DNA of 62,471 nt, filler included. It is 7 parts of 7 records of this genome, joined end to end, with 100 filler letters (N's around TTAATTAATTAA, not from the genome) between each part and the next. Parts side by side here need not be neighbours in the genome. Positions count along the whole stretch, not along the records: positions 38,068 to 62,471 come from SRR20825010_2789; 6 more parts are not named here. One strand, 5' to 3'. A program made the position numbers and the translations under genes. How positions within the stretch are numbered: position 1 is the stretch's first letter; the number at the start of each line of letters is the position of its first letter. The notes beneath the pieces are model-generated. The model saw only the letters and a list, made by a program, of their open reading frames with translations, was not told the DNA's origin and did no database searches. Below, piece after piece: positions 1 through 62,471 of the stretch.

Positions 1-237
1 TCCCAGGGAGGAGGAGAGGGACCGCACATTTCGGTTGGGTCATCGGGACCCGGAATTTAGGTGCGGCGACACCAGGGAGGAGGAGGGGTGCCGCCGCTTT
101 GTCTGCGGGTCAATTGGGAGGAGATCCCGCATTCAGTCGAGGCTTTCGCCCCTTTTGTTAGCGGCGCCGATCCTCAAGGGAGGAGGAGAGGATCGGCACC
201 AGTTCAGGCGGAGCTGGGAGGAGAACGCTCCGGCCTG
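1..237 (-). ncRNA. Cuckoo/CcsR-type tandem sRNA array in the 3' region of a DUF1127 gene (cut by the window edge)
   Basis: Five hairpins at about 1-21 (partial), 63-97, 104-131, 164-199 and 205-237, each exposing CUCCUCCC on the minus strand, directly after the DUF1127 stop; same layout as Rhodobacter ccaF1-CcsR. Confidence 0.85.
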
Positions 238-242
238 TATTC

Positions 243-461
243 TCAGATTTCGTTGGCCGCCTGCCAGGAGATGCGACCGATTTCACTGCGCGCCAGACCA
301 AGATCGGCAAGGTCACGGTTGCTGAGCGATGCCAGCTCATTATAGGTTTCGCGGTAGACTTTGCGGCGCGCGGCGCGGGCCTGCAGGGCCTCTACCAAAT
401 TGGCAAATCGTGCGCCCAAACCGCCGTGGGCTTTGGTGATGTTCGCAGTTGCAAGTGCCAT
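243..461 (-). CDS. DUF1127 small Arg-rich RNA-binding protein (CcaF1-like)
   Basis: 72 aa with RRKVYRETYNELASLSNRDLADLGLARSEI signature; GAGG RBS upstream. Confidence 0.9.
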   Translation of the reverse strand: MALATANITKAHGGLGARFANLVEALQARAARRKVYRETYNELASLSNRDLADLGLARSEIGRISWQAANEI

Positions 462-503
462 TGTTTCGGTGCCTCAGTGTTTGTGTTCGTTTGGTTGCGC
501 TAA

Positions 504-531
504 ACATGAGGCAAATGCTGCAGCTGCACAA
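504..531 (-). promoter_or_regulatory. Putative RpoH-type promoter of the DUF1127-sRNA operon
   Basis: Minus strand TTG-N17-CCTCATGT; the Rhodobacter homologous operon is RpoHI/II dependent. Confidence 0.5.
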
Positions 532-553
532 TGGACGGATAGGCAATGCCGCC

Positions 554-568
554 ATGCAGAAATTGCAT
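554..568. promoter_or_regulatory. LysR-type palindrome ATGC-N7-GCAT
   Basis: ATGCAGAAATTGCAT (T-N11-A) just upstream of the putative promoter. Confidence 0.45.
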
Positions 569-683
569 ATGAATGATGTTCATTTTTTCGTCGAGCGCCC
601 TATGGATGCGCAAAATGATGGATGTGGGTTGTGTTGCCGTGGCGTCATCGCCACCCGAAATGGAATGTAAACGAGGAAGAATC

Positions 684-1748
684 ATGTCTGAGGTCAAGAC
701 AGCCGTCGAAACAGTGCTGAAACAGGTGGAATTGCCGGATGGTGGAAACCTGATTTCCAGAGACATGATTCGAGCCTTGCGGGTGGATGACGGGGTTGTG
801 CGCTTTGTCATTGAGGCGCCAAGCGCCGAGTCGGCCAAACGGATGGAGCCGTTGCGGCAGGTGGCAGAGCGGGCGGCGGCCTCTGTCGCTGGTGTGACCT
901 CTGCCAGTGCGGTGCTCAGCGCGCCGACCGCCGGCAAAGCGCCGCCGCAATTGAAGGTGGGCGGTCATGCCAAACCGCAAGAGGGCGTAATGAAGCCCGC
1001 AGGCGTCAAGACGATCCTTGCCATTGGGTCGGGCAAGGGCGGTGTCGGCAAATCCACAGTTTCGGCCAATCTCGCGGTGGCGCTGGCGCGGGCGGGCAAA
1101 CGGGTGGGCCTGTTGGATGCGGATATTCATGGCCCCAGTCAGCCGCGCATGTTCGGATTGACCGCAAAACCTGCCAGCCCGGACGGCAAGACGATCATCC
1201 CGCTGGAGGCGCATGGCGTCACGGTCATGTCGATCGGGTCGATGCTGGCCGAGGATAAGGCGGTGGTCTGGCGCGGGCCGATGCTGATGGGGGCGTTGCA
1301 GCAGATGCTGATGCAGGTGGATTGGGGCATCAAGGATGTGCTGATTGTCGACCTGCCGCCGGGCACCGGGGATGTGCAACTGTCGTTGTGTCAGAAATCT
1401 GAGGTGGCGGGGGCGATTGTGGTCTCGACTCCGCAAGATGTGGCGTTGCTGGATGCGCGCAAGGCGCTGGATGCGTTTGCGACGCTGAACACGCCAGTGT
1501 TGGGGCTGATCGAGAACATGGCGGTGTTCACCTGCCCGCATTGCGGCAAGGACAGTCATATCTTTGGTCATGGTGGTGTGGTGACAGAGGCCGAGAAGAT
1601 GGGACTGCCGCTGTTGGCGCAGTTGCCAATTGATCTGGACACCCGGCTGGGCGGCGACGGCGGTCAGCCGATTGCACTGGGCGATAGTGCGATGGCGCAG
1701 TCCTATGCGCAGCTGGCGGATCGGTTGATCAAAGGCGGGATCGTTTGA
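684..1748 (+). CDS. apbC: Mrp/NBP35 Fe-S cluster carrier ATPase (ApbC)
   Basis: [32 protein letters not shown] and CPHC motifs; GAGGA RBS before ATG 684. Confidence 0.93.
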
Positions 1749-1879
1749 TCCCTGCCGGGCGGGATCGTCTGATCGCTGCCGGTGCTGGCGCGCCTGCGGC
1801 GCGGGTTTGGGTATTTGGACAAAGAAGAAGCCGGGGCGGGGCCTGTTGGTCCCGTCCGTTGCATTTTGGGCGGAGGGTG

Positions 1880-3028
1880 TCAGGCCGCCTTTTGCAGGTG
1901 CAGGAACAGGTCGGTGATCAGGGCCGCCGGGTCGATGTTCACGGCGCGGGCGTGGCGGGCGCGGTCGCTAGCCTCTTGTGAGACATTGGCCCAACGGCGG
2001 CCCGCTGCGGGATCGGGGGCGAGGCGGGTCAGCATATCGCCCTCTCCGCTCATGATTTCGGGAGGGGGGCAGCCGGTGACGCCGGTGCGTGCGAGGCGGG
2101 CGGCCAGTTGGTCGGCCAGCGTCAGCACCAGATCAAGGCGCGATTCCTTTCCCTTGCCCGCGCAGCTGTCCGCCAATGACAGCAGGGCGGCGCGGTCGAG
2201 GGCGGGCAGGCCGGAAAGCAGTTTCAGGATTTCGCGATACAGAGCCAGCCCGTCGAAGGTCAGCAGGCGCATGGCCGCGCCGACGGACCCTTCGGCAAGG
2301 GTGGTCAGGGGAGCGACGTCATTGGCGGCGACCTCTGCCCCGGCTTGGGCCAGTGCTTGAGCCATGTCCTCCGGGGGCAGTGGGGCAAGGCGCAGGGTGC
2401 GGCAACGGGAGCGGATTGTGGGCAGCAGGCGGGCGGGTTGGTGGCTGAGCAGCAAGAGCGTGGTGCGGGCGGGCGGCTCTTCGAGCATTTTCAGCAGGGC
2501 GTTGGCGGCCTGATTGGTCATCTCATCGGCGCTGTCGACGATGACGACGCGGCGCCCGCCATCCGCCGCCGAGAGGCCGAAGAACGCGTTGAGCTTGCGG
2601 ATTTCATCGACGCGGATAACGTCAGAGAAGCGGCCCTCTTTCAGCGCCTTGTCGCGTTCCGTGTCGGTGGAGCCGGCGCCGCCTCGGCGCAGCAGGAACA
2701 GGCCGGGTTCCGACAGGGCCAGCATCCGGCGGGCGACGGGGTGTTCGGGGTCGATATGCAGGGTGTCGGGCGGGGGCGGCGCACCGAAGAGGCCGTCACC
2801 CTCATCCGGGGGCGTCGCCAGAAGAAAGCGTGCGATTTCCCATGCCAGAGTCGCCTTGCCGGTGCCGCGCGGTCCGGTCAGCAGCCAGCCGTGGTGCAGG
2901 CGGCCCGAGGTGTAGGCGGTCAGAAAGGTCTGCTCTGCCTCGGATTGGCCGATGACGCGCGCGGTTTCGCGCGGGTGCGGCGCGCCGGTCAGGCGGTCCG
3001 GTTCGGGCAGGTCGGCGAGGTCACTCAT
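1880..3028 (-). CDS. holB: DNA polymerase III subunit delta prime
   Basis: HGWLLTGPRGTGKATLA, AANALLKMLEEPP, TIRSRC; follows tmk with ATGA overlap. Confidence 0.93.
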   Translation of the reverse strand: MSDLADLPEPDRLTGAPHPRETARVIGQSEAEQTFLTAYTSGRLHHGWLLTGPRGTGKATLAWEIARFLLATPPDEGDGLFGAPPPPDTLHIDPEHPVARRMLALSEPGLFLLRRGGAGSTDTERDKALKEGRFSDVIRVDEIRKLNAFFGLSAADGGRRVVIVDSADEMTNQAANALLKMLEEPPARTTLLLLSHQPARLLPTIRSRCRTLRLAPLPPEDMAQALAQAGAEVAANDVAPLTTLAEGSVGAAMRLLTFDGLALYREILKLLSGLPALDRAALLSLADSCAGKGKESRLDLVLTLADQLAARLARTGVTGCPPPEIMSGEGDMLTRLAPDPAAGRRWANVSQEASDRARHARAVNIDPAALITDLFLHLQKAA

Positions 3029-3672
3029 GCCGGGCACGCGGGCAGGTAGGGGGTGACGGTATCGAGGATTTCTGTCGCGACGGTGGTGATGTCGCGGTTG
3101 CCGTCGATCACGCGAAAGCGGTCGGGGTGATCCTGCGCCAGAGCCAGAAAGCCGTCGCGCATCTGTTGTTGCAGGGCGAGGCCAAAGTCCTCGAACCGTT
3201 CTTCATCGGTGGCGCGCGCCTTGGCGCGGGAGAGGCCTGCATCGGCAGGCATGTCCACCAATAGGGTCAGATCCGGCTCAACCCCGATCATCAGGTTGTG
3301 CAGGGCGTCGACCTTGTCGCGCAGGCCGCCTCGGCCCTGATACATGCGGGTCGAGTCGGCAAAACGGTCGCAGATCACAACGCGGCCCGCGTCCAGCGCG
3401 GGTCGGATGACCCGTTCAAGGTGATCGCGGCGCGCGGCGGTGAACAGCAGCAATTCGGTTTCGGCGGACCAGCGATCCGGGTCGCCCTGCAGGACCAGCG
3501 CGCGGATTTCCTCTGCCCCCGGGCTGCCGCCGGGTTCGCGGGTCAGGACGGGGTCCAGCCCCCGATTGCGCAGGGTTTCGGACAGGCGGCGGGCCTGGGT
3601 GGATTTACCAGAGCCGTCGATGCCCTCAAAACTGATGAAAAGGCCCGGCCAAGGCCTGTTCGTCTCATTCAC
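3025..3672 (-). CDS. tmk: Thymidylate kinase
   Basis: FEGIDGSGKSTQ, TREPGG and CDRFADST motifs. Confidence 0.95.
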   Translation of the reverse strand: MNETNRPWPGLFISFEGIDGSGKSTQARRLSETLRNRGLDPVLTREPGGSPGAEEIRALVLQGDPDRWSAETELLLFTAARRDHLERVIRPALDAGRVVICDRFADSTRMYQGRGGLRDKVDALHNLMIGVEPDLTLLVDMPADAGLSRAKARATDEERFEDFGLALQQQMRDGFLALAQDHPDRFRVIDGNRDITTVATEILDTVTPYLPACPA

Positions 3673-4835
3673 ATTGCGTCCCCGGCGTCTTCGGAAAAGC
3701 GTTTGATCAGCAGGCTGCTGACGGTCATGATCCGGTCGACAAAGCCGCCTGCATCTACCTTTTCGGCGGCGACCAGCGGCACGCGTGTTTCGGGCAGACC
3801 TTCGGGTTGGATGATCAATTCGGCCAGTTTCTGACCTTTGGCCACAGGGGCCTCGATCGGGCCGGTATAGACCACTTCGGCCTTGATGCCGCCCGCTGTC
3901 ATGGTGGGCAGCAGCAGGGTCACATCCTTTTCAGCGACAAGATGCACCTCATCGGCGGAGCCCATCCAGACCTCGGCGGTGGCGACGCTTTTGTCCTTGG
4001 TCACAACCGTCTGTTCGGCAAATTGGCGAAAGGCCCAGTTGACGATGGCCTCTGCCTCTTCGGCGCGGGCGCGGGTGCTGTCCAATCCGGTGATGGCAAA
4101 GACCACGCGGCGGTTGCCGTTGGTGGCACTGCCAACAAGGCCATAGCCCGCCTCTTGGGTGTGGCCGGTTTTCAGCCCGTCCGCGCCGATGCCCAGCCCC
4201 AACAGCGGGTTGCGGTTGTTGACGTTCGACGGCGCGCGGCCGTCAAACTCGAAAACCCGTTCCGAGAACATCGGATAAAACTCGGGGAAATCGGAGATGA
4301 TGAGATTGGCCAGCAAGACCAGATCGCGCATCGACATGGCGTGCCCCTGCGCGGGCCAACCAGAGGCGTTCTTGAAGGTTGAGGAAGTCATGCCAAGCTG
4401 TTGCGCGCGCTGAGTCATAAGACGGGCAAAGCCGCCCTCTGTGCCGTCGGGAGACAGCGCCTCTGCCAGCACGACACAGGCATCGTTGCCGGACAGGACA
4501 ATGACGCCGCGCAGAAGGTCCTCGACCTTGACCCGGTCGGTGGTGTCCAGAAACATGGTCGAGCCGCCAAAGGACATGGCGTGGGCCGAGACCGGCAACC
4601 GTTCGTCCCGTTGCAGGCGGCCATCGCGGAGTGCCTCAAACGCGATGTAAAGTGTCATGAGCTTTGACATGGACGCGGGCGGCAGCGCCTGATCGGCCTC
4701 TTTGGTCAGCAAGACCGTGCCGGTGGTCTGATCCAGCACAAAGGCGGCCCTTGCGCGTGTGTCAAAGGCCATGGACGCCGTGGCGGCAAAGACCAGTGCT
4801 GTGGCGGCCAGGAGGCTGCGGGACATGATGCTCAT
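3669..4835 (-). CDS. D-alanyl-D-alanine carboxypeptidase (PBP5/6 family)
   Basis: Signal peptide; SMSK (SxxK), SGN and KTG motifs; PBP5 C-terminal domain. Confidence 0.92.
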   Translation of the reverse strand: MSIMSRSLLAATALVFAATASMAFDTRARAAFVLDQTTGTVLLTKEADQALPPASMSKLMTLYIAFEALRDGRLQRDERLPVSAHAMSFGGSTMFLDTTDRVKVEDLLRGVIVLSGNDACVVLAEALSPDGTEGGFARLMTQRAQQLGMTSSTFKNASGWPAQGHAMSMRDLVLLANLIISDFPEFYPMFSERVFEFDGRAPSNVNNRNPLLGLGIGADGLKTGHTQEAGYGLVGSATNGNRRVVFAITGLDSTRARAEEAEAIVNWAFRQFAEQTVVTKDKSVATAEVWMGSADEVHLVAEKDVTLLLPTMTAGGIKAEVVYTGPIEAPVAKGQKLAELIIQPEGLPETRVPLVAAEKVDAGGFVDRIMTVSSLLIKRFSEDAGDAM

Positions 4836-5015
4836 GGATACCCCTTTGAGTCGGTTGTGCGTCACCCTTGGCGCTTATCGCCCATGTGGCGCGCGCTGTC
4901 ATCCCGATGGGTGGTCAATCGGTGGGGATTTGCGCGCAAGAGCCCGCGCCGGGGGGCTGGTGCGTGTTCCTTTGCCCCAGCCGCCTTAGGGCGCAGGTGC
5001 TTCAATCCCGGTCCG

Positions 5016-5911
5016 TCACCCTTTTTCCAGTAGCCGTTCGATCGATCCCAGCAGTTCCACCCGCGGGACCGGCTTCATCAGGCGGATATCGTCGGCCCGC
5101 AGGCCATTGCCGTGCACTGTTGCCTCACTGGCGTAGCCAGACATGAAAATGACCGGTAGGTCGGCCTCGAGCGCCCGGCAGGCGCGGGCAAGGTCCGGGC
5201 CGCGCATCTCTCCGGGTATGACCACATCCGTGAGCAGCAAATCATAGGATCTGTTTGCCTTGAACAGGTCATAGGCATCCTGTCCATTGGTGGCCGCATC
5301 GACCGTGTAACCGGCAGAGGTCAAGGTGCGCACGATCATCGAGAGCACCTCTAGTTGATCCTCGGCGATCAGAATCCGCGCCAGCCCGGTTGCCTCTGGC
5401 TGCCCGCTGTCGGGGGGGGCGGATTGCGCAACCGGCTCTGCCTGATCCGGGGAATCGAGCGCGGGGAAGAACATCTTGATGCTGGTCCCAACGTCGATCT
5501 CGGAATAGATCCGGACAAATCCACGGCTTTGTTTGACAAACCCCTGAACCATGGAAAGTCCAAGACCGCTGCCGACGGAGCTGTCCTTGCTCGAGACAAA
5601 GGGTTCGAACACGGTTGGCAAAAGATCCTCGGGGATGCCAGTGCCGGTGTCTGTGACCGCCAGCATCACATACCTGCCGGGCGGCACGTCTTCTTCGCGG
5701 TCGATGATATAGTCGGAATCGATGCGGACATTACTGGTTTCGATGGTCAGTTTGCCACCGTCGGGCATGGCGTCGCGGGCATTGACGACGGTGTTGACCA
5801 GCGCGCTTTGCAGGCTGGCCGGGTCCAGTTCGGCCTGCCAGAGCCCGTGTTGCAGATTGGTTTCCATTTCGATGCTGGTCGGGATCGCGCGGGCCAGCCA
5901 CGCCTCGGTTT
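5016..5911 (-). CDS. Hybrid sensor histidine kinase/response regulator, 3' part (5' end lost at contig edge)
   Basis: VNARDAMPDGG, DTGTGI and GSGLGL HATPase boxes, then a receiver domain (AEDQ, LLTDVVIPG, FMSGY, LMKP). Confidence 0.88.
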
Positions 5912-6011
5912 NNNNNNNNNNNNNNNNNNNNNNNNNNNNNNNNNNNNNNNNNNNNTTAATTAATTAANNNNNNNNNNNNNNNNNNNNNNNNNNNNNNNNN
6001 NNNNNNNNNNN
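5912..6011. other. Artificial contig linker
   Basis: N-run, TTAATTAATTAA (stops in all frames), N-run. Confidence 0.98.
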
Positions 6012-6167
6012 ATCGAGGATCAGCCGCAGGATCGTTGATTTGCCGACACCTGACCGCCCCAAAAGGCACGTCCATTGCGCGCCGGGGATCTGCAGATCCG
6101 CGTTGAACAGAACCCGGTCACCGATCCGGTGCTGGCCCTTCAACGTGATCCCCGGCGATGTATTCAT
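6012..6167 (-). CDS. ABC transporter ATP-binding protein, 5' fragment (ThiZ-like)
   Basis: Walker A GRSGVGKST; overlaps the tenA stop; cut by linker. Confidence 0.75.
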
Positions 6168-6844
6168 GCGCCGTTCAGTCCCATTTGCCAGAATCCGACT
6201 TCCAGTTTCGTCGCTTTGCCAAACCTGCCCCGCAGGGTTTCGGCACGCGGCGACTGCGACAAATCACCGATCCGGCGCGCAACGGCATTGTCGATCATGG
6301 CACCAACATTGGCACAAACCGCCTGATAGCCGGGGTCCGCATAGGTCGCAATCCAGGCGGCATAGGGCGTGTCGCGGGTTTTGCAGCGCGCCAACCGCAA
6401 ACCGATTTCGCCGTACCCCATGACGCAAGGCGCCAATGCCGCCATGAGATCCAGAAAGTCGCCTTGAACCCCCGCGTCCATCACGTAACGCGTGTAGGCC
6501 AGATTTTCGACAGCTTCCGGGGCGGCGAACAATGTAGCCTCGTCAATGCCTTCAGCGGCGCATGTCTTGACATGCAGCGACATCTCTTGATTGACCAATG
6601 CGTCGACCGTTCCGGCGCAAATCTTCATTTCCTCAAGGGTTTCGGATTTGACCACGGCCAGCGACCACGCGCGGGCAAAATGGATCAGAAAAACATAGTC
6701 CTGGATCAGGTAGTGCAGGAATGCAGCGCGCGGCAGGGTGCCGTCACCCAGCCCCTCGACAAAGGCGTGATGCGTGTAGTCGCGCCATGCGTCACCGGCC
6801 CCCGCACGCCACAGCGCGAAGGTTTTTCCATAATCGGGCACCAT
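6164..6844 (-). CDS. tenA: Thiaminase II / aminopyrimidine aminohydrolase
   Basis: YLIQDYVFL, PCVMGY (catalytic Cys), WIATY, LEVGFW. Confidence 0.9.
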   Translation of the reverse strand: MVPDYGKTFALWRAGAGDAWRDYTHHAFVEGLGDGTLPRAAFLHYLIQDYVFLIHFARAWSLAVVKSETLEEMKICAGTVDALVNQEMSLHVKTCAAEGIDEATLFAAPEAVENLAYTRYVMDAGVQGDFLDLMAALAPCVMGYGEIGLRLARCKTRDTPYAAWIATYADPGYQAVCANVGAMIDNAVARRIGDLSQSPRAETLRGRFGKATKLEVGFWQMGLNGA

Positions 6845-7782
6845 CAGTTCGCCGTCACGTCGATGGCGATCTTCGACACGGGGTTTTGCGACGGGATCAG
6901 ACCAACCTCATGCAGGAACGCCTCAAACGTGGCATAGCGACCTTCGTCCATGGCTGTCGGACGCAGAGCAAAGCGTGGCAAGGTATCGACCCATGCCTTG
7001 GCATTCAGAGCGTCCTGCAACTCGGCAGAGGTAGCCGAAAAGACTTCCCAGCTCTTTTCGGGGTTGTTCACGATGTACTGCGTCGCCTTTTCGGTCGCGG
7101 CCAGAAAGCGCGCAATCATGTCCTTGTCCATCGTCCCGGAGTTGGCGACATAGATCAGTTCATCATAAGACGGCAGGCCCTCTTCTTCGACAAAAAAGCA
7201 ATTGCCCTCGACGCCTTCGATTTCCATCTGATTGAGTTCAAAGTTGCGATATGCGCCGATGACCGCATCGACCTGACCAGACATCAAGGACGGGGATAGT
7301 GACCAGTTTACGTTGACCAGTTCCACATCATCCAACGACAAGCCGTGGTGGCGCAGGATCGTGCCCAAAACCACCTCTTCAACTCCGCCGACAGAAAAGC
7401 CAACCTTTTTACCTGCCAAATCGGCAGGGGATTGGACCGGGCCGTCAGCGAGGGCCAGAAGACAATTCAACGGTGTGGCGATCAAGGTGCCGACACGTTG
7501 CAAGGGCAGGCCCTCATGGATCTGCAAGTGCAGCTGTGGTTGATAGGATACCGCCAGATCGGCCTGTCCGGCAGCCACAAGTTTTGGCGGATCGGAGGGA
7601 TCGGCGGGGGCGATGATGTCAACTTCCAGATCCTGATCCGCGAAATAGCCCAGTTCCTGCGCCACTATGATCGGCCCATGATCGGGGTTGATGAACCAAT
7701 CAAGCAGAACGGTCATCTGATCGGCGGCCATCAGCGGCGAGGCCGCAAAGGAAAATGCGACGGTCAATTGGGTCAGTTTCAT
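6844..7782 (-). CDS. NMT1/THI5-family (ThiY-like) ABC substrate-binding protein
   Basis: Signal peptide; LDWFINPDH, AVSYQP, YRNFE; inside thi operon. Confidence 0.88.
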   Translation of the reverse strand: MKLTQLTVAFSFAASPLMAADQMTVLLDWFINPDHGPIIVAQELGYFADQDLEVDIIAPADPSDPPKLVAAGQADLAVSYQPQLHLQIHEGLPLQRVGTLIATPLNCLLALADGPVQSPADLAGKKVGFSVGGVEEVVLGTILRHHGLSLDDVELVNVNWSLSPSLMSGQVDAVIGAYRNFELNQMEIEGVEGNCFFVEEEGLPSYDELIYVANSGTMDKDMIARFLAATEKATQYIVNNPEKSWEVFSATSAELQDALNAKAWVDTLPRFALRPTAMDEGRYATFEAFLHEVGLIPSQNPVSKIAIDVTAN

Positions 7783-8774
7783 ATCGGCTGTCTTTCGGTT
7801 GGAGGGGGGTTGCCCATTGCAATTAGGGTGATGTCCCCGCCCCAATAGGAGCGGAGGTGACGGGCGGCTTGCCAGGCGCGCAAACCGGAACGGCATGCAA
7901 AGACCGCGCGTTGATCTACGTCTGGGGTTGGTCGTTGATCGGCGAACTGCGCGACGGTAAGCCGCCGCGCCTCTGCGCTCACCGGGGTCACGGCTTCTTC
8001 CGCATCGCGTAGCTCGACGACAAAATCGCGGGCATTGACCTGCGAGGGCGCGATAAACCTGAAATCAGGTTCGGGTTCCGGTGCTGTGTCGAACCGGAAT
8101 CCGCTGGACCGGAAAGTCTGCATGTCAAAGCGGATCAACTGGCCCAGGGGGGATGGTTTCTGGCCGATCAGGTAGGCCAATGCCATCTGCGCCTGAGCGG
8201 CCCCGATCATGCCGACAACCGGCCCCATGACCCCGGCTGTTGCACAGTTTTCCGCGCGATCCGGCAGGTCGGGGAACAGCGCGCGCAGCGATGGTGACAT
8301 CTGGCAAAAGCCACCCACATAGCCGCCGAACCTCAAGACGGATGCGCTGATCAGGGGGACGCCCAGTGCCTTGCAGGTATCGGACAGGATATAACTGGTG
8401 GCAAAGCTGTCGGCGCAATCCAGAACAAGCGTGGCCCGAGATACAAGTGTTTTCGCATTGGCAGGGTCCAGCGGAGTCTCAACAGTGTCGATCGCGCAGG
8501 CACCATTCAATGCCCGCAGGGTTTGCGCTGCAACAATGGCTTTGGATTGACCAACATCTGCCTCTCGAAACAGGGTCTGCCGGTGCAGGTTGGAAAGGGA
8601 AATCACATCGCCATCCACCAGGGTCAGTCGGCCAACGCCTGCGCCCACCAGATACTGCAATGCGGGTGCCCCCAGGCCGCCGACACCAATCACCACAACA
8701 TGTGCAGCCTGAATTGCCGCCTGCCCCGCAGCGCCCACCTCGGGCATGGAAATCTGGCGCGCATATCGGCTCAT
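7779..8774 (-). CDS. thiF: ThiF/MoeB-family adenylyltransferase with C-terminal rhodanese-like domain
   Basis: SRYARQ, GVGGLG, SNLHRQ, DCADS; C-terminal CRSGLRA. Confidence 0.85.
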   Translation of the reverse strand: MSRYARQISMPEVGAAGQAAIQAAHVVVIGVGGLGAPALQYLVGAGVGRLTLVDGDVISLSNLHRQTLFREADVGQSKAIVAAQTLRALNGACAIDTVETPLDPANAKTLVSRATLVLDCADSFATSYILSDTCKALGVPLISASVLRFGGYVGGFCQMSPSLRALFPDLPDRAENCATAGVMGPVVGMIGAAQAQMALAYLIGQKPSPLGQLIRFDMQTFRSSGFRFDTAPEPEPDFRFIAPSQVNARDFVVELRDAEEAVTPVSAEARRLTVAQFADQRPTPDVDQRAVFACRSGLRAWQAARHLRSYWGGDITLIAMGNPPPTERQPI

Positions 8775-9367
8775 CGGGTCACCCTCAGCCATGCGCGGAC
8801 ACGGTCCTCCGGGCTTGGGTTCAAGGTGATGTCCGTGACAGCGGCGACCACATCTGCGCCAGCATCAAACGCCCCTTGCGCCCGGTCGACTGACATGCCC
8901 CCGATTGCGATCAAGGGTATTTCACCGATCAGCTCGCGCCAGGTGGTCAGCTTTGCCAGACCCTGCTCATGCCATTTCATCTTCTTCAGGATGGTCGGGT
9001 AAATCGGCCCCAAGGCGATGTAATCAGGCGCAAGCGCCATCGCGCGCTTCAATTCCGCCTTGTCATGGGTGCTGATCCCAAGCCGCAGCTTTGCGGCGCG
9101 GATCGCAGGGATTTCAGCGTCATCAAGATCTTCCTGCCCAAGATGGATATAGTCGCAGCCCGCTTCAATCGCGGCCTGCCAGTAATCATTGATGATCAAT
9201 GTGCAGCCGTGCTGCGCACAGACCCGTTTTGCGCGTTGGATATTGTCGCGCAGCACATCAGGCGCTGCGTCCTTGATCCGCAGTTGCACAAGCTTGATCC
9301 CAAGCGGAACAAGCCGTTCGATCCAATCCGCGCTGTCGAAAATCGGATAAAAGCGATCCAGTGTCAT
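8771..9367 (-). CDS. thiE: Thiamine-phosphate synthase
   Basis: VQLRIKD, IINDYW, HLGQED, GISTH, AIGG. Confidence 0.92.
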
Positions 9368-10137
9368 TGCAGGAACGCCTTTCCGATCACAGGGGTCGAC
9401 GGTGCCGCCATGTCACGCGGGCCCATCGGGTCGGCGGCATGGGCCTGCTGGCCGGCCTTGATGGCATTTGCAAACGCTTCTGCCATGGCTGCGGGGTCGC
9501 CTGCCTTGGCCACGGCGGTGTTCAGCAGTACCGCGTCAAAGCCCATCTCCATCGCGGCGGCGGCATGTGACGGCAGGCCAAGGCCCGCATCAATAACCAA
9601 TGGCACGTCAGGGAAATGCGCCCGCATGGCGCGCAGTCCAAAGAGATTGTTCAGCCCAAGACCCGACCCGATCGGCGCACCCCATGGCATCAAGACGTCG
9701 CAGCCCGCGTGCAGCAGCCTGTCGGCCACAACCAGATCTTCGGTGGTATAAGGAAACACCTGAAACCCGTCCTCGGAGAGAATGCGCGCAGCTTCGACAA
9801 GCCCGAACACGTCAGGTTGCAGCGTGTCCTCTTCGCCAATGACCTCCAGTTTGATCCATCTGGTATCAAACACCTCGCGCGCCATATGCGCGGTTGTCAC
9901 CGCCTCTTTGACACTGTGGCACCCGGCGGTGTTGGGCAGGATGTGCACGCCAAGTTGGCGGATCAGCTGCCAGAAATCCTGACCCGCGCGGTCCTGTCCG
10001 CTTTCCCGGCGCAAGGACACCGTCGCCACGCTGGCACCGCTGCGTTTGAACGCATCCGCCAGGATTGCAGGTGACGGATATTGCGCGGTCCCCAGCATGA
10101 GACCGTTCGCCAAGGTCGTGCCGTAAAAGTCAAACAT
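9364..10137 (-). CDS. thiG: Thiazole synthase
   Basis: [32 protein letters not shown]. Confidence 0.95.
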
Positions 10138-10140
10138 GGC

Positions 10141-10275
10141 CTAACCCCCCTGCATCGGGGCCAGGATTTCGACGGCATCACCTGGCGCTAGGGCATGGTC
10201 AGCACGGGCCGGGGCGGGCACAAAAACGCCGTTCACAGCAGTGGCGACCTTGGCACCGCCATACCCTTCAGCCAA
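10141..10275 (-). CDS. thiS: Sulfur carrier protein ThiS, 3' part
   Basis: Reads VATAVNGVFVP...GDAVEILAPMQGG-stop, with C-terminal GG, directly upstream of thiG. Confidence 0.9.
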   Translation of the reverse strand: MAEGYGGAKVATAVNGVFVPAPARADHALAPGDAVEILAPMQGG

Positions 10276-10375
10276 NNNNNNNNNNNNNNNNNNNNNNNNN
10301 NNNNNNNNNNNNNNNNNNNTTAATTAATTAANNNNNNNNNNNNNNNNNNNNNNNNNNNNNNNNNNNNNNNNNNNN
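10276..10375. other. Artificial contig linker
   Basis: N-run/TTAATTAATTAA/N-run. Confidence 0.98.
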
Positions 10376-10717
10376 TTGTCGGGCAGCAGCTTCTTCTCGA
10401 TGGCCGAGGTGATGTAGTCCCGCTGGATCTTTTCCGTCATGTAGCCGTGCAGTGTCGGAAAGTGCGGATAGGTGGGTGTTGTCACGCGGCGTGTCCTTTG
10501 CCTGCCCGGCCCCCGCCGGGCGCCCGACCGGGAATTGCATTTCGGTTCGTCCGCCTATTTAGGAAAGAGCCGCCGGCAATACAATCGACCGCGCCGCCAC
10601 CCCGGCAGGCGGTGAACGGCGACATGAAAGCGCATCGGCCTTTTGACCATGGCCTTGGCCGCCGTCAGGGTTCAAGCTGCCGCCAGACGATTCCAGCGCA
10701 GGGGCGGGACACACGCA

Positions 10718-11629
10718 ATGGCAGGCCATCACCATCATCACCAGCACATGGATCCCGGCGCCGGCGACACGCGCGTCGCCTGGGCGGTTGTCGTCAATCT
10801 GGCGCTGACGGTGGCGCAGGTCATCGGCGGCATCCTTTCCGGCAGCCTGGCGATGATCGCCGACGCCATCCACAATCTCTCCGACGCGTTCTCGCTGATC
10901 ATCGCCTTCTTCGCCCGCAAGATCGCCCGGCGTCCCGCCGACGGCCGAATGACCTTTGGCTATGGCCGCGCCGAGGTGGTGGCGGCGCTGATCAACTACA
11001 CCACGCTGGTGGTGATCGGGCTCTATCTCGTCTACGAGGCGGTTATGCGGTTCATCGAGCCGTCCGGCGTCGATGGCTGGCTGGTGGTGATCATCGCCGG
11101 CGTGGCGCTTGCCGTCGATGCGGTCACCGCGCTTCTCACCTACAGCCTGTCCAAGGAAAGCGTCAACATCCGCGCCGCCTTCCTGCACAATGTCGCCGAC
11201 GCGCTGGGCTCGATTGCGGTGATCTTCGCCGGCACGCTGATCATCCTTTACGACTGGCTGTGGATCGACCCGGCGGTGACGCTGATGATCGCCGGATACA
11301 TCCTGTGGATGTCGGTCTCGGAAATCGGCAATGTCATCCGCATCCTGATGCTCGGCGCCCCGCCGGAGCCGAGCGCGGCACAGGTGATAAAAACCATCGA
11401 AGCCATCGACGGCGTCCAGAGCGTGCACCACCTGCATCTGTGGCAGATGCAGGAACACGAAGCGGCGCTCGACGCGCATCTGGTCATCAATGCAGGCCGT
11501 TGGAGCGACGCCGACGCGATCAAGCTGGCGGTGAAGAACGCCCTCAAGCAGAAGTTCGACCTCGGCCACACGACGCTGGAACTGGAATGCGCCCGGCACG
11601 CCTGCGTCGGAGCCGGGGTCATCGGGTGA
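10718..11629 (+). CDS. Cation diffusion facilitator (CzcD/ZitB-like) metal exporter
   Basis: N-terminal His run; SLAMIADAIHNLSD, TFGYGRAE, FLHNVAD, VHHLHLW, HTTLELE. Confidence 0.92.
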   Translation: MAGHHHHHQHMDPGAGDTRVAWAVVVNLALTVAQVIGGILSGSLAMIADAIHNLSDAFSLIIAFFARKIARRPADGRMTFGYGRAEVVAALINYTTLVVIGLYLVYEAVMRFIEPSGVDGWLVVIIAGVALAVDAVTALLTYSLSKESVNIRAAFLHNVADALGSIAVIFAGTLIILYDWLWIDPAVTLMIAGYILWMSVSEIGNVIRILMLGAPPEPSAAQVIKTIEAIDGVQSVHHLHLWQMQEHEAALDAHLVINAGRWSDADAIKLAVKNALKQKFDLGHTTLELECARHACVGAGVIG

Positions 11630-11847
11630 GGGGAAAGCAGAACCGCCCGGCGCGACAGTGCTCCCGGGACCCCGCTGCCGTTTGCCGGCGGCATGCTTCA
11701 GGTTTTTCCAGATCCGGCAGCCCGAGTAACAGTTCGGCGACCAAGACGCGCCTGGGACTGCAAGGACAGGCCGCCGCTTCGGCTTTGGTCCGGTTCTGGG
11801 CCTGGCCCCGTCAGATTGCCGGATTATGGGGACGGCAAACCCGTTAA

Positions 11848-11861
11848 TTGAGGCAAATCAA
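11848..11861. promoter_or_regulatory. FNR/FixK-like box upstream of usp
   Basis: TTGAG-GCAA-ATCAA, one mismatch to TTGAT-N4-ATCAA, 50 bp before the usp ATG. Confidence 0.55.
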
Positions 11862-11911
11862 TATATGTGGTTCGGATCTGTGCGACAAATTCCTCAAAGG
11901 AGGAACCTGAC

Positions 11912-12319
11912 ATGTACAAAAATATCCTTGTGGCGGTGGCCCTTGATCACACACATGATGTTGCCGGCGCCTTTGCCGCAGCCCGATCGCTTGCCGATGA
12001 AGGCGCATCCGTAACCGCTTTGAATGTGCTGGAGGAGATGCCCTCTTACGTGGTGCCATATCTTCCTCCGGAGCACTTCAGGAGCCGGCATGAGGACGCC
12101 GAAGCGATGCTGAAAGCCCAGCTTGGGGGCGTTGCCGATGTCAAGCCCGTCGTGGTCAGCGGACATCCCGGCACAACGATTGTCGAATATGCCACCGAGC
12201 ACGACGTCGATTGCATCGTGATCGCGTCTCACCGTCCCGGCCTGCAGGACTATTTTCTCGGTTCGACAGCGGGCAGGGTGGTTCGGCACGCGCCCTGTGC
12301 GGTGCACGTGGTCCGATAG
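11912..12319 (+). CDS. Universal stress protein (UspA/UspF family)
   Basis: MYKNILVAV start; IVIASHRPG...FLGSTAGRVVRHAPCAVHVVR; AGGAGG RBS. Confidence 0.93.
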   Translation: MYKNILVAVALDHTHDVAGAFAAARSLADEGASVTALNVLEEMPSYVVPYLPPEHFRSRHEDAEAMLKAQLGGVADVKPVVVSGHPGTTIVEYATEHDVDCIVIASHRPGLQDYFLGSTAGRVVRHAPCAVHVVR

Positions 12320-12489
12320 GGCTTCCGGCCCAATAGGATGAGCCCGTTGCGCATCTGGACATGCGGAACGTGGCTGCTTGCCTCGCGGTCAGGCACGGAT
12401 TTCGGTGCCGAGGGATAGGCAGCCATTGCAGGGAGAGCGTCTGTGATGGTTGCGCCCGATTTCCGCAACCGGCTGTGCCGCGCCGGCCT

Positions 12490-13398
12490 TCACCCCGCCG
12501 CATCCCGCCACAGCGCCGCGATCCTGCTCTGCACCAGTTTCCGGTCGTCCCTGAGCAGGTTCCTGACGATGTTGCGGACCTGTTCATGCAGTTCCACCGA
12601 GCGGGCCGCCATCACGGTGCGCAGGATGGCGATTTCGGCCGTGTCGCCGATCGCGTCCGGGTCCGCGGCGATCAGGGCCTCGAGCTTGTCGAGATCGTGG
12701 TCGTCGCCGAGCGCCTCACCGGCAAGATCGGCGATTTCAGCGCGCATTGCCATGTCGCCGGGCCAGGCGGAGCTCAACAATTGAACATGCATGCGGTGAT
12801 ACTTGATGCGCTTGCGCAAGTCGTGCCAGTCCTCGGTGTGGCCGCTGGCCGTCGCCGCTTCGAGCGCCCGAACCGCGCGGCCGTAGGTCCTGGCAACGCC
12901 GCTCGCCAGCACTTCGACGGCCTTGGCCTTGCCCTTCGGCAGCCTGAGCCCCGAAAGCGCGGCGATGCCGTCCTCGCAGCCGGCAATTGCCGCCGTGATC
13001 CGGGCGTCGAGATCGGTTTCCGCGGTGGCGATGCGGTCGCGGCGGGCGGCCAGCCGGTCGCGGATGGCGAACAATGCGTCGTGGTTCTCGGCCGTCGCCT
13101 TGCTGGCCAGCAAATGATCCATCGCCTCGACCAGCGCGGTGGCGTCGCGGACGGTCGAGAGCGTCGACGCAATGTCGCGCACCCGGGCGTTTTCGCGCGC
13201 GCAGAATTCGGGGGCGGCGTCGCGGACCAGCCGGAACAGGCCGCGAAGCCGCTTGAAGCGCTTGCGGGCGTCGTGGATGGCTTCATGCGGGCCGCGCGGC
13301 TGATCGCGCAGCATGCCGATGGCGCCGGCGTACTGGATCCTGGCGACGCGGACGACTTCGCCGGTCAGCGGCTTGCCGGGGCGGAGCTGGTAGCTCAT
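12490..13398 (-). CDS. CHAD domain polyphosphate-binding protein
   Basis: IHDARKRFKRLR, WHDLRKRIK, LGDDHDL; coupled to CYTH gene. Confidence 0.88.
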   Translation of the reverse strand: MSYQLRPGKPLTGEVVRVARIQYAGAIGMLRDQPRGPHEAIHDARKRFKRLRGLFRLVRDAAPEFCARENARVRDIASTLSTVRDATALVEAMDHLLASKATAENHDALFAIRDRLAARRDRIATAETDLDARITAAIAGCEDGIAALSGLRLPKGKAKAVEVLASGVARTYGRAVRALEAATASGHTEDWHDLRKRIKYHRMHVQLLSSAWPGDMAMRAEIADLAGEALGDDHDLDKLEALIAADPDAIGDTAEIAILRTVMAARSVELHEQVRNIVRNLLRDDRKLVQSRIAALWRDAAG

Positions 13399-13871
13399 CG
13401 GCGCTGAGCCTCGGGCCAGCCGTTGATCGCCAGCATGGCGTTGGACCAGGCCGCTTCACCGGTGACCTCGCGTCCGAGCCAGGCGGGCAGTGCCGGATCA
13501 TCGCTCTCCGAGCCCATCTCGACCTCAGCGGTGACGAGGCCCGCGAGTTTGCCTTCATAGGCATCGATTTCCCAGACGAAGCCACCGATGGTGAGGATAT
13601 GGCGGGTCTTCTCGATCAGCCGCCCGCGACTGGCTTCGCTCATGGCGCGGGCATCGGCAACGGGGATGGCATACTCGAATTCGTGCCGGGTCATCGCCGT
13701 CACACCGACCTTCACCGTCAGCTCGGCCCTTGTCTCGTCATAGATGCGCACCCGCATCGAGGTGTCGCCATCGACGGCGACATAGGCCTGGGCGATGGCT
13801 TGCGAGCTCTCGACCGCATCGCGCCAGGCGTCGGTCTCGACGAGGAATTTGCGTTCGATCTCAAGGGTCAT
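13395..13871 (-). CDS. CYTH domain (triphosphate tunnel metalloenzyme) protein
   Basis: EIERKFLV (ExExK), RHEFEY, IEKTRH, WEIDAY, AEVE. Confidence 0.9.
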   Translation of the reverse strand: MTLEIERKFLVETDAWRDAVESSQAIAQAYVAVDGDTSMRVRIYDETRAELTVKVGVTAMTRHEFEYAIPVADARAMSEASRGRLIEKTRHILTIGGFVWEIDAYEGKLAGLVTAEVEMGSESDDPALPAWLGREVTGEAAWSNAMLAINGWPEAQRR

Positions 13872-13942
13872 GCCCCATCTTCGACCGGATGGGCCGGATT
13901 TGCAATCGAAGTTGCAGCGCCGGTTGCCCCGACCGACAGAAG

Positions 13943-14245
13943 TTACGCGCAGCGATATAGCCGCACCGGCTTGGCGGTGCCGCGGGCGATCACGCCCTTT
14001 GCCTCGAGATCGAGCTGGACGGCCTTGAGCCACCAGCCGGCCTTCTCGCCGCCGGGGAACAGGTCGGGCGAGAGATGTTCCAGCAGCGCGGCTTTCGCTT
14101 CCGCCACCGTGATCCCGGGAGGTGCGTCGGGCAGCACCGGGAGCAGCGCCTCGCGCATGGCCATGTACTTGGCGCGGTTCACCCGCTGGACGTGGTGCGG
14201 CGAGGTGATGCTTTCGATTTCAATCCTGTCATCGGCGTCAGACAT
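13943..14245 (-). CDS. Conserved small hypothetical protein (DUF6958-like)
   Basis: KAGWWLKAVQLDLEAKGVI-type conserved C-terminus; overlaps upstream gene stop. Confidence 0.7.
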   Translation of the reverse strand: MSDADDRIEIESITSPHHVQRVNRAKYMAMREALLPVLPDAPPGITVAEAKAALLEHLSPDLFPGGEKAGWWLKAVQLDLEAKGVIARGTAKPVRLYRCA

Positions 14246-14774
14246 TGAGTTCTCCCTTGATCTCGAATTTCGGGCTGCGGAACCGCATTTTGATCCAGGC
14301 GCCGAGCAGCAGGGCGTAAAACCGCAGGGAATGCTGCTTCAGGTTTGGCACATCATCGGGCAGGACGGACGGGTCCTCAAGATCGCCGGTCATGGTGCGC
14401 ATTTCAATGGGCGGCCGCGCGCCCTCCGGCCAGGGTGCGGTATAAAGGCTCAGCCAATGGCCTCCGGAGAACTCCAGGAACATGGGCGTGTTGCAGCAGC
14501 CGGCGACGACGCGCCGCGTTGCCGCTTCGGGCGACAGGCGGAACTCGCGCAAGTTTTGCGCACCGGAGACAATCTCGATGCGGTCCTTGCGCTGCATCAC
14601 GAATGCGGTCGCGCCCTTGTCGTCGACGATCTGCGGCGATCCCGGCAGGGTTTCGAGAACCTGCCCGGCCGTGCGGCAACTGGTGCACAGGCATTCAACG
14701 CTGGCGATCGGCGGGCCTTCAAGGCGCAGCTGCACCTGCCCGCAGGCGCAGGCCACTGTCCGGTGATGTGTCAT
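14238..14774 (-). CDS. GFA/Mss4-like Zn-binding protein
   Basis: CACG, CLCTSC and CCNTP Cys pattern. Confidence 0.75.
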   Translation of the reverse strand: MTHHRTVACACGQVQLRLEGPPIASVECLCTSCRTAGQVLETLPGSPQIVDDKGATAFVMQRKDRIEIVSGAQNLREFRLSPEAATRRVVAGCCNTPMFLEFSGGHWLSLYTAPWPEGARPPIEMRTMTGDLEDPSVLPDDVPNLKQHSLRFYALLLGAWIKMRFRSPKFEIKGELNV

Positions 14775-14803
14775 GAGGCTCTCCCTGTCTCGCTATTGAT
14801 TAG

Positions 14804-14818
14804 ACTGGACAGTCCAGT
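14804..14818. promoter_or_regulatory. Probable TetR operator
   Basis: Perfect palindrome ACTGGAC-A-GTCCAGT between divergent tetR and GFA-like genes. Confidence 0.7.
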
Positions 14819-14886
14819 TTGATTTGTCAACCGGAAGTGCTAGGTTCAGGTATCGAAACAGCAAGGGCAGGGAGCGGCGCAGGGAT

Positions 14887-15558
14887 ATGGCGAACGGTGC
14901 TGCGACACGGGTCCGGCGCAGCCGGGAGAAGATCCTCGCGGCTGCCGAACAGGTGTTTCTGCATGCCGGATTTCTCGGCGCGAACATGGATTCTATCGCG
15001 GAAAAGGCGGTTGTCTCCAAGCAGACGGTCTACGCGCATTTCCAGTCCAAGGAGGCGCTGTTCCTGGAAGTGATCGCGGCGATGACCGGCGGTGCTGCGC
15101 GGGCGATCGGCGAGGATGTCGAAGACCGGCTGGATGACAGCCCCGTGCGGGAATATCTCGCCATGGTGGCAATCGACCAATTGGGCATCGTCATGACGCC
15201 GCGGCTGATGCAGCTGCGCCGCATGGTCATAGGCGAGACCGAGCGGTTTCCCGACCTTGGCCGCTCGCTCTACGAGAACGGACCGCTGGTCTCGATCCGG
15301 CGGATCGCCCGGGCGCTCGCCCATTACATCGCGCTCGGCCAGATCCGCGACTGCGATCCGATCCAGGCTGCCACCCAGTTCAACTGGATGGTGATGGGCT
15401 GGCCGACCAATGCCGCCATGCTGCTGGGCGACGCAGGCATCCCCTCCCGGTCAGAATTGCACGCCCACGCGCATGAGGCGGTGCGGATCTTCCTGTCCGC
15501 CTACGCCATGCCGGCTGCCGCCGATACAGGTGCTGGTGACCCGCCACGGGCTACCTGA
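14887..15558 (+). CDS. TetR/AcrR family regulator
   Basis: ILAAAEQVFL...IAEKAVVSKQTVYAHFQSKEALF HTH; ERFPDLG C-terminal motif. Confidence 0.92.
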   Translation: MANGAATRVRRSREKILAAAEQVFLHAGFLGANMDSIAEKAVVSKQTVYAHFQSKEALFLEVIAAMTGGAARAIGEDVEDRLDDSPVREYLAMVAIDQLGIVMTPRLMQLRRMVIGETERFPDLGRSLYENGPLVSIRRIARALAHYIALGQIRDCDPIQAATQFNWMVMGWPTNAAMLLGDAGIPSRSELHAHAHEAVRIFLSAYAMPAAADTGAGDPPRAT

Positions 15559-15896
15559 ACATGGGCGGCCGTGCGTCGACCCAGATCCCGTCCGCCTTGC
15601 CCGACCCCGCCACCGCGAAGACGGCGGCCATCGAGCGCAAGCCGTCCTCGGCGCGGGGGTAGAGATTGGCGGCGGGGTCCATGCTCCGGCCTTCTTTCTC
15701 GGCGCGGATGGCTTCGGCCAGATCCTTGTAGATGTTGGCGAACGCCAGCGGCATGCCCTCGGCGTGGCCGATGGTGACGCGGGTGGTGCGGTCGGCTTCG
15801 GGCGAGAGGTTGGCCTCGCCGCGCTCGATCACCTGCAACCGCCCGCCGAGCGGCATGAAGTAGAGCTGGTTGGGCTGTTCCTGCGCCCATCTGAGC
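15551..15896 (-). CDS. Gfo/Idh/MocA oxidoreductase, 3' fragment
   Basis: GHAEG...AFANIY...EDGLRSMA C-terminal pattern; cut by linker. Confidence 0.7.
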
Positions 15897-15996
15897 NNNN
15901 NNNNNNNNNNNNNNNNNNNNNNNNNNNNNNNNNNNNNNNNTTAATTAATTAANNNNNNNNNNNNNNNNNNNNNNNNNNNNNNNNNNNNNNNNNNNN
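15897..15996. other. Artificial contig linker
   Basis: N-run/TTAATTAATTAA/N-run. Confidence 0.98.
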
Positions 15997-16665
15997 CGCT
16001 TCGAGGTTCTGCGGGCTGTCGAGCACGATATTGCCGTCGGCATCGACCACCTGGCCGTTATTGGTATAAACCCAGTGCAGATACTGGTGCAGGGTGTTGT
16101 CGAAGCTCTTGGCGGTCAGGCCGAAACCGGGCGTGCCGGTCTTTTCCTTGATGGTGGCGGCCATGTCGTAGAGTTCCTGCCAGGTTTTCGGCGGGGTTTC
16201 CGGGTCGAGGCCGGCCTGTTCGAACAGATCCTTGTTCCAGTAGAGCGCCTTGGTGGAGAACGCCACCGGCACGCCCCACTGCTCGCCGTCGAAGGTGACG
16301 GTGTCGACGATATGCGGATAATAGGAGGCTTTTTCCTCCTCGCTCATCGGCACCGGCACGATCAGGCCGTTTTCGGAAAGCTGCTTGAGGGTGCGCGAGC
16401 CCATATAGGCAAGCGCGATCGGCGTGCCGGCGACGGCGAGGTTGGTGGCCTTGTCCTGGCACTGGCCCCAGCCGACGACCTCGGTCTCGACCTTGTAGCC
16501 GGGATTGTTCGTTTCCCATTCGGCGATGAAGCCGTCATAGCCTTCGGCAAGCTCATCGCCGCACTGGATCATCGAGACGACCTTGTCGTCGGCGGAAGCG
16601 ACGGACGCCGAGGCGACGAGCGCGAGCGTGGCGACGCCGAGGCCGAGTTTTTTCAGATCAGGCAT
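15997..16665 (-). CDS. Carbohydrate ABC substrate-binding protein, 5' part
   Basis: Signal peptide; GVPVAFSTKALYWNKDLFEQAGL...PPKTWQEL. Confidence 0.88.
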
Positions 16666-16815
16666 ATCAGTATTCCCCTATCTCTCGTCCAATCCATGAT
16701 CGCCCGTGGACGGTGCGGGCCTTCTTGGTCCGGCAATATGCCGCTTTGACTGGCGCTCGCATGCTCTCGCATGTTCTCCCGATCGCCAGGGATGAGGACG
16801 GCATGCGCCGCCGGT

Positions 16816-17673
16816 TCAGGTCTTCACCGCCCCTGCCGTCATGCCGGCGACGAGATAACGCTGAAGGAAGATGAACACGACGAAGACCGGTAGGATGCCG
16901 ACGAAGCTCGCCGCCATCAATTCGTTCCAGATCACGTCCTGACGTCCGAAAAAGGCGTAGAGGCCCACCGGGAGCGGCATATATTCGGTCTTCGAATTGA
17001 AGGTCAGCGCATAGATGAACTGCTGCGCGTAAATCGTCAGGAACGCGGCGATCGCGATCACGGAGATGCCCGGCATGGCCAGCGGCACGATCACCCGGCG
17101 AAACGTGTAGAACCGGCTCGCGCCATCGACGAGCGCTGCCTCTTCCAGTTCGCGCGGAATGCGCAGCATATAGGTGCGCAACAGCCAGATGCCGGTCGGG
17201 ATCGTGAAGGCGACGCCGGGAACGATCATCGCGAAATAGGTGTTGATCAGGCCGAAGGAGCGCATCAGCCGGAACAGCGGGATCAGCAGCACCGCGCCGG
17301 AAAACATGTTGACCGCCAGGAAAGCGCCGAGCAGCGGCCCCCGGCCCTTGAACTCGAACCGCGCGAAAGCGTAGGCGGCAGGCGTCACGAAGATCACCGA
17401 AAGCACCGTGCCGATGCCGGCGATCAGGATCGAGTTGAATATATAGCGCCCGAGCAGCGGCACCCGTTCCCACATGTCGAAATAGGCCGCAAGCGACGGG
17501 TCCTCCGGCCAGAACCTGTAGGGCGCGGAAAACAGGTGGTTGAGCGGCTTCAGCGACACCATGAAGCCTTCGAAGAACGGCGCCAGCACGAAGCCGAGAA
17601 ACACCAGGAGCCCGGCATAGACGCCGATCAGCTCGTACCATTTATAGTGATGGATGCGGGCGGTGGGCTTCAT
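16816..17673 (-). CDS. Carbohydrate ABC permease (MalG-like)
   Basis: IPRELEEAALVDGA EAA loop; ends LQRYLVAGMTAGAVK. Confidence 0.92.
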   Translation of the reverse strand: MKPTARIHHYKWYELIGVYAGLLVFLGFVLAPFFEGFMVSLKPLNHLFSAPYRFWPEDPSLAAYFDMWERVPLLGRYIFNSILIAGIGTVLSVIFVTPAAYAFARFEFKGRGPLLGAFLAVNMFSGAVLLIPLFRLMRSFGLINTYFAMIVPGVAFTIPTGIWLLRTYMLRIPRELEEAALVDGASRFYTFRRVIVPLAMPGISVIAIAAFLTIYAQQFIYALTFNSKTEYMPLPVGLYAFFGRQDVIWNELMAASFVGILPVFVVFIFLQRYLVAGMTAGAVKT

Positions 17674-18554
17674 CGTGCGTCCTCCCCGGAAAAACGGCTA
17701 ACGGCGCGGAAATAGACGTAGCAGAAGATCGACAGGAAGATGCAGATCAGCACCGCGCGCGCTGCACCGGCGCCAAACTTGTAGGAGCCGATCGCGACCT
17801 TGTAGGTATCGATGATCATGGTGGTGGTGGCGCTCGACGGGCCGCCCTTGGTCAGGATCCAGATGATATCGAAGGAATTGAAGGTCGAGATCAGCGAGAT
17901 CATCGACATCGTCACCAGCGCCGGCACGATCAGCGGCAGCGTGATCCGGCGAAAGCGGTAGAACCGGCCGGCGCCATCGGTCCAGGCGGCTTCATAGAGA
18001 TCGGCGGGGATCGATTGCACCGCCGCCAGCATGTAGATCGTCACCATCGGCACGCCGATCCAGACATCGGTAACGATGGTGGCGATGAAGGCCGAGGTGC
18101 CGGTGGCAAGGATCGGAAACGGGCCATCAAGCAGGCCGAAGCGCTGCAACAGGCCGGAAATCATGCCGAACTGGCCGTTATACATCCAGCCCCACATGAA
18201 GATGCCGATCGCCATCGGCACGATCCATGGCGGCATTGTCAGCACGCGAAACAGCGTGCGACCGGGCACGGCGGCGCTCAGCAGCACCGCGCCGAACACG
18301 CCGATCACCATTTTCGCGGCGACCGAGAAGAAGGTCCAGACGAAGGTGCGCAGGATGACCTCGCCGAAACCGCGCTCGAAGATCTTGAAGTAGTTCTCGA
18401 GCCCGACCCAGTCATAGGTGCGCTTCAGCGAGGCGTCGGTGAAGGACAGGTTGATGGTATCGAGCAGCGGGTAGGCCACGATCAGCAGAATGTAGATCAG
18501 GGCGGGGGCCAGAAGGAGCCAGGCGAAGATGACGGCGCCGCGTCTGGTGTCCAT
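17670..18554 (-). CDS. Carbohydrate ABC permease (MalF-like)
   Basis: WVGLENY, IPADLYEAAWTDGA, LTKGGP. Confidence 0.92.
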   Translation of the reverse strand: MDTRRGAVIFAWLLLAPALIYILLIVAYPLLDTINLSFTDASLKRTYDWVGLENYFKIFERGFGEVILRTFVWTFFSVAAKMVIGVFGAVLLSAAVPGRTLFRVLTMPPWIVPMAIGIFMWGWMYNGQFGMISGLLQRFGLLDGPFPILATGTSAFIATIVTDVWIGVPMVTIYMLAAVQSIPADLYEAAWTDGAGRFYRFRRITLPLIVPALVTMSMISLISTFNSFDIIWILTKGGPSSATTTMIIDTYKVAIGSYKFGAGAARAVLICIFLSIFCYVYFRAVSRFSGEDAR

Positions 18555-18565
18555 CCTCGCCTCCC

Positions 18566-19277
18566 TCAGCCTGCCGCTTGCGCCGCGAGGGCGTCACCGT
18601 GAAGAAGCGCGTCGTAGCGCGCCCACACAGGGGCAAGATCGATGACCTTGCGTTCGCGGCGGGCCTCGTCCATGGCGAGCGCCAGAATGCCGGCCTCGAT
18701 CGCGTCCAGCGCGGAGACCGGCAGCGCCACGCCGCGGGTGATATGGGCGATGATATCCTCGGCCATCTGCTCGTCGGCGCCGTAATGCTGGGAGCGTTCT
18801 GAAGGGGCGGAATAGGTGCGCGACACGGTCTTCTCGCCGGTACGGGCGTCATGGACATCAAGGAAGCCGCGCACGAAATCGCCCTCTGCCATGCCTTTTG
18901 CGCCGATCACGCAGAACCGGCGGAATTCGTCGGGTACATTGAGATTGGTGTGGAAGGTCATGGCGACGCCGTTTTCATATTCGACCGTCGCGGTCTGGTA
19001 ATCGATGATGTCGCCGTCGCTGTCGAAGACCTTGTCCGAACCCATCCAGCCGCTCGGCTTGCGGTGATAGACCTCGATATCATTGGCGCCCGCGCCCTGG
19101 GGCGCATTGGCGGGCGTGAAGCTCTTGCGGCCGCCGAAACTCGCGACATAACGCGGCCGCGCGCCGACGACGCCATTGTAAAGGTCGAGATCGTGGCAGC
19201 ATTTTTCCAGCATGAATGGCCCGGAATAGCGCGTGTGCCGCCGCCAGTCGCGCATGAAGAAGGCGCCATGATAGGGC
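18566..19277 (-). CDS. Gfo/Idh/MocA oxidoreductase, 3' part
   Basis: WRR...SGPFMLEKCCHDLDL and HYGAD motifs. Confidence 0.85.
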
Positions 19278-19377
19278 NNNNNNNNNNNNNNNNNNNNNNN
19301 NNNNNNNNNNNNNNNNNNNNNTTAATTAATTAANNNNNNNNNNNNNNNNNNNNNNNNNNNNNNNNNNNNNNNNNNNN
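19278..19377. other. Artificial contig linker
   Basis: N-run/TTAATTAATTAA/N-run. Confidence 0.98.
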
Positions 19378-19821
19378 GACCAGTATCTCGAGAGGCCGCG
19401 CGATTTCATCAAGGGCAACCGGATGTCGTTTCGCGGCATGCCGGACGCTGCGGAGCGCGCGGCGCTTGTCTCATGGCTTGAGACCGCCACCCAACAAACC
19501 CCGGCTGCAGACCCGGTGTCGGGCGAGGCATCGACCGACGGGCTGGTGCGCGGCTTTGCCGACATCGTGCTGCAGATGGAGGGCGATCCGGAATATGGCG
19601 AGTATCTTGCCGGCGAATGTGTGACCTGCCATCAGGCCACCGGTCACGCCGACGGCATTCCGTCCATCGTCGGATTGCCAAAGGACTACTTCGTCAAGTC
19701 GATGTTTGAATATCGAACCAATGTACGCTCCAATGAAGTCATGAAGCTGCGCGTCGCCAATCTCTCCAACGACGAGATTGCGGCGCTGGCTGCTTATTTC
19801 AGTTCACTTGATCCGCAATAG
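19378..19821 (+). CDS. soxE: c-type cytochrome SoxE-like, 3' part
   Basis: End of a first cytochrome c domain (GNRMSFRG), then GDPEYGEYLAGECVTCH; immediately upstream of soxF-like gene. Confidence 0.75.
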   Translation, partial: DQYLERPRDFIKGNRMSFRGMPDAAERAALVSWLETATQQTPAADPVSGEASTDGLVRGFADIVLQMEGDPEYGEYLAGECVTCHQATGHADGIPSIVGLPKDYFVKSMFEYRTNVRSNEVMKLRVANLSNDEIAALAAYFSSLDPQ

Positions 19822-19862
19822 ACTGCAAACTGCAATCTGCAAACTGCAACCGGGAGGAAACA

Positions 19863-21137
19863 ATGACACGCCTGACCAGACGCCAATTCGGACTATACGC
19901 CGGTGCGAGTGCGGCCGCACTCACGTTGCCCACCTATTTGCGCGCGCAGGGCAAACCCCGCGTGGTCGTCATCGGCGGCGGCGCTGGCGGCGCGACTGCC
20001 GCGCGCTACATCGCCAAGGATTCCGACGGCGCCATCGATGTTACGCTGATCGACGATTCTGAGATGTTCACCACCTGCTTCTTCTCAAATCTCTATGTTG
20101 GCGGCTATCGGAGCTTTGAATCGATCACCCATAGTTACGACACGCTGCAATCGAGCTACGGCATCACCAAGGTAACGGGACGCGCCAGCAGTGTCGACCG
20201 TGCCGCCAAGACGGTGACAATGGCGGACGGGTCAACCATCCCCTATGACCGTCTGGTGGTTTCTCCGGGCATCGATCTGATCTGGGATTCGGTTGAGGGA
20301 TACTCGGAGGAATTGTCGGAGATCGCACCGCATGCCTGGAAGGCGGGAGAGCAGACCAAAATCCTCAAGGCCAAGCTCGACGCCATCGAAAATGGTCAGC
20401 AGATCGTGATGGTGGCGCCGCCCAATCCCTATCGCTGCCCGCCCGGGCCCTATGAGCGTGCGTCGATGATGGCCCATGTGCTCAAGTCCAAGGGGCTGAC
20501 CGATTCCAAGGTCATCATCCTCGACCCCAAGGACAAGTTCTCCAAGCAGGGCGTCTTCCAGGAAGGCTGGGAAAAGCACTATCCGGGCATGATCGAATGG
20601 TATGGTCCCGACGTGCATGGCGGCATTTCCAACGTTGATGTCAATGCCGGGACCGTTGAAACCGATCTCGATACGTTCAAGGGCGCGCTGCTCAATATCA
20701 TTCCGGCGCAAAAGGCCGGCGCCATCGCTGCCGCTGCCGGTCTGACCAATGATAGCGGCTTCTGCCCGATCGATGCTGAAAGCATGCGTTCGACCATGGA
20801 TGAATCGGTTTTTGTCATCGGCGACGCCTGCATCGCCGGCGACATGCCGAAGTCCGGGTTCTCCGCCAACAGCCAGGCCAAGGTCGCAGCGATGAATGTG
20901 CGTGGCGATCTGGTCGGGTCGAAGGTGTTCCCGGCCAAATACGCCAACACCTGCTGGAGCCTGATCGAGACGGACGACAACATCAAGGTCGGCGCGCAGT
21001 ATGCTCCCGGTGACGGCAAGATCGCTTCGGTTCAGGGCTTTGTCAGCCAGACCGGCGAGGATGCCGCGCTGCGCAAGGCCAATTACGAGGAATCGGTCGG
21101 CTGGTATGCGGGGATTACCGCCGACATGTTCGGTTAG
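19863..21137 (+). CDS. soxF: Flavocytochrome c sulfide dehydrogenase flavoprotein (SoxF/FccB)
   Basis: Tat signal LTRRQF; GGGAGG, TCFFSN, RCPPGPYERAS, MPKSG, NTCWS. Confidence 0.9.
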   Translation: MTRLTRRQFGLYAGASAAALTLPTYLRAQGKPRVVVIGGGAGGATAARYIAKDSDGAIDVTLIDDSEMFTTCFFSNLYVGGYRSFESITHSYDTLQSSYGITKVTGRASSVDRAAKTVTMADGSTIPYDRLVVSPGIDLIWDSVEGYSEELSEIAPHAWKAGEQTKILKAKLDAIENGQQIVMVAPPNPYRCPPGPYERASMMAHVLKSKGLTDSKVIILDPKDKFSKQGVFQEGWEKHYPGMIEWYGPDVHGGISNVDVNAGTVETDLDTFKGALLNIIPAQKAGAIAAAAGLTNDSGFCPIDAESMRSTMDESVFVIGDACIAGDMPKSGFSANSQAKVAAMNVRGDLVGSKVFPAKYANTCWSLIETDDNIKVGAQYAPGDGKIASVQGFVSQTGEDAALRKANYEESVGWYAGITADMFG

Positions 21138-21187
21138 GATCCTGATCACGCTACTTTCGCGATGAACACGACAATGCCGGAAACTGG

Positions 21188-21220
21188 GCCGGAAGCGGGG
21201 TAGCCTGCTTCCGGCATTTG
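21188..21220 (+). terminator. Hairpin after soxF, possible terminator
   Basis: GCCGGAAGCGGG/CCTGCTTCCGGC stem with a weak T tail. Confidence 0.45.
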
Positions 21221-21304
21221 CGTTCCGGCCCATGGCGGCGTTGGCGCCTTGTCTCGCCGGACGTTTGTGGTCATGTTCCGGGGCGAGCCAGGGAGGATGA
21301 TTTG

Positions 21305-21661
21305 ATGGCACCCAAATTGCGGCTGCGGCTGACCTTTGACAACGGCCTGATCCTGGGACCCGGCAAGGCCGATCTGTTGCAGGGCATCGCCGAGGAAGGC
21401 TCGATCTCGGCTGCAGGCCGGCGCATGAAGATGAGTTACAAGCGGGCCTGGATGCTGGTGGAGGATATGAATGCCGCGTTCGTTGCGCCGCTGGTCGAGA
21501 GCAGCCGCGGCGGACAGAAGGGCGGCGGGGCAAGGCTGACCGATGCGGGAGAGACGGTGCTGGCCGAGTTCCGCAGCCTTGAGGCCATGGTCCTCGAGCG
21601 CGGCGCTCCGCAGATTGCCACCTTGAGCGCGATGCTCAGCGATATTCCTGATCAGAAATAA
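21305..21661 (+). CDS. modE: ModE-type wHTH regulator without molbindin domains
   Basis: LGPGKADLL...GSISAAGRRMKMSYKRAWMLV...GGQKGGGARLT. Confidence 0.88.
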   Translation: MAPKLRLRLTFDNGLILGPGKADLLQGIAEEGSISAAGRRMKMSYKRAWMLVEDMNAAFVAPLVESSRGGQKGGGARLTDAGETVLAEFRSLEAMVLERGAPQIATLSAMLSDIPDQK

Positions 21662-21686
21662 CGGTTGCAAAGTGTATGTGATCCGG

Positions 21687-21710
21687 TGATATGTTTCACC
21701 GAATATAACG
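21687..21710. promoter_or_regulatory. ModE (Mo) box upstream of modA
   Basis: TGATATGT-N8-ATATAACG resembles CGNTATAT-N8-ATATANCG. Confidence 0.6.
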
Positions 21711-21729
21711 CTGACCGGAGACCGGCCCG

Positions 21730-22512
21730 ATGTTTGCCATGCCCCGCCGCCTTGTGCTTGCCTCAGCTCTTTCGCTCACCACCGCACTTGCTTTTCCCGC
21801 CGCGGCAAGGGCCGGGGACATCACCATCTTTGCCGCGGCCAGCATGAAGACCGCGCTCGACGAGATCGTGACCAGCTGGAACGCGGAGACCGGCAACACT
21901 GCCGTCGTCTCCTATGCCGGCAGTTCGGCGCTGGCCAGACAGATCCAGAACGGCGCACCCGCCGATCTGTTCATCTCGGCGGCCGTGAACTGGATGGATA
22001 CGCTGCAGAAGGATGGCCTGATCAAGCCGGAGACGCGGGTCGATCTGCTGGGCAACAGCATCGTGCTGGTGGCCCATGGCGCGAATGCGGCTCCGGTCGA
22101 GATCGCGCCGGGTTTCGACCTGGCGGGCATGCTGGGCGAAAACCGGCTGGCGATGGCGCTGGTGGATTCGGTGCCTGCGGGCGTCTACGGCAAGGCGGCG
22201 CTGACCAGCCTCGGGGTCTGGGACGCGGTCGAGCCAAAGGTGGCGCAGGCCGACAATGTGCGTGCGGCGCTGGCGCTTGTGGCGACCGGCGAAGCGCCCC
22301 TGGGCATTGTCTATGCCACCGACGCGGTGGCCGAGCCGGGCGTGAGCGTTGTCGGTACCTTTCCCGCCGGCAGCCATCCCGCCATCATCTACCCCGCCGC
22401 CCTGACCGCTGAAACCGGCAAGCCGGAAGCGGAGGCTTTCCTGATCTATCTCTCCGGTGCTAAGGCTCAGGCGGCCTTTGAAGGCCAGGGATTTCAAGTC
22501 TTGAAGAAGTAA
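21730..22512 (+). CDS. modA: Molybdate ABC substrate-binding protein
   Basis: FAAASMK, AGSSALARQI, DLFISA, VPAGVYG, DNVRAAL, VYATDA. Confidence 0.95.
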   Translation: MFAMPRRLVLASALSLTTALAFPAAARAGDITIFAAASMKTALDEIVTSWNAETGNTAVVSYAGSSALARQIQNGAPADLFISAAVNWMDTLQKDGLIKPETRVDLLGNSIVLVAHGANAAPVEIAPGFDLAGMLGENRLAMALVDSVPAGVYGKAALTSLGVWDAVEPKVAQADNVRAALALVATGEAPLGIVYATDAVAEPGVSVVGTFPAGSHPAIIYPAALTAETGKPEAEAFLIYLSGAKAQAAFEGQGFQVLKK

Positions 22513-22516
22513 CCGG

Positions 22517-23239
22517 ATGCTGGATGGATTGCCGGAAAGCCTGACTTCCGCCCTTACGCCGGACGAATGGCGCGCAGTGGCCCTGTCGCTCAAAGTTTCG
22601 TTCTGGGCGACGCTGGTCAGCCTGCCGTTCGGCGTGGCGGTGGCCTATGTGCTGGCGCGCCACGAGTTCTGGGGCAAGCAGGCGCTGAACGGCCTGGTGC
22701 ATCTGCCGTTGATCCTGCCTCCGGTGGTGACCGGCTACATCCTGCTGCTGAGCTTCGGGCGCAAGGGTTTCGTGGGCGCACTGCTCGATCAGTATCTGGG
22801 GATCGTGCTGGCGTTCCGCTGGACCGGAGCGGCGCTGGCGGCGGCGGTGATGGCGTTTCCGCTGATGGTGCGGGCGATCCGGCTTGCCATCGAGGCGGTC
22901 GATCCGAAGCTGGAGCAGGCCGCATCGACGCTCGGCGCATCGCGGGCCTGGGTGTTTGCTACCGTCACCCTGCCGCTGATCCTGCCCGGCGTGATTGCCG
23001 GGGCGATCCTGGCGTTTGCCAAGGCGATGGGCGAGTTTGGCGCGACCATCACCTTCGTCTCCAATATCCCGGGCCAGACGCAGACGCTGCCGTCGGCGAT
23101 TTACAGTTTCCTGCAGGTTCCGGGCGGCGATGCCCAGGCGGCGCGGCTGGTGCTGATCGCGGTCGCCATTGCGCTGCTGGCGCTGATATTGTCTGAGTGG
23201 GTCGGGCGGGCCGTCGCGCGCAGGATTGCCGGATCATGA
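22517..23239 (+). CDS. modB: Molybdate ABC permease
   Basis: LPLILPPVVTGY, GEFGATITF. Confidence 0.95.
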   Translation: MLDGLPESLTSALTPDEWRAVALSLKVSFWATLVSLPFGVAVAYVLARHEFWGKQALNGLVHLPLILPPVVTGYILLLSFGRKGFVGALLDQYLGIVLAFRWTGAALAAAVMAFPLMVRAIRLAIEAVDPKLEQAASTLGASRAWVFATVTLPLILPGVIAGAILAFAKAMGEFGATITFVSNIPGQTQTLPSAIYSFLQVPGGDAQAARLVLIAVAIALLALILSEWVGRAVARRIAGS

Positions 23240-24324
23240 GCCTCTCGGTCCGTTTCGCCCATCGCTTCGGCGATTTTTCTCTCGACGTGGCCTTCGAGGC
23301 GCCGGCGGGCGTCACAGCCCTGTTCGGCCGTTCGGGGTCGGGCAAGACCTCGGTGATCAACGCCGTGGCAGGGCTGATCAGGCCGGATGCGGGCCGCATT
23401 CAGCTTGGCGAGACCGTGCTGTTTGACGCAGAGCGCCGGATCTCGGTACCGGTGCATCAGCGCCGGCTGGGCTACGTGTTTCAGGAAGGGCGGCTGTTCC
23501 CGCACTTGAGTGTGCGGCAGAACCTCACTTACGGCCGCTGGTTCGCGCCGCGCGGCCCCGGAGAGAGCTTCGATCACGTGGTCGGCATGCTCGGCATCGA
23601 CGGACTGCTTGAGCGCAAGCCCGGCGGATTGTCCGGCGGCGAGAAGCAGCGTGTGGCGATCGGCCGGGCGCTCCTGGCAAATCCTCGGCTGCTGCTGATG
23701 GACGAACCGCTCGCAGCCCTTGATGAAGAGCGCAAGGCGGAAATCCTGCCCTATCTCGAGCGACTCAGGGGCGAGACGGACATTCCAATTCTCTACGTCA
23801 GCCATTCGATGGCTGAAGTGGCGCGGCTGGCGACGACACTGGTGCTGATGGACAAGGGACGGGTGGTCCGCTCCGGTCCGGCCCAAGACGTGCTGTCGGA
23901 TCCCGAAAATGTTCCGGCGCTGGGAATTCGCGCCGCGGGGGCATCGCTGCAGGCAATAGTGGCCGCTCAGGAAGAGGACGGGCTGACACGGCTTGAAGTA
24001 TCGGCAGGCCCGCTGTTTCTGCCGCATGTCGACGCGCCGGTTGGGTCGCGCCTGTCGATCCGCATCCTGGCGCAGGACGTGATCCTGTCGCGCACCCGGC
24101 CCGAGGGCCTGTCTGCACTCAACATATTGCCGGCGACGGTGACCGCGGTGCGGCTCGGCGAGGGGCCGGGGGCGGTCATTCAGCTCAGGGCCGGCGACGA
24201 CCTGCTGCTGGCGCGGATCACCCGGCGTTCCGCGCTGGCGCTTGAGCTTGCGCCGGGGGCAGATTGTTTCGCCATCTTGAAATCGGTGGCGGTTGCCCAG
24301 TCGGAGGTCGGCGGAGCCGGCTAG
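23236..24324 (+). CDS. modC: Molybdate ABC ATPase with TOBE domain
   Basis: GRSGSGKT, LSGGEKQRV, LMDEP, SALNIL. Confidence 0.95.
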   Translation: MSLSVRFAHRFGDFSLDVAFEAPAGVTALFGRSGSGKTSVINAVAGLIRPDAGRIQLGETVLFDAERRISVPVHQRRLGYVFQEGRLFPHLSVRQNLTYGRWFAPRGPGESFDHVVGMLGIDGLLERKPGGLSGGEKQRVAIGRALLANPRLLLMDEPLAALDEERKAEILPYLERLRGETDIPILYVSHSMAEVARLATTLVLMDKGRVVRSGPAQDVLSDPENVPALGIRAAGASLQAIVAAQEEDGLTRLEVSAGPLFLPHVDAPVGSRLSIRILAQDVILSRTRPEGLSALNILPATVTAVRLGEGPGAVIQLRAGDDLLLARITRRSALALELAPGADCFAILKSVAVAQSEVGGAG

Positions 24325-24424
24325 AGCATCCTGCGTTCAGGCGGAATCGTCTGAACGCAGGATGCTCTAGATTCAAAGTGTTGGAGCGTTCTTTGTGCGT
24401 CCAAAGGGACGCACGGCGCTCCAA
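24321..24424. repeat. Rhizobial intergenic mosaic (RIME-like) palindromic element
   Basis: 20-bp perfect inverted repeat CTAGAGCATCCTGCGTTCAG (24321-24370) plus second hairpin TTGGAGCG..GTGCGTCC/GGACGCAC..CGCTCCAA, between convergent modC and btaB. Confidence 0.7.
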
Positions 24425-24428
24425 TGGG

Positions 24429-25088
24429 TCAGTCGCGCGGCAGCCTGATGACACCGATCCGGGCATAATCCCGATACAGTGTCGAAAATCTCAGCTCACC
24501 GTGATGCTCCTGCGCGATGGCAGCCATGGCGTCGCCCAGGGTTGCCCGCGGCGTAACATGAAACCGGGCGAGCCAGGCCTTCAGGCCCTTGCCGAACCAG
24601 CCGGGCAGGGCGGTCTGCTGGCCGAAATCGACGACATGCAGCTCGCCGCCCGGCGCCACGGCCCCGACGGCCTGGTGAAGCGCTGCTTCCCAGCCGGGGA
24701 TCATCGACAGGCTGTAGGAGAAGAACACCCGGTCAAATCGCGCCACTCCGAACAGGTCACCCGCATCGAACCGGGTGGCGTCGCCCTGGGCCAGTCTGAC
24801 GCGGTTGCCGATCCGGTTCTTCAATATGGTGGCTTCGGCGGACTTGAGCATTTCCGACGAGATGTCGATGCCGAAGAGCTGCGCATCGGGGTAGTGCCGG
24901 GCCGCCAGCAGCAGATTGCGCGCGGTGCCGCAGCCGATCTCCAGCACCGTGCCGCCGGCCGGCGGTTTCAACGCTGCGATCAGGTCGTTGCGCCCGAGCA
25001 GATAGTAGCGGCGGGTCAGATCGTAGATATGGCGCTGGTGGCGATAGATGCCGTCCATCACCGAGGCATTGGCGGACGCGGTGGTCAT
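24429..25088 (-). CDS. btaB: SAM-dependent methyltransferase BtaB (DGTS betaine lipid synthesis)
   Basis: MDGIYRHQRHIYDLTRRYYLLGR, LEIGCGTARN, SYSLSMIP; coupled to btaA. Confidence 0.9.
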   Translation of the reverse strand: MTTASANASVMDGIYRHQRHIYDLTRRYYLLGRNDLIAALKPPAGGTVLEIGCGTARNLLLAARHYPDAQLFGIDISSEMLKSAEATILKNRIGNRVRLAQGDATRFDAGDLFGVARFDRVFFSYSLSMIPGWEAALHQAVGAVAPGGELHVVDFGQQTALPGWFGKGLKAWLARFHVTPRATLGDAMAAIAQEHHGELRFSTLYRDYARIGVIRLPRD

Positions 25089-26329
25089 GGCCGGGCGCCG
25101 CGCTTCACATGCAGATGGAAGCCGCCATAGATGGCTGAGCGGTCGCGGGCGCCCATCTCCCGGCTTTCGTCGATGCGGTAGTCCCACTTGTCGAGAATGC
25201 CGTCCGGCACCCGGCCGGGCAGCGGAGAGGCCGCGGCGGCGGTGCGGTAGATGACGCGCGCGCCGGGGGCTGCGGTGCGGGTGATCTCGGCCCAGAGTTC
25301 GGAGAGCTGAGCGTCGGTCATCCAGTCTTGGGCGTCGAGCAGCACGAAGGCGTCGACCGAGGCTGCGGGCCTTGCTGCGAGCAGGGCCGTGATGCTTTCG
25401 TTGACGATGCTCACGCGGCCGGCATTGCGGCGTACGGTTTCGAAATGGCGGGCTTCGAGATAGGGCGGCAGGCTGGCGCTCTCGCCGGGCTGGTAGCCGC
25501 GGCCGAAAGCCTGCCAGGCGAAGTAATTGTCCTTGAGCGGAAAGCCGCAGGCGAGCCGCTCGGTGCGGATCCGCAGGGCGCCGGTCATGCCGTCGGCAGA
25601 GTCGCCCGCGAGAGCTTCATACTGGGCCGGCGGGATGCCCAGGCCGAACAAGGAGGCGCGCAGCGATGTTAGGGTCTTGAAGCTGCGGCTGTCGAATACC
25701 GGGGCGATGCGGGTGTTGAAGAACTCGCGCTGCTTTTCGACGCTGTCCATGCGCAGAAGTTCGCGCGGGTCGACGCCGTAGAGCTTGCCCAGGACATGGG
25801 CTGCGGAGATGAAGCGGCCGAGCAGGCCGGTGGTGTAGAAGCCGCGGGTGAAGCGGCTGATCCGGCGGCGGCCGTTGATTTCCCGGCCGTCCCAGTACTT
25901 GCGTGTTGTCTCGTCGAGATGCGGGCGGATGTGGCGGTCGTAAAGCGCCAGATTGGTCTTCAGGTTGGCGTGACGGAACATGTTGGAGAACGCCGTGTGG
26001 CCCGGCAGATGAGTGGCGGCGGCGAGCTTGAGCTTGCCGAGCGCAACATGGGCGGGCGACAGGTCGACGGCGATGATCTCGGCCGGGCTGGCTGTCAGGT
26101 AGGACATGACGTTGCAGGACCCCGACGCGATGGTAACCAGCCTGTCGGTGGGCTGAAGCGCCAGCGCCTCCATGTCGATCAGCGGGTCTTCCCAGATCTG
26201 CGGATAGACCAGTCCGCGGAAGGCGGCGGAGAACACCCGCTCGAGGATGCCGGTGGCGGTGAGTGCCGTGTTGCGGACGACCGCGCCGTCGATGCGGGCG
26301 CCGACTGCGGTGGATTCGATCATGGTCAT
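25085..26329 (-). CDS. btaA: BtaA SAM:diacylglycerol aminocarboxypropyl transferase (DUF3419)
   Basis: LVYPQIWEDP, IASGSCN, NYFAWQAFGR, LLDAQDWM, DRSAIYGGF. Confidence 0.92.
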   Translation of the reverse strand: MTMIESTAVGARIDGAVVRNTALTATGILERVFSAAFRGLVYPQIWEDPLIDMEALALQPTDRLVTIASGSCNVMSYLTASPAEIIAVDLSPAHVALGKLKLAAATHLPGHTAFSNMFRHANLKTNLALYDRHIRPHLDETTRKYWDGREINGRRRISRFTRGFYTTGLLGRFISAAHVLGKLYGVDPRELLRMDSVEKQREFFNTRIAPVFDSRSFKTLTSLRASLFGLGIPPAQYEALAGDSADGMTGALRIRTERLACGFPLKDNYFAWQAFGRGYQPGESASLPPYLEARHFETVRRNAGRVSIVNESITALLAARPAASVDAFVLLDAQDWMTDAQLSELWAEITRTAAPGARVIYRTAAAASPLPGRVPDGILDKWDYRIDESREMGARDRSAIYGGFHLHVKRGARP

Positions 26330-26366
26330 TTTCAGGACTCCGGGGGAGAGAAGGTGGCGAAGCCGG

Positions 26367-27182
26367 TCATGCCGCTTCGCCCTGTGCGTCAACGGACGGC
26401 TTGAGCTGTGTGATTTTCGACGGCTGTCCGGCCTTTTCGGAAATGCGGCGGGACCAGTCGATGATCTCCATGCGGCCGTCGGAATGCTCGACCACGGCCG
26501 TGCAGCTTTCCACCCAGTCGCCGGTGTTGATGTAGCGGATGCCGCCCCGCATCTCGTTGGCGGCGTGGTGGATGTGGCCGCAGATGACGCCGTCGGCGCC
26601 GTGCTTGCGGGCTTCGTCGGCCAGCACTTCCTCGAAATCCGAGATGAAATTGACCGCGCTCTTGACCTTCAGCTTGGCCCAGCGGGAGAACGACCAGTAG
26701 CGCAGGCCGAAGAGTCTGCGGGTGCGGTTGTGCCACTTGTTGGTCCACATCGCCAGGCCATAGGCGATGTCACCCAGATGGGCGAGCCAGCGGTGGTTCA
26801 TCACCACCATGTCGAACTCGTCGCCGTGGATGACCAGCAGGCGCTTGCCGTCGGCGGTTTCGAACACGTCGCGCTCAACCACCTCGATGCCGCCGAAATG
26901 AACGCCCTGATATTCGCGCAGCATCTCGTCATGATTGCCGGGAACATAGACGATGCGGGTGCCCTTGCGGGCCTTGCGCAAGAGTTTCTGCACCACGTCA
27001 TTGTGCGACTGCGGCCAGTAGAAGCCCTTGCGCTTCATGCGCCAGCAATCGACGATGTCGCCAACCAGGTAGATTGTCGGAGCATCATGCTGGCGCAGGA
27101 AGTCGATCAGGATGTCCGCCTGGCAGTCGGGCGTGCCCAGATGGATGTCGGAAAGAAAAATGGTCCGGTAAGTCTGGGTCAC
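26367..27182 (-). CDS. plcP: LpxH-like metallophosphoesterase, PlcP-type phospholipase C
   Basis: SDIHLG, GDIVD, PGNHD, HGD, CGHIH, NTGDWVES; in operon with btaAB. Confidence 0.82.
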   Translation of the reverse strand: MTQTYRTIFLSDIHLGTPDCQADILIDFLRQHDAPTIYLVGDIVDCWRMKRKGFYWPQSHNDVVQKLLRKARKGTRIVYVPGNHDEMLREYQGVHFGGIEVVERDVFETADGKRLLVIHGDEFDMVVMNHRWLAHLGDIAYGLAMWTNKWHNRTRRLFGLRYWSFSRWAKLKVKSAVNFISDFEEVLADEARKHGADGVICGHIHHAANEMRGGIRYINTGDWVESCTAVVEHSDGRMEIIDWSRRISEKAGQPSKITQLKPSVDAQGEAA

Positions 27183-27238
27183 GGGCCCCGCCTGAACTTT
27201 GAGCTATCGTTCTGCTGGCAGGCTTAAACACGATTCAC

Positions 27239-27256
27239 TTCTCAGTTTTGTGACGG
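27239..27256 (-). promoter_or_regulatory. Putative Pho box upstream of plcP-btaAB
   Basis: Minus strand CCGTCAC-AAAA-CTGAGAA versus CTGTCAT-N4-CTGTCAT. Confidence 0.45.
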
Positions 27257-27284
27257 TCCTTGTGGCGCTGGTTCGGGTGGCGGG

Positions 27285-28031
27285 TCAGGCCGGAGTTTCG
27301 GCGGCTCGGTTGTCGATGAGCAGCTCCACCCGGTCGGCGGCAAAACGCGACTCGCCGTAAAGCACCGGCCGTCCGTCCGAATCGATATCGATCCCGCGGG
27401 TCAAGAGCACGATGGCGCCGGGCGAGAGGGCGAGCAGATCGAGATCCTCGCTGCTGGCGTGGCGGGCTTCCACGGCCGTGGTCTTGCGGGTGTAATCGTC
27501 GACGCCGAGGCGCGCCAGCGAGACGGTGATCGAGCCGGTCTCGGCATAGAGTTCCGCAATCTGGCTGAAGCGCCCGGCGTCAAACCAGGAGGTTGCCGCC
27601 GAGATCGGAACCGCGTCGGCGGTGGAGAGCGTCGAGAGTTGAATGACCGGCGCTCCGGCGGGCAGGGACAGGGCGGTGGCGACATGGGGCGGGGCGGGCA
27701 TGGTCGCGCTCGAGAGCAGCTTGCCGGACCGGGTCTGGGCCTGATCTTCAAGTCCTGAGGAAAAGCGGGTGCGGCGGCCGATCGGGTAACGCAGGCGCTT
27801 GCGGTCGTTGAGAAAGGTGCCGCGGCCCTGTTCGGCGCGCAGGATGCCTTCCTTCTCGAGCGCCGCGATGGCCGAGCGGACCGTGTGCCGGTTGACCCCG
27901 AAGCGGATCGCCAGTTCCGCCTCCGCCGGCAGCCGCTCATTGGCCGCCAGCCCGGGGAGAACGGTCTGGCGGATCTCGTCGGCGACCTGACGCCACAGCG
28001 CGATTCCGGTCCGTCTTTGCAGTGTCTTCAC
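27285..28031 (-). CDS. phnF: GntR/HutC-family phosphonate regulator PhnF
   Basis: LPAEAELAIRFGVNRHTVRSAI...GRGTF; YPIGRRTRFS; UTRA domain; GTG 28031 follows GAAAGGA (ORF extends to 28055). Confidence 0.9.
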   Translation of the reverse strand: MKTLQRRTGIALWRQVADEIRQTVLPGLAANERLPAEAELAIRFGVNRHTVRSAIAALEKEGILRAEQGRGTFLNDRKRLRYPIGRRTRFSSGLEDQAQTRSGKLLSSATMPAPPHVATALSLPAGAPVIQLSTLSTADAVPISAATSWFDAGRFSQIAELYAETGSITVSLARLGVDDYTRKTTAVEARHASSEDLDLLALSPGAIVLLTRGIDIDSDGRPVLYGESRFAADRVELLIDNRAAETPA

Positions 28032-28048
28032 CCGGGTTTCCTTTCGTG

Positions 28049-28066
28049 CTGTCACAGGCTCGTCAC
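28049..28066 (+). promoter_or_regulatory. Putative Pho box upstream of phnG
   Basis: CTGTCAC-AGGC-TCGTCAC, 11-bp direct repeat. Confidence 0.6.
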
Positions 28067-28099
28067 ATGAGCGGTTTAAGTGTATCGTAATTGATATGG

Positions 28100-28119
28100 T
28101 TGTCTAGATAAATAGACAA
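28100..28119. promoter_or_regulatory. Probable PhnF operator
   Basis: Inverted repeat TTGTCTA-GATAAA-TAGACAA with HutC-like GTCTA/TAGAC cores between divergent phnF and phnG. Confidence 0.65.
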
Positions 28120-28133
28120 ATATGGAGTGACCG

Positions 28134-28640
28134 ATGAGGTTTTCGGAAAATCAGCGGAATGAGGCGCCGGGCGATGCTCCGGCCGCAGATGCCGCAACAG
28201 GTGTTGTTGCCCGGCAAAGGTTGTTGTCGGTGCTGGCCAGGTCGTCCGGCCCGGCTCTCCTGGCGCACTGGAAGAAGACCGGGCTGGACCCGGTGGTCGA
28301 CGTGCTGCGCGGGCCGGAATCGGGTCTGGTGGCGTTGCAGGGGCGCGCCGGCGGCACCGGTCAGCCGTTTCATGTCGGGGAGGTTTCGGCCACCCGCGTC
28401 ACCGTCCGGATCGGGTCGGGGCAGGTGGGCCACGCCATGATCAGCGGCCGCGACACGCGCAAGGCGCAGCTGGTCGCGGTCATCGACGCGCTTGCCCAGG
28501 ATTCCGCCCATGCCGGGCTGGTCGAGCGCGAAATCGTTGCGCCGCTCGAACAGCTGGCCAGGGAAGCCGACGCAAGGATCCGTCAGGAAACCGCGGCCAC
28601 GCGGGTCAATTTTTTCACCATGGTGCGAGGCGAAGACTGA
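28134..28640 (+). CDS. phnG: C-P lyase subunit PhnG
   Basis: RGPESGLV..GRAGGTGQPFHVGEVSATR; ends TRVNFFTMVRGED. Confidence 0.93.
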   Translation: MRFSENQRNEAPGDAPAADAATGVVARQRLLSVLARSSGPALLAHWKKTGLDPVVDVLRGPESGLVALQGRAGGTGQPFHVGEVSATRVTVRIGSGQVGHAMISGRDTRKAQLVAVIDALAQDSAHAGLVEREIVAPLEQLAREADARIRQETAATRVNFFTMVRGED

Positions 28641-29260
28641 TGACTGCCATCCCGCAAGCAACCACTGTCTACGAAGGCGGTTTTGCCGATCCCGTGGGCG
28701 CCTCGCAAACGGTGTTCCGGGCGCTGATGGACGCCATGGCGCGGCCCGGCACCGTTCATGTCCTGCCGGATGTGACCGCGCCGCCGGCGCCATTGTCCGC
28801 CTCGGCTTCGGCGCTGATCGCAACGCTTGCCGATGCCGACACGCCGGTCTGGCTCGATGCGGGGCTGACAAAGACCTCAGCCGTGAGGGACTGGATCGTG
28901 TTTCACACCGGCGCGCCGGTGGTGAGCAATCCGTCCGATGCCGCCTTTGCGCTGGTCGCCGCGCCGCAGAGCCTATCGGCTCTCAACGGCTTCGCGCTCG
29001 GCACCCAGGAGTTTCCTGACCGCTCGACGACGATCATCCTGCAGGTTTCGACGCTTTCGGACGGGGCTCAACTGACGCTGGAAGGCCCGGGCATAAAGGA
29101 TCAGGCCCAGCTGGCGCCGGATCCGCTGCCGCAGCATTTCGAAACCCAGTGGCGAGCCAACCGGGCGGCGTTTCCGCGCGGCGTCGACCTGATCCTGGCC
29201 GCTCCGGGATGCGTTGCGGCATTGCCGCGCAGCACCCGTCTTGTCCGTGAGGGAGCGTAA
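28640..29260 (+). CDS. phnH: C-P lyase subunit PhnH
   Basis: FRALMDAMARPG, DADTPVWL, FHTGA, PDRSTT, FPRGVD. Confidence 0.93.
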   Translation: MTAIPQATTVYEGGFADPVGASQTVFRALMDAMARPGTVHVLPDVTAPPAPLSASASALIATLADADTPVWLDAGLTKTSAVRDWIVFHTGAPVVSNPSDAAFALVAAPQSLSALNGFALGTQEFPDRSTTIILQVSTLSDGAQLTLEGPGIKDQAQLAPDPLPQHFETQWRANRAAFPRGVDLILAAPGCVAALPRSTRLVREGA

Positions 29261-29263
29261 ACG

Positions 29264-30391
29264 ATGTATGTTGCTGTCAAGGGCGGCGAAGCCGCTATCG
29301 CCAATGCCCACCGTCTGCTCGCCGCGCGCCGCCGGGGTGACGCGGATGTGCCGGGGCTGACGCTTGAGCAGATCGCCGGACAATTGTCGCTTGCCGTCGA
29401 CCGGGTGATGGGCGAGGGCTCGCTCTACGATCCGGAACTGGCGGCACTTGCGATCAAGCAGGCGCGCGGCGACCTGATCGAGGCTGTGTTCCTGCTTAGG
29501 GCCTACCGCACCACCCTGCCGCGGTTCGGCCATTCCGTGCCGATGAACACCGGCGAGATGCTGGTGGAGCGGCGGATCTCGGCGATCTACAAGGATCTGC
29601 CCGGCGGCCAGCTGCTGGGGCCGACCTTCGATTACACCCACCGGCTGCTCGATCCTGTGCTTGCCGGCGACGCGCCTGTGGACGCGCCCGAAACCGGTCA
29701 GGACAGCAACGAACGGGTGATGCGTGTTTCCGACATCCTGGGTGACGAGGGGCTGATCGAGGACGATCCGATGACGGATGCCTCCAGCCCGGTCGCCGAC
29801 ATCACGCGGACGCCGACGGAATATCCGATGGGCCGGGACGCGCGGCTGCAGACGCTGGCGCGCGGCGACGAGGGATTTCTGCTCGCACTCGCCTATTCGA
29901 CCCAGCGCGGTTATGCGCGCACCCACCCGTTTGTCGGGGAAATCCGCATCGGCGAGGTCGATGTCGAGGTGATGATCCCCGAACTCGGATTCACGGTGGT
30001 GATCGGACGGGTCAAGCTCACCGAGTGCCAGATGGTCAACCAGTTTCAGGGATCGGCCAAGGTGCCGCCGCAGTTCACGCGCGGCTACGGCCTGGTGTTC
30101 GGCCAGGCCGAGCGCAAGGCGATGGCGATGTCGCTGTGCGACCGGGCATTGCGCGCGTCCGAACTGGGCGAGGACATCGTCGCACCAGCCCAGGACGAGG
30201 AATTCGTGCTGTCGCATTGCGACAATGTGCAGGCGACGGGCTTTGTCGAGCATCTCAAGCTGCCGCATTACGTCGACTTCCAGGCCGAGCTCGACCTGGT
30301 GCGGCGCATGCGGGCCGAGCATTTCGCCAATGCGGCGAAGGCCGATGACGAGACATCCGCGACTGACCACGCAAAGGAGGCCGCGGAATGA
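29264..30391 (+). CDS. phnI: C-P lyase subunit PhnI
   Basis: MYVAVKGGE, GGQLLGPTFDYTHRL, GFVEHLKLPHYVDFQ. Confidence 0.96.
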   Translation: MYVAVKGGEAAIANAHRLLAARRRGDADVPGLTLEQIAGQLSLAVDRVMGEGSLYDPELAALAIKQARGDLIEAVFLLRAYRTTLPRFGHSVPMNTGEMLVERRISAIYKDLPGGQLLGPTFDYTHRLLDPVLAGDAPVDAPETGQDSNERVMRVSDILGDEGLIEDDPMTDASSPVADITRTPTEYPMGRDARLQTLARGDEGFLLALAYSTQRGYARTHPFVGEIRIGEVDVEVMIPELGFTVVIGRVKLTECQMVNQFQGSAKVPPQFTRGYGLVFGQAERKAMAMSLCDRALRASELGEDIVAPAQDEEFVLSHCDNVQATGFVEHLKLPHYVDFQAELDLVRRMRAEHFANAAKADDETSATDHAKEAAE

Positions 30392-30560
30392 ACGCGCTGG
30401 CAAAAGACGATGCTTCCCAGAACCTGGCGACCTACAATTTCGCCTATCTTGACGAGCAGACCAAGCGGATGATCCGCCGGGCGATCCTCAAGGGCATCGC
30501 GGTGCCCGGTTACCAGGTTCCGTTCGCTTCCCGGGAAATGCCGATGCCCTATGGCTGGGG
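30388..30560 (+). CDS. phnJ: C-P lyase PhnJ, 5' fragment
   Basis: YNFAYLDEQTKRMIRRAILK...PGYQVPFASREMPMPYGW. Confidence 0.95.
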
Positions 30561-30660
30561 NNNNNNNNNNNNNNNNNNNNNNNNNNNNNNNNNNNNNNNN
30601 NNNNTTAATTAATTAANNNNNNNNNNNNNNNNNNNNNNNNNNNNNNNNNNNNNNNNNNNN
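30561..30660. other. Artificial contig linker
   Basis: N-run/TTAATTAATTAA/N-run. Confidence 0.98.
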
Positions 30661-32453
30661 GCATAGTTCATCGTGTCCAACCCCTCATTTCGCCGGGTCG
30701 GCTCCACCACATCCCACCGACTGACCATCACCCCGGCGGGGTTGCGCTTCAGGGTGCGCACCTCTGACGTGATCTGGCGGAAATACTCATCCCCCAACCC
30801 GCGCGCAAAATGCACAAAGCCGCGCTCCAGCGGATCATCCTTCTCCAGCCAGGCGTAGAAGTCCGCCTTGAGCTGCGACACGTTCAGCATGAACGCCCGC
30901 TTCTGCGCGCGCTTGGCGCGACCGTCGTTGCGGCGTTCGAACTTCTGCGGCGCCATCACCGGCCCGGTCTGGGTCGACGCCCCCTTGACGATGATCACGC
31001 GCGACCACGGCCAGCGCTTGGAATAGGCCCAGACCGCCTCGGTATAGGTGCCGCCGTCGATGGCCATCATGTCCAAAGGCAACCGCCACCCGCGCTCGGT
31101 CCGCCATGTCGTCTTCAGCAGTGCATCCAGCGCCGCGCGACCCTCTGCACTGTCGATGTGATGCGGGATCACGATGTAGTCGACCGCCCACCGCTGATAG
31201 TTCGCGCCAAAGGCGGTGATGTGGACCTCGGTCCGGTCCAACTGGCAATCGACACCCGCGGTCAGGATCACCCCATGTGCCGGCACGATGCCGCGCGGCA
31301 GACCTTCGCCCTCCGGTGCATTCTCTACCCGGTCGCGCAACGCCTCCCAGTCCGGACCCTTACTCGCCTGCTCATATGGCAACCCCAGAACATCGTTCCA
31401 GAATGTCTGCTCTGTCTCGGCCTCGACCTGCTCTCGCAGCGCCTCTTCCGTATCGCCGGACAGGCTCAGCGCTCCCCACCCCATGACCCGCGCATACTCG
31501 ACGGCAATCGACGCCCAGTCGCGTTGTGGAGCATAGGCGCGCCAAAGGTGAAAGCCGGGATGATCACCGCCCGGATTGGTCGGCACCCACCGTCCGGCGC
31601 CAACGATCCTCTCCTTGTCGGCGTGCCGGATCTCTGCACCGCAGTCGTCGCAACTGAAACAGGCCGCATGCAACCGCTCCGGATTCAGGTTGCGCAGAAA
31701 GTTGGGCCAGGTCAGCGGTGCCATGTGGCCGCAATGCGGACAGGGCACGTTGTACAGCCGCCGGTCGCTGCGATCGTAGGACCTGCTGATCCGGCAGGTT
31801 CCCTTGATCAAGGGCGTGGACACCCGCAGAAACTTGGCATCCTCAAAGCTGGCCGCCCGGCTGGCCGCCATGGTCTCTGGATCGCCCTTGGCGGTCATCT
31901 CGAACTTGGACAGATCGTCCAGGATCACCAACCGCCGCGTGGTTCCCGCCAGATCATCCGGAGATCCGGCAGAGGCGATCTTCAGCGACCCGTTGCGCGC
32001 CAATGTCTCCTGATTGAACTTGGCATCCTTCTGGTCGCCACCACGCCCGTCGCCAAATATCTCGCGCAGGCTGGGCGCTTGCCGCCGCATCGGCAGCCAC
32101 TTGTTGTCCACCCATTCGGTTGCCGAACTGGTGGTCGGGTGAACCACCAGGCTATCGACCGGCCCGTATTCGTGCCACGCCCCGACGGTCGGGTTGATGA
32201 TCGACACCGTTTTGCCCCACTGCGCCGATCCGCGCACCGTCACCTCGCGCGCTGGATGTTCCGGGCTCAGCACTTCGTGGATCTCCCTCAGAAAGGGGAA
32301 CCGCTCGATCCGGAACGGCCCCGGCATCGGCGACCGCGCATCAAACACGATGTTTTCCTCGCACCAGCGAGTGATGTCCGGCGGCGGTGGCGGCGCGATG
32401 GCCTGCGCCAATGCCTGCGCGATGACCGATTCCGCCGAGGTCAGGAACCCCAT
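30661..32453 (-). CDS. Phage terminase large subunit, lambda GpA family (3' end cut)
   Basis: SAQWGKT Walker A, ILDDLSK Walker B, VSTP, CPHC/CDDC, TFWNDVLGLPY, AGVDCQ, RRNEGLD. Confidence 0.93.
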
Positions 32454-32454
32454 G

Positions 32455-33087
32455 TCAGAAATCCGTCTCCGTTTCCTTCTCTGACATTGGCGCGGCTTGC
32501 GCCGCCTCCGTCAGTGCCTCGGACCGTGTCCCGCGATGCCCGCGCCACTGATCCATCAGCTTTGCCCGGACCTCCAGATAGTCGACGCCGAACTGATCAG
32601 CGATGGCCCGCGCCGCTTCACGCAACATCGTCTCGATTTGCGCAATCTCCAGAGCCATCATCCGCGCCGCTTCCTGCCGCGCGCTGCTGGCGAGAACGTA
32701 CTGGCCTTCGGCCTCGGCATTCTGGCGGCGCAACTTGCGCGCCTCTTCCTCGGCCTTCTGCGTCCGGGCCATCTCGTACCGGTCCGGATCGCGGCCATCC
32801 AGCGGGCGCGATTCCCGATCTGGCGTTGCCTCGGACGATGGCAGCGTTGCCGGCTGATCATCTGCCAGATCGCGGAGACGTTTCCGGGTGCCAGCCCCGT
32901 TCCCCATCATCTGGCCGGGGTCCAACCGCCGCCCCAATGCCTCTGCGCAGGCCGAAAGATCAAAACGGCGCGCCCGACCGCTGCCCTGAAAGCAGCCGTC
33001 CAGCTTGCCCGAGCTGACCAACTGACTGATCCGGCCTTTGCTCAACTCAAGTTGCGCCGCCAACTCCGTCGTCGTCAGTCCTGCCAT
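32455..33087 (-). CDS. Terminase small subunit (Nu1-like)
   Basis: N-terminal wHTH TTTELAAQLELSKGRISQLV, coiled coil, directly before terL. Confidence 0.75.
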   Translation of the reverse strand: MAGLTTTELAAQLELSKGRISQLVSSGKLDGCFQGSGRARRFDLSACAEALGRRLDPGQMMGNGAGTRKRLRDLADDQPATLPSSEATPDRESRPLDGRDPDRYEMARTQKAEEEARKLRRQNAEAEGQYVLASSARQEAARMMALEIAQIETMLREAARAIADQFGVDYLEVRAKLMDQWRGHRGTRSEALTEAAQAAPMSEKETETDF

Positions 33088-33102
33088 GCCTCACTGCCCA
33101 AC

Positions 33103-33215
33103 CTAAACCCGCGCCCCCGCTAAACGAGGTCACAGTTTAGGCTTCCTTTTTCGTTTACTCCCACCAATCCCCCGCGCTTAGCCGCACCGTATACGGATTC
33201 CTGCCGGAAGGACCC
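33103..33215 (-). other. Lambda-like cos packaging site (cosQ, cosN, cosB-like repeats)
   Basis: Minus strand GGGTCCT (33209-33215), TACG-GTGCGGCTAAG-CGCGGG, then four (C/G)TAAAC repeats just before terS. Confidence 0.7.
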
Positions 33216-33313
33216 GAATCACCCGCCATTTCGCCGCCACTCTCGCGTCAAGGGGAAATCGTTGGATCAATGCGTTTTTTCACACCCCGGTCCAAAGGCC
33301 ATGGTCGAGATCG

Positions 33314-33351
33314 AAACGCAAAGCGCCCGGCGGCATCTCTGCCCCGGGCGC
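33314..33351 (-). terminator. tR'-like terminator after putative late promoter
   Basis: GCGCCCGG...CCGGGCGC stem followed by TTTGCGTTT on the minus strand. Confidence 0.6.
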
Positions 33352-33367
33352 ACTTCGGTTCGACAGC

Positions 33368-33397
33368 ACAATGTCAACATCAGCGGGTTTCAGTCAA
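33368..33397 (-). promoter_or_regulatory. Putative pR'-like late promoter
   Basis: TTGACT-N18-CATTGT overlapping the upstream gene stop, directly before the terminator. Confidence 0.45.
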
Positions 33398-34089
33398 CCC
33401 CCTTTCTTCCACGGCTCCATTGATGGCATCGCCGCAGAGACCACGAACAGGTCCAGATCCACGCCCCGCAGCCCCGCCATCACCGCCAGCAACGCGCCCC
33501 ACCAGTCCAGGTATCCACGCCGCGCCGCAGCCACACGCGATGCCGAGGGCTCCACGCTCACTGGGCAAACCGTCACCGCCTTGCGCACTTCTCCCCTGCG
33601 AGTGGCATAGCGCACTTCACCTATCTGCTCTGTCTTGGCCAGCCGCCGTCCTTGGTTCGCCCCACGCCAACCCACCGGCACCATCCGCTGCGGGCCCAGA
33701 TCCCACTGCGGCACGCGGGCCATGCGCGCCATCTCTGCCACCTGCACCGCAGTCGACCACGGCACCGAATGGCGCAGGACGGTGGCCACCATCTCGGCGT
33801 CGTGATGCGGCAGACTGCGCCCGCCCGAGGCATCGACCCGCAGGCACGTCCCCGGGGCACCAGTGCTGATCGCCATCGCTTCCATGATCCGCCGCGTTGA
33901 ATCGACGTAGGCCGCCCCGCCACCGACCTCATCGAAATCCAGCGAGGCTTTCTCGCGCGCGAACGCCCACTCCAACAGCAGGCGCACGCTGACAATCTCG
34001 CGCCCGTCCTCAGCCAGCGGCTGGCCGCAGCGACCGACGCCCTCTGGACGGACCGAGGCCCGCGCACTCTGCACCTGACGGGCCATCAT
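33394..34089 (-). CDS. Phage hypothetical protein, candidate late regulator (in the position of Q)
   Basis: 231-aa ORF with ATGA coupling; last gene before promoter, terminator and cos. Confidence 0.6.
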   Translation of the reverse strand: MMARQVQSARASVRPEGVGRCGQPLAEDGREIVSVRLLLEWAFAREKASLDFDEVGGGAAYVDSTRRIMEAMAISTGAPGTCLRVDASGGRSLPHHDAEMVATVLRHSVPWSTAVQVAEMARMARVPQWDLGPQRMVPVGWRGANQGRRLAKTEQIGEVRYATRRGEVRKAVTVCPVSVEPSASRVAAARRGYLDWWGALLAVMAGLRGVDLDLFVVSAAMPSMEPWKKGG

Positions 34090-34667
34090 GCAGCCTCTCC
34101 CCGCTTGCCCGCCTCGACCAGCGCCAGCGCCCGCGCCTCCAGCGCCTCGTACCAAGGCAGCCAGCGGGCGTCGTCAAAGACTGGCGGGCGCCCGGCATCC
34201 CGATTGCCCCGCGCGCGGGTGCGGTCATGGCGGAACTCCGCAGCCTGCTCCTCAACCCCGTGCTTGTCGCCGCGCGTCATGGGCGGGCGCTTCATCCGCT
34301 GCCAGAACAGGAACTCCGCCACCAGCCGATCCGCCAACAGCGCCTCTGCCCCAGCGGCACTGGCGAACCATGACGCAACGCCAGGCGCATCCTCCAACGG
34401 GCGGGGCTGGGCGATCTCGGCAAAGGCGATGAAGGTGGCGCGCTCTGGCCAAAAGCAGCGCGACCCGCCCTCACCCTTGCTGCGCAACGCCCCGATCACG
34501 CGGCGCAGGTTCTCTGGCGTCAGATAGACCAGATCATCACAAATCCGGTCCAACTTCTTGCGCGCCACGTCCTCTGCGGTGCCCTTCGGGAACCGGAACC
34601 CCAATCCCGTCACCAACGCCTGACGCACCCGTCCCCGCTGGCTGTCGGTCTCTTCGCTGCCTGTCAT
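34086..34667 (-). CDS. Phage hypothetical protein, replication-associated
   Basis: 193 aa from ATG 34667 with a purine-rich RBS (frame is open to 34814); follows the origin-like tract. Confidence 0.65.
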   Translation of the reverse strand: MTGSEETDSQRGRVRQALVTGLGFRFPKGTAEDVARKKLDRICDDLVYLTPENLRRVIGALRSKGEGGSRCFWPERATFIAFAEIAQPRPLEDAPGVASWFASAAGAEALLADRLVAEFLFWQRMKRPPMTRGDKHGVEEQAAEFRHDRTRARGNRDAGRPPVFDDARWLPWYEALEARALALVEAGKRGEAA

Positions 34668-34698
34668 CACCTTGCCCTCTTTCATTGCCCTTGCCGAC

Positions 34699-34840
34699 TT
34701 ATCCACAGGCGATCCCGTGTCGTTTCGTGTGTCTTCTCTTCTCTGTTCTTCTCTGTTCTTCTCTGTGCAGCACTGTGCAGTTTCGTGCGGTTCTGTGGCG
34801 GTGTGTGTCGGCACGCGTGCAACATGTGTTCGACGTGTTC
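34699..34840. other. Candidate phage replication origin
   Basis: Perfect DnaA box TTATCCACA at 34699-34707, pyrimidine tract and 10-bp periodic repeats at 34741-34810. Confidence 0.6.
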
Positions 34841-34861
34841 GCGCCGATTTCCCCTTTGTTT

Positions 34862-35497
34862 TCAGCGCCCCGCGTTCAACACCCCCGCGCTGGCCGCTGC
34901 TGTCATCGCACGCCCCAACGACGCATCGATCTGCGGACGCTGCCGCCTGCCGCGATGGTTCTCCTGCAACCAGTCATCCAGCCAGCCCACCAGCCGGTCG
35001 TCCTTGCACACGGCCTCGCTGCAGTTCAGCTCACGCATCAGCACGACCAGCCGCCGCCGCCGCTCGCGCACCGCACGTTCCTCATTGCTGGCCTTGCGCG
35101 CTTCGCGCCGGTCCAGCGCGTCCAGCGCCACCTCGATGACCACCGGATGGCCCAGCACCACCTCATCGTCGGCCATGTATTCGGTCCAGTGATGCAGAGG
35201 CGTGATCGGCTCGGCCATCATCCGCGACCAATCCGAATCCGACACCCGCAACAGCCGCGCTAGATCGCCGTGATCAGCTGGCAAAGAGCCGACTGGCGTC
35301 TGCTTGCGCGCATAGAAGAACAGGTTCAGCATCGCGCCCTGCACCGCCATCGATGCGCGCAGGTGCGCCCGGCTGGACAACCAGCGGTCATGCCAGAACT
35401 TGGTGAAATAGTCCGAGGTCAGCGACGGATCGCGCAGCGCGTCTGGATAGTCCGGCAGGTCGCTCGGATCGATGGTGCGCAAATGCAACGGCATCAT
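34862..35497 (-). CDS. Phage replication initiator-like protein (DUF1376/YdaU-like N-terminus)
   Basis: YFTKFWHDRWLSS...GAMLNLFFYARKQTPVGSLPADHGDLARLL, followed by Arg-rich coil. Confidence 0.6.
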   Translation of the reverse strand: MMPLHLRTIDPSDLPDYPDALRDPSLTSDYFTKFWHDRWLSSRAHLRASMAVQGAMLNLFFYARKQTPVGSLPADHGDLARLLRVSDSDWSRMMAEPITPLHHWTEYMADDEVVLGHPVVIEVALDALDRREARKASNEERAVRERRRRLVVLMRELNCSEAVCKDDRLVGWLDDWLQENHRGRRQRPQIDASLGRAMTAAASAGVLNAGR

Positions 35498-35775
35498 GAT
35501 GCTGCCCTCCGGATCTGCACCGTCCAATACGCCGACAGGCCCGTCGCCAATTGATAGCGCGCCGCGGCAAAGGCCATCTCATCCCCCGCCAAGCGCGCAT
35601 CCATCACGCGGTGGCAGCAGTCCCAAACCGGTCGCAGGATGTCACCGGACGCAGGCTGCGCGACGGCATCCATGCCGTCCGACAGCGCCATGATCTGATC
35701 GGCGCAGGACGTCATGCCGCCGCGCGACAGGGCCAGCACCGTGGCACAGCAAACCAGATGCGCACGCGGGGTCAT
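35494..35775 (-). CDS. Phage hypothetical protein (93 aa)
   Basis: ATGA overlaps at both ends; GAGGT RBS. Confidence 0.65.
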   Translation of the reverse strand: MTPRAHLVCCATVLALSRGGMTSCADQIMALSDGMDAVAQPASGDILRPVWDCCHRVMDARLAGDEMAFAAARYQLATGLSAYWTVQIRRAAS

Positions 35776-36020
35776 ACCTCACCCCCCGTTTCCACCATGA
35801 ACGCCGCCAGATGGTCCGCCAGATCCCGCAACCCCTCGGGCGTCAGATTGTCCGCCCCGCCGATCAGCCCGCTGACCAGCGGCTTGTCCGCGTTCGGGTG
35901 ACCCTCGGGCGGGTACAGCCCCCAGGACCGCGACCCGCCAAATGACGACAGCCGCATCCGCAGATGGCCAAACGGCAGCGTGACGCGCAGCGTGACGCGC
36001 AACGAGGCAGGCGCGCTCAT
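35772..36020 (-). CDS. Phage hypothetical protein (82 aa)
   Basis: MSAPASLRV... with ATGA overlaps at both ends. Confidence 0.6.
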   Translation of the reverse strand: MSAPASLRVTLRVTLPFGHLRMRLSSFGGSRSWGLYPPEGHPNADKPLVSGLIGGADNLTPEGLRDLADHLAAFMVETGGEV

Positions 36021-36253
36021 TGCGCCCACCAACGCGGCAGCATGCCACCATCCCGGTTGGCCTTGCGGCGGCACTGGTCCGGGTTTTTCGGGTCCGGGCG
36101 GGAATAGCGCGTGCGCAACCCTGCCACCTGCCCGCGCGTCAGGCCATAGCGCCCCTGCGCCACCGAACTGCGCTGGGTGACCACCACATCCAGCATCTCC
36201 AGAAACCGCAGATCCCCGGCGCGGGTGTCGGGATAGTCGCCCAGAGACGTCAT
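36017..36253 (-). CDS. Small phage protein with possible GcrA-like HTH (78 aa)
   Basis: GRYGLTRGQVAGLRTR resembles a recognition helix; ATGA coupling. Confidence 0.55.
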   Translation of the reverse strand: MTSLGDYPDTRAGDLRFLEMLDVVVTQRSSVAQGRYGLTRGQVAGLRTRYSRPDPKNPDQCRRKANRDGGMLPRWWAQ

Positions 36254-37050
36254 GCCCGCACCTGGTGCCAGATGGCCTCGACCGTGCGGATCGGGACCGT
36301 ATGCGTATCGGCGACCGACGCCAGCTTGCGATAGACGCCTTTGCGTCCCACACCCGCCACGGCCTGCACCAGATCGGCGCCATGGCGGCCCACCAGCCGT
36401 GCGATCACACCGTCGCGGCGGTCGATGGCTGGCATCCCATCCGCGCCCTGTCGCGCAACCAGCGCCACGGGGCGCGCTGCGCGGGGGGCAGACATCCGCA
36501 CCCGGGGCAACCGCTCCGCCGCAGCAGACGCCGGGGCCGCCGGGGCCACCTCTGGCGTCCCATTTGGCGCACTGGAGGCGCAGGCCGTCGACCGCGCACT
36601 TTCCGCCAACCGCCCCTGTTTCCGCAGCTTGCGCACGCGCTTGTTCACGGCACTTGGCCACACGCCCAATTCCGACGCGATGTCCTTTTGCGTCCATCCC
36701 GCCTGCATCATCTCGATCACCATCTCATCAACCGGCGACAGCACGCCCGCGCGCGACGCTCGGATCGAAATGCGGTGCCGCGCGGCGGCGTGGCGGACGG
36801 CCCCCTGCGCGACGCCCAGTTCTTCCGCAATCTCCGCCGCCGCCCAGCCAGAGCCAGCCCGCATCCGCAGGTGGTCCAACGTCTCCTGGCTCCAGCGAAA
36901 CTGCGCGAAATTCGCAGACAGCCCCAGACTGCGCCGATGGTTGCCCACGGTCTGCGCCGACACGCCACACCGCGCTGCGATCTGCCGGTCGTTCAGCCCT
37001 TCATCGTAAAGACGGCGGAACACCGCCCGATCCATGACCAATCGTGACAT
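36250..37050 (-). CDS. Phage protein with several tandem HTH motifs
   Basis: GLNDRQIAARCGVSAQTV, GWAAAEIAEELGVAQGAV, GWTQKDIASELGVWPSAV; GGAGG RBS. Confidence 0.75.
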   Translation of the reverse strand: MSRLVMDRAVFRRLYDEGLNDRQIAARCGVSAQTVGNHRRSLGLSANFAQFRWSQETLDHLRMRAGSGWAAAEIAEELGVAQGAVRHAAARHRISIRASRAGVLSPVDEMVIEMMQAGWTQKDIASELGVWPSAVNKRVRKLRKQGRLAESARSTACASSAPNGTPEVAPAAPASAAAERLPRVRMSAPRAARPVALVARQGADGMPAIDRRDGVIARLVGRHGADLVQAVAGVGRKGVYRKLASVADTHTVPIRTVEAIWHQVRA

Positions 37051-37269
37051 CGTCACACCCTCCAGCTTGTCTGTTGTCTGATCCAACGGCCCGTCTGGTG
37101 GGCCACCCCCTGCACTCCCGCGCTTGCCACCGTACTCACGCCCCTCCGACGAAGGCGGCGCGCAGCGCGGGCGGGTTGAGGACAGGCGCAGCCGCCCACC
37201 CAAAAGGTCTCGCCGGAGAAATTGCGCAGGGCCTTTCGGTCCGCCGGACCCCGCAACGACGTCCTGCCC

Positions 37270-37514
37270 CGGACTGCCCGGGTGACCGATCCGCGCTCCG
37301 TGAGCGGTCGGCGGATCTGAAATGGAAAAGGCCCGGCGCGCGGACACACCGCAACGCCGGGCAGTCGGTCACCAACAGGGAATTGGCAGGCTTTGCCCGG
37401 CATGCCAGCGGGGTTCGAAAAACGAAGACCGGACGCGCGCACCAGGGAGGAGGAGGACGGCACACGCGCCCGGCCTATCCCCAGCACCGGGGGGAACAGT
37501 GCGCCGGGGGATAC
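37270..37514 (-). ncRNA. Candidate structured phage RNA module: cuckoo-like hairpin plus sRNA-like unit with terminator
   Basis: Consecutive strong hairpins with C/U-rich loops, including loop UCCUCCUCCUCCC; GC hairpin plus U tract at about 37320-37362. Confidence 0.5.
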
Positions 37515-37522
37515 AAATTTCG

Positions 37523-37594
37523 TCATGACCGCACCGCCGCGATCAGCAGCGCCGCCAAGGCCAGCAAACCCAGAAGGATCGCGCCGTCGCTCAC
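37523..37594 (-). CDS. 23-aa hydrophobic peptide MSDGAILLGLLALAALLIAAVRS
   Basis: GTG overlaps upstream stop (GTGA); GGAGG RBS; one TM helix; below ORF track cut-off. Confidence 0.6.
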   Translation of the reverse strand: MSDGAILLGLLALAALLIAAVRS

Positions 37595-37967
37595 AGCCGA
37601 CCCTCCAGCTTGACCCGCGCGCGGGTCAGCGCGTCGATCGCCTCATCGATCTCGACCACGGCAGAGGCGGCATCCTGCGCGCTGTCCGACTGCTGCGCCG
37701 CAAGGATGGCGGCAACTGCCTCTCCCGTCTCGCGCGCAACCTCCCCCGCATGCACCACCAAATGCGCCGCCGCGCTGTTGCCCTGCGGGTCCAGACGCCG
37801 CGCCATCATCCGCGTGACCGGGAACCGCCCGGCGGCATCCTCTAGCGCACAGACCTCATCGACGGGCCAGCCCTGCAGGCCCGCCAGCCGCTTGGACAGC
37901 GTGCCTTTGGCCACCGCACCGCCCAGCCGCGCGTTGATCGCCTCGGCAGCGGCATCAAGACAGCCAA
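37591..37967 (-). CDS. Phage regulatory CII-like protein (5' end cut)
   Basis: KGTLSKRL HTH, ALEDAAGRFPVTRMMAR, ETGEAVAA...EIDEAI pattern. Confidence 0.6.
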
Positions 37968-38067
37968 NNNNNNNNNNNNNNNNNNNNNNNNNNNNNNNNN
38001 NNNNNNNNNNNTTAATTAATTAANNNNNNNNNNNNNNNNNNNNNNNNNNNNNNNNNNNNNNNNNNNN
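37968..38067. other. Artificial contig linker
   Basis: N-run/TTAATTAATTAA/N-run; GC content drops sharply afterwards. Confidence 0.98.
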
Positions 38068-39113
38068 GTATATACCACCAAGGTGTTCTCGTCCAAGCCG
38101 GTTTCCTCCAAGTAGTCCAAAATCCGTCCTATACCCTCATCAACCGATTTTACGGTGGCTAAATACTCGTGTAGATACCGTTGCCCCTTCCATTTCGCCA
38201 ATTCCTTTCCATGAAGGTCAGCTTCATAAAAGGCATTGTTTTTCGGTAGATAGGCTTCGTCCCAAATTTTTCGTTGTTCTGGGGTCATCCGCTCAAAATC
38301 GGTTGTCCATGGATTATGGGCCAAATCGGTACTTCCGAGACCATCGCTCATTTTTAGATCATGCCCTTCGTACATATCCTTGTATATGGTCTGTTGTTGC
38401 TCGGCAGCCGCAGTTTGATTTTCGAACTCAGGAAAATAGGTATCGGGCAAAGGAAACGTGATGGAATCGTAAACATTTAAATGGCGTAAGGCCGGCATCC
38501 AATTTCGGTGAGGGGCTTTGTGGTGCACCATCAAATAAAAAGGTTTTTGGCCATCTTTTCTTTCTTGAAGCCACTCCAAACTTTTATCAGTGATCAAATC
38601 CGTGGCATAGCCTTCGACCACGGTGGTGTCTTCTCCTTGGATAAATTCAGGATTATAATAGTTCCCTTGATCATTGAGAATATCCCAATAATCAAACCCA
38701 GTTGGTTTGCCATGCAGATGCCATTTGCCGACAATGGCGGTCTCATATCCTAGCTTTTTCAAATGTTTTGGTAAGGTAGGTTGACTGTTGTCAAACCGTT
38801 CACCGTTCATCCGAAACCCGTTGATATGACTGTGTTTTCCTGTCAATATAACCGCTCTACTTGGCCCGCAAATGGAATTGGTACAGAAGTTATTCTGAAA
38901 AATGGCCCCATTCTTGGCAATCCTGTCAATATTTGGGGTCGGAGCTAATTTTCCCAACTCATGGTTATAGGCACTGATAGCCTGATAGGCATGATCATCC
39001 GACATTATAAAAATGATGTTGGGAGGACCTATGGCAAGCTCTTCTTTAGGTTTTTCTTTCTGTTTGCAAGAAACGATAAGGAATAATCCAAGAAGTGTTA
39101 ATCCAATGCGCAT
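38068..39113 (-). CDS. Formylglycine-dependent S1 sulfatase lipoprotein (3' end cut)
   Basis: Lipobox IVSC; MSDDH, CGPSRAVILTG (CxPxR), GKWHL, HKAPHRNW. Confidence 0.9.
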
Positions 39114-39120
39114 AACCAAT

Positions 39121-41388
39121 CTATTTTAGCGTGAATGATTCTGATAGCTCTGCATCGGAATCGGTTCCAACAAACACTTCGAATTCACCTGGTTCTGATA
39201 CAAATTCGAGTTGGGCATTATAGAATTTCAAATCGTCTGCCGAAAGGGTAATCGTTACTTCCTTGCTCTCCCCTTTCTTAAGCATGACTTTCTTAAAACC
39301 TTTTAACTGTCGTTTTGGTGGCGTGATGCTTCTGACCACATCCCTCAAATATAATTGCACCACTTCTTCTCCATCGTAATCCCCTGTATTTTTAACCGTT
39401 ACGGTAGCTGAAACTGATTCACCCTGAGCGATTTCTTTTTTATTCAATTTGAGTTTCCCATACTCAAATGTGGTATAGCTTAATCCATAACCGAAAGGTA
39501 AGAGTGGTGCATTGGGCGCATCCAGATAATTGGACCGGAATTTTTGAAATTCGCCACTTTCCGGTGCAGGCCTACCAGTGACCTTTGCACTATGATAGAT
39601 TGGTATTTGCCCCACATTTACCGGCCACGTAGCGGTCAACTTTCCCGATGGATTGTAATCACCAAAAACCACATCGGCAATAGCATTACCGGCTTCCACT
39701 CCTGGATGCCAAACCTGCAAAATGGAAACGGGCATATCAAATTCTTCTGGAATCGTTAACGGTCTGCCGCTCATCAAAACCAAGGCAACCGGTTTCCCAG
39801 TCTCCACTAATGCATTTATCAGTTTCTTTTGACTTTCTGGAATGGAAATATCGGTCCGACTGGATGACTCTCCACTCATTTCGGTCGCCTCACCGACCAC
39901 TGCAACGACCACATCCGAAGTTTTTGCCAATACAATAGCTTCTTGAAGCATTGCTTCAGGCGATTGCATATCGATGACTATTCTTTCTCCAAGTGAATTT
40001 ACATTTTTGGCAAAATCAACATCATTTGAGATATTGGCGCCCTTGGTATAATCAATGGTAGCATTTGGTGCCACGTTTTTGAATCCTTCCAAAATGGTCA
40101 CTGCCAGATTAAAATCCCCTGTTGGCGCCCAAGTTCCGAGCATATTTTCCCTGCTATCGGCCAATGGACCTACTAAAGCAATTTTTCCTTGCTTTTTCAA
40201 AGGAAGAACGTTGTTGTGGTTTTTTAGCAATACGAAGGAACGGGTCGCCAATTTGCGTGACAGTGCCCTGTTCGCATCGGTCAATATATCCTTTTTAGGA
40301 CGCTTGGAATCCAAGTATTTGTAGGGGTCATCAAAAAGTCCGGAAATGTATTTGGCCTCCAATACTCTTCGGCAAGCGTTAGTAATATCCGCTTCGGTTA
40401 CTTTGCCTTCATCCAAGGATTTCTTTAAAGTGGTCAAAAAGCCCTCACCTACCATATCCATATCCAATCCCGCCTTCAACGCCAATGCAGAAACTGCTTG
40501 AAGATCTCCCAAGCCATGTGGAATCATTTCGTTCAATGAGGTATAATCGGATACTACGAAACCTTCAAACCCCCATTGATTACGAAGTAAATCAGTCAAC
40601 AGCCATTTATTTCCTGTGGCGGGCACACCGTCCACATCATTGAAAGAACTCATCACACTGGCAGCTCCTGCATCGATGGCAGCTTTATAGGGCTGCATAT
40701 ATTGGTTGAACATTTTGATTTTACTCATGTCCACTGAATGATAATCCCTACCGGCCTCGACAGCACCGTAAAGCGCAAAATGTTTTACACAAGCCAACAT
40801 AGTATGGGAAGCAGCCAAATCATCTCCCTGATATCCTTTTACCATGGCTTCGGCAATTCTGGAACCTAAATATGGATCCTCGCCCGCCCCTTCGGAGATT
40901 CGTCCCCAACGTGGGTCGCGTGCAATATCGACCATAGGGGAAAAATTCCAGTTGATACCATCTGCGGTGGCTTCCCTAGCGGCCATTTGGGCTGCTTGTT
41001 CTACCAAATCCATGTCCCAACTGGCAGAAAGACCCAATGGAATTGGGTATGTGGTCTTATAACCATGGATAACATCCGACCCAATAAGAAGCGGTATGCC
41101 CAATCGGCTATCGTTTACCGCAATTTCCTGTGCTTTCCTAACCCTATCCGGGCCCGCTACGCCAAAAAGGCCTCCTACTTGCCCGGACTTTATTTTTGTC
41201 CCTACATCTTTACTGACCACTTCTCCTGTGGCCACGCCGCCCCCAGGCGTTAATAGGTTCAATTGACCTATTTTTTCTTCAATGGTCATTTTGTTCAGTA
41301 ACTCTTCTACTTGAGGAATCCGTTTTTGGGCTTTTGCACCCATAACGGCAAATCCCATTAGTGCGAGCAAGAGTTTTTTATAGTACAT
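39121..41388 (-). CDS. bglX: GH3 beta-glucosidase (BglX-like)
   Basis: SRLGIPL, DVIHG, RDPRWGR, KHFA, VSDY nucleophile, FnIII tail. Confidence 0.93.
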   Translation of the reverse strand: MYYKKLLLALMGFAVMGAKAQKRIPQVEELLNKMTIEEKIGQLNLLTPGGGVATGEVVSKDVGTKIKSGQVGGLFGVAGPDRVRKAQEIAVNDSRLGIPLLIGSDVIHGYKTTYPIPLGLSASWDMDLVEQAAQMAAREATADGINWNFSPMVDIARDPRWGRISEGAGEDPYLGSRIAEAMVKGYQGDDLAASHTMLACVKHFALYGAVEAGRDYHSVDMSKIKMFNQYMQPYKAAIDAGAASVMSSFNDVDGVPATGNKWLLTDLLRNQWGFEGFVVSDYTSLNEMIPHGLGDLQAVSALALKAGLDMDMVGEGFLTTLKKSLDEGKVTEADITNACRRVLEAKYISGLFDDPYKYLDSKRPKKDILTDANRALSRKLATRSFVLLKNHNNVLPLKKQGKIALVGPLADSRENMLGTWAPTGDFNLAVTILEGFKNVAPNATIDYTKGANISNDVDFAKNVNSLGERIVIDMQSPEAMLQEAIVLAKTSDVVVAVVGEATEMSGESSSRTDISIPESQKKLINALVETGKPVALVLMSGRPLTIPEEFDMPVSILQVWHPGVEAGNAIADVVFGDYNPSGKLTATWPVNVGQIPIYHSAKVTGRPAPESGEFQKFRSNYLDAPNAPLLPFGYGLSYTTFEYGKLKLNKKEIAQGESVSATVTVKNTGDYDGEEVVQLYLRDVVRSITPPKRQLKGFKKVMLKKGESKEVTITLSADDLKFYNAQLEFVSEPGEFEVFVGTDSDAELSESFTLK

Positions 41389-41414
41389 GATCAGGTTGTT
41401 TTGATATTTTATTC

Positions 41415-42218
41415 TTATTCTGATATTGCCTGAATTGGTTTTTTGACATGAGAAAACAACCAAGGCAATAGATCAGGCTCAGCAAAAGCTGGGTCCCAAC
41501 TATTGTGATTGGCAAAATCGTAGATTGTAAATTTTGGATATACCCCAGCTTTTAAAAGTGCGGAGACCATTTCCATGGATTGTAATGGATGTACCACATT
41601 GTCCTGAGCTCCGTGAAAGACCCACAATGGGGTATTTTGTGCATAATTGGACACGGATTCCGGTTCACCTCCACCACAAATCGGCACTGCCGCTGCAAAG
41701 GTATCCGGCTTTCTGCTCAATAGCTCAAAGGTGCCCATACCTCCCATGGATAGCCCCATTAAATACACTTGATTATCGTTGGTGTACGGCTCGGCGATGG
41801 TGGTTTCCAGTAACTCCATTACCATTTCCAATGGTTTGGTAGGGCCTTCACTGTATTTAAAATCCAAATTGATAGGGTACGAACTTCTGTCCACATCTAC
41901 ACTTGCCCAATAACTATCTGTAGGGCACTGTGGAAAAATTACCACGGCCGGATATTTTTCCTGTAAATAATCCGTCGCAAACAGTTTGCCTCCGTTCCAC
42001 AATTGTTTTTCATTGTCGTTACCACGCTCACCTGCACCATGAAGAAATAGAACAACAGGATAATTCCCATCTTCTTTAAAGTTCTTTGGATACATAATGC
42101 GGTACCTTAATGTATCGTTTCCATCAATTAACATTTTAGCTTCATATTTGGACTGCCATTGTGCAGAAACCAAAGTACAAGCAAGGAACATCAGAAATAA
42201 TGATAATTTTTTTGCCAT
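41415..42218 (-). CDS. Secreted alpha/beta-hydrolase (esterase)
   Basis: Signal peptide; FLHGAGERG, GLSMGG (GxSxG), HGAQD, HNSW triad. Confidence 0.85.
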   Translation of the reverse strand: MAKKLSLFLMFLACTLVSAQWQSKYEAKMLIDGNDTLRYRIMYPKNFKEDGNYPVVLFLHGAGERGNDNEKQLWNGGKLFATDYLQEKYPAVVIFPQCPTDSYWASVDVDRSSYPINLDFKYSEGPTKPLEMVMELLETTIAEPYTNDNQVYLMGLSMGGMGTFELLSRKPDTFAAAVPICGGGEPESVSNYAQNTPLWVFHGAQDNVVHPLQSMEMVSALLKAGVYPKFTIYDFANHNSWDPAFAEPDLLPWLFSHVKKPIQAISE

Positions 42219-42219
42219 A

Positions 42220-43593
42220 TTAAAATCCAAGTTTGGTCAAACCAGCTTGAATGTCTTCGTTACCCATGAACAAATCCCAAAGCAATCCGGTTCGATAGTT
42301 TTCAATCATAATGATCTGTGGTCCTTGGTCAATCGCTAAATAAGCCTCTGCCACCCAATCGTGTTCTGGGCTAAAAGCATCATAAAATCCTGCAGGCCCC
42401 AACAAATCGTCTCTATTTCTGTAAAAATAATGCATTGCGACAAGAGATTCGTCCGGCGCGTAAGGAATTGAGCTTATAGCCGCCGTTGGTGAGATAACGC
42501 CTGTATCGTTATTGGGGCTATGGGCATTGTACCCTATGCTCCCATCATTATTTCTTGAGTAACTCGCTGTAAGCCCCCAACAATCTGCTCCGTAATCTTG
42601 ATGAAACCCGGGATTTGCCACACAATATTCATAATTGATCATGGTGTGATTTACGTTTACATCCCAATAGTTGACATAATCATCGGAAAGGTTTCTTGGG
42701 TCGAGCCCCAAATAGGAATAATGTGCCCAAAATAGTGGCCCACCAAATTGCTCAGCGCCGTTGTGCTTTACCAAGAGTGGATAACCGTATTGGGTATTTG
42801 ATGATTGTATTCCTCCATTGGAAGCCCAACCGTTGGTATAAACTTCCTTTTCGATAGTAAAATCAGGTGAAGCGGCCGCCATGACATAGGTTATCAAAAC
42901 TTCGTTGTACCCTTCAAGCGGCATATTGATTGCAAAATCATGATTTGGGCTCCAGTGCCAATACAATACATTTTGATTTTGTGTATACCAATCCCATTCC
43001 ACACCTTTCCAGAGATTATCAGCATGTTGGGCCAGTGCTTGTTCTACATCCGTCCCATTTTTGAAATATTCCTTTATACAAACCAAACCTTGTGCCAAGA
43101 AGGCGGTCTCTACCAAATCACCTCCATCATCCAAGTCGCTAAATGGGATAACGGCACCTGTAGCACCATTTATCCAATGTGGCCAAGCCCCATGAAATCG
43201 GTCCGCATTTTCAAGAAAATCCAATAAGGTATTCAATCGCTCCACGGCTTCTGTCCGAGAAACATATCCTCTTTCAATACCTACCAAAATAGCCATAAGC
43301 CCGAACCCCGTTCCACCTGCCGTTACAACACCTTCACTGTTTCCGGGGTCATTGGGGTGATATCTTTCCCTTGCGCCACCGGAGTTGGAATCGGCATAGT
43401 CCCAGAAATATTTAAAGGTTTCCTCTTGGGTCAAATCCAATAGTTCTTCATCCGAAATTGCAGGTTCTTCTTCCTCTTCTTCGGAACCGCTACCTGGCAG
43501 CTCTGGTTCTGTGGGAACATAGGTATAGTCATCGCCTCCACAGGACAGCATCACAATCGAAAAAAGTGAGAGGTATATTGCTTTTTTAATCAT
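42220..43593 (-). CDS. GH144 beta-1,2-glucanase family lipoprotein
   Basis: Lipobox MLSC; FKYFW, GARER, RFHGAWPHW, DGGDLVET, GYNE, GPLFWAHYS, AIDQGP. Confidence 0.87.
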   Translation of the reverse strand: MIKKAIYLSLFSIVMLSCGGDDYTYVPTEPELPGSGSEEEEEEPAISDEELLDLTQEETFKYFWDYADSNSGGARERYHPNDPGNSEGVVTAGGTGFGLMAILVGIERGYVSRTEAVERLNTLLDFLENADRFHGAWPHWINGATGAVIPFSDLDDGGDLVETAFLAQGLVCIKEYFKNGTDVEQALAQHADNLWKGVEWDWYTQNQNVLYWHWSPNHDFAINMPLEGYNEVLITYVMAAASPDFTIEKEVYTNGWASNGGIQSSNTQYGYPLLVKHNGAEQFGGPLFWAHYSYLGLDPRNLSDDYVNYWDVNVNHTMINYEYCVANPGFHQDYGADCWGLTASYSRNNDGSIGYNAHSPNNDTGVISPTAAISSIPYAPDESLVAMHYFYRNRDDLLGPAGFYDAFSPEHDWVAEAYLAIDQGPQIIMIENYRTGLLWDLFMGNEDIQAGLTKLGF

Positions 43594-44965
43594 CTGTGTT
43601 TGTGATCTCGGGGCTTTCAAAACCCAACTTCTTCAAGCCTTTTTGTACTTCTTCATTGGCCATGAACAATTTCCAGAACAATCCACTTCGATAGTTTTCA
43701 ATCATCACTGGAATTGGACCTTGGTCTATTGCCAAGTATCGTGGCAAGTACCAATCTTCCTCTAGGCTGAAAGCGTCGTAAGGACCGTACTTTCCTATGA
43801 GGCTATCCTGTTCTTTGTACATAAACCGTAAAAATTGCTTGCTCTCTTCGGGAGTATATGGCATGGAAGAAAGTGCTGCGGTTGGGGAAATTACGCCCAA
43901 ATCAGCTTCGGGTCGGTGCCCAGCATATCCATTTATGGAATAGCTTGAGGTGAGACCCCAGCAATCTTTTCCATACCCTTCATAATCCTTCGGATTGTCC
44001 ACACAATATTTATAGTGAATCAATGCATGGTTCTTGTTCAGTTTCCAATAGTCGCCAAATTGATCCTTCAACCCTTTAGGATTAAGTCCTAAGTAGGAAT
44101 AATGCGCCCAAAACAAGGGCCCAACGGGTGCATTACTATGCTCATAATGATTGAGTTCAGTTTCTAGGCCGTAGTATGTGGTATCTTTGGCGATTTGTCC
44201 GTCGACTCCCCAACCTTTTTCATAAACTGATTTTTTGATAGGGTGTGAGGGAGATGCTGCTGCCAAAATATACATAATCAGGGCTTCGTTGTAACCACCT
44301 ACGGGAAAGTTCATTTCCCATTGGTACTCGGGACTCCAATGCCAGTATAGCACCTCTTCTCCGTTCTTGGTATACCAGTCCCACTCAACTTCTTCCCATA
44401 GCTCTTGGATTTTTTGGGCCAATTGCTGTTCACGTTCATTTCCATCCTTAAAATAGGCTTGAACGGTCAGTAATCCTTGCACCAAAAAAGCTGTCTCTAC
44501 CAAATCTCCTCCATTGTCTTTTTTGCTAAAAGGGGTCACTTTTCCTGATGGTAACAGCCAATGGGGCCAAGCCCCATGAAAACGGTCTGCATTTTCTAAA
44601 AAACCAACAATTTGCTCGTAGCGTTCCAGTGCCTGTTCACGGGTGATGAATTCTCTTTCGACACCTACCAAAATGGCCATCAGTCCAAAACCTGAACCTC
44701 CTGTGGTAATAATGTCCTTATCGTGGTTGGGGTAGACTCCATCCATGTGAATTCGTTCCCTAGCCAATCCTGAGACCGGTTCTGCTCCATCCCAAAAGTA
44801 GTTGAAGGTCTGGTATTGGACCGAATCGAGCAACGCCTCATCGGTATAAGCCAAACTATCCGAATAACTTTCAGATGTTGATTCTTTGCTTTTTTCCTTA
44901 GTTTTTTGGCCATTGCACCCTATAAGTAGGGTGACAACGGCCAATGGTAATACAATTAACCTCAT
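43586..44965 (-). CDS. GH144 beta-1,2-glucanase family lipoprotein
   Basis: Lipobox LIGC; FNYFW, LARER, RFHGAWPHW, NGGDLVET, GYNE, WGLTSS, AIDQGP. Confidence 0.87.
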   Translation of the reverse strand: MRLIVLPLAVVTLLIGCNGQKTKEKSKESTSESYSDSLAYTDEALLDSVQYQTFNYFWDGAEPVSGLARERIHMDGVYPNHDKDIITTGGSGFGLMAILVGVEREFITREQALERYEQIVGFLENADRFHGAWPHWLLPSGKVTPFSKKDNGGDLVETAFLVQGLLTVQAYFKDGNEREQQLAQKIQELWEEVEWDWYTKNGEEVLYWHWSPEYQWEMNFPVGGYNEALIMYILAAASPSHPIKKSVYEKGWGVDGQIAKDTTYYGLETELNHYEHSNAPVGPLFWAHYSYLGLNPKGLKDQFGDYWKLNKNHALIHYKYCVDNPKDYEGYGKDCWGLTSSYSINGYAGHRPEADLGVISPTAALSSMPYTPEESKQFLRFMYKEQDSLIGKYGPYDAFSLEEDWYLPRYLAIDQGPIPVMIENYRSGLFWKLFMANEEVQKGLKKLGFESPEITNTDD

Positions 44966-45022
44966 AGAAATAACTAAACTTACTAACTCAAATATTTTGA
45001 TGTGCTACAAACAAGTAGCTCA

Positions 45023-46819
45023 TTAATTGTTCATGACTTCCTGTACCTCTTCTTGGGTAAGGGATTTATTGTAGAACCGTAGTTCATCTATTTGACTTTC
45101 GTCCGATAAATGGCCCCACTCGGTAAATCTTGGTGCACCGGAACCTATACTGAAGAAATCACAATCGGTCCAATCGATACCGGATATTGTATTTTGTCCC
45201 ACTGGTTCTCCATCGATATAAACGACAGCATTGGAACCAGAAATTGTAATGGCCAAGTGTATCCAACCCGTTGCAACCAATGGATCTAGGTCGGCATTTT
45301 CTCCGCCATCTACCCATACATCCGCTGTGCCATCACCTACATTTAGCTTGAAGCGTTGCATTCCACCTACATTTTCCCTAAAGAAACGGAATCCGCTGGT
45401 TCTAAGGTTCTGAACTTCTGGATAGCCAGCATTTTCGGTATCCTCCGGTCCTGACGTTAAAATACCTGCGTTATTTTCGGTCACATTCATTTTGTACCAC
45501 ATGGTAGCACTAAAATTGTCTGATGTCAATCCTTGCGTTGGGAATGTCAAATATGAATCTACAGCTCCGGCGTAGGCATCCGTACCTTCTAAGCTCTCTC
45601 CTGCAAATCCTGGGTTTCCAACTTCGGTTGCCTCAATTTCCCTGAACATTTCCATATAATCCCCGTCAAATGGCATGTAGAAGAATTCCCCGTCAAATGT
45701 TGGTGGGTAAGATGAAACAAATTCTCCCGAATCATCGGCCATAATAGTTTGAATTTCTTCTTGGGTGATTGCTCGATTGAAAATTCTAAGCTCATCCATC
45801 AAACTTTGGTCGGAAAGATGGTTCCACTCGGTAAAGTTAGGTGCTCCCGACATGATAGAAAGGACATTGCAATCGGTCCAATCAATACCTGGGAAGGCAT
45901 TTTGACTTACGACTTGACCATTGATATAAACCGTGGCCTCGGAACCTGATAAAGTAAATGCCAAGTTCACCCATTCACCGGTAGAAGGATCTACATCTGC
46001 CATTTCTCCACCATCAAACCATTCTGCTCCTTCACCATAACCTGCGGTGAGCTTGAATCTTTGTTCTCCACCGGCATTTTCCCTAAAAAAGGCAAAGCCT
46101 TTGTTTCTATCATTTGTGGTTCCATCAGTCATTGGAGGGCTCATGGTCAAAATACCAGCCCTGTCCGGCACGGCATTTATTTTCACCCAGAAAATGGCAC
46201 TAAACTCAGGATTTGTCAATCCATCTGTTGGCAATGTTAAATAAGCTCCTTCTGCTCCGACATAAGCACCTGAACCGCTTAGGCTTTCTTCTTCACTTGC
46301 AAATGATGGGCTACCTACTATGGTCGGAGTTTGGAAAGAAATTAAATCTATCCAATCGCCGTCAAAAGGCATATATAAAATCTCACCTTCATATTTTGGA
46401 ATATAAGGTGGTTCCTTTGAGAAGTTTACAGTCGTAGAAGTAGTTTTACCATCCAAATCGGTAGCGGTTACCATTAACTCGTGCTCTCCGTCACCCAACC
46501 CTTCGTATACCAAATCGTTTACGAGTACACGGCGGTAATCTATGTATCCTCCATTATAACTGGCAATTGTATTGCCATCCAATATTACATTTATAGATCC
46601 GACCTCAATATCATCGGTAACTTCAAAGGATATGTTTATCGATGTAGTCTCGGCAGGCACTTTAATCACATTTCCTGCCACTGGCGTATTTATGGTAACC
46701 TGTGGTGCTGTTTCATCCACTCCGGCATCCACTGCCGTTATAGGGTCGATTCCTTGGTCACATCCATAAAAAAGCAGAACGGCCAGACAGTTAATCAGAA
46801 TAAATCTTATGGTTTTCAT
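45023..46819 (-). CDS. Surface glycan-binding lipoprotein with Ig-like and two LamG domains
   Basis: Lipobox FYGC; duplicated YMPFDGD...FFREN.GG.QRFKL...DELR repeats; follows susD. Confidence 0.8.
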   Translation of the reverse strand: MKTIRFILINCLAVLLFYGCDQGIDPITAVDAGVDETAPQVTINTPVAGNVIKVPAETTSINISFEVTDDIEVGSINVILDGNTIASYNGGYIDYRRVLVNDLVYEGLGDGEHELMVTATDLDGKTTSTTVNFSKEPPYIPKYEGEILYMPFDGDWIDLISFQTPTIVGSPSFASEEESLSGSGAYVGAEGAYLTLPTDGLTNPEFSAIFWVKINAVPDRAGILTMSPPMTDGTTNDRNKGFAFFRENAGGEQRFKLTAGYGEGAEWFDGGEMADVDPSTGEWVNLAFTLSGSEATVYINGQVVSQNAFPGIDWTDCNVLSIMSGAPNFTEWNHLSDQSLMDELRIFNRAITQEEIQTIMADDSGEFVSSYPPTFDGEFFYMPFDGDYMEMFREIEATEVGNPGFAGESLEGTDAYAGAVDSYLTFPTQGLTSDNFSATMWYKMNVTENNAGILTSGPEDTENAGYPEVQNLRTSGFRFFRENVGGMQRFKLNVGDGTADVWVDGGENADLDPLVATGWIHLAITISGSNAVVYIDGEPVGQNTISGIDWTDCDFFSIGSGAPRFTEWGHLSDESQIDELRFYNKSLTQEEVQEVMNN

Positions 46820-46830
46820 TTTTACTTGTA

Positions 46831-48381
46831 TTAATTGTTGATTATATCCATCAAAATCGGGAATTCATCAATTTGATCTTGATGGTAAGTAACAAAAGTT
46901 CTATCCGGGGTAAAGGTTCTTCCTTCGAAGCTCAGCTCCTCATATCTGCCCAATCTGACCATGTCCAAAAATCGCTTGCCCCATTCCATGGCCAGTTCTG
47001 CATATTTCTCGTCGACCACCTGATCTAGGGTAACTCCGCTTATGGGTGCCAATCCAACTCTGCCCCTTACCATGTTCACCGCTTGATCTGCAGTCATTCC
47101 GGAACCAGTTGCCCCATGTAGCAAGGCTTCTGCATAAATCAACAATGTTTCTGCGTATCTATAAACTATATAGTTTTTATTACTTCCATAATCTGTTCGA
47201 CCCATAATCAATTGATTACTGGGCAAATAATGTTTTCCACTACAGAAAATAGCCCTTTCATTATCCAACAATACATCTCCGTCCCGAGTTTCTGGTGAAA
47301 CGAAATCTGGCAATGTTTCGGCAGTATAACCAGTGGATGAAATAATACTGTCTATTCCGTTTTGGGTGAACAGTACAGTTGTTTCCAGACGTTCGGTTTC
47401 TCCCCTATCCAACATGAATTTAACATATTTCATACTGGGTTCGAAAAAGCCCCATCCACCTGCTGAACCAGCTACGGACGGTGTCCATCCATTGGGGCCG
47501 TAAGGTGCGTAAAGATGACCTACCCTATCTCCCGTTCCCGAATTAAAGTCCGAATATTGGAGTTCGAACAGGTTTTCATCGCTCAACTTTCCGGGGGTTT
47601 TAAACAACTCATAATAATCTGACATCAAGGAGAATTTACCCGAACTTATTATCTGACCGGCCGCATCTGCAACTGCTTGGTAGTTTTCCAGTTCTTGATT
47701 CGCCAAAGCTTTCACCATTAATGCTGTATATCGGGTTACTCCACCTGGCAAATCTGTACGTTCGTTGGGCCTCATATTGGGCAATAATGGAATTGCTTCG
47801 TCCATTTGGTCGGATATGTGCTGCATCACCTCTTCTTTGGTGGGTACAGAGGTCACATTTTCAAAAGCACTTAAATCTGAAGACTCCGGAATAAATACTG
47901 CGCCATAGACCTGCGACAATTGAAAAAGCAATATAGATCGTAGAACCTTTGCCTCGGCTATGTATCGGTTCCCTAGGGCAATTCCGTCCTCATCGGCAAA
48001 CTCCATGTACCTTTCAATTTGTTCCATTCCTGTATGTGCCGCAATGATATCACCGTAGTAGGTTTCCCATAAGGTTCTTGAACCAAAAAAGGAGTTATCA
48101 TATACATAACGGTCTTGATTTTTAAGACCCTGCTGATCACCTGCTGCATTTACATCATCTCCCCGGGTTGCCACAACCAAAGGCTGCTCCCACCCTCTAT
48201 CGTTGACTGCCTGATAGATTCCGGTTAAGGAGAAAATCATATCACTTGTCTTTGAAAAATCGGTCCCACCAGCAAAATTATTGTTGAGTTCTGGTTGGTC
48301 AAGTTCACTACTGCAGCTTGAAATCAAGATGCCCAAGAATGCGAAGACCGTAAAAAAATTGTTTGTTTTTATTAATTTCAT
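46831..48381 (-). CDS. SusD/RagB family lipoprotein
   Basis: Lipobox SSC; AEAKVLRS, YRYAETLLIYAEA, ELAMEWGKRFLDMVRLG. Confidence 0.9.
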   Translation of the reverse strand: MKLIKTNNFFTVFAFLGILISSCSSELDQPELNNNFAGGTDFSKTSDMIFSLTGIYQAVNDRGWEQPLVVATRGDDVNAAGDQQGLKNQDRYVYDNSFFGSRTLWETYYGDIIAAHTGMEQIERYMEFADEDGIALGNRYIAEAKVLRSILLFQLSQVYGAVFIPESSDLSAFENVTSVPTKEEVMQHISDQMDEAIPLLPNMRPNERTDLPGGVTRYTALMVKALANQELENYQAVADAAGQIISSGKFSLMSDYYELFKTPGKLSDENLFELQYSDFNSGTGDRVGHLYAPYGPNGWTPSVAGSAGGWGFFEPSMKYVKFMLDRGETERLETTVLFTQNGIDSIISSTGYTAETLPDFVSPETRDGDVLLDNERAIFCSGKHYLPSNQLIMGRTDYGSNKNYIVYRYAETLLIYAEALLHGATGSGMTADQAVNMVRGRVGLAPISGVTLDQVVDEKYAELAMEWGKRFLDMVRLGRYEELSFEGRTFTPDRTFVTYHQDQIDEFPILMDIINN

Positions 48382-48391
48382 AGCTTTTGTT

Positions 48392-51300
48392 TTATATTTT
48401 AATATTGACACCCAATGTGTATACTCCTGGTATTGGGTAAGTCTGATTGTCCCTTCCATCTTGCACCTCCGGAGTGAAACCGTTATAATTAAATAAGGTA
48501 AGAGGTCTCTCCGCTGTCACATAAAATCGTATTTGTGGGCTGAACTTCCCTGTCAATTCTGGTAGGGTATATCCCAGAGTTACATTTTGCAACCTCACGA
48601 AATCACCTTTTTCAACAAAGAAGCTATTGAGGAACTGATTGCTCCATGGGTTTCTGATACCTCTTGCAGAAGGATAGGAATTGGTAGAGCCAGCACTGGT
48701 CCAACGGTTTACTGCAAAATCCCTATCTATGTTCGGGTCAGGGGTTTGACGAATTGCGAATCGTTTTTGATTGGCAATAACATTTCCTCCTTGTCCTATT
48801 ACATTTAAGGAGAAATCCCATGCCTTGTAATTGAGACCAAGATTGAATCCAAAAGTATAGGTGGGTATGTACGACCCTAAATCGACACGGTCTTGCGCAT
48901 CTATCATCATATCTCCATTGTGGTCCACGAACCTAAAATCGCCAGGTTCAACAGTCAAACCATTAGCTATAGCAGTTTGAGCAGCTGGGTCATTTTGTAT
49001 CTCTTCTGGTGTTTGGTACACCCCAGCAACCTCAAGTCCGAAGAAAGGATTTATAGTTCCCCCGACCACGGTCCTTTGTGCAACATCGCCCCCTGAAGTC
49101 AAATTTTCCTGGCCTTTAAGGTCCAGTACTTCATTTTTAAGGGTTGAAAAGTTTGCACCTATATTGTAACTGAAATTGTCTGAAACCTTCTTGTTCCAAT
49201 TCAACACCACTTCAAATCCTGTATTCCTTATTTTTCCAACATTCTGCCTAGTGGTTCCCGGCACTAACAATCTGGAAACTGGAATAACCGCGTCCCGAGT
49301 ATCCCTTCTAAAGTAATCGGCCTCCATGGACAATTGATTGTTGAACATTCTTGCCGTTATACCCACATTGGTCTCTGCCGTTACTTCCCATTTAAGAGCT
49401 TCAAAATCGCTACTGGTGACCTGCCCGGGATATGGGGTGTCTCCAAATGCCGCAACCACTTCCTCCGAAGTAATACCTCCTGAACTGGATGCCACGTTGG
49501 CGTTCCCCAATTCACCCCAGCTTCCTCTAAACTTTAGAAAATTGATTGCATTGGTTTCAGGAAAAAAAGATTCTTCGGAAATTACCCAACCAGCACCAAT
49601 TGTTGGAAAATACCCCCATTTCTCTTGATACTTACTGGTTCCATCCGCACGTACCGTACCATATAGAAGGTATCGGTCATCAAAATTATAGGCAATCCGG
49701 CCAAAATAGGAAAAGAAATATTCCCTTGCACCGTCGTCACCCGTAACCCTAACGCGGTCGTTATCCACACTGGTATCGATAGTATCGGCCAAATCCAAAT
49801 AATAGGATTCATCCCCAATTCCCGGGCCATTGGGGAAATTCAATCCTTTTACTTCCAAGAGTTCAAAAGATCTATCCCTAAATGCAGTACCTGCCAAAAC
49901 GGTCAAGTTATGTTTTCCAAAACTGTCGTTATAAGTTAAAGTATTGTCCCAGGTCTGTTCTGAAAAATTTTCGGTTCTTTTTATCAATTCTGCATTTTCC
50001 CTAAAGGCATCTCCATTTCCAAAAAAGTAAGGAAGTCTTACTTCTCTAACTTCCAAAGTTTCATAGTTGTGGTAATACGCTGTCTTAAATGTTAATTTAT
50101 CCGGAACTAGTTCATAGCTCAAGTCAATGGTCATCAATGTATTCCTTGTCTTGTTTCTATTTTGCGTATTTTCCATTATTGGGAAAGGGTTTTGGGTGCC
50201 CCTATATCCTAAATCCTGTGCATTGGCATAAGGTCTTGGGTAGGCCTCTGTTTTGGAAGGATCCAGAACAGGCATAACGGGTACTGCAAAATATGCCAGT
50301 GCAAAAGCAGTGTCTTCTGGCCTAAATCTGGTAGCATTGCTAAAAAGAGTGGACACTCCTACGCTTAGACGATCACTAACATCAAAATTCAATTTGCTCC
50401 GAATATTGAATCGTTCATAATCGTTCTTCATTTTAAGTATCCCTTCCTGTTCAAAATAGTTCAAGCCAACAGAATAAGTAATATTTTCCGATCCACCGGC
50501 TACACCAAAACTATGGTTTTGCTGTAGGGCATGCCTAAGAATCAAATCGTACCAATCCGTATTAACGTTTGGAACATTGGGATTAATCCTACTTCTACCA
50601 TATCGTTGTATGGCATTTTCAATGTATTGTGCCTCAGCTGCCGACCCCGATTCCCTAGCTAAGTTTACAAACTGTTCCGAATTGGAAAGTTTCACCAAGT
50701 TTTGGGCCACTTGGACCCCTTGATAACCGCTATAAGTAATCTGAGGCTTTTGATTTGGCCTACCTGATTTGGTTTCGATCAATACAACACCATTTGCAGC
50801 ACGAACACCATAAATAGCAGCCGCGGAAGCATCTTTAAGTACAGAAATACTTTCTATATCCTCCGTATTCAAAAAATCGATGTCGTCGAAAAAAGTACCA
50901 TCCACAACATAGAGCGGATTGGATGCCCCCCCTACATATGAACCGATACCTCTTACCCGAATAGTAGGACCGGTACCTGGTGCACCACTACTTACCACCT
51001 GTAAACCCGCCACCTTACCTTGAAGAGCCTGCATAGCGGCACCGGAAGGGGTTCGGGCTATATCTTCAGATTTCACAGTTGCAATGGAACCTGTTAAATC
51101 AGCTTTCTTCTGTGTTCCATAGCCGACCACAACAACTTCATCTAGACTTTGCGTGTCTTCCTGCATCGTCAAGTTGATAGTTGTTCTATTATTAATTGGT
51201 ATGGTTTGAGAGGTAAAACCAACGTAACTGAATACCAATGAACCATCTCCCGGAACGTTGTCCAAGGTATAGTTTCCATCAAAGTCCGTTTGGATTCCTG

Positions 51301-51451
51301 TTGTAGTACCCTCAAGTACCACACTTGCTCCAGGCAAGGGTTGCCCTTGTTCATCGGTTACCGTTCCCGAAACCGTTATATTGTTTTGGGCCAAAACGAC
51401 GACCTGAAACAATAAAAATGACATTAGCAAAAGTTTGCTTTTAATTTTCAT
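48392..51451 (-). CDS. SusC/RagA TonB-dependent transporter
   Basis: TDFDGNY, EVVVVGYG, LKDASAAAIYGVRAANGV, RADGTSK; C-terminal YPIPGVYTLGVNIKI. Confidence 0.95.
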   Translation of the reverse strand: MKIKSKLLLMSFLLFQVVVLAQNNITVSGTVTDEQGQPLPGASVVLEGTTTGIQTDFDGNYTLDNVPGDGSLVFSYVGFTSQTIPINNRTTINLTMQEDTQSLDEVVVVGYGTQKKADLTGSIATVKSEDIARTPSGAAMQALQGKVAGLQVVSSGAPGTGPTIRVRGIGSYVGGASNPLYVVDGTFFDDIDFLNTEDIESISVLKDASAAAIYGVRAANGVVLIETKSGRPNQKPQITYSGYQGVQVAQNLVKLSNSEQFVNLARESGSAAEAQYIENAIQRYGRSRINPNVPNVNTDWYDLILRHALQQNHSFGVAGGSENITYSVGLNYFEQEGILKMKNDYERFNIRSKLNFDVSDRLSVGVSTLFSNATRFRPEDTAFALAYFAVPVMPVLDPSKTEAYPRPYANAQDLGYRGTQNPFPIMENTQNRNKTRNTLMTIDLSYELVPDKLTFKTAYYHNYETLEVREVRLPYFFGNGDAFRENAELIKRTENFSEQTWDNTLTYNDSFGKHNLTVLAGTAFRDRSFELLEVKGLNFPNGPGIGDESYYLDLADTIDTSVDNDRVRVTGDDGAREYFFSYFGRIAYNFDDRYLLYGTVRADGTSKYQEKWGYFPTIGAGWVISEESFFPETNAINFLKFRGSWGELGNANVASSSGGITSEEVVAAFGDTPYPGQVTSSDFEALKWEVTAETNVGITARMFNNQLSMEADYFRRDTRDAVIPVSRLLVPGTTRQNVGKIRNTGFEVVLNWNKKVSDNFSYNIGANFSTLKNEVLDLKGQENLTSGGDVAQRTVVGGTINPFFGLEVAGVYQTPEEIQNDPAAQTAIANGLTVEPGDFRFVDHNGDMMIDAQDRVDLGSYIPTYTFGFNLGLNYKAWDFSLNVIGQGGNVIANQKRFAIRQTPDPNIDRDFAVNRWTSAGSTNSYPSARGIRNPWSNQFLNSFFVEKGDFVRLQNVTLGYTLPELTGKFSPQIRFYVTAERPLTLFNYNGFTPEVQDGRDNQTYPIPGVYTLGVNIKI

Positions 51452-51521
51452 AATTGTGCAAAAATAGAGTTAGATTTTTACTAAATTAATAAAGAGTGTG
51501 TCGATGGCAGGCTGATTGGAA

Positions 51522-51641
51522 TACATAATAAATACATCATTTTTAAAATGCTTTGAAAGCCTTGTTTCACAGCGTTTGCAGTATACTCTCTTTATTTTGA
51601 TGTAAAAAAAATTAACATAGTGATGTAGTCTTGATGTAGTC
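51522..51641. promoter_or_regulatory. TGATGTA/TACATCA repeat array upstream of susC
   Basis: TGATGTAGTC at 51621 and 51632, TGATGTA at 51598, inverted TACATCA at 51533 and TACATAA at 51522. Confidence 0.6.
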
Positions 51642-51686
51642 AAAAAAACTGCGCCAACCACTTTTAAAACTCTTATATTACAGGTT

Positions 51687-54461
51687 TTAAAAAGTGATGA
51701 GAAAGTTGGAAAGATTATCCGAACTATCCATATCGAGCTTTTTTCGGAGACGGTATCGATGTATTTCCACCCCTCTAACGGTTATCCCCATCAACGGTGC
51801 GATTTCCTTTGTAGAAAGATTCATTTTTAGGTAAGCACATAGCTTTAGATCTTTTGGGGTCAAAGACGGGTAGGATTTCAACAATCGCTCAAAGAAATCT
51901 TGGTGCAATTCCTTGAAATTTACTTCAAAACGTCTCCAATCCTCGGTATCTTCTATGGAACTGTTCAGCTTTTTTATAAATGTTCGGTATCGCTGTGAAT
52001 TGGAGAACTTATCCTTGTTCATGATCAGCATATTCTTCAACTCCAAGATCATTTCGTTTTTTCGGGCAATGTTCAAGGTTGTACTGGCCAGTTCGTTCTG
52101 TTTTTGTTTTACCTCCTTGGCCAATTCCTCCTTCTCCATCTTGTCCATGCGCTCTTGCTGTTCGTGATGTAATCGCTCCTCCAGTTCCCTATGTTTTCTT
52201 TCCAATTTCTTCCGGTTGTACCTTCTTACCAAGTAAATGGCCAAAAATCCTAAAGCAGCATAGAAGAACAGACTCCACCAAGAAAAGTACCACGGTGGTG
52301 ATATGGTAAAATTAAGCTGTTTAAGTTCAGAAGTGGTGGTGTCCATGCCCGCCGTGGCAATCTTGAAGGTGTATTCCCCATAGGGCAGGTTTTGAAAATT
52401 GATGGCACCGCCTTCCACATATTGGGAGTATTCTTTGGGCCCTTCCAATTTGTAATAGTAATGTGGGTATATGTACTCGGGCGAAGCCACTTCGATGGTT
52501 ATGGACTGTGCGTATCGAAATGGCACTTCAATATTATCATCCATTACGGAATGCTTGCTTTCTTGATCTTTAAAAACGATAAAGCTTGGGGTCGGAAGCT
52601 TTTCTTGTTTAGAAATTTCCTTTACATTGATCTTGGCAAATCCATCTATAAGGGTGATGTAAGAGGTGCTATCGTTTACCTTGACCAAGTTTTGAGAGTC
52701 CGGTGCCAAACGTTCCCGTAATGGCAGATCGGTAAGCATTAAACTGTCTCCCTTCAGGTCGGTATATATAATGGCCTTTTGTTCATCATCATCCACGAAC
52801 CAAAAATATTCTTCATCAAAAAACAACAACTCCTTGTTCTTATAATGCTTGAATTCCTCAAACCTTTCAATTTTATCACCAATAGGATTGTAGGTAAACC
52901 AATTGCCCTCGCTATTGAGCACAATATGATTTTTGATGTTGTACAACTTTGCATTGTACTCGCTGGGCGCATCTTTTTGCTTGAATTTTTGGACTTTGTC
53001 AATCTTGTTGTACTCAGCCCCTTTAAAATGAATTCTTGAAAAACCCTTGTACGGATGTGCCGTCCAGAGAATATTGGGTGTTTCAAAACACAACTGTTTC
53101 ACGGGCTCATCTACACCTTCAATCTTGACTACGCTCCACGTTCCATCTTCAAGTTTGGTGAATTTGGCAAGTCCATTGTATGTACCTTGAACATAGGTAG
53201 ATTTCTTGTCCGGCACTTTAATCATCTGATAACCACCGGCAACCTCACTGATGAGCTCAAAACTGTTTTTGGACACTTTAAAGGTTCCCCGGGTATGCCC
53301 ACAGAGCAAATCCCCCTCGATCACTTCCAAATCCCATACATGACCCTGTGAGCCGTTCACGAACTTAAGCTGGCTGCCATCAAAATAAAAAACTCCTGTG
53401 TTGCTTCCCAGAAATAATGTACCATTATACCAAGCAATATCGTAGACCATTCCCAGCGAACCGGTATAATCCGTAAAGTATGTTATGGGATTGTTCAGCT
53501 TCGCCCTCGCCATTCCATTGTCCAGTCCCAGCCAGAGTAGATCCTTATACAATAATGAGGAAAGCACTGTATTGTTCTGAAGCCCGGATTCCCGATTTAA
53601 AACATTGTACTTACCCGATTCGGAATTATACAGGTACATTCCATTTTTAATGGTTCCAAAGCCCAAGAGGTTTTCTCCCAAAAGGGTTATTTTGTTTAAT
53701 TGGTGTTCCTTGAGGTCATCGTTGATAGATGCCTGCCATGGAGTCAACTGTTTCCCATCATATAAAAAACACCCACTTAGTTTGGTGCCTATCAGTAAAT
53801 TTCCTCCAAAAATAGCTATGTCATTAATGGTTTTCCCTGTCAATATATCATGGCCCGGTAAAGGGAGATAGGTATCTCCTTGGATTTCAAAAAGTCCAAC
53901 AAATCCTCCAGCGACTATCAATTTACCGTTGAACTCGATAAGGTCCGAGACCACAAAGGGCGGGTCTATAACCGTAATCTTATCATCTGCATAACAATAA
54001 ATGGCCGAAAAGGAACGGAACATGACCTTACCGTCCGATGATTGAAAAATTTCCCAGAATTCTTCATTTGTAAACGTATGATTTTTGATAAGGTGAGTCA
54101 ATGAGGTATAGGCCAGTTCACCAAACTCGTTTTTGGTCCAATAACCAAATTCTTCATAAGATCCGGTATAAACCTTATCGCCAATGCTTTTCACAGACCT
54201 TATGATCGTATTGTTGGGTAGTTTGTTCAACGTCCATTGTTCACCATTATAATGCAACAGACCTTTGTTGTTCGCCACAAACAACTCTCCATTTTCATTG
54301 ATAGAAACATCCCAGTTTTTGGTGCCTCCCTTATAATCCAACAATTGATAATTTTGGATGGGCGGTAACAACTGTTGCCCGTTGACCGATAAACAGACAA
54401 CTAAAAACAAAATGGATTTCATCCTAAGTAACACTGGCATTCTCGTTGATTTATCGGTCAA
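51687..54461 (-). CDS. Membrane-spanning one-component PUL regulator (beta-propeller, Y_Y_Y, TM, LuxR-type HTH)
   Basis: Propeller repeats, NLPYGEYTF, PPWY plus TM, coiled coil, LCAYLKMNLSTKEIA...VEIHRYRLRKKL; exact start uncertain. Confidence 0.88.
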   Translation of the reverse strand: MTDKSTRMPVLLRMKSILFLVVCLSVNGQQLLPPIQNYQLLDYKGGTKNWDVSINENGELFVANNKGLLHYNGEQWTLNKLPNNTIIRSVKSIGDKVYTGSYEEFGYWTKNEFGELAYTSLTHLIKNHTFTNEEFWEIFQSSDGKVMFRSFSAIYCYADDKITVIDPPFVVSDLIEFNGKLIVAGGFVGLFEIQGDTYLPLPGHDILTGKTINDIAIFGGNLLIGTKLSGCFLYDGKQLTPWQASINDDLKEHQLNKITLLGENLLGFGTIKNGMYLYNSESGKYNVLNRESGLQNNTVLSSLLYKDLLWLGLDNGMARAKLNNPITYFTDYTGSLGMVYDIAWYNGTLFLGSNTGVFYFDGSQLKFVNGSQGHVWDLEVIEGDLLCGHTRGTFKVSKNSFELISEVAGGYQMIKVPDKKSTYVQGTYNGLAKFTKLEDGTWSVVKIEGVDEPVKQLCFETPNILWTAHPYKGFSRIHFKGAEYNKIDKVQKFKQKDAPSEYNAKLYNIKNHIVLNSEGNWFTYNPIGDKIERFEEFKHYKNKELLFFDEEYFWFVDDDEQKAIIYTDLKGDSLMLTDLPLRERLAPDSQNLVKVNDSTSYITLIDGFAKINVKEISKQEKLPTPSFIVFKDQESKHSVMDDNIEVPFRYAQSITIEVASPEYIYPHYYYKLEGPKEYSQYVEGGAINFQNLPYGEYTFKIATAGMDTTTSELKQLNFTISPPWYFSWWSLFFYAALGFLAIYLVRRYNRKKLERKHRELEERLHHEQQERMDKMEKEELAKEVKQKQNELASTTLNIARKNEMILELKNMLIMNKDKFSNSQRYRTFIKKLNSSIEDTEDWRRFEVNFKELHQDFFERLLKSYPSLTPKDLKLCAYLKMNLSTKEIAPLMGITVRGVEIHRYRLRKKLDMDSSDNLSNFLITF

Positions 54462-54534
54462 AGATCTTTCTAAACCATGAATTTACAAAACTGCCTTTGG
54501 AAATAGAGCGTTACCTTATGCACATGCATGAAAA

Positions 54535-55143
54535 TTATAATTCGATTGTCCTAAATGTCAAATTGATTCTGGGAGTACGCACTTTCTTTGTTGGCGGTAA
54601 ACGGTGTAGCCAATGTGTTTGTGTCTCACCCTTCATTACCAATAAGCTACCATGACCCAGCCATAATTCCACCTTTTCTTTGGTGCTTTTATGTTTGAAG
54701 ACAAATTTACGTTCCACTCCAAAACTCAACGAGGCTATGGCTCCCTCTTGTTTTAATTCCTTTTCATTGTCGGAATGCCAGCCCATACCTTCTTCACCCG
54801 AATGGTACACATTGAGCAAACATGAATTATAGGTTTCCATGGAAAGGCTCTCCGTCAATTTTTTAAGTTCCATTAACTCGGGAGTCCAAAACAATGCCCT
54901 CTTTGTGCTGTTGGAATAAGTGTACTCAAAAGGTTTATCACCAAACCAAGCCACTTTTCTCTTGGTTACTATGCGCTTGCCGAACATATGTACCACATCG
55001 TGTTCCCAAGGAATGGTATTGAGCAGTTGTTCGAAGTAAAAATCAGCTTTTTCCAGTGCTACAATAGGTCCGAAATAATTCACGGTGCCGTCCTTGGGCA
55101 GTATATTCTGATTCGGGTCTATCTGATTCCTGAATAAATCCAT
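54535..55143 (-). CDS. AlkB-family 2OG-Fe(II) dioxygenase (ALKBH2/3-like)
   Basis: NSCLLNVY, MGWHSD (HxD), IASLSFG, WLHRLP, RINLTFR. Confidence 0.9.
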   Translation of the reverse strand: MDLFRNQIDPNQNILPKDGTVNYFGPIVALEKADFYFEQLLNTIPWEHDVVHMFGKRIVTKRKVAWFGDKPFEYTYSNSTKRALFWTPELMELKKLTESLSMETYNSCLLNVYHSGEEGMGWHSDNEKELKQEGAIASLSFGVERKFVFKHKSTKEKVELWLGHGSLLVMKGETQTHWLHRLPPTKKVRTPRINLTFRTIEL

Positions 55144-55161
55144 CTTCTGTCCTTTGCATTT

Positions 55162-56190
55162 TTAACGGGAAAGCCTTTTTTGACTTTTCTCCAATATTTC
55201 GGCAACCCGCTCCCTTAGCACTTCCGGCTCAATAATTTTGGCATAGTCACCAAACATAAGGTACCAGCGGGAAAAACCATTTTTCCAATCGGTCGTCATA
55301 AAAGTCATTTCAACTTGGTCTCCCTTTTCTTCGCTGGCAACCAAGCCATAATGCTTGGTTTGACCTCTTATATACTTGGCCACGGACTTCTCCACCAATA
55401 TTTTTACCTTGGTTTTGGAAACTTCCTCTTTTTTTTTCCTGTGCTCATCAATGGTGCCGTGTTCCAATAAGAAATCAAGCGAAGTCCTTGCTATTTTATG
55501 GATTCTATCCGTTCTAAAATGGCGATAATCGGTCCTCAGATGACAATAACCCAAAATGTACCAAAATCCATTTTCGTTAAAAAGTCCAACAGGCTCTATG
55601 TGTCTCTCTAAGGGTGCCTCTTCCCGTAACGATTCATATCTCAAAAACACTTGTTTCCGCTCTGCAATGCTTTCGAACAAAATTTCAAGGGCATTGGGCA
55701 CCTTATCATTGAACAAAACTTGCCCTGGCACTATGGAAACTTGGGATTCCAATGCTTCCACCCAATCCTTTTCCTTGCCCCGAAGAACCGATTTCAACTT
55801 GAACATTGCAGATTCGTAGTAAGCACCAAGGGACTTATCCGTAAATTGTTGCATCAATTTTTCCGCTGCCACAAAGCTCCCCGCCTCTTCGCGTGTAAAC
55901 ATGACCGGGGGCAATCGATACCCCTCCATAATGGAATATCCAACACCTGCCTCGCTAATAATGGGGACTCCAGAGGCTTCCAAAGTTCTCACGTCCCGGT
56001 AAATGGTACGCAAGCTTACCTCAAAGCGGTCCGCAAGTTCCTGTGCCTTTACAATCCGTTTGGTCTGCAACTGTATTAAAATAGCAACTATCCTATCAAA
56101 ACGTTTTACGGTGTCCATTCCCATAATTGCGTGAGCTATCTCCCAAAGATAGGATTTCAATCCGTGGATGGAAGATGTTTTCCTGCTCAT
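55162..56190 (-). CDS. YafY-like HTH-WYL-WCX transcriptional regulator
   Basis: AQELADRFEVSLRTIYRDV HTH; WYILGYCHLRTDYRHFRTDRI WYL motif; start may be 56190, 56124 or 56118. Confidence 0.92.
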   Translation of the reverse strand: MSRKTSSIHGLKSYLWEIAHAIMGMDTVKRFDRIVAILIQLQTKRIVKAQELADRFEVSLRTIYRDVRTLEASGVPIISEAGVGYSIMEGYRLPPVMFTREEAGSFVAAEKLMQQFTDKSLGAYYESAMFKLKSVLRGKEKDWVEALESQVSIVPGQVLFNDKVPNALEILFESIAERKQVFLRYESLREEAPLERHIEPVGLFNENGFWYILGYCHLRTDYRHFRTDRIHKIARTSLDFLLEHGTIDEHRKKKEEVSKTKVKILVEKSVAKYIRGQTKHYGLVASEEKGDQVEMTFMTTDWKNGFSRWYLMFGDYAKIIEPEVLRERVAEILEKSQKRLSR

Positions 56191-56219
56191 ATTATATCAT
56201 TTATACGCATTGTCTCCAT

Positions 56220-56254
56220 CAAAATTATTTGGAACATATGACAGCAGCTTGTCA
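56220..56254 (-). promoter_or_regulatory. Palindrome plus Bacteroidetes -7 element facing the WYL-alkB genes
   Basis: Minus strand TGACA-AGCTGC-TGTCA-N11-TAATTTTG. Confidence 0.75.
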
Positions 56255-56286
56255 ACAGTATTTTTTTTGAATTCAATTTTTACTAC

Positions 56287-56321
56287 TGACACGGGGCTGT
56301 CACACACCCCTCCTAATTTTG
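56287..56321 (+). promoter_or_regulatory. Palindrome plus Bacteroidetes -7 element facing the DinB-family gene
   Basis: TGACA-CGGGGC-TGTCA-N11-TAATTTTG. Confidence 0.75.
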
Positions 56322-56356
56322 TTTTCAGAAACAATAAACCTTTAAATCACAATCAA

Positions 56357-56854
56357 ATGGAAAACACCATTAATGAACAGACAACGACCCAAGTAATGAC
56401 ACCTGAACAGTTTTTGGAACAATACCAAGGACACAGAAGACTTACCCGAAGGGTTATCGAGGCCTTTCCTGAAAAAGAGTTTTTTAATTACAGTATTGGA
56501 GGGATGCGTCCTTTTGCTGAAATGACCAAAGAACTTTTTGCCATTGCAGTTCCAGGACTTACTGAAATCGTATCAGGAAAAACCGTTGAATTTGACGAAC
56601 ATCGTGACTACGGTAGCACCAAGGCCGATTTTTTAAAAAAATGGGACCAGGATACCGAAGAAATCAATAAACTTTGGAGCCAAATTAGCCTCGAGAGATT
56701 TCAAGAGGAGATAAAACTTTTTGGGCAGTATGAGGGTACCGTCTTATCCAGTATACAGTATTTTGTGGATAACGAGATTCACCACCGTGCCCAAGGTTAT
56801 GTTTACCTGCGTGCCCTTGATATTGAACCTCCATTTTTTTACGACCGAAGCTAA
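56357..56854 (+). CDS. DinB/YfiT-superfamily four-helix-bundle protein (not Pol IV)
   Basis: GHRRLTRRVIEAFP, GGMRPF, DNEIHHRAQGYVYLRAL..EPP. Confidence 0.88.
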   Translation: MENTINEQTTTQVMTPEQFLEQYQGHRRLTRRVIEAFPEKEFFNYSIGGMRPFAEMTKELFAIAVPGLTEIVSGKTVEFDEHRDYGSTKADFLKKWDQDTEEINKLWSQISLERFQEEIKLFGQYEGTVLSSIQYFVDNEIHHRAQGYVYLRALDIEPPFFYDRS

Positions 56855-56857
56855 GTT

Positions 56858-57076
56858 ATGATGACCGTCCATGTTTTTAAGACATCCGTAAAACGAAAAG
56901 GAGAAGTGAAACAGCTTCGTCCTTGGCTGAACAGGCTGGTCGATACTAATGGTTGCTGGAATTTTGACCTCGAAGATTGTGACAACATACTCAGGGTCGA
57001 AACCAAGAACCTGAAGGCTACAATAATTTCCACGCTCTTACAGAACAATGGTTTTCATTGTGAAGAATTGCACTGA
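56858..57076 (+). CDS. Small ferredoxin/HMA-like fold protein (72 aa)
   Basis: VFKTSV...WNFDLEDCDNILRVE...GFHCEEL; starts 3 nt after the DinB-family stop. Confidence 0.75.
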   Translation: MMTVHVFKTSVKRKGEVKQLRPWLNRLVDTNGCWNFDLEDCDNILRVETKNLKATIISTLLQNNGFHCEELH

Positions 57077-57087
57077 GCAGTAAAACA

Positions 57088-57115
57088 AAAAGCCCCTTTT
57101 TAAAAAGGGGCTTTT
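57088..57115. terminator. Bidirectional intrinsic terminator
   Basis: AAAAGCCCCTTTTT/AAAAAGGGGCTTTT perfect palindrome between convergent genes. Confidence 0.85.
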
Positions 57116-57118
57116 AAA

Positions 57119-60100
57119 TTATAGATTAACTTTTCCCTTAAGTTCGTTGAATTGGGCCAGCAATTCTTGATAACGGTCTTTTTCCTCTTGTCCAGGTTCT
57201 TTGTCCGCACTACTTAAAATATAATATAGATACGAAATTTGAGCTACCATAACCACTTCGGGATAGGCTCCTTCATCGTTTTTTAGCTCCTTTAAAACAT
57301 CTTTATAGGGCTGAAGCTGGGCTTCGCTCGCATTTGACTTTTCCAACTCCTTAATCTTCTTTTCGACCTTATCCTGAAATTTTCGAGTTTCCGACAACAA
57401 ATCAATTACCTTAAACTGAAGTTCCTGTTGCTCCTTCATGTTGGCCAAAGAAATTCCGTCTTCTTCAAGCTTCGGGTCCATGAGCACTTCAAAACTTTTC
57501 TCGAGTGATTGCTCCCCTACGGTGAGTTTCGCGGTATACGTGCCGGGCAATACCATAGGACCATTTCCAAATCTCCTTCTTTTATTTTGGTCCCATGCTC
57601 CTTTTTGTTGCATGTTCCACTCAAAACGATTGAGTCCCTTTTTAGCTTCCAATTTCTCGTTCATATAAACAAAAGTCATGCTAAGGCTCATGTCCTCGAC
57701 CAGCTCCGTAGCGGCCTTCAATTTTGTGGAATCGCTTACAATAGTCGAAACTTCTTTTCCTTGAGCATCCAAAATCTGTAGACTGATTCCTTCCTCTATA
57801 TCCGATGGTAGGTAGTAATCAATAATTACGCTGGTAGATGGGTATTGTGGAAAGTCTCCACCGCCCCACGGAGTCTGGTACCTGTATGTATCATCAGGTT
57901 TAAACAAAACCGGAGTCTCTCCCAATTGTGTAATGTTTTCATCGGTTAAGGTGGTAACTTTATCCAGAATCCAAAAGCCACGTCCCATAGTACTTAAAAT
58001 CAAATCTCCACGGAACAAAATGATATCGGTAATCGGTGTCACGGGCAGATTTTGTTGGAATTTTTTCCATGACCCGCCATCATCAAAAGAAACAAACATT
58101 CCGTACTCGGTACCGGCATACAAAAGCCCCTTGCGTAAGGGGTCCTCTCGCAATACCCTTGCCGTATGGTCGGATGGTATCCCGTTGGATTCGGTACTGA
58201 TCAGCTCCCAGCTTTCGCCATAATTATCGGTTTTGTAGAAGTAAGGCGTGGTATCTCCCAATAAATGGCGATCTACAGCGATGTAGGCAGTTGCCGGGTC
58301 AAACTGTGATGGTTCCACGGACTCTACCCTACCGCCCTTTGGTAATTTTTTAGGTGTAACGTTCTTCCAAGTGGAACCACCATCTTTCGTGACCGAAATG
58401 ACACCATCGTTGGACCCTGTCCATATCACACCTTTGCTTATCTTGGATTCCCTGATGGAATATAGCGTACTGTAATATTCTTCACCGGTAATGTCCCTTG
58501 TTATGGGGTTACCAGAAATCACTTGTTTATCAGGGTCGTTCTCCGTTAGGTCTGGAGATATGATTTCCCAGTTTTTACCTCCATCATTTGTTTTATGTAG
58601 AAATTGGGAGCCCATGTACACCACTTCAGGGTCGAATGGGGAAACATGGATAGGCGCCACACGTTGGAACCTATACTTTAAATCTTTAGGGTTATGCCCG
58701 TAAATGTTGGATGCCCCGATGGAATATTCACGGCTTTGCCCTGTTTTTTTACTGTACACGCTAAAGCGTCCCTTACAGTTGTTGTAAACGATATAATGAT
58801 TGCCCGGCATTGGGATTACTGGCCCGGTTTCACATCCTCCAACATCCATCATTATACTTCCATTGGCAGGGGAAGTTGCTGTGGGCGCCATACTTGGGAT
58901 GGCTATCGTTGTGTTATCCTGCTGTGCGCCATACACCCAGTAAGGGTATTGATCATCCACCGCTACTTGATAAATCTCGGCCGTAGGCTGGTTGTATTGG
59001 GTAGACCATGTTTTTCCTCCGTTGTGGGATATATTTGCCCCACCATCGTTACATTGAACCAACAGGTCTGGGTTATCCGGATTGAGCCAAATATCATGGT
59101 TGTCTCCATGGGGAACACTCATACGCCTCCAAGATTTACCGCCATCGGTGGATTTTATCAAAGGATTGGCATTGGAATACACAATATCTGGATTGGTAGG
59201 GTCCAGCTCAATATTGGTGTAATAAAAAGGTCGGTTGACCAGTCTTTCATCATCCGAAACATGTTCAAAGGATTTACCTTGGTCTACGGATTTGTACAAT
59301 CCCGTATCTTCATTCGGTGCTTCAACAACCGCATAAAGTATTCTGGAGTCCGATGGAGAAACGGCTAAATCAATCTTTCCAATCAATCCCGTTGGAAGTC
59401 CTTCCTCCAATTTCTCCCAATTTTTTCCGCCATTAACGGATTTATAAATTCCACCTTCACTGTTCTCCCCACCTGAATCAATGGTCCAAGGGGTACGTCT
59501 TGCTTTCCAGGCAGCGGCATAGACGACATTCGGGTTTCCGGGAAGCAGTTCCAAATCGGCAAAACCTGTCTCTTCTGAAACGAACAAAACCTTTTCCCAA
59601 GTTTCGCCGCCATCCGTAGTTTTAAATATTCCTCTTTCTTTATTTGATTTGAATGCGTTTCCAATGGCGGCTACCCACACAATATTGCTATTGGTCGGGT
59701 CTATTTCCACGGCACCAATTTGGCCCGCATTTTCCAGCCCGATGTGTTCCCACGTTTTTCCGGCATCAATGGATTTGTACATTCCCTTTCCTTCAATGAT
59801 GTTGCTACGGATACCATCGGATCCTGTACCCACATAAATAATATTGGGGTCGTTGGCGGCCACTTCAATAGCTCCAATAGAAGGCGTTTTGAAAAATCCA
59901 TCGGAAATATTGTGCCAACTGGTTCCGTAGTCCTCGGTTTTCCAGACACCGGCACCGGTAGCTCCAAAATAAAAAGTACCCGGCAACATGGCTGTTCCGG
60001 TAACTGTGGTTACCCTACCTCCCCTAGCGGGACCTATGGTACGGTATTCCAAGGCTTCAAAATCTTGTGCAAAGGTGGCACAACTCAATAAAAATGTAAA

Positions 60101-60133
60101 AAGGAAATAAGATAAGCGCTGTTTCAAAGTCAT
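57119..60133 (-). CDS. VPS10/BNR-repeat beta-propeller protein (putative glycosyl hydrolase)
   Basis: Signal peptide; RTIGPARGGRV; many SxDGGxTW Asp-boxes; C-terminal coiled coil. Confidence 0.85.
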   Translation of the reverse strand: MTLKQRLSYFLFTFLLSCATFAQDFEALEYRTIGPARGGRVTTVTGTAMLPGTFYFGATGAGVWKTEDYGTSWHNISDGFFKTPSIGAIEVAANDPNIIYVGTGSDGIRSNIIEGKGMYKSIDAGKTWEHIGLENAGQIGAVEIDPTNSNIVWVAAIGNAFKSNKERGIFKTTDGGETWEKVLFVSEETGFADLELLPGNPNVVYAAAWKARRTPWTIDSGGENSEGGIYKSVNGGKNWEKLEEGLPTGLIGKIDLAVSPSDSRILYAVVEAPNEDTGLYKSVDQGKSFEHVSDDERLVNRPFYYTNIELDPTNPDIVYSNANPLIKSTDGGKSWRRMSVPHGDNHDIWLNPDNPDLLVQCNDGGANISHNGGKTWSTQYNQPTAEIYQVAVDDQYPYWVYGAQQDNTTIAIPSMAPTATSPANGSIMMDVGGCETGPVIPMPGNHYIVYNNCKGRFSVYSKKTGQSREYSIGASNIYGHNPKDLKYRFQRVAPIHVSPFDPEVVYMGSQFLHKTNDGGKNWEIISPDLTENDPDKQVISGNPITRDITGEEYYSTLYSIRESKISKGVIWTGSNDGVISVTKDGGSTWKNVTPKKLPKGGRVESVEPSQFDPATAYIAVDRHLLGDTTPYFYKTDNYGESWELISTESNGIPSDHTARVLREDPLRKGLLYAGTEYGMFVSFDDGGSWKKFQQNLPVTPITDIILFRGDLILSTMGRGFWILDKVTTLTDENITQLGETPVLFKPDDTYRYQTPWGGGDFPQYPSTSVIIDYYLPSDIEEGISLQILDAQGKEVSTIVSDSTKLKAATELVEDMSLSMTFVYMNEKLEAKKGLNRFEWNMQQKGAWDQNKRRRFGNGPMVLPGTYTAKLTVGEQSLEKSFEVLMDPKLEEDGISLANMKEQQELQFKVIDLLSETRKFQDKVEKKIKELEKSNASEAQLQPYKDVLKELKNDEGAYPEVVMVAQISYLYYILSSADKEPGQEEKDRYQELLAQFNELKGKVNL

Positions 60134-60265
60134 GAGTTAGTTAGAAGTTGGTTTGTTTCCAAATCTACTAAATACCTAGCCAATCTAAAATGGTATGATA
60201 GAGGAATTACAGGCTTTATTATTTAAAACAATGTTATTTACGAATTCTACAAACTAAACTGGTCG

Positions 60266-60697
60266 TTAATCCATCCTTTCATATTTGTAGCTGCATCCTT
60301 CTATGCAGATAACACTGGTTGGGGATAAAAGAAAGTGGTCATTTTCAAATTCGATATGGAAGGTAATCAAGCCTTCTTCGTTTTCGGCTACCAGCTCCGT
60401 ATCTCCACAATCATAATCCAGTACCAGAGTTTCACCATCAAGGATATACCCTTCTTCTTTACATTCTGGGTAATTGGTCGAAGTGAAACTACCATCAGAA
60501 AGGAATTCAATTTCTTCACCATCTTCCACATCTACCCAGTATTGTGGTCCGCCCGAACTAATGTATGCCGCGGTCAATTTCCATTTTCCTAAAATGGAAG
60601 TATCTGTTGGGTTTGGAGTACCATTATTATCGTTGTTACATGCCGAAAATTGACTCAATAATACAATTACGACCAAACTCGAGATTAACTTTTCCAT
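60266..60697 (-). CDS. Lipocalin-like lipoprotein
   Basis: Lipobox FSAC; ILGKWKL; CIEGC near the C-terminus. Confidence 0.7.
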   Translation of the reverse strand: MEKLISSLVVIVLLSQFSACNNDNNGTPNPTDTSILGKWKLTAAYISSGGPQYWVDVEDGEEIEFLSDGSFTSTNYPECKEEGYILDGETLVLDYDCGDTELVAENEEGLITFHIEFENDHFLLSPTSVICIEGCSYKYERMD

Positions 60698-60753
60698 AGG
60701 TTCCTTTTTGTCTAAAGATGAGGATTTGTCAATTAGTTGCGTCATCCAAGCCT

Positions 60754-61791
60754 CTACTCCAAGTCTTTAAAGATCCTTGATTCAGTAGTCCCCTTTCGAA
60801 AAATATGGTGCTGCGTAGCAGTAAAATAGTCCCTAAAAATCTGATTCAGTAGGTGACCTTCTGTACTGGCCAAAATTCCCAAACTTGGGTAGACCATCAA
60901 AATACTTTGAGAAATCAATTGTACCGATTTAGATGCTTCATGATGAACTCGATTTATGAACTTTTCGGTAAACCCGCGGCCTTGTTCAATACCTTCTTCA
61001 ATTTCTTTGGCATAGTCTATCAACAAGGTATCCGCCCTTTTTAGATTTGAAACGAGTGGGACGGTATATTCTTCAGACGCGCTTACATTTCTGGCTTCTT
61101 CCAGAAAATGCTCTGCCATTCCAACATAATTGACCCACAAAGTAAGATCGGCAAACAACGAAAAATGGATCTTAAAAATCGGATGTGGCTGATGCACTTG
61201 GTTATAGACAAAACTATATTTTTCATGAACCCATTTACTTTCCACTTTAAATGATTCCGTTGCGGTTGCCTTTAAACCCATAGTTTCCCAATCCCGTATA
61301 ATTTCTACTTGACTTTTTTCCAATACAAAGGAGCGCACCATGGGCGTACCGTTCTCTTGAAGAATATCATTGCCATTCTCCTGAATTTTTGCGTTTAATG
61401 TGAAATGGGTAAGGTAGGGAGCACCCGTTGCGTATTTCCATGTTCCGGAAATAATATATCCTTCGGAATCCCTTTCTGCTGTTCCAAAGACGCCGCCGCT
61501 TCCCCCAAAACAAACAGGTTTTGCGGCATCGAGAAAAATATCGTCGGCTACCTCCTTTTTTAGATTCCCTATAAAAAAATTGGCTCCGCTGCACAGGGTA
61601 ACCGTCCAGCCAAGGCTACCATCTGTTTTAGCGAGCAATCGAAGTTTTTTCAGACCTTCGGAGAACGACATTTCCAGTCCCCCATACTTTTTGGGCACCC
61701 AAAGATTCCAAAGGTTTTCTTTGGCTATCCACTCCAACACTTCTTGGCTAAAAATCGGTTTTTTAAAATCCAACGCATCAAGCTCCTGCAT
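60754..61791 (-). CDS. Acyl-CoA-dehydrogenase-fold flavoprotein, likely HsaA-like hydroxylase
   Basis: VPKKYGG, DGSLGW, GTWKYATG, WETMGLKATAT, IFRDYFTATQH; starts inside the pnuC 3' end. Confidence 0.8.
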   Translation of the reverse strand: MQELDALDFKKPIFSQEVLEWIAKENLWNLWVPKKYGGLEMSFSEGLKKLRLLAKTDGSLGWTVTLCSGANFFIGNLKKEVADDIFLDAAKPVCFGGSGGVFGTAERDSEGYIISGTWKYATGAPYLTHFTLNAKIQENGNDILQENGTPMVRSFVLEKSQVEIIRDWETMGLKATATESFKVESKWVHEKYSFVYNQVHQPHPIFKIHFSLFADLTLWVNYVGMAEHFLEEARNVSASEEYTVPLVSNLKRADTLLIDYAKEIEEGIEQGRGFTEKFINRVHHEASKSVQLISQSILMVYPSLGILASTEGHLLNQIFRDYFTATQHHIFRKGTTESRIFKDLE

Positions 61792-62377
61792 AGGTCTCGC
61801 TGTTTTTCTTATCAATGATTTTTTTCCATTTGATGTATCCCGAAATTGCAACGGTGAACAAGAAAGCGGTCAGCCCTGCGTAGATATACAACTCCTTGTA
61901 AATCAATAATGGGATGGAAATAAGGTTACTGATGTTCAAATAGACCCAGTTCTCAATCTTCCGTTTGGCCATCAACCACATACCGGCCCATGCAAAAGCG
62001 CAGACCACGGCATCCCAATACGGCACATCGGAATCTGTATGTTGCCCTAGCCAATAAGCCATCAAAATAAAACAGCCCAGTACAATGCCCCCAGCTATGC
62101 CATGCTCCTTTTTGGTGGAATAAGAGATGGGGGCTTCTTGTTTTTGCTTGCCCATCTTCCAATAAAACCAGCCGTAAATGCTCATGACCAGATAATACAT
62201 ATTGAGCAAGATATCGGCATATAATTGGGATTGATAGAGCACCCAAATACTAATCAAAATCGCGATAATGCCGAAAAGATAGTTGTGGATATTGTTCTGT
62301 CTGGCCAATAACACCTGAACCACCCCAAAAAGGGTTCCGATCCATTGTAACACCACGAGTTGAGAAAAGTATTCCAT
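61778..62377 (-). CDS. pnuC: PnuC-family vitamin transporter, probably thiamine-specific (PnuT-like)
   Basis: Multi-TM; LYAD, YGWFYW, PYWD, WLMAKRKIENW; TPP riboswitch upstream. Confidence 0.88.
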   Translation of the reverse strand: MEYFSQLVVLQWIGTLFGVVQVLLARQNNIHNYLFGIIAILISIWVLYQSQLYADILLNMYYLVMSIYGWFYWKMGKQKQEAPISYSTKKEHGIAGGIVLGCFILMAYWLGQHTDSDVPYWDAVVCAFAWAGMWLMAKRKIENWVYLNISNLISIPLLIYKELYIYAGLTAFLFTVAISGYIKWKKIIDKKNSETYAGA

Positions 62378-62443
62378 TCTTTTAAGTAACCTATATTTAA
62401 AATCATGGGTACCCAAATTGGAATACGGGCAAACTTGCCTAAA

Positions 62444-62471
62444 TCCCTACGCCAGCATTACCTGGATCAGG
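62444..62471 (-). promoter_or_regulatory. TPP riboswitch, 3' half (5' half outside window)
   Basis: Minus strand CCTGATCCAGGTAATGCTGGCGTAGGGA fits the THI-element P4/P5 consensus CCTGAT..G.TAAT.C..GCG.AGGGA. Confidence 0.88.

Follow-up and report, generated by a model that had tools for sequence, protein, structure and literature searches.

Divergent promoters between the WYL-domain gene and the DinB-family operon

The region between a WYL-domain regulator gene and a divergent DinB-family gene contains two palindromes in mirror-image arrangement, which raises the question of which protein could act there and whether it would activate or repress the two flanking transcription units. The region was analyzed as part of a window of 62,471 bases, that is, the whole stretch of DNA under study. 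An earlier sequence-only reading had claimed that TGACA-N6-TGTCA occurs here twice and that the same promoter box lies exactly 11 nt outward of each copy; direct reading of the bases bore out both statements. The copies are located at 56239-56254 (TGACAGCAGCTTGTCA) and 56287-56302 (TGACACGGGGCTGTCA). The box TAATTTTG is located at 56314-56321, and CAAAATTA at 56220-56227 corresponds to TAATTTTG on the minus strand. Two matches of TGACA-N6-TGTCA were found in the whole window versus 0.03 expected, and none of 100 shuffles gave two. The composite motif TGTCA-N11-TANNTTTG likewise had two matches in the window, both at the WYL/DinB intergenic site, versus 0.02 expected. These counts confirm that the twin-palindrome arrangement is real and far above chance. 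No Rfam match was found over positions 55900-56500 at the E-value thresholds applied.

The features of the locus are as follows, the operators, promoters and start sites being predictions from the DNA.

54535..55143, minus strand: AlkB-type 2OG-Fe(II) oxygenase gene, 18 nt after the WYL stop codon, with no terminator between
55162..56124, minus strand: WYL-domain regulator gene, 320 aa from M23 (longest ORF to 56190, 342 aa)
56144..56151, minus strand: -7 box TATCTTTG of P2, the second and proximal WYL promoter, predicted transcription start site (TSS) ~56139
56220..56227, minus strand: WYL-side -7 box TAATTTTG (P1), predicted TSS ~56215
56239..56254, minus strand: putative operator O-W, palindrome TGACA-N6-TGTCA TGACAGCAGCTTGTCA, for the distal WYL promoter P1
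56255..56286, no strand: A/T-rich inter-operator spacer that places a T-tract (an A-tract when read on the opposite strand) 5-11 nt upstream from both palindromes
56287..56302, plus strand: putative operator O-D, palindrome TGACA-N6-TGTCA TGACACGGGGCTGTCA, for the DinB-family promoter
56314..56321, plus strand: -7 box TAATTTTG of the DinB operon, predicted TSS ~56326, leader ~31 nt
56357..56854, plus strand: DinB-family protein gene (Pfam PF05163/DinB_2, 165 aa), first gene of the putatively regulated operon
56858..57076, plus strand: second DinB-operon gene, encoding a conserved 72-aa protein whose predicted ferredoxin fold is HMA-like
57088..57115, no strand: hairpin resembling a bidirectional terminator, at the end of the DinB operon

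An E. coli-type promoter scan is unsuited to Bacteroidota and was used for terminators only. In a flavobacterial TSS map, the -7 box corresponds to positions -12..-5 (PMC9723704). If the same numbering holds here, O-D spans about -39..-24, its centre is ~31.5 bp upstream of the predicted TSS, and the proximal TGTCA half-site falls at ~ -28..-24. This places the GTC triplet at -27..-25, with TA following 10-11 nt further on, as for the -26 half-site of PafBC promoters. In Bacteroidota, the -33 element TTTG/TTG precedes the -7 box by ~19-21 nt. The promoters contain the sigma-A -7 element TAnnTTTG and lack the -33 TTTG/TTG. The A/T-rich spacer between the operators may serve as an UP-like element.

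Conservation of the putative operators in related loci

Upstream regions of orthologous genes were compared in the best 80 of at least 575 related loci, counted at the species level; these 80 loci, to which all locus counts below refer, contain 843,827 bases. The design recurs in many marine Bacteroidota of this set, and both N6 and the N11 distance to the -7 box are preserved, as the sequence-only reading had predicted for orthologs. There are 146 exact palindromes in these loci versus ~1 expected from composition, and manual reading of the table placed all of them upstream of the WYL gene or the DinB-family operon, so the proposed tie of the palindromes to these two genes holds across the set. 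The association persists when the WYL and DinB genes are 3.5-4 kb apart or rearranged (L044, L057 and L074). Other palindrome-linked genes in the window and the best 80 loci are of three kinds only: a second DinB-family paralogue in the WYL operon (L068 and L080; Pfam was run for L068), an NmrA-like gene (L074) and a small ORF alone (L067, whose counted WYL-side palindrome faces this small-ORF gene).

The DinB-family gene is present in 75/80 loci, and a palindrome precedes it in all 75 (exact in 74). On this side, TAnnTTTG is located at exactly N11 in 72/75 loci and at N10 in one, while the remaining two have a one-mismatch box at N11. A second palindrome is found on the WYL side in 75 of the 80 loci (exact in 71) and is missing in five. 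Here, 59/75 loci have TTTG in the N11 register and four have it in the N10 register. The P1 box is weaker than the DinB-side box: the full TAnnTTTG occurs in only 26/75 loci versus 72/75, and the relaxed form T[AT]nnTTTG in 54. The many poor P1 boxes would be sensible for an activator-dependent promoter.

From palindrome to ATG there are 40-59 nt before the DinB-family gene and 90-647 nt before the WYL gene, and the operators are separated by 38-415 bp; by contrast, N6 and N11 are constant. The N11 sequences themselves mostly differ (63/74 and 67/74 distinct on the two sides), the fixed spacing of orthologous promoters being partly inherited and the two sides representing only two independent instances per genome. 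A -33 TTG at a spacer of 17-23 was found in 0/74 DinB-side and 0/74 WYL-side promoters, in agreement with the earlier claim that the palindrome covers the -33 region; as the palindrome occupies the place of this element, its absence follows by construction and is no independent observation. The extended consensus of O-D is CTAC-TGACA-nAgGGC-TGTCA-C, and tTTTTTaCTAC precedes O-D even in loci where the operators are far apart. On both sides, GG[CT] before the proximal TGTCA shows orientation-specific conservation, which suggests that the transcription machinery is contacted in a directional manner.

The distal and proximal promoters of the WYL gene differ in conservation. The P2 box lies inside the apparent N-terminal extension of the WYL ORF and is more strongly conserved than the P1 box: exact TATCTTTG is present in 77/80 loci, and the box is located 19 nt before the ATG in 73 of the 78 loci that contain it. 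In-frame stops upstream of M23 were found in five loci. The 22 N-terminal residues of the 342-aa ORF were rejected as coding sequence, since 'LKSYLW' corresponds to the nucleotide-invariant TATCTTTG with invariant wobble positions and five loci have the stops. Representative homologues begin at approximately residue 6 of the 320-aa form. The true start of the WYL regulator is probably M23.

Such palindromes could also belong to a factor encoded elsewhere, the WYL gene being a mere neighbour. Crp/Fnr-type factors also use 5-6-5 palindromes, and their class II position is -41.5. In the present locus, however, the palindrome is centred at -31.5, and the sites accompany the WYL upstream region in 75/80 loci and the DinB operon when the two genes are separated. 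In addition, the half-sites match the GAC/GTC cores of WYL-type operators, and the corresponding DNA-reading arginines of the regulator are invariant. A Bacteroidota LexA-like repressor was considered as well, and its operator was rejected: the published motifs, GGA-N5-TCC and CTAA-N5-TTAG, are unlike TGACA-N6-TGTCA (PMC8565304). Overall, control by a Crp/Fnr-type dimer, a LexA-like repressor or another such factor seems very improbable.

Properties of the WYL regulator

According to the Pfam analysis, the regulator contains HTH_11 (2.2e-16), WYL (2.1e-19) and WCX (5.2e-9) domains, all above the cut-offs. Its architecture is a winged HTH (wHTH), a three-helix bundle (3HB), WYL and WCX. The AlphaFold2 model (pLDDT 95.2) shows the three-helix bundle as helices 78-94, 97-112 and 116-128. 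The earlier likening of this protein to PafBC and DriD agrees with both kinds of comparison, PafB/PafC being nearest by sequence and PafB/PafC and DriD by fold. The best Foldseek matches of the model were PafB (9fnd_X, E 6e-16, TM 0.57), DriD (6e-15; 8tp8_B, TM 0.60, and 9pfq_Q, TM 0.62) and PafC (1e-14). The repressors CapW (7tb6, TM 0.29) and BrxR (7t8k_B, TM 0.30) scored lower, with E-values from 6e-10 to 2e-9. In the sequence search of the PDB, the nearest entries were 6sj9 (1.7e-15) and PafB (3e-10), the CapW/BrxR group matched in the WYL domain only (7tb5, 1.6e-3), and DriD was absent from the matches at E 0.01 or better.

Residues R61 and R65 of the 342-aa ORF align with PafB residues 46 and 50; R46 and R50 of PafB read the GTC triplet (PMC8635444). 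In an alignment of 97 sequences with identity down to 29%, no variation occurs at R39, T40, R43, R201 and F203 (320-aa numbering), and R204 and R207 are almost invariant; R39 and R43 are the R61 and R65 of the longer ORF. The motif RxFRxDR at the WYL ligand site comprises R201, R204 and R207 of the 320-aa form.

A homodimer model gave a score of 0.61, the best of three controls being 0.00, although solved DriD dimers may explain this pass by memory. The mark for this score is reached by 21/30 proteins solved as one-chain pairs and by 0/23 solved as single chains. The homodimer runs share at least 80% of contacts, and the pLDDT of the partner is 81. A dimer would also be in keeping with the palindromic form of the operator.

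Comparison with known WYL activators

WYL activators of DNA-damage genes have been described in Actinobacteria (PafBC and SiwR), Alphaproteobacteria (DriD) and Moraxellaceae (DdaA). Literature searches found no description of such an activator in Bacteroidota, nor any earlier account of the present arrangement in Flavobacteria, as the sequence-only reading had supposed.

The closest precedent, better than PafBC alone, appears to be SiwR of Mycolicibacterium smegmatis, likened here by its description. The SiwR study describes a WYL protein that switches on a divergent operon with DinB_2 and DUF664 genes and acts at a palindrome between -10 and -35 (PMC10693628). The two systems share a single-gene WYL regulator divergent from an operon of the DinB/YfiT superfamily, a palindromic operator between the -10 and -35 positions, and a local rather than global regulon, the extent of the latter being judged here from the window and the best 80 loci. 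SiwR is a homodimer; a homodimer is predicted here. SiwR needs R38/R42 in the HTH and R204/R207 in the WYL domain, and their counterparts in the present protein are R39/R43 and the RxFRxDR motif. The differences concern the phylum and the promoter grammar (here -7 TAnnTTTG and no -35), the operators (one imperfect 19-bp palindrome is described for SiwR, whereas here there are two operators, one per promoter, and an additional putative basal P2) and the partner genes (DinB_2 and DUF664 for SiwR; PF05163 DinB and the HMA-like 72-aa protein here).

DriD of Caulobacter crescentus has the same order wHTH-linker-3HB-WYL-WCX, is a homodimer, and is structurally similar to the present model (TM 0.60-0.62). 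In the DriD reports, its sites overlap -35, the distance to -10 is the same for every DriD promoter, and these promoters are without a -35 consensus (PMC13004042 and PMC10853764). The operators of DriD (CGAC-N7-GTCG) and DdaA (CGWCA-N5-TGWCG) are given in PMC12392091; a term search of this source did not find the distance of the DdaA sites to the -10 element. The core in the present locus, GAC-N8-GTC, consists of WYL-type half-sites whose spacing exceeds that of DriD and DdaA by 1 bp (N7 in DriD versus N8 here). As in operators of the DriD/SiwR/DdaA type, GAC...GTC overlies the -35 position, its distance to the -10 element is fixed, and an upstream sigma element is absent. DriD differs also in having a multi-gene regulon without control of its own gene.

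The PafBC-like geometry claimed earlier equals the consensus tGTCgg(N10)tA(N3)T as published (PMC8635444): the GTC-to-TA distance is identical, tGTCgg-N10-tA corresponding to TGTCA(C/T)-N10-TA here. PafBC is, moreover, the closest solved relative by sequence, the reading arginines are kept, and the promoters of both systems are without an upstream sigma element. However, PafBC is a heterodimer in which one HTH contacts a single -26 half-site and the other sigma domain 4, and it is reported to control ~150 genes, whereas the present locus has one regulator gene, a full palindrome (exact in 74/75) and a predicted homodimer. These three features fit DriD/SiwR better than strict PafBC sigma adaptation. 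It is conceivable, and we put it forward tentatively, that one WYL homodimer replaces upstream recognition for the Bacteroidota housekeeping sigma with PafBC-like geometry, that is, with GTC 15 nt before TA.

Genes adjacent to the putative operators

The DinB-family protein encoded here belongs to the four-helix-bundle family and is not a polymerase. The gene of the 72-aa protein behind it is found in 74/80 loci, one match being weak. This protein has no Pfam family match, and an atlas search matched only unnamed Bacteroidota clusters. Its AlphaFold2 model (pLDDT 90.5) shows structural similarity with Atx1/HAH1-type chaperones in Foldseek (TM 0.72-0.79, E 8e-3 or worse).

The earlier assignment of alkB to the regulator's own operon stands for this genome, where the gene is adjacent to the WYL gene and probably co-transcribed with it, and does not extend to the family: alkB is downstream of the WYL gene in only 27/80 loci, all Flagellimonas/Allomuricauda-like, so the linkage is lineage-specific. 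In 10 of these 27 loci, ~1.9 kb intervenes, and Ada-type genes are located there in the two loci that were read. The other neighbours according to Pfam are a Y_Y_Y/LuxR protein and a sortilin/BNR protein. By these Pfam assignments, the neighbouring genes do not form a phage-defence island, and no defence operon of the kind adjacent to CapW/BrxR-type genes was seen among them.

Activation or repression

CapW and BrxR are WYL-domain HTH dimers that act as repressors and bind palindromes in the promoters of neighbouring (phage-defence) operons. If the present regulator were of this type, a dimer on -39..-24 would block polymerase and a stress ligand would derepress the DinB operon and P1. The operator overlaps the expected place of sigma domain 4, autorepressors typically carry an operator at their own gene, and CapW/BrxR are structurally related to the model (Foldseek E 6e-10 to 2e-9). 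The DinB-side -7 box, perfect in 72/75 loci and accompanied by an upstream T-tract as in an intrinsically active promoter, could mark a strong promoter needing repression. On the other hand, both sequence and fold are nearer to PafB/PafC and DriD (TM 0.57-0.62) than to CapW/BrxR (TM ~0.3, with the sequence match limited to the WYL domain), and the neighbours are DinB-family and AlkB genes rather than a defence system. Despite frequent indels, the distance to the -7 box remains exact, whereas the operators of the flavobacterial repressor AusR overlap the -7 box or sit at a variable distance from it. The P1 boxes, often poor and without a -33 element, would leave little to repress, and an operator at P1 cannot govern P2, which is downstream of P1. 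In the literature compared, the WYL regulators of DNA-damage genes are all activators. Simple repression is considered rather unlikely.

A dual switch of the MerR-like or SiwR-like kind would be bound at all times; it would activate with ligand, and in the absence of ligand it would have no effect or repress mildly. According to the respective studies, SiwR binds its operator without ligand and this binding is insufficient for activation (PMC10693628), and apo DriD is autoinhibited through the three-helix bundle (PMC13004042). The position of the sites would also hinder polymerase in the absence of a productive contact. However, deletion of siwR left the basal level unchanged (PMC10693628), and the present evidence fits plain activation equally well; such a switch appears improbable.

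Analogy with known WYL systems and the logic of the promoters argue for activation rather than repression. The reading that we favour, with moderate confidence, is that the regulator is a homodimeric SiwR/DriD-like WYL activator which occupies -39..-24 and brings RNA polymerase to promoters without a -33 element. Binding of the WYL protein to these palindromes is predicted, as are its ligand and the start sites. A homodimer of the adjacent WYL regulator would sit on each of the two palindromes. The WYL domain would sense a signal which, by analogy, may be single-stranded nucleic acid produced under genotoxic stress, and the bound dimer would recruit or adapt RNA polymerase at sigma-A promoters without a -33 element. 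Two units would be switched on: (a) the operon of the DinB-family and HMA-like proteins and (b) the regulator's own distal promoter P1, with alkB behind it in this genome. The separate, conserved proximal promoter P2 would provide a basal supply of the regulator.

Implications

The putative regulon of this widespread regulator comprises a DinB-family protein together with an HMA-like protein, and the regulator itself probably gains a corrected start codon (M23). The promoter pair is also a compact and probably stress-inducible cassette for marine flavobacteria. If the proposed activation is true, the mirrored pair would constitute a stress switch with positive feedback, in which an inducible P1 is added to a basal P2, and this switch would control a DinB-family enzyme and its dedicated HMA-like partner protein. 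The promoter grammar of Bacteroidota, -7 TAnnTTTG with -33 TTTG, is unlike that of the phyla in which WYL activators have been described. A conserved WYL operator taking the place of the -33 element with PafBC-like spacing would be a clean natural test of whether such activators depend on sigma domain 4 recognition. If one WYL homodimer does replace upstream recognition here, the geometry between activator and polymerase would be ancient and independent of what sigma domain 4 normally reads.

Probable operators and -7 boxes between the WYL and DinB-family genes

Two palindromes, read directly in the window sequence, are located between the gene of a WYL-domain regulator and the gene of a DinB-family protein, and each of them is accompanied by a -7 box. 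The features of the region are as follows.

56239-56254, palindrome O-W, TGACAGCAGCTTGTCA, facing the distal promoter (P1) of the WYL gene
56227-56220, minus strand, -7 box of P1, TAATTTTG, 11 nt outward of O-W
56287-56302, palindrome O-D, TGACACGGGGCTGTCA, facing the DinB-family promoter
56314-56321, plus strand, -7 box of the DinB side, TAATTTTG, 11 nt outward of O-D
55162-56190, minus strand, WYL regulator ORF with HTH_11, WYL and WCX domains, left of the operator region
18 nt behind the WYL ORF, minus strand, AlkB-like 2OG-Fe(II) oxygenase gene, no terminator in between
start 56357, plus strand, DinB-family protein gene, PF05163 (polymerase excluded), right of the operator region
56858-57076, plus strand, 72-aa ORF next after the DinB-family gene, no Pfam family
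57088-57115, bidirectional terminator-like hairpin, right of the operator region beyond the 72-aa ORF

The sequence-only reading had described two TGACA-N6-TGTCA palindromes, each with TAATTTTG 11 nt outward, and this is exactly what was found. The palindrome pattern has two matches in the 62,471-base window, both in this region, versus 0.03 expected, and none of 100 shuffles reached two; TGTCA-N11-TANNTTTG has no other site in the window (0.02 expected). In addition, a 12-of-12 match to an E. coli-type promoter (TTGACA-16-TATAAT) lies at 54534-54561 on the minus strand, overlapping the end of alkB upstream of a Y_Y_Y/LuxR-type gene; a Bacteroidota sigma factor would probably not recognise this E. 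coli consensus, so that the match is unlikely to have any meaning.

Conservation of the palindromes and spacing

An alignment of 16 sequences was compared with one genome per species. At least 600 stretches were matched and at least 575 were confirmed as relatives; all locus counts here and below cover the best 80 of these at least 575. Close relatives of the regulator (at least 61% identity) are spread over Flavobacteriaceae and some Cytophagales.

On the DinB side, the palindrome was present near the gene in all 75 loci with a DinB gene (exact in 74), and TAnnTTTG followed at exactly N11 in 72 of the 75 and at N10 in one, the remaining two carrying a one-mismatch box at N11; the sequence-only reading had made conservation of the motif and its 11-nt spacing the decisive test. 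On the WYL side, a second palindrome occurred in 75/80 loci (71 exact; that of L067 really faces the small ORF), with TTTG in the 11-nt register in 59/75 and in the 10-nt register in 4/75, but the box is weaker than that of the DinB side, since the full TAnnTTTG was found in just 26/75 and T[AT]nnTTTG in 54/75. The WYL-side palindrome was not found in five of the 80 loci (L055, L057, L069, L073, L075).

The palindrome lies 40-59 nt from the DinB ATG (912 nt where another gene is in between) and 90-647 nt from the WYL start, and the operators are 38-415 bp apart, or kilobases in L044, L057 and L074, where the genes are apart. The letters of N11 mostly differ, 63/74 and 67/74 sequences being distinct on the two sides. 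The 843,827 bases of the 80 loci contain 146 exact palindromes versus about one expected from composition, all of them upstream of the WYL gene or DinB operon (table read by eye). The palindromes are very probably operators of the WYL protein, each coupled to a sigma-A -7 box as a single unit.

Gene neighbourhood

Gene content was assessed by tblastn with four window proteins. The DinB-family gene is on the strand opposite to the WYL gene in 75/80 loci. As for alkB, its placement in the WYL operon agrees with the window, where it follows without a terminator, but not with a conserved linkage: it is downstream of and co-directional with the WYL gene in only 27/80 loci, all Flagellimonas/Allomuricauda-like, and convergent in one more (L067). 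A block of ~1.9 kb separates the two genes in 10 of these 27 loci; in L009 and L020 it encodes an Ada-type AraC-methyltransferase, a PF09859 oxygenase and an Ada zinc-binding protein (Pfam on L009). In certain Flagellimonas-like genomes, the following alkylation-repair blocks including AlkB stand beside the WYL gene.

L009:6111-8558 and L020:6105-8544, co-directional
L067:6029-7581, convergent

Of this block, the window retains AlkB alone. Given the Ada-type genes and the restricted presence of alkB, alkB is part of a variable alkylation-repair neighbourhood outside the conserved core.

In two Marivirga genomes (L068:4381-4977, L080:4404-5004), the WYL-side operator precedes a second DinB-family paralogue, itself ahead of the WYL gene, and in a Salegentibacter MAG (L074:7019-8441) an operator precedes an NmrA-like gene, then DinB and the small ORF. 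With these genes as predicted targets, regulon membership differs between lineages.

The 72-aa gene was found in 74/80 loci, one match being weak. The predicted fold of its product is beta-alpha-beta-beta-alpha-beta, HMA-like, with TM 0.72-0.79 to Atx1/HAH1 chaperones, yet with E values of 8e-3 or worse. Cys68 is invariant, Cys41 nearly so (at least 90%), and WNFDLEDCD is nearly invariant with variation confined to its Cys; the MxCxxC motif is absent from the protein. This protein might serve the DinB-family enzyme as a partner or by donating metal.

Promoter anatomy and start of the regulator

The flavobacterial sigma-A box TAnnTTTG spans -12 to -5 (PMC9723704), and the Bacteroides consensus combines -7 TAnnTTTG with -33 TTTG. 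On this numbering, with start sites predicted, the proximal TGTCA occupies -28 to -24 and the palindrome -39 to -24, centred at -31.5. With a spacer length of 17-23 nt, TTG was found in 0/74 promoters on the DinB side and 0/74 on the WYL side, because the palindrome by construction occupies that position. The palindrome consensus is asymmetric, its gene-proximal half being extended to GG[CT]-TGTCA-C on both sides, and a T-tract precedes the DinB-side palindrome by 5-11 nt, also in loci with distant operators; both elements are oriented relative to the direction of transcription. In most loci the DinB-side N11 spacer (56303-56313 and orthologues) is rich in C, with the consensus Ca.cCCcctt., and the WYL-side spacer is unconserved.

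A second -7 box was detected within the longest regulator ORF.

56151-56144, minus strand, P2 (proximal promoter box of the WYL gene), TATCTTTG, inside the apparent N-terminal extension 56124-56190

Coding use of ORF codons 1-22 was rejected: 'LKSYLW' (residues 11-16) reflects nucleotide-level conservation of tcc-TATCTTTG-gga, wobble positions included. The 8-mer is exact in 77/80 loci, and in 73 of 78 box-bearing loci the M23 ATG follows the box after 19 nt; in-frame stops occur upstream of M23 in five loci, and representative homologues start around residue 6 in 320-aa numbering. Public annotations are divided between the 342-aa and 320-aa forms. The nucleotide-level box, the stops and the homologue starts thus make 56124 (M23) the most likely start of the protein, the 342-aa ORF being over-extended. 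P2 appears to be the basal promoter, with P1 as an addition to it, since all five loci without the WYL-side operator retain P2. In L069 and L073 the P2 box ends just 4 nt ahead of the ATG, so the regulator mRNA would be leaderless.

The regulator and its probable mode of action

A PDB sequence search gave Arthrobacter PafBC as the best match (1.7e-15), followed by M. smegmatis PafB (3e-10); DriD was not among the matches. R61/R65 of the 342-aa form align with PafB residues 46/50, the arginines by which PafB recognises the GTC triplet in the -26 element (PMC8635444). Among 97 sequences with identities as low as 29%, both HTH arginines are invariant, and so is R201 of the WYL-domain arginine motif (320-aa numbering), R204 and R207 being nearly so; SiwR requires the equivalent R38/R42 and R204/R207 (PMC10693628). 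The AlphaFold2 model (pLDDT 95.2, pTM 0.80) has the order wHTH, three-helix bundle, WYL, WCX, which is that described for DriD. The two-copy model reached the pass mark with a score of 0.61 versus 0.00 for the best of three controls, which may mirror only likeness to solved DriD dimers; the pass mark was reached by 21/30 proteins solved as one-chain pairs and 0/23 solved as single chains. Its runs share at least 80% of contacts (partner pLDDT 81).

The PafBC-like geometry claimed earlier was borne out, as the GTC-to-TA distance is identical to that of the PafBC consensus tGTCgg(N10)tA(N3)T. However, PafBC is a heterodimer with one HTH on DNA and the other on sigma domain 4 (PMC8635444). According to PMC13004042 and PMC10853764, DriD acts as a homodimer on a pseudo-palindromic site that overlaps -35; the distance of this site from -10 is the same in every DriD promoter, and these promoters are described as having no -35 consensus. 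DriD touches alpha-CTD and beta via its three-helix bundle. The cores given in PMC12392091 are CGAC-N7-GTCG for DriD and CGWCA-N5-TGWCG for DdaA, versus GAC-N8-GTC here. The nearest analogue is SiwR, a homodimeric WYL activator divergent to a DinB_2/DUF664 operon; its 19-bp palindrome lies between -10 and -35, the -26 region is required, and in the deletion mutant induction is gone with the basal level unaltered (PMC10693628).

By this analogy, we favour, with some reserve, an activator of the SiwR/DriD kind standing in for the missing -33 contact: the WYL dimer on its operator would substitute for that contact and activate transcription, and P1 would add positive feedback on top of basal P2. 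A serious rival, which we consider rather improbable, is a CapW/BrxR-like repressor. It would fit the perfect consensus of the DinB-side -7 box and the operator at the regulator's own gene; in Foldseek, CapW (6e-10, TM 0.29) and BrxR (2e-9, TM 0.30) ranked below PafB (E 6e-16, TM 0.57), with DriD at TM 0.60-0.62 and PafC at TM 0.60. For AusR, a flavobacterial repressor that has been characterised, the operators either overlap the -7 box or sit at a variable distance from it. The favoured activator would probably sense single-stranded nucleic acid that arises on genotoxic or alkylation stress, because the WYL arginines are conserved and DinB and alkylation-repair genes are neighbours.

In agreement with the claim of no earlier description in Flavobacteria, literature searches found no WYL regulator or TGACA-N6-TGTCA motif described in Flavobacteria or Bacteroidota; the SiwR paper names Bacteroidota solely for DinB-family spread and as a soil phylum (PMC10693628). 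The present locus would represent a WYL system of known type in a phylum whose promoters follow another grammar.

Follow-up and report, generated by a model that had tools for sequence, protein, structure and literature searches.

Most marine bacterioplankton are unable to make vitamin B1. Where a PnuC-family facilitator is paired with a kinase, a substrate that enters by facilitated diffusion is metabolically trapped. In Bacteroides, the canonical OMthi-pnuT-tnr3 operon is described as comprising a TPP riboswitch, a TonB receptor, PnuT and a thiamine pyrophosphokinase (TPK), and PnuT homologues are presented as thiamine facilitators (PMC5613172). Members of the PnuC family are also described as transporting nicotinamide riboside and other compounds (PMC7749635), and several Bacteroidota populations are reported to have none of the described systems for B1 synthesis or transport (PMC10881298).

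Here we describe a locus at the end of a 62,471-nucleotide stretch of DNA (the window), on the part that comes from SRR20825010_2789. Like OMthi-pnuT-tnr3, it has a TPP riboswitch and a gene for an inner-membrane facilitator of the PnuC family, immediately followed by the gene of an enzyme. Unlike in that operon, the downstream enzyme is a flavoprotein with an acyl-CoA dehydrogenase (ACAD) fold, and TPK is absent from seven of the eight sampled hosts. The flavoprotein holds the place downstream of pnuC, so that TPK is not the partner here, which agrees with an earlier reading of the locus from its sequence alone (the sequence-only reading). Our literature search found no account of a riboswitch-controlled pair of pnuC and a flavoprotein gene. 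The two-gene unit probably marks an undescribed step of B1 acquisition in some marine and soil Bacteroidota, and it is a riboswitch-flagged candidate for a missing B1 piece, with a dedicated transporter clade and the enzyme of a putative B1-related reaction.

Organisation of the locus

Aptamer, leader, pnuC and flavoprotein gene all lie on the minus strand, and the window end cuts through the aptamer, of which the 3' half is present (62427-62471, positions 61-105 of the 105 of the Rfam model RF00059). The expression platform, delimited by predicted fold and by reading of the sequence, spans 62369-62443. It is followed by pnuC (61778-62377, ATG at 62377), which encodes a membrane transporter of 199 amino acids recognised by PF04973 and TIGR01528, and by the gene of the 345 amino acid flavoprotein (60754-61791), which profiles, AF2 fold and alignments characterise as group-D flavin monooxygenase-like. 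The conserved AGGGA of the aptamer ends at 62444, 66 nt from the ATG of pnuC, which is the distance at which the sequence-only reading had placed the 3' half of a THI-element. That reading also had the next gene starting 14 nt inside the end of pnuC, and indeed the flavoprotein ATG at 61791 lies 14 nt within the pnuC 3' end (stop codon 61778-61780), a start position that is fixed by homologues of 325-347 amino acids. By comparison of coordinates, the 14-nt overlap is repeated in most related loci, which suggests translational coupling of the two genes.

The nearest related genome, G001, is 100% identical to the window across 60200-62471. A metatranscriptome contig of 256 nt, also 100% identical, crosses the junction of pnuC and flavoprotein gene (61657-61912); it is possibly DNA carry-over and gives weak support to the explanation that we favour below. 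Metatranscriptome contigs matching the stretch are small throughout, and one run (X14) gave none.

TPP riboswitch and leader

An E-value scan of 62200-62471 with RF00059 matched 62427-62471 on the minus strand with 32.2 bits (E 8.4e-5), 5'-truncated by the window end. This segment comprises the pyrophosphate-sensor arm P4-P5 together with P1's 3' strand. The window ends before the 5' half of the aptamer, to which P1, P2, P3, the CUGAGA motif and an additional hairpin that separates P2' from P4 belong. As only half an aptamer is present, the absence of any RF00059 match at the gathering threshold over the whole window is expected. In the identical stretch of G001 the upstream sequence completes the TPP aptamer, as had been anticipated: L001 3728-3834 (minus strand) is matched over model positions 1-105 with 46.1 bits (E 4.7e-8). 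Like the half-element, the full element is below the RF00059 gathering score of 54.3 bits, in its case because of the additional hairpin, which covaries. This stem is missing from the two other TPP riboswitches that G001 has. A 29.1-bit RF00059 match on C32 of the same genome, 5' of a DUF4199 gene, is doubtful.

For the orthologous elements of other genomes the scores are 62.8, 58.7, 58.6 and 55.7 bits, which exceed the gathering score, as well as 53.0, 48.7 and 35.0 bits, which fall short of it. RF00059 was found directly 5' of pnuC in six of the seven other ACAD-positive genomes, with four matches exceeding the gathering score. Standard Rfam thresholds overlook the riboswitch variant in the window species and some of its relatives, so the variant is useful for annotation.

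Among 62 aligned related sequences, the ligand-pocket motifs (CUGAGA in J3-2 and CCUGAUC...GCGUAGGGA in P4-P5) are invariant or nearly so. The cells of the structure are paired in 93.0% of cases versus a shuffled mean of 86.0%, none of 500 shuffles being as high, and 14 of the 27 pairs show a compensatory change. Pairing reaches 98.4% in P2, 97.1% in P3 and 99.6% in P4/P5; P3 and P5 have compensatory changes, and the P1 helix is weakly supported (65.7% of cells paired).

The expression platform contains a small hairpin (62428-62439). Further downstream, GUAUUCCA (62419-62426) is perfectly complementary to UGGAAUAC (62369-62376), which overlaps the AUG of pnuC (62375-62377). In both the MFE and the centroid fold of L001:3668-3846 (minus strand) this 8-bp start-codon helix forms together with an inner helix, at an unremarkable fold z-score of -1.89. 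Read from the sequence, the stretch between GUAUUCCA and UGGAAUAC could instead form base pairs with the aptamer's 5' strand. The sequestering helix sits in the MFE fold without any ligand, so that the OFF-switch logic is one that we infer.

The motif TAnnTTTG, a putative promoter element, ends 8-18 nt 5' of the aptamer in 50 of 70 loci and is found within 45 nt of it in 51, one of them at 36 nt. Ahead of the flavoprotein gene it was found in 3 of 65 loci, compared with 7 of 195 background windows. The flavoprotein gene is not preceded by a conserved promoter motif of this kind, which fits the single transcript proposed from the sequence.

Conservation and distribution of the cassette

Of 80 species loci, 77 have pnuC immediately 5' of the flavoprotein gene. 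The riboswitch model matches in 77 of the 80, and the riboswitch is present wherever this could be assessed. At least 368 species-level genomes carry the cassette, and Flagellimonas, Maribacter, Arenibacter and Roseivirga are among the carriers. The trio of riboswitch, pnuC and flavoprotein gene recurs in nine distant genomes from remote Bacteroidota families, in which the flavoprotein identity is 29-58%. The proposed linkage is therefore conserved, with the trio kept down to 29% identity, and the two genes behave as one unit behind the riboswitch. Thus none of the three results named beforehand as speaking against the sequence-only reading (an aptamer left incomplete, a thiamine-insensitive promoter of the flavoprotein gene, an unconserved linkage) was obtained in these analyses. 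No other neighbour is conserved: every further gene cluster is limited to 8 of the 80 loci at most. One distant locus (L105) has the order riboswitch, TonB receptor, pnuC, flavoprotein gene and phosphodiesterase gene.

The two proteins can exist apart, as is seen from four exceptions: no working pnuC accompanies the flavoprotein gene in three of the 80 loci (L033, L034 and L041), and one genome (G031) has kept riboswitch and pnuC with the flavoprotein gene absent. Relatives of the flavoprotein at 23-34% identity lie in unrelated contexts in 15 of 24 cases.

PnuC transporter

The pnuC product matches the NMN_transporter family (Pfam: PF04973) with 171.3 bits (cut-off 27.3) and TIGR01528 with 96.1 bits (cut-off 42.45), and its sole PDB relative is 4QTN (1.2e-14). 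The PnuC proteins linked to the flavoprotein share 43-72% identity with each other, about 30% with the universal PnuC and 29-33% with one TPK-linked PnuC. Judged from these identities, they are a separate subfamily, the extent of which matches the adjacency to the ACAD-fold gene. In the family sample, the flavoprotein occurs in 8 of 151 genera and the identical eight have the special PnuC adjoining it; in the phylum sample, the ten best PnuC matches are exactly the ten genomes with an adjacent flavoprotein gene.

As to the traits of PnuT, riboswitch control is present, a TPK neighbour is not, and a TonB receptor within the operon occurs only in L105. The sampled hosts also carry a TonB receptor under riboswitch control and the universal PnuC; in Flavobacteriaceae an AAA_28 kinase comes after the latter. 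PnuC matches of 180-235 bits in other families were considered as TPK-linked bridges and rejected: the eight loci examined have no riboswitch match or obvious pattern of a TPK-sized partner.

ACAD-fold flavoprotein

The flavoprotein scores below the cut-offs (in brackets) of the Pfam ACAD domains PF02771 (20.0 (22.9)), PF02770 (21.6 (33.3)) and PF08028 (19.8 (22.7)). Its best NCBIfam matches are HsaA, HpaH-C2 and SfnB, and all equivalog scores are far below cut-off (HsaA 56.5 versus 450, HpaH-C2 50.8 versus 650, SfnB 41.9 versus 430.9, DszC 24.1 versus 850), indicating that it is orthologous to none of these four. Many residues are invariant in both alignments of the family (A1 and A2), and a search of the ESM Atlas returned the flavoprotein's own family and generic ACAD clusters only.

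The AF2 model has a pLDDT of 90. Among the Foldseek matches listed, ranks 1-18 comprise XiaF, Rv3094c, HsaA/3-HSA hydroxylase, 2or0 and HpaH-C2 (TMq 0.82-0.88, E-values down to 2e-20), and true acyl-CoA dehydrogenases rank after these group-D enzymes (TMq 0.71-0.81). The TM-scores of the model to XiaF, Rv3094c, HsaA and HpaH-C2 are 0.84-0.88, so the ACAD fold with HsaA-type features that had been noticed in the sequence is also found in the predicted structure. According to this model, the protein folds like the group-D two-component flavin monooxygenases, without being an orthologue of XiaF or Rv3094c either, and its catalysis is putative. No flavin reductase gene is conserved within the cassette in the neighbourhoods of the 80 loci, and a reductase partner may be encoded elsewhere.

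Thiamine genes of the host genomes

Host gene content was read from relatives of the window species, namely eight sampled host genomes, one per genus, and G001. Five of the eight (G041, G071, G105, G119 and G145) all have ThiL, and no match to ThiC, ThiM or TenA was found in them. Their ThiE and ThiD matches are weak and partial, with at most 28.2 bits versus 180.6 in G001 for ThiE and at most 36.2 versus 306.3 for ThiD. In G001, a riboswitch controls a thiM-thiE-thiD-tenA-HAD salvage operon, and ThiC is lacking. Because the five hosts, having kept only ThiL of these enzymes, cannot rebuild thiamine from its halves, salvage of a thiamine precursor or breakdown product is unlikely as the general role of the cassette. 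The sequence-only reading had offered a thiamine analogue, a degradation product or a precursor as substrate; for degradation product and precursor the gene content speaks against the proposal, and an analogue or derivative with an intact skeleton may still be the substrate.

That reading had also suggested setting the conservation of the pair against the presence of thi genes. The phyletic contrast was discarded as evidence: ThiC occurs in none of the eight hosts versus 25 of 151 genera at base and TPK in one of eight versus 11 of 151, neither being informative alone. Another candidate that we rejected is a Gfo/Idh/MocA protein as a second redox step, the gene of which follows the riboswitch-controlled TonB receptor in G001 and is not there in G119 or G105.

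Proposed role and alternative explanations

The explanation that we favour, with a probability of roughly 0.55, is a cassette induced by B1 scarcity in which a TPP OFF switch controls a PnuC facilitator and a coupled flavoenzyme that converts a thiamine-type cargo. A dedicated promoter would drive the cassette and the riboswitch would conceal the pnuC start codon; when TPP is scarce, the leader would refold and PnuC and flavoenzyme would both be made. A thiamine-type compound would then diffuse inward through the facilitator, and a cytoplasmic group-D (HsaA/XiaF/Rv3094c-like) oxygenase or oxidase, in the operon position that TPK has in canonical pnuT operons, would chemically convert it. The conversion would make uptake irreversible and yield thiamine or a form usable by the cell's own kinases. 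The cargo would most likely be a modified, oxidisable thiamine vitamer with an intact pyrimidine-thiazole skeleton and not the HMP or thiazole half.

More tentatively, and at a little under even odds, we propose that the flavoenzyme oxidises a two-ring environmental derivative to usable thiamine, replacing phosphorylation as the PnuC trap, that the riboswitch is a TPP-riboswitch subtype with a four-way junction, and that the cassette partly explains the Bacteroidota lacking described B1 systems. On chemical grounds alone, candidates for the derivative would be a thiazole-2-thione, a C2 adduct (hydroxyethylthiamine, for instance) or a reduced thiazoline. Were the enzyme indeed to turn a B1 derivative into thiamine, the B1 cycle would gain a vitamer and a reaction that are both new to it.

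Several observations could also be accommodated by a protective role, in which PnuC imports plain thiamine and the flavoenzyme oxidises toxic antivitamins or damaged forms that enter by the same channel under B1 starvation. In its core the riboswitch corresponds to a normal TPP sensor, PnuT homologues are described as thiamine facilitators (PMC5613172), the group-D enzymes Rv3094c and DszC, by the titles of their structures, oxidise xenobiotic sulfur compounds, and hosts with only ThiL need intact thiamine regardless. However, the hosts already have the universal PnuC and a riboswitch-controlled TonB receptor, so there is no evident need for a second channel for plain thiamine, the special PnuC shares only about 30% identity with a TPK-linked PnuT, and the strict pairing and the 14-nt overlap suggest a single pathway; we regard protection as unlikely. 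Import of a pyrimidine or thiazole half, from which the flavoenzyme would yield HMP or HET for re-assembly, would suit G001, which with its salvage operon and without ThiC would gain from imported halves. It is a poor candidate nonetheless, as in the five hosts without ThiM and TenA and with ThiE and ThiD matches of at most 28.2 and 36.2 bits the halves would be useless, and yet the cassette is intact.

The cargo might also be unrelated to B1, another metabolite being imported and oxidised to compensate for failing TPP-dependent enzymes, with the riboswitch as a starvation signal only. No sequence feature fixes the ligand of transporter or enzyme, and the PnuC family is described as carrying nicotinamide riboside and others (PMC7749635). 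This too we consider improbable, given that the TPP-riboswitch contexts examined control thiamine genes or transporters and that the pair in L105 lies behind a TonB receptor, in a layout as in thiamine uptake operons. We strongly disfavour the view that the flavoprotein gene is a passenger, functionally unconnected with pnuC and riboswitch. The lone flavoprotein genes in 3 of the 80 loci and the other contexts of remote relatives would suit such a gene, but the adjacency persists in several families in which the flavoprotein is as little as 29% identical and every other neighbour has changed, the 14-nt overlap is conserved and a conserved internal promoter motif is lacking.

Comparison with known systems

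The canonical layout of TonB receptor, pnuT and TPK gene is also seen in G021, and among the cassette loci L105 alone resembles it and OMthi-pnuT-tnr3 in having a TonB receptor before pnuC. The cassette further differs from OMthi-pnuT-tnr3 in that its PnuC forms a clade of its own, with about 30% identity to a TPK-linked PnuC, and in that its riboswitch has an extra hairpin. With RF00059 this riboswitch shares P2-P3 with CUGAGA, the P4-P5 core with CCUGAUC...GCGUAGGGA and a thiamine-related gene context. The optional P3a of TPP riboswitches is described as lying between UGAGA and P2 (PMC2258182), whereas the extra stem of the cassette follows the P2' strand (ACCC) and precedes P4, which places it in the P2-P4 junction.

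The profile of the flavoprotein family aligns over its full length with the group-D enzyme Rv3094c. Among the motifs that both share are sGxWxxxxG, in the beta domain, and FRDxxTAxxH, close to the C-terminus. Unlike the group-D enzymes XiaF, Rv3094c, HsaA, HpaH-C2, DszC and MsuC, to which it is 15-19% identical, the flavoprotein has about 340 amino acids instead of 365-415, and unlike in two-component group-D systems no reductase gene lies in the cassette. Like PnuC/NadR and other PnuC-kinase pairs, the cassette has the gene of a cytoplasmic enzyme after that of a PnuC facilitator. In contrast to these pairs PnuC is here accompanied by a redox enzyme, and trapping, if it occurs, would involve oxidation and not phosphorylation, which would then be the first example of the cargo of a PnuC facilitator being trapped in this way.

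Organisation of the cassette

All cassette features lie on the minus strand and are read from the right-hand end of the window. An E-value scan of 62200-62471 detected the 3' half of a TPP riboswitch (RF00059; 62427-62471, model positions 61-105 of 105, 32.2 bits, E 8.4e-5); the match was marked as running past the window end on its 5' side. The gathering-threshold Rfam scan of the whole window gave no match at all, as expected with only half an aptamer inside it. The riboswitch is followed by pnuC (61778-62377, 199 amino acids; PF04973 171.3 bits, cut-off 27.3; TIGR01528 96.1 bits, cut-off 42.45) and by the gene of a 345 amino acid flavoprotein (60754-61791), which starts 14 nt within the pnuC end. 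The conserved AGGGA stops 66 nt short of the pnuC ATG, at 62444, and the coordinates and both distances of the sequence-only reading proved exact. A 256-nt marine metatranscriptome contig with 100% identity crosses the pnuC/flavoprotein junction (61657-61912), a weak hint of co-transcription, since metatranscriptome libraries can contain DNA.

The next gene (60266-60745, minus strand) encodes a lipocalin-like lipoprotein with its likely start, MEKL, at about 60699, which is about 54 nt past the flavoprotein stop. It is confined to the 5 closest loci and therefore lies outside the conserved cassette. Next comes the gene of a 1004 amino acid sortilin/BNR-repeat protein (57119-60133, minus strand). 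At L001, the cassette locus of the nearest relative genome G001, the gene upstream of the riboswitch (3962-4972, minus strand), just past the right-hand window end, encodes a 336 amino acid outer-membrane beta-barrel-like protein (Phenol_MetA_deg, 38.7 bits), which is not conserved at other loci.

Conservation of the linkage

Searching the 90% clusters at E <= 1e-3 gave 1206 matches to the flavoprotein family. The 120 of them that were listed, most of which belong to Flavobacteriaceae and Roseivirga, have 55-100% identity and 325-347 amino acids; their annotations read 'acyl-CoA dehydrogenase', 'hypothetical' or, in one case, 'indole-3-acetate monooxygenase'. In a scan with one genome per species, 368 genomes encode a flavoprotein relative, and the best 80 loci of these were kept. 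PnuC is encoded immediately upstream of the flavoprotein in 77 of the 80 best loci (tblastn), the other three being L033, L034 and L041. A covariance model from 62 leaders also matched in 77 of the 80, a count which is partly circular because most of the matched leaders trained the model. Among the 80 loci it had no match at two Kriegella loci (L033, L034), where the flavoprotein gene stands alone without pnuC, and at L053, where the DNA ends inside pnuC. Independent support comes from the family sample (151 Flavobacteriaceae genomes, one per genus), in which RF00059 was found immediately upstream of pnuC in six of the seven other flavoprotein-positive genomes (48.7-62.8 bits, four above the gathering score); G044 had no RF00059 match at E <= 1e-4. 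The proposed linkage of riboswitch, pnuC and flavoprotein gene is thus kept.

All-against-all clustering of the neighbouring ORFs left the flavoprotein (80) and PnuC (77) as the sole clusters found in more than 8 of the 80 loci, and the cassette occupies changing surroundings. Some copies look damaged, with an internal stop in pnuC at L040 and a TAA within the flavoprotein match of G345. In Pareuzebyella sediminis (L041 4522-5010) an intact flavoprotein gene is found with a decayed riboswitch (46.5 bits) and pnuC in fragments.

Within the family sample the flavoprotein occurs in 8 of 151 genomes, and 150 have a PnuC paralogue with 31-43% identity. A 64-100% identical PnuC is present in nine, namely the eight flavoprotein genomes, where it always adjoins the flavoprotein gene, and G031. 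The latter (L116 2238-2987, contig C40) carries the variant riboswitch (73.7 bits, covariance model R1) and the pnuC of the cassette type without a flavoprotein gene; it has ThiC, and its pnuC is separated from the M23 peptidase gene that follows by about 680 nt that appear to be non-coding.

Across 401 Bacteroidota genomes, 25 had a flavoprotein relative at E <= 1e-35. Besides G001, nine of the remaining 24 have an adjacent pnuC (flavoprotein identity 29-58%, PnuC identity 47-67%), all nine with a riboswitch match; at one of these distant loci, L105, the order is riboswitch, TonB receptor, pnuC, flavoprotein and type I phosphodiesterase. The ten best PnuC profile matches (266-371 bits) are exactly G001 and these nine genomes. 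The genomes with the next PnuC matches (235 bits and below) had no flavoprotein match, and eight loci taken from them had no riboswitch match. The cassette has its own PnuC clade. The other 15 relatives (23-34% identity) are in different places, for example between GMC oxidoreductase, esterase and radical-SAM genes. At L094, L096 and L101 (about 350-6350), genes of relatives with 32-34% identity share a conserved neighbourhood with GMC oxidoreductase, EstA-like esterase and radical-SAM genes, with neither pnuC nor riboswitch, which may be a different pathway using the same enzyme type.

The aptamer, its extra hairpin and the leader

G001 is 100% identical to the window over 60200-62471, and there the upstream sequence does complete a TPP aptamer, the point on which the sequence-only reading depended: RF00059 matches over model positions 1-105 (L001 3728-3834, minus strand; 46.1 bits, E 4.7e-8). 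With the gathering score set at 54.3, a default Rfam scan misses the element. The low score is due to an extra hairpin 3' of the P2' strand (ACCC) and 5' of P4. The RF00059 consensus, in contrast, has an optional stem ahead of ACCC, and Barrick and Breaker (PMC2258182) place P3a between UGAGA and P2. The two other good TPP riboswitches of G001 do not have this hairpin.

Covariation was assessed in 62 distinct related leaders, leaving out exact duplicates, L031, L058, six long-insert Salegentibacter leaders and L053. The ligand-pocket motifs are invariant. With the structure drawn from these same, mutually related sequences, 93.0% of structure cells are paired; shuffling gave 86.0% on average and came up to the observed value in 0 of 500 trials, and pairing falls to 29-59% when the partner columns are slid. 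All five pairs of the extra hairpin show compensatory changes (94.7% paired); P1 is weak (65.7%). At six Salegentibacter loci (L049, L066, L069, L074, L078 and L080, about 4050-4350) the hairpin has grown to roughly 70 nt, so that the covariance model gives two half matches in five of them. RF00059 may overlook such expanded elements, as possibly in G044.

In the predicted leader fold, GUAUUCCA (62419-62426) pairs with UGGAAUAC (62369-62376), overlapping the pnuC AUG, with an inner helix between the two strands; the z-score of the fold (-1.89) is not remarkable. The leader loop contains UUGGGUACCCAUG, near-complementary to the aptamer 5' strand CAUGGGGUGCCC, and in other genera the leader UCAUCUC is complementary to the aptamer GAGAUGA. 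The start-codon helix and this complementarity lead us to propose that the leader works as a translational OFF switch, in which the helices compete.

A TAnnTTTG motif, presumably the -7 promoter element of Bacteroidota, is found no more than 45 nt ahead of the aptamer in 51 of the 70 loci that could be assessed, and in 50 of these 51 it ends 8-18 nt before the aptamer; the window species has a one-mismatch form, TACCTTCG. A separate promoter of the flavoprotein gene would have spoken against a shared transcript. Of 65 loci, 3 have the motif within 200 nt upstream of the flavoprotein start, and of 195 control windows taken from within the gene, 7 have it; by this motif, no conserved internal promoter is evident in the 65 loci.

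The flavoenzyme

The Pfam ACAD N, M and C2 domains all score below their cut-offs on the flavoprotein. Its best NCBIfam matches are HsaA (56.5 bits, cut-off 450), HpaH-C2, SfnB, DszC and a desulfinase, and its best PDB sequence matches are XiaF, Rv3094c and HsaA. The AF2 model (46-sequence alignment; pLDDT 90.0, pTM 0.89) agrees with the earlier description of an acyl-CoA dehydrogenase fold with HsaA-type features, as Foldseek ranks XiaF (TMq 0.87), Rv3094c (0.86), 3-HSA hydroxylase/HsaA (0.86), 2or0 (0.88) and HpaH-C2 (0.84-0.86) above acyl-CoA dehydrogenases, MsuC, DszC and nitrososynthase (0.71-0.81). The family profile aligns with Rv3094c over the full length, and Rv3094c and XiaF share with the family the sGxWxxxxG strand and the C-terminal FRDxxTAxxH motif, whose histidine is presumably catalytic in the group-D class. 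The family is tightly conserved (mean column identity 65%, about 70 invariant columns). Together, the scores, rankings and motifs mark the protein as a group-D-like flavin oxygenase component, though orthologous to no characterised one. Neighbour ORF clustering of the 80 loci found no reductase gene accompanying the cassette.

Vitamin B1 capacity of the hosts

G001 has ThiL, no ThiC or TPK, and only a single partial ThiG match (24.6 bits). A canonical TPP riboswitch (71.1 bits) on its contig C2 (L086 2032-6747, plus strand) precedes thiM-thiE-thiD-tenA-HAD hydrolase and then a PanE/ApbA-type reductase gene; this operon serves precursor salvage alone, in a genome without ThiC. On contig C44 (L087 6644-10109, minus strand) a 45.9-bit TPP riboswitch precedes a TonB receptor and then a Gfo/Idh/MocA oxidoreductase, which is not found at that place in G119 or G105.

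Five further hosts (G041, G071, G105, G119 and G145) all have ThiL, so that it is present in 6 of 6 genomes examined, and all five have no ThiC, no TenA and no ThiM match above the cut-off. Their ThiE matches reach at most 28.2 bits over half of the profile, compared with 180.6 bits in G001, and their Phos_pyr_kin matches at most 36.2 bits, compared with 306.3 bits for G001's ThiD; TPK is found only in G145. These hosts would be unable to rejoin the thiamine halves, and it is then more likely that intact thiamine, or its phosphate, is what the cassette feeds into their metabolism.

In the family sample, ThiC is found in 25 and TPK in 11 of 151 genera, and ThiL-only Flavobacteriaceae have no evident enzyme for turning thiamine into thiamine monophosphate. 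The PnuC paralogue present in 150 of 151 genera is followed by genes for an AAA_28 (NadR-type) kinase, DUF4301 and a small RF-1-domain protein (L117 6537-9644, L118 6369-9481 and L119 8104-11755, all minus strand), and lies 0.1-5 kb upstream of a TonB receptor controlled by a TPP riboswitch. Since most of these genomes have neither ThiC nor TPK, the kinase may supply the missing thiamine kinase activity, although it could just as well act on nicotinamide riboside.

Interpretation and comparison with known systems

In our best explanation (probability 0.55), PnuC takes up a thiamine-type vitamer and the flavoenzyme converts it oxidatively, a conversion that would both trap the vitamer and render the compound usable. 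From chemistry alone, the thiazole-2-thione form, hydroxyethylthiamine and the reduced thiazoline form are candidates. The sequence-only reading had suggested conversion of a thiamine analogue, precursor or degradation product. The precursor and degradation-product versions of that reading do not fit the five hosts that keep the cassette yet lack the enzymes to use such compounds, and precursor salvage by the cassette is accordingly improbable. We give the same low weight to a cargo unrelated to B1. That the flavoenzyme guards against antivitamins is unlikely, if somewhat less so, and that its gene is a mere passenger in the cassette is very hard to believe.

Two earlier papers state that several Bacteroidota have no described B1 synthesis and transport systems (PMC10881298) and that omr1 and pnuC are the dominant Bacteroidetes B1 uptake transcripts (PMC12442306). 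Full-text searches of one library of open-access and bioRxiv papers turned up no paper in which a PnuC or PnuT is tied to a gene for an ACAD-like protein or a flavin monooxygenase, and none describing the present riboswitch variant. The cassette resembles the canonical OMthi-pnuT-tnr3 arrangement (described in PMC5613172 and seen at a locus of G021), except that a flavin oxygenase-like enzyme stands where the kinase would be. We read it as a thiamine uptake operon whose enzyme partner is new and whose PnuC clade and putative riboswitch subtype are its own.
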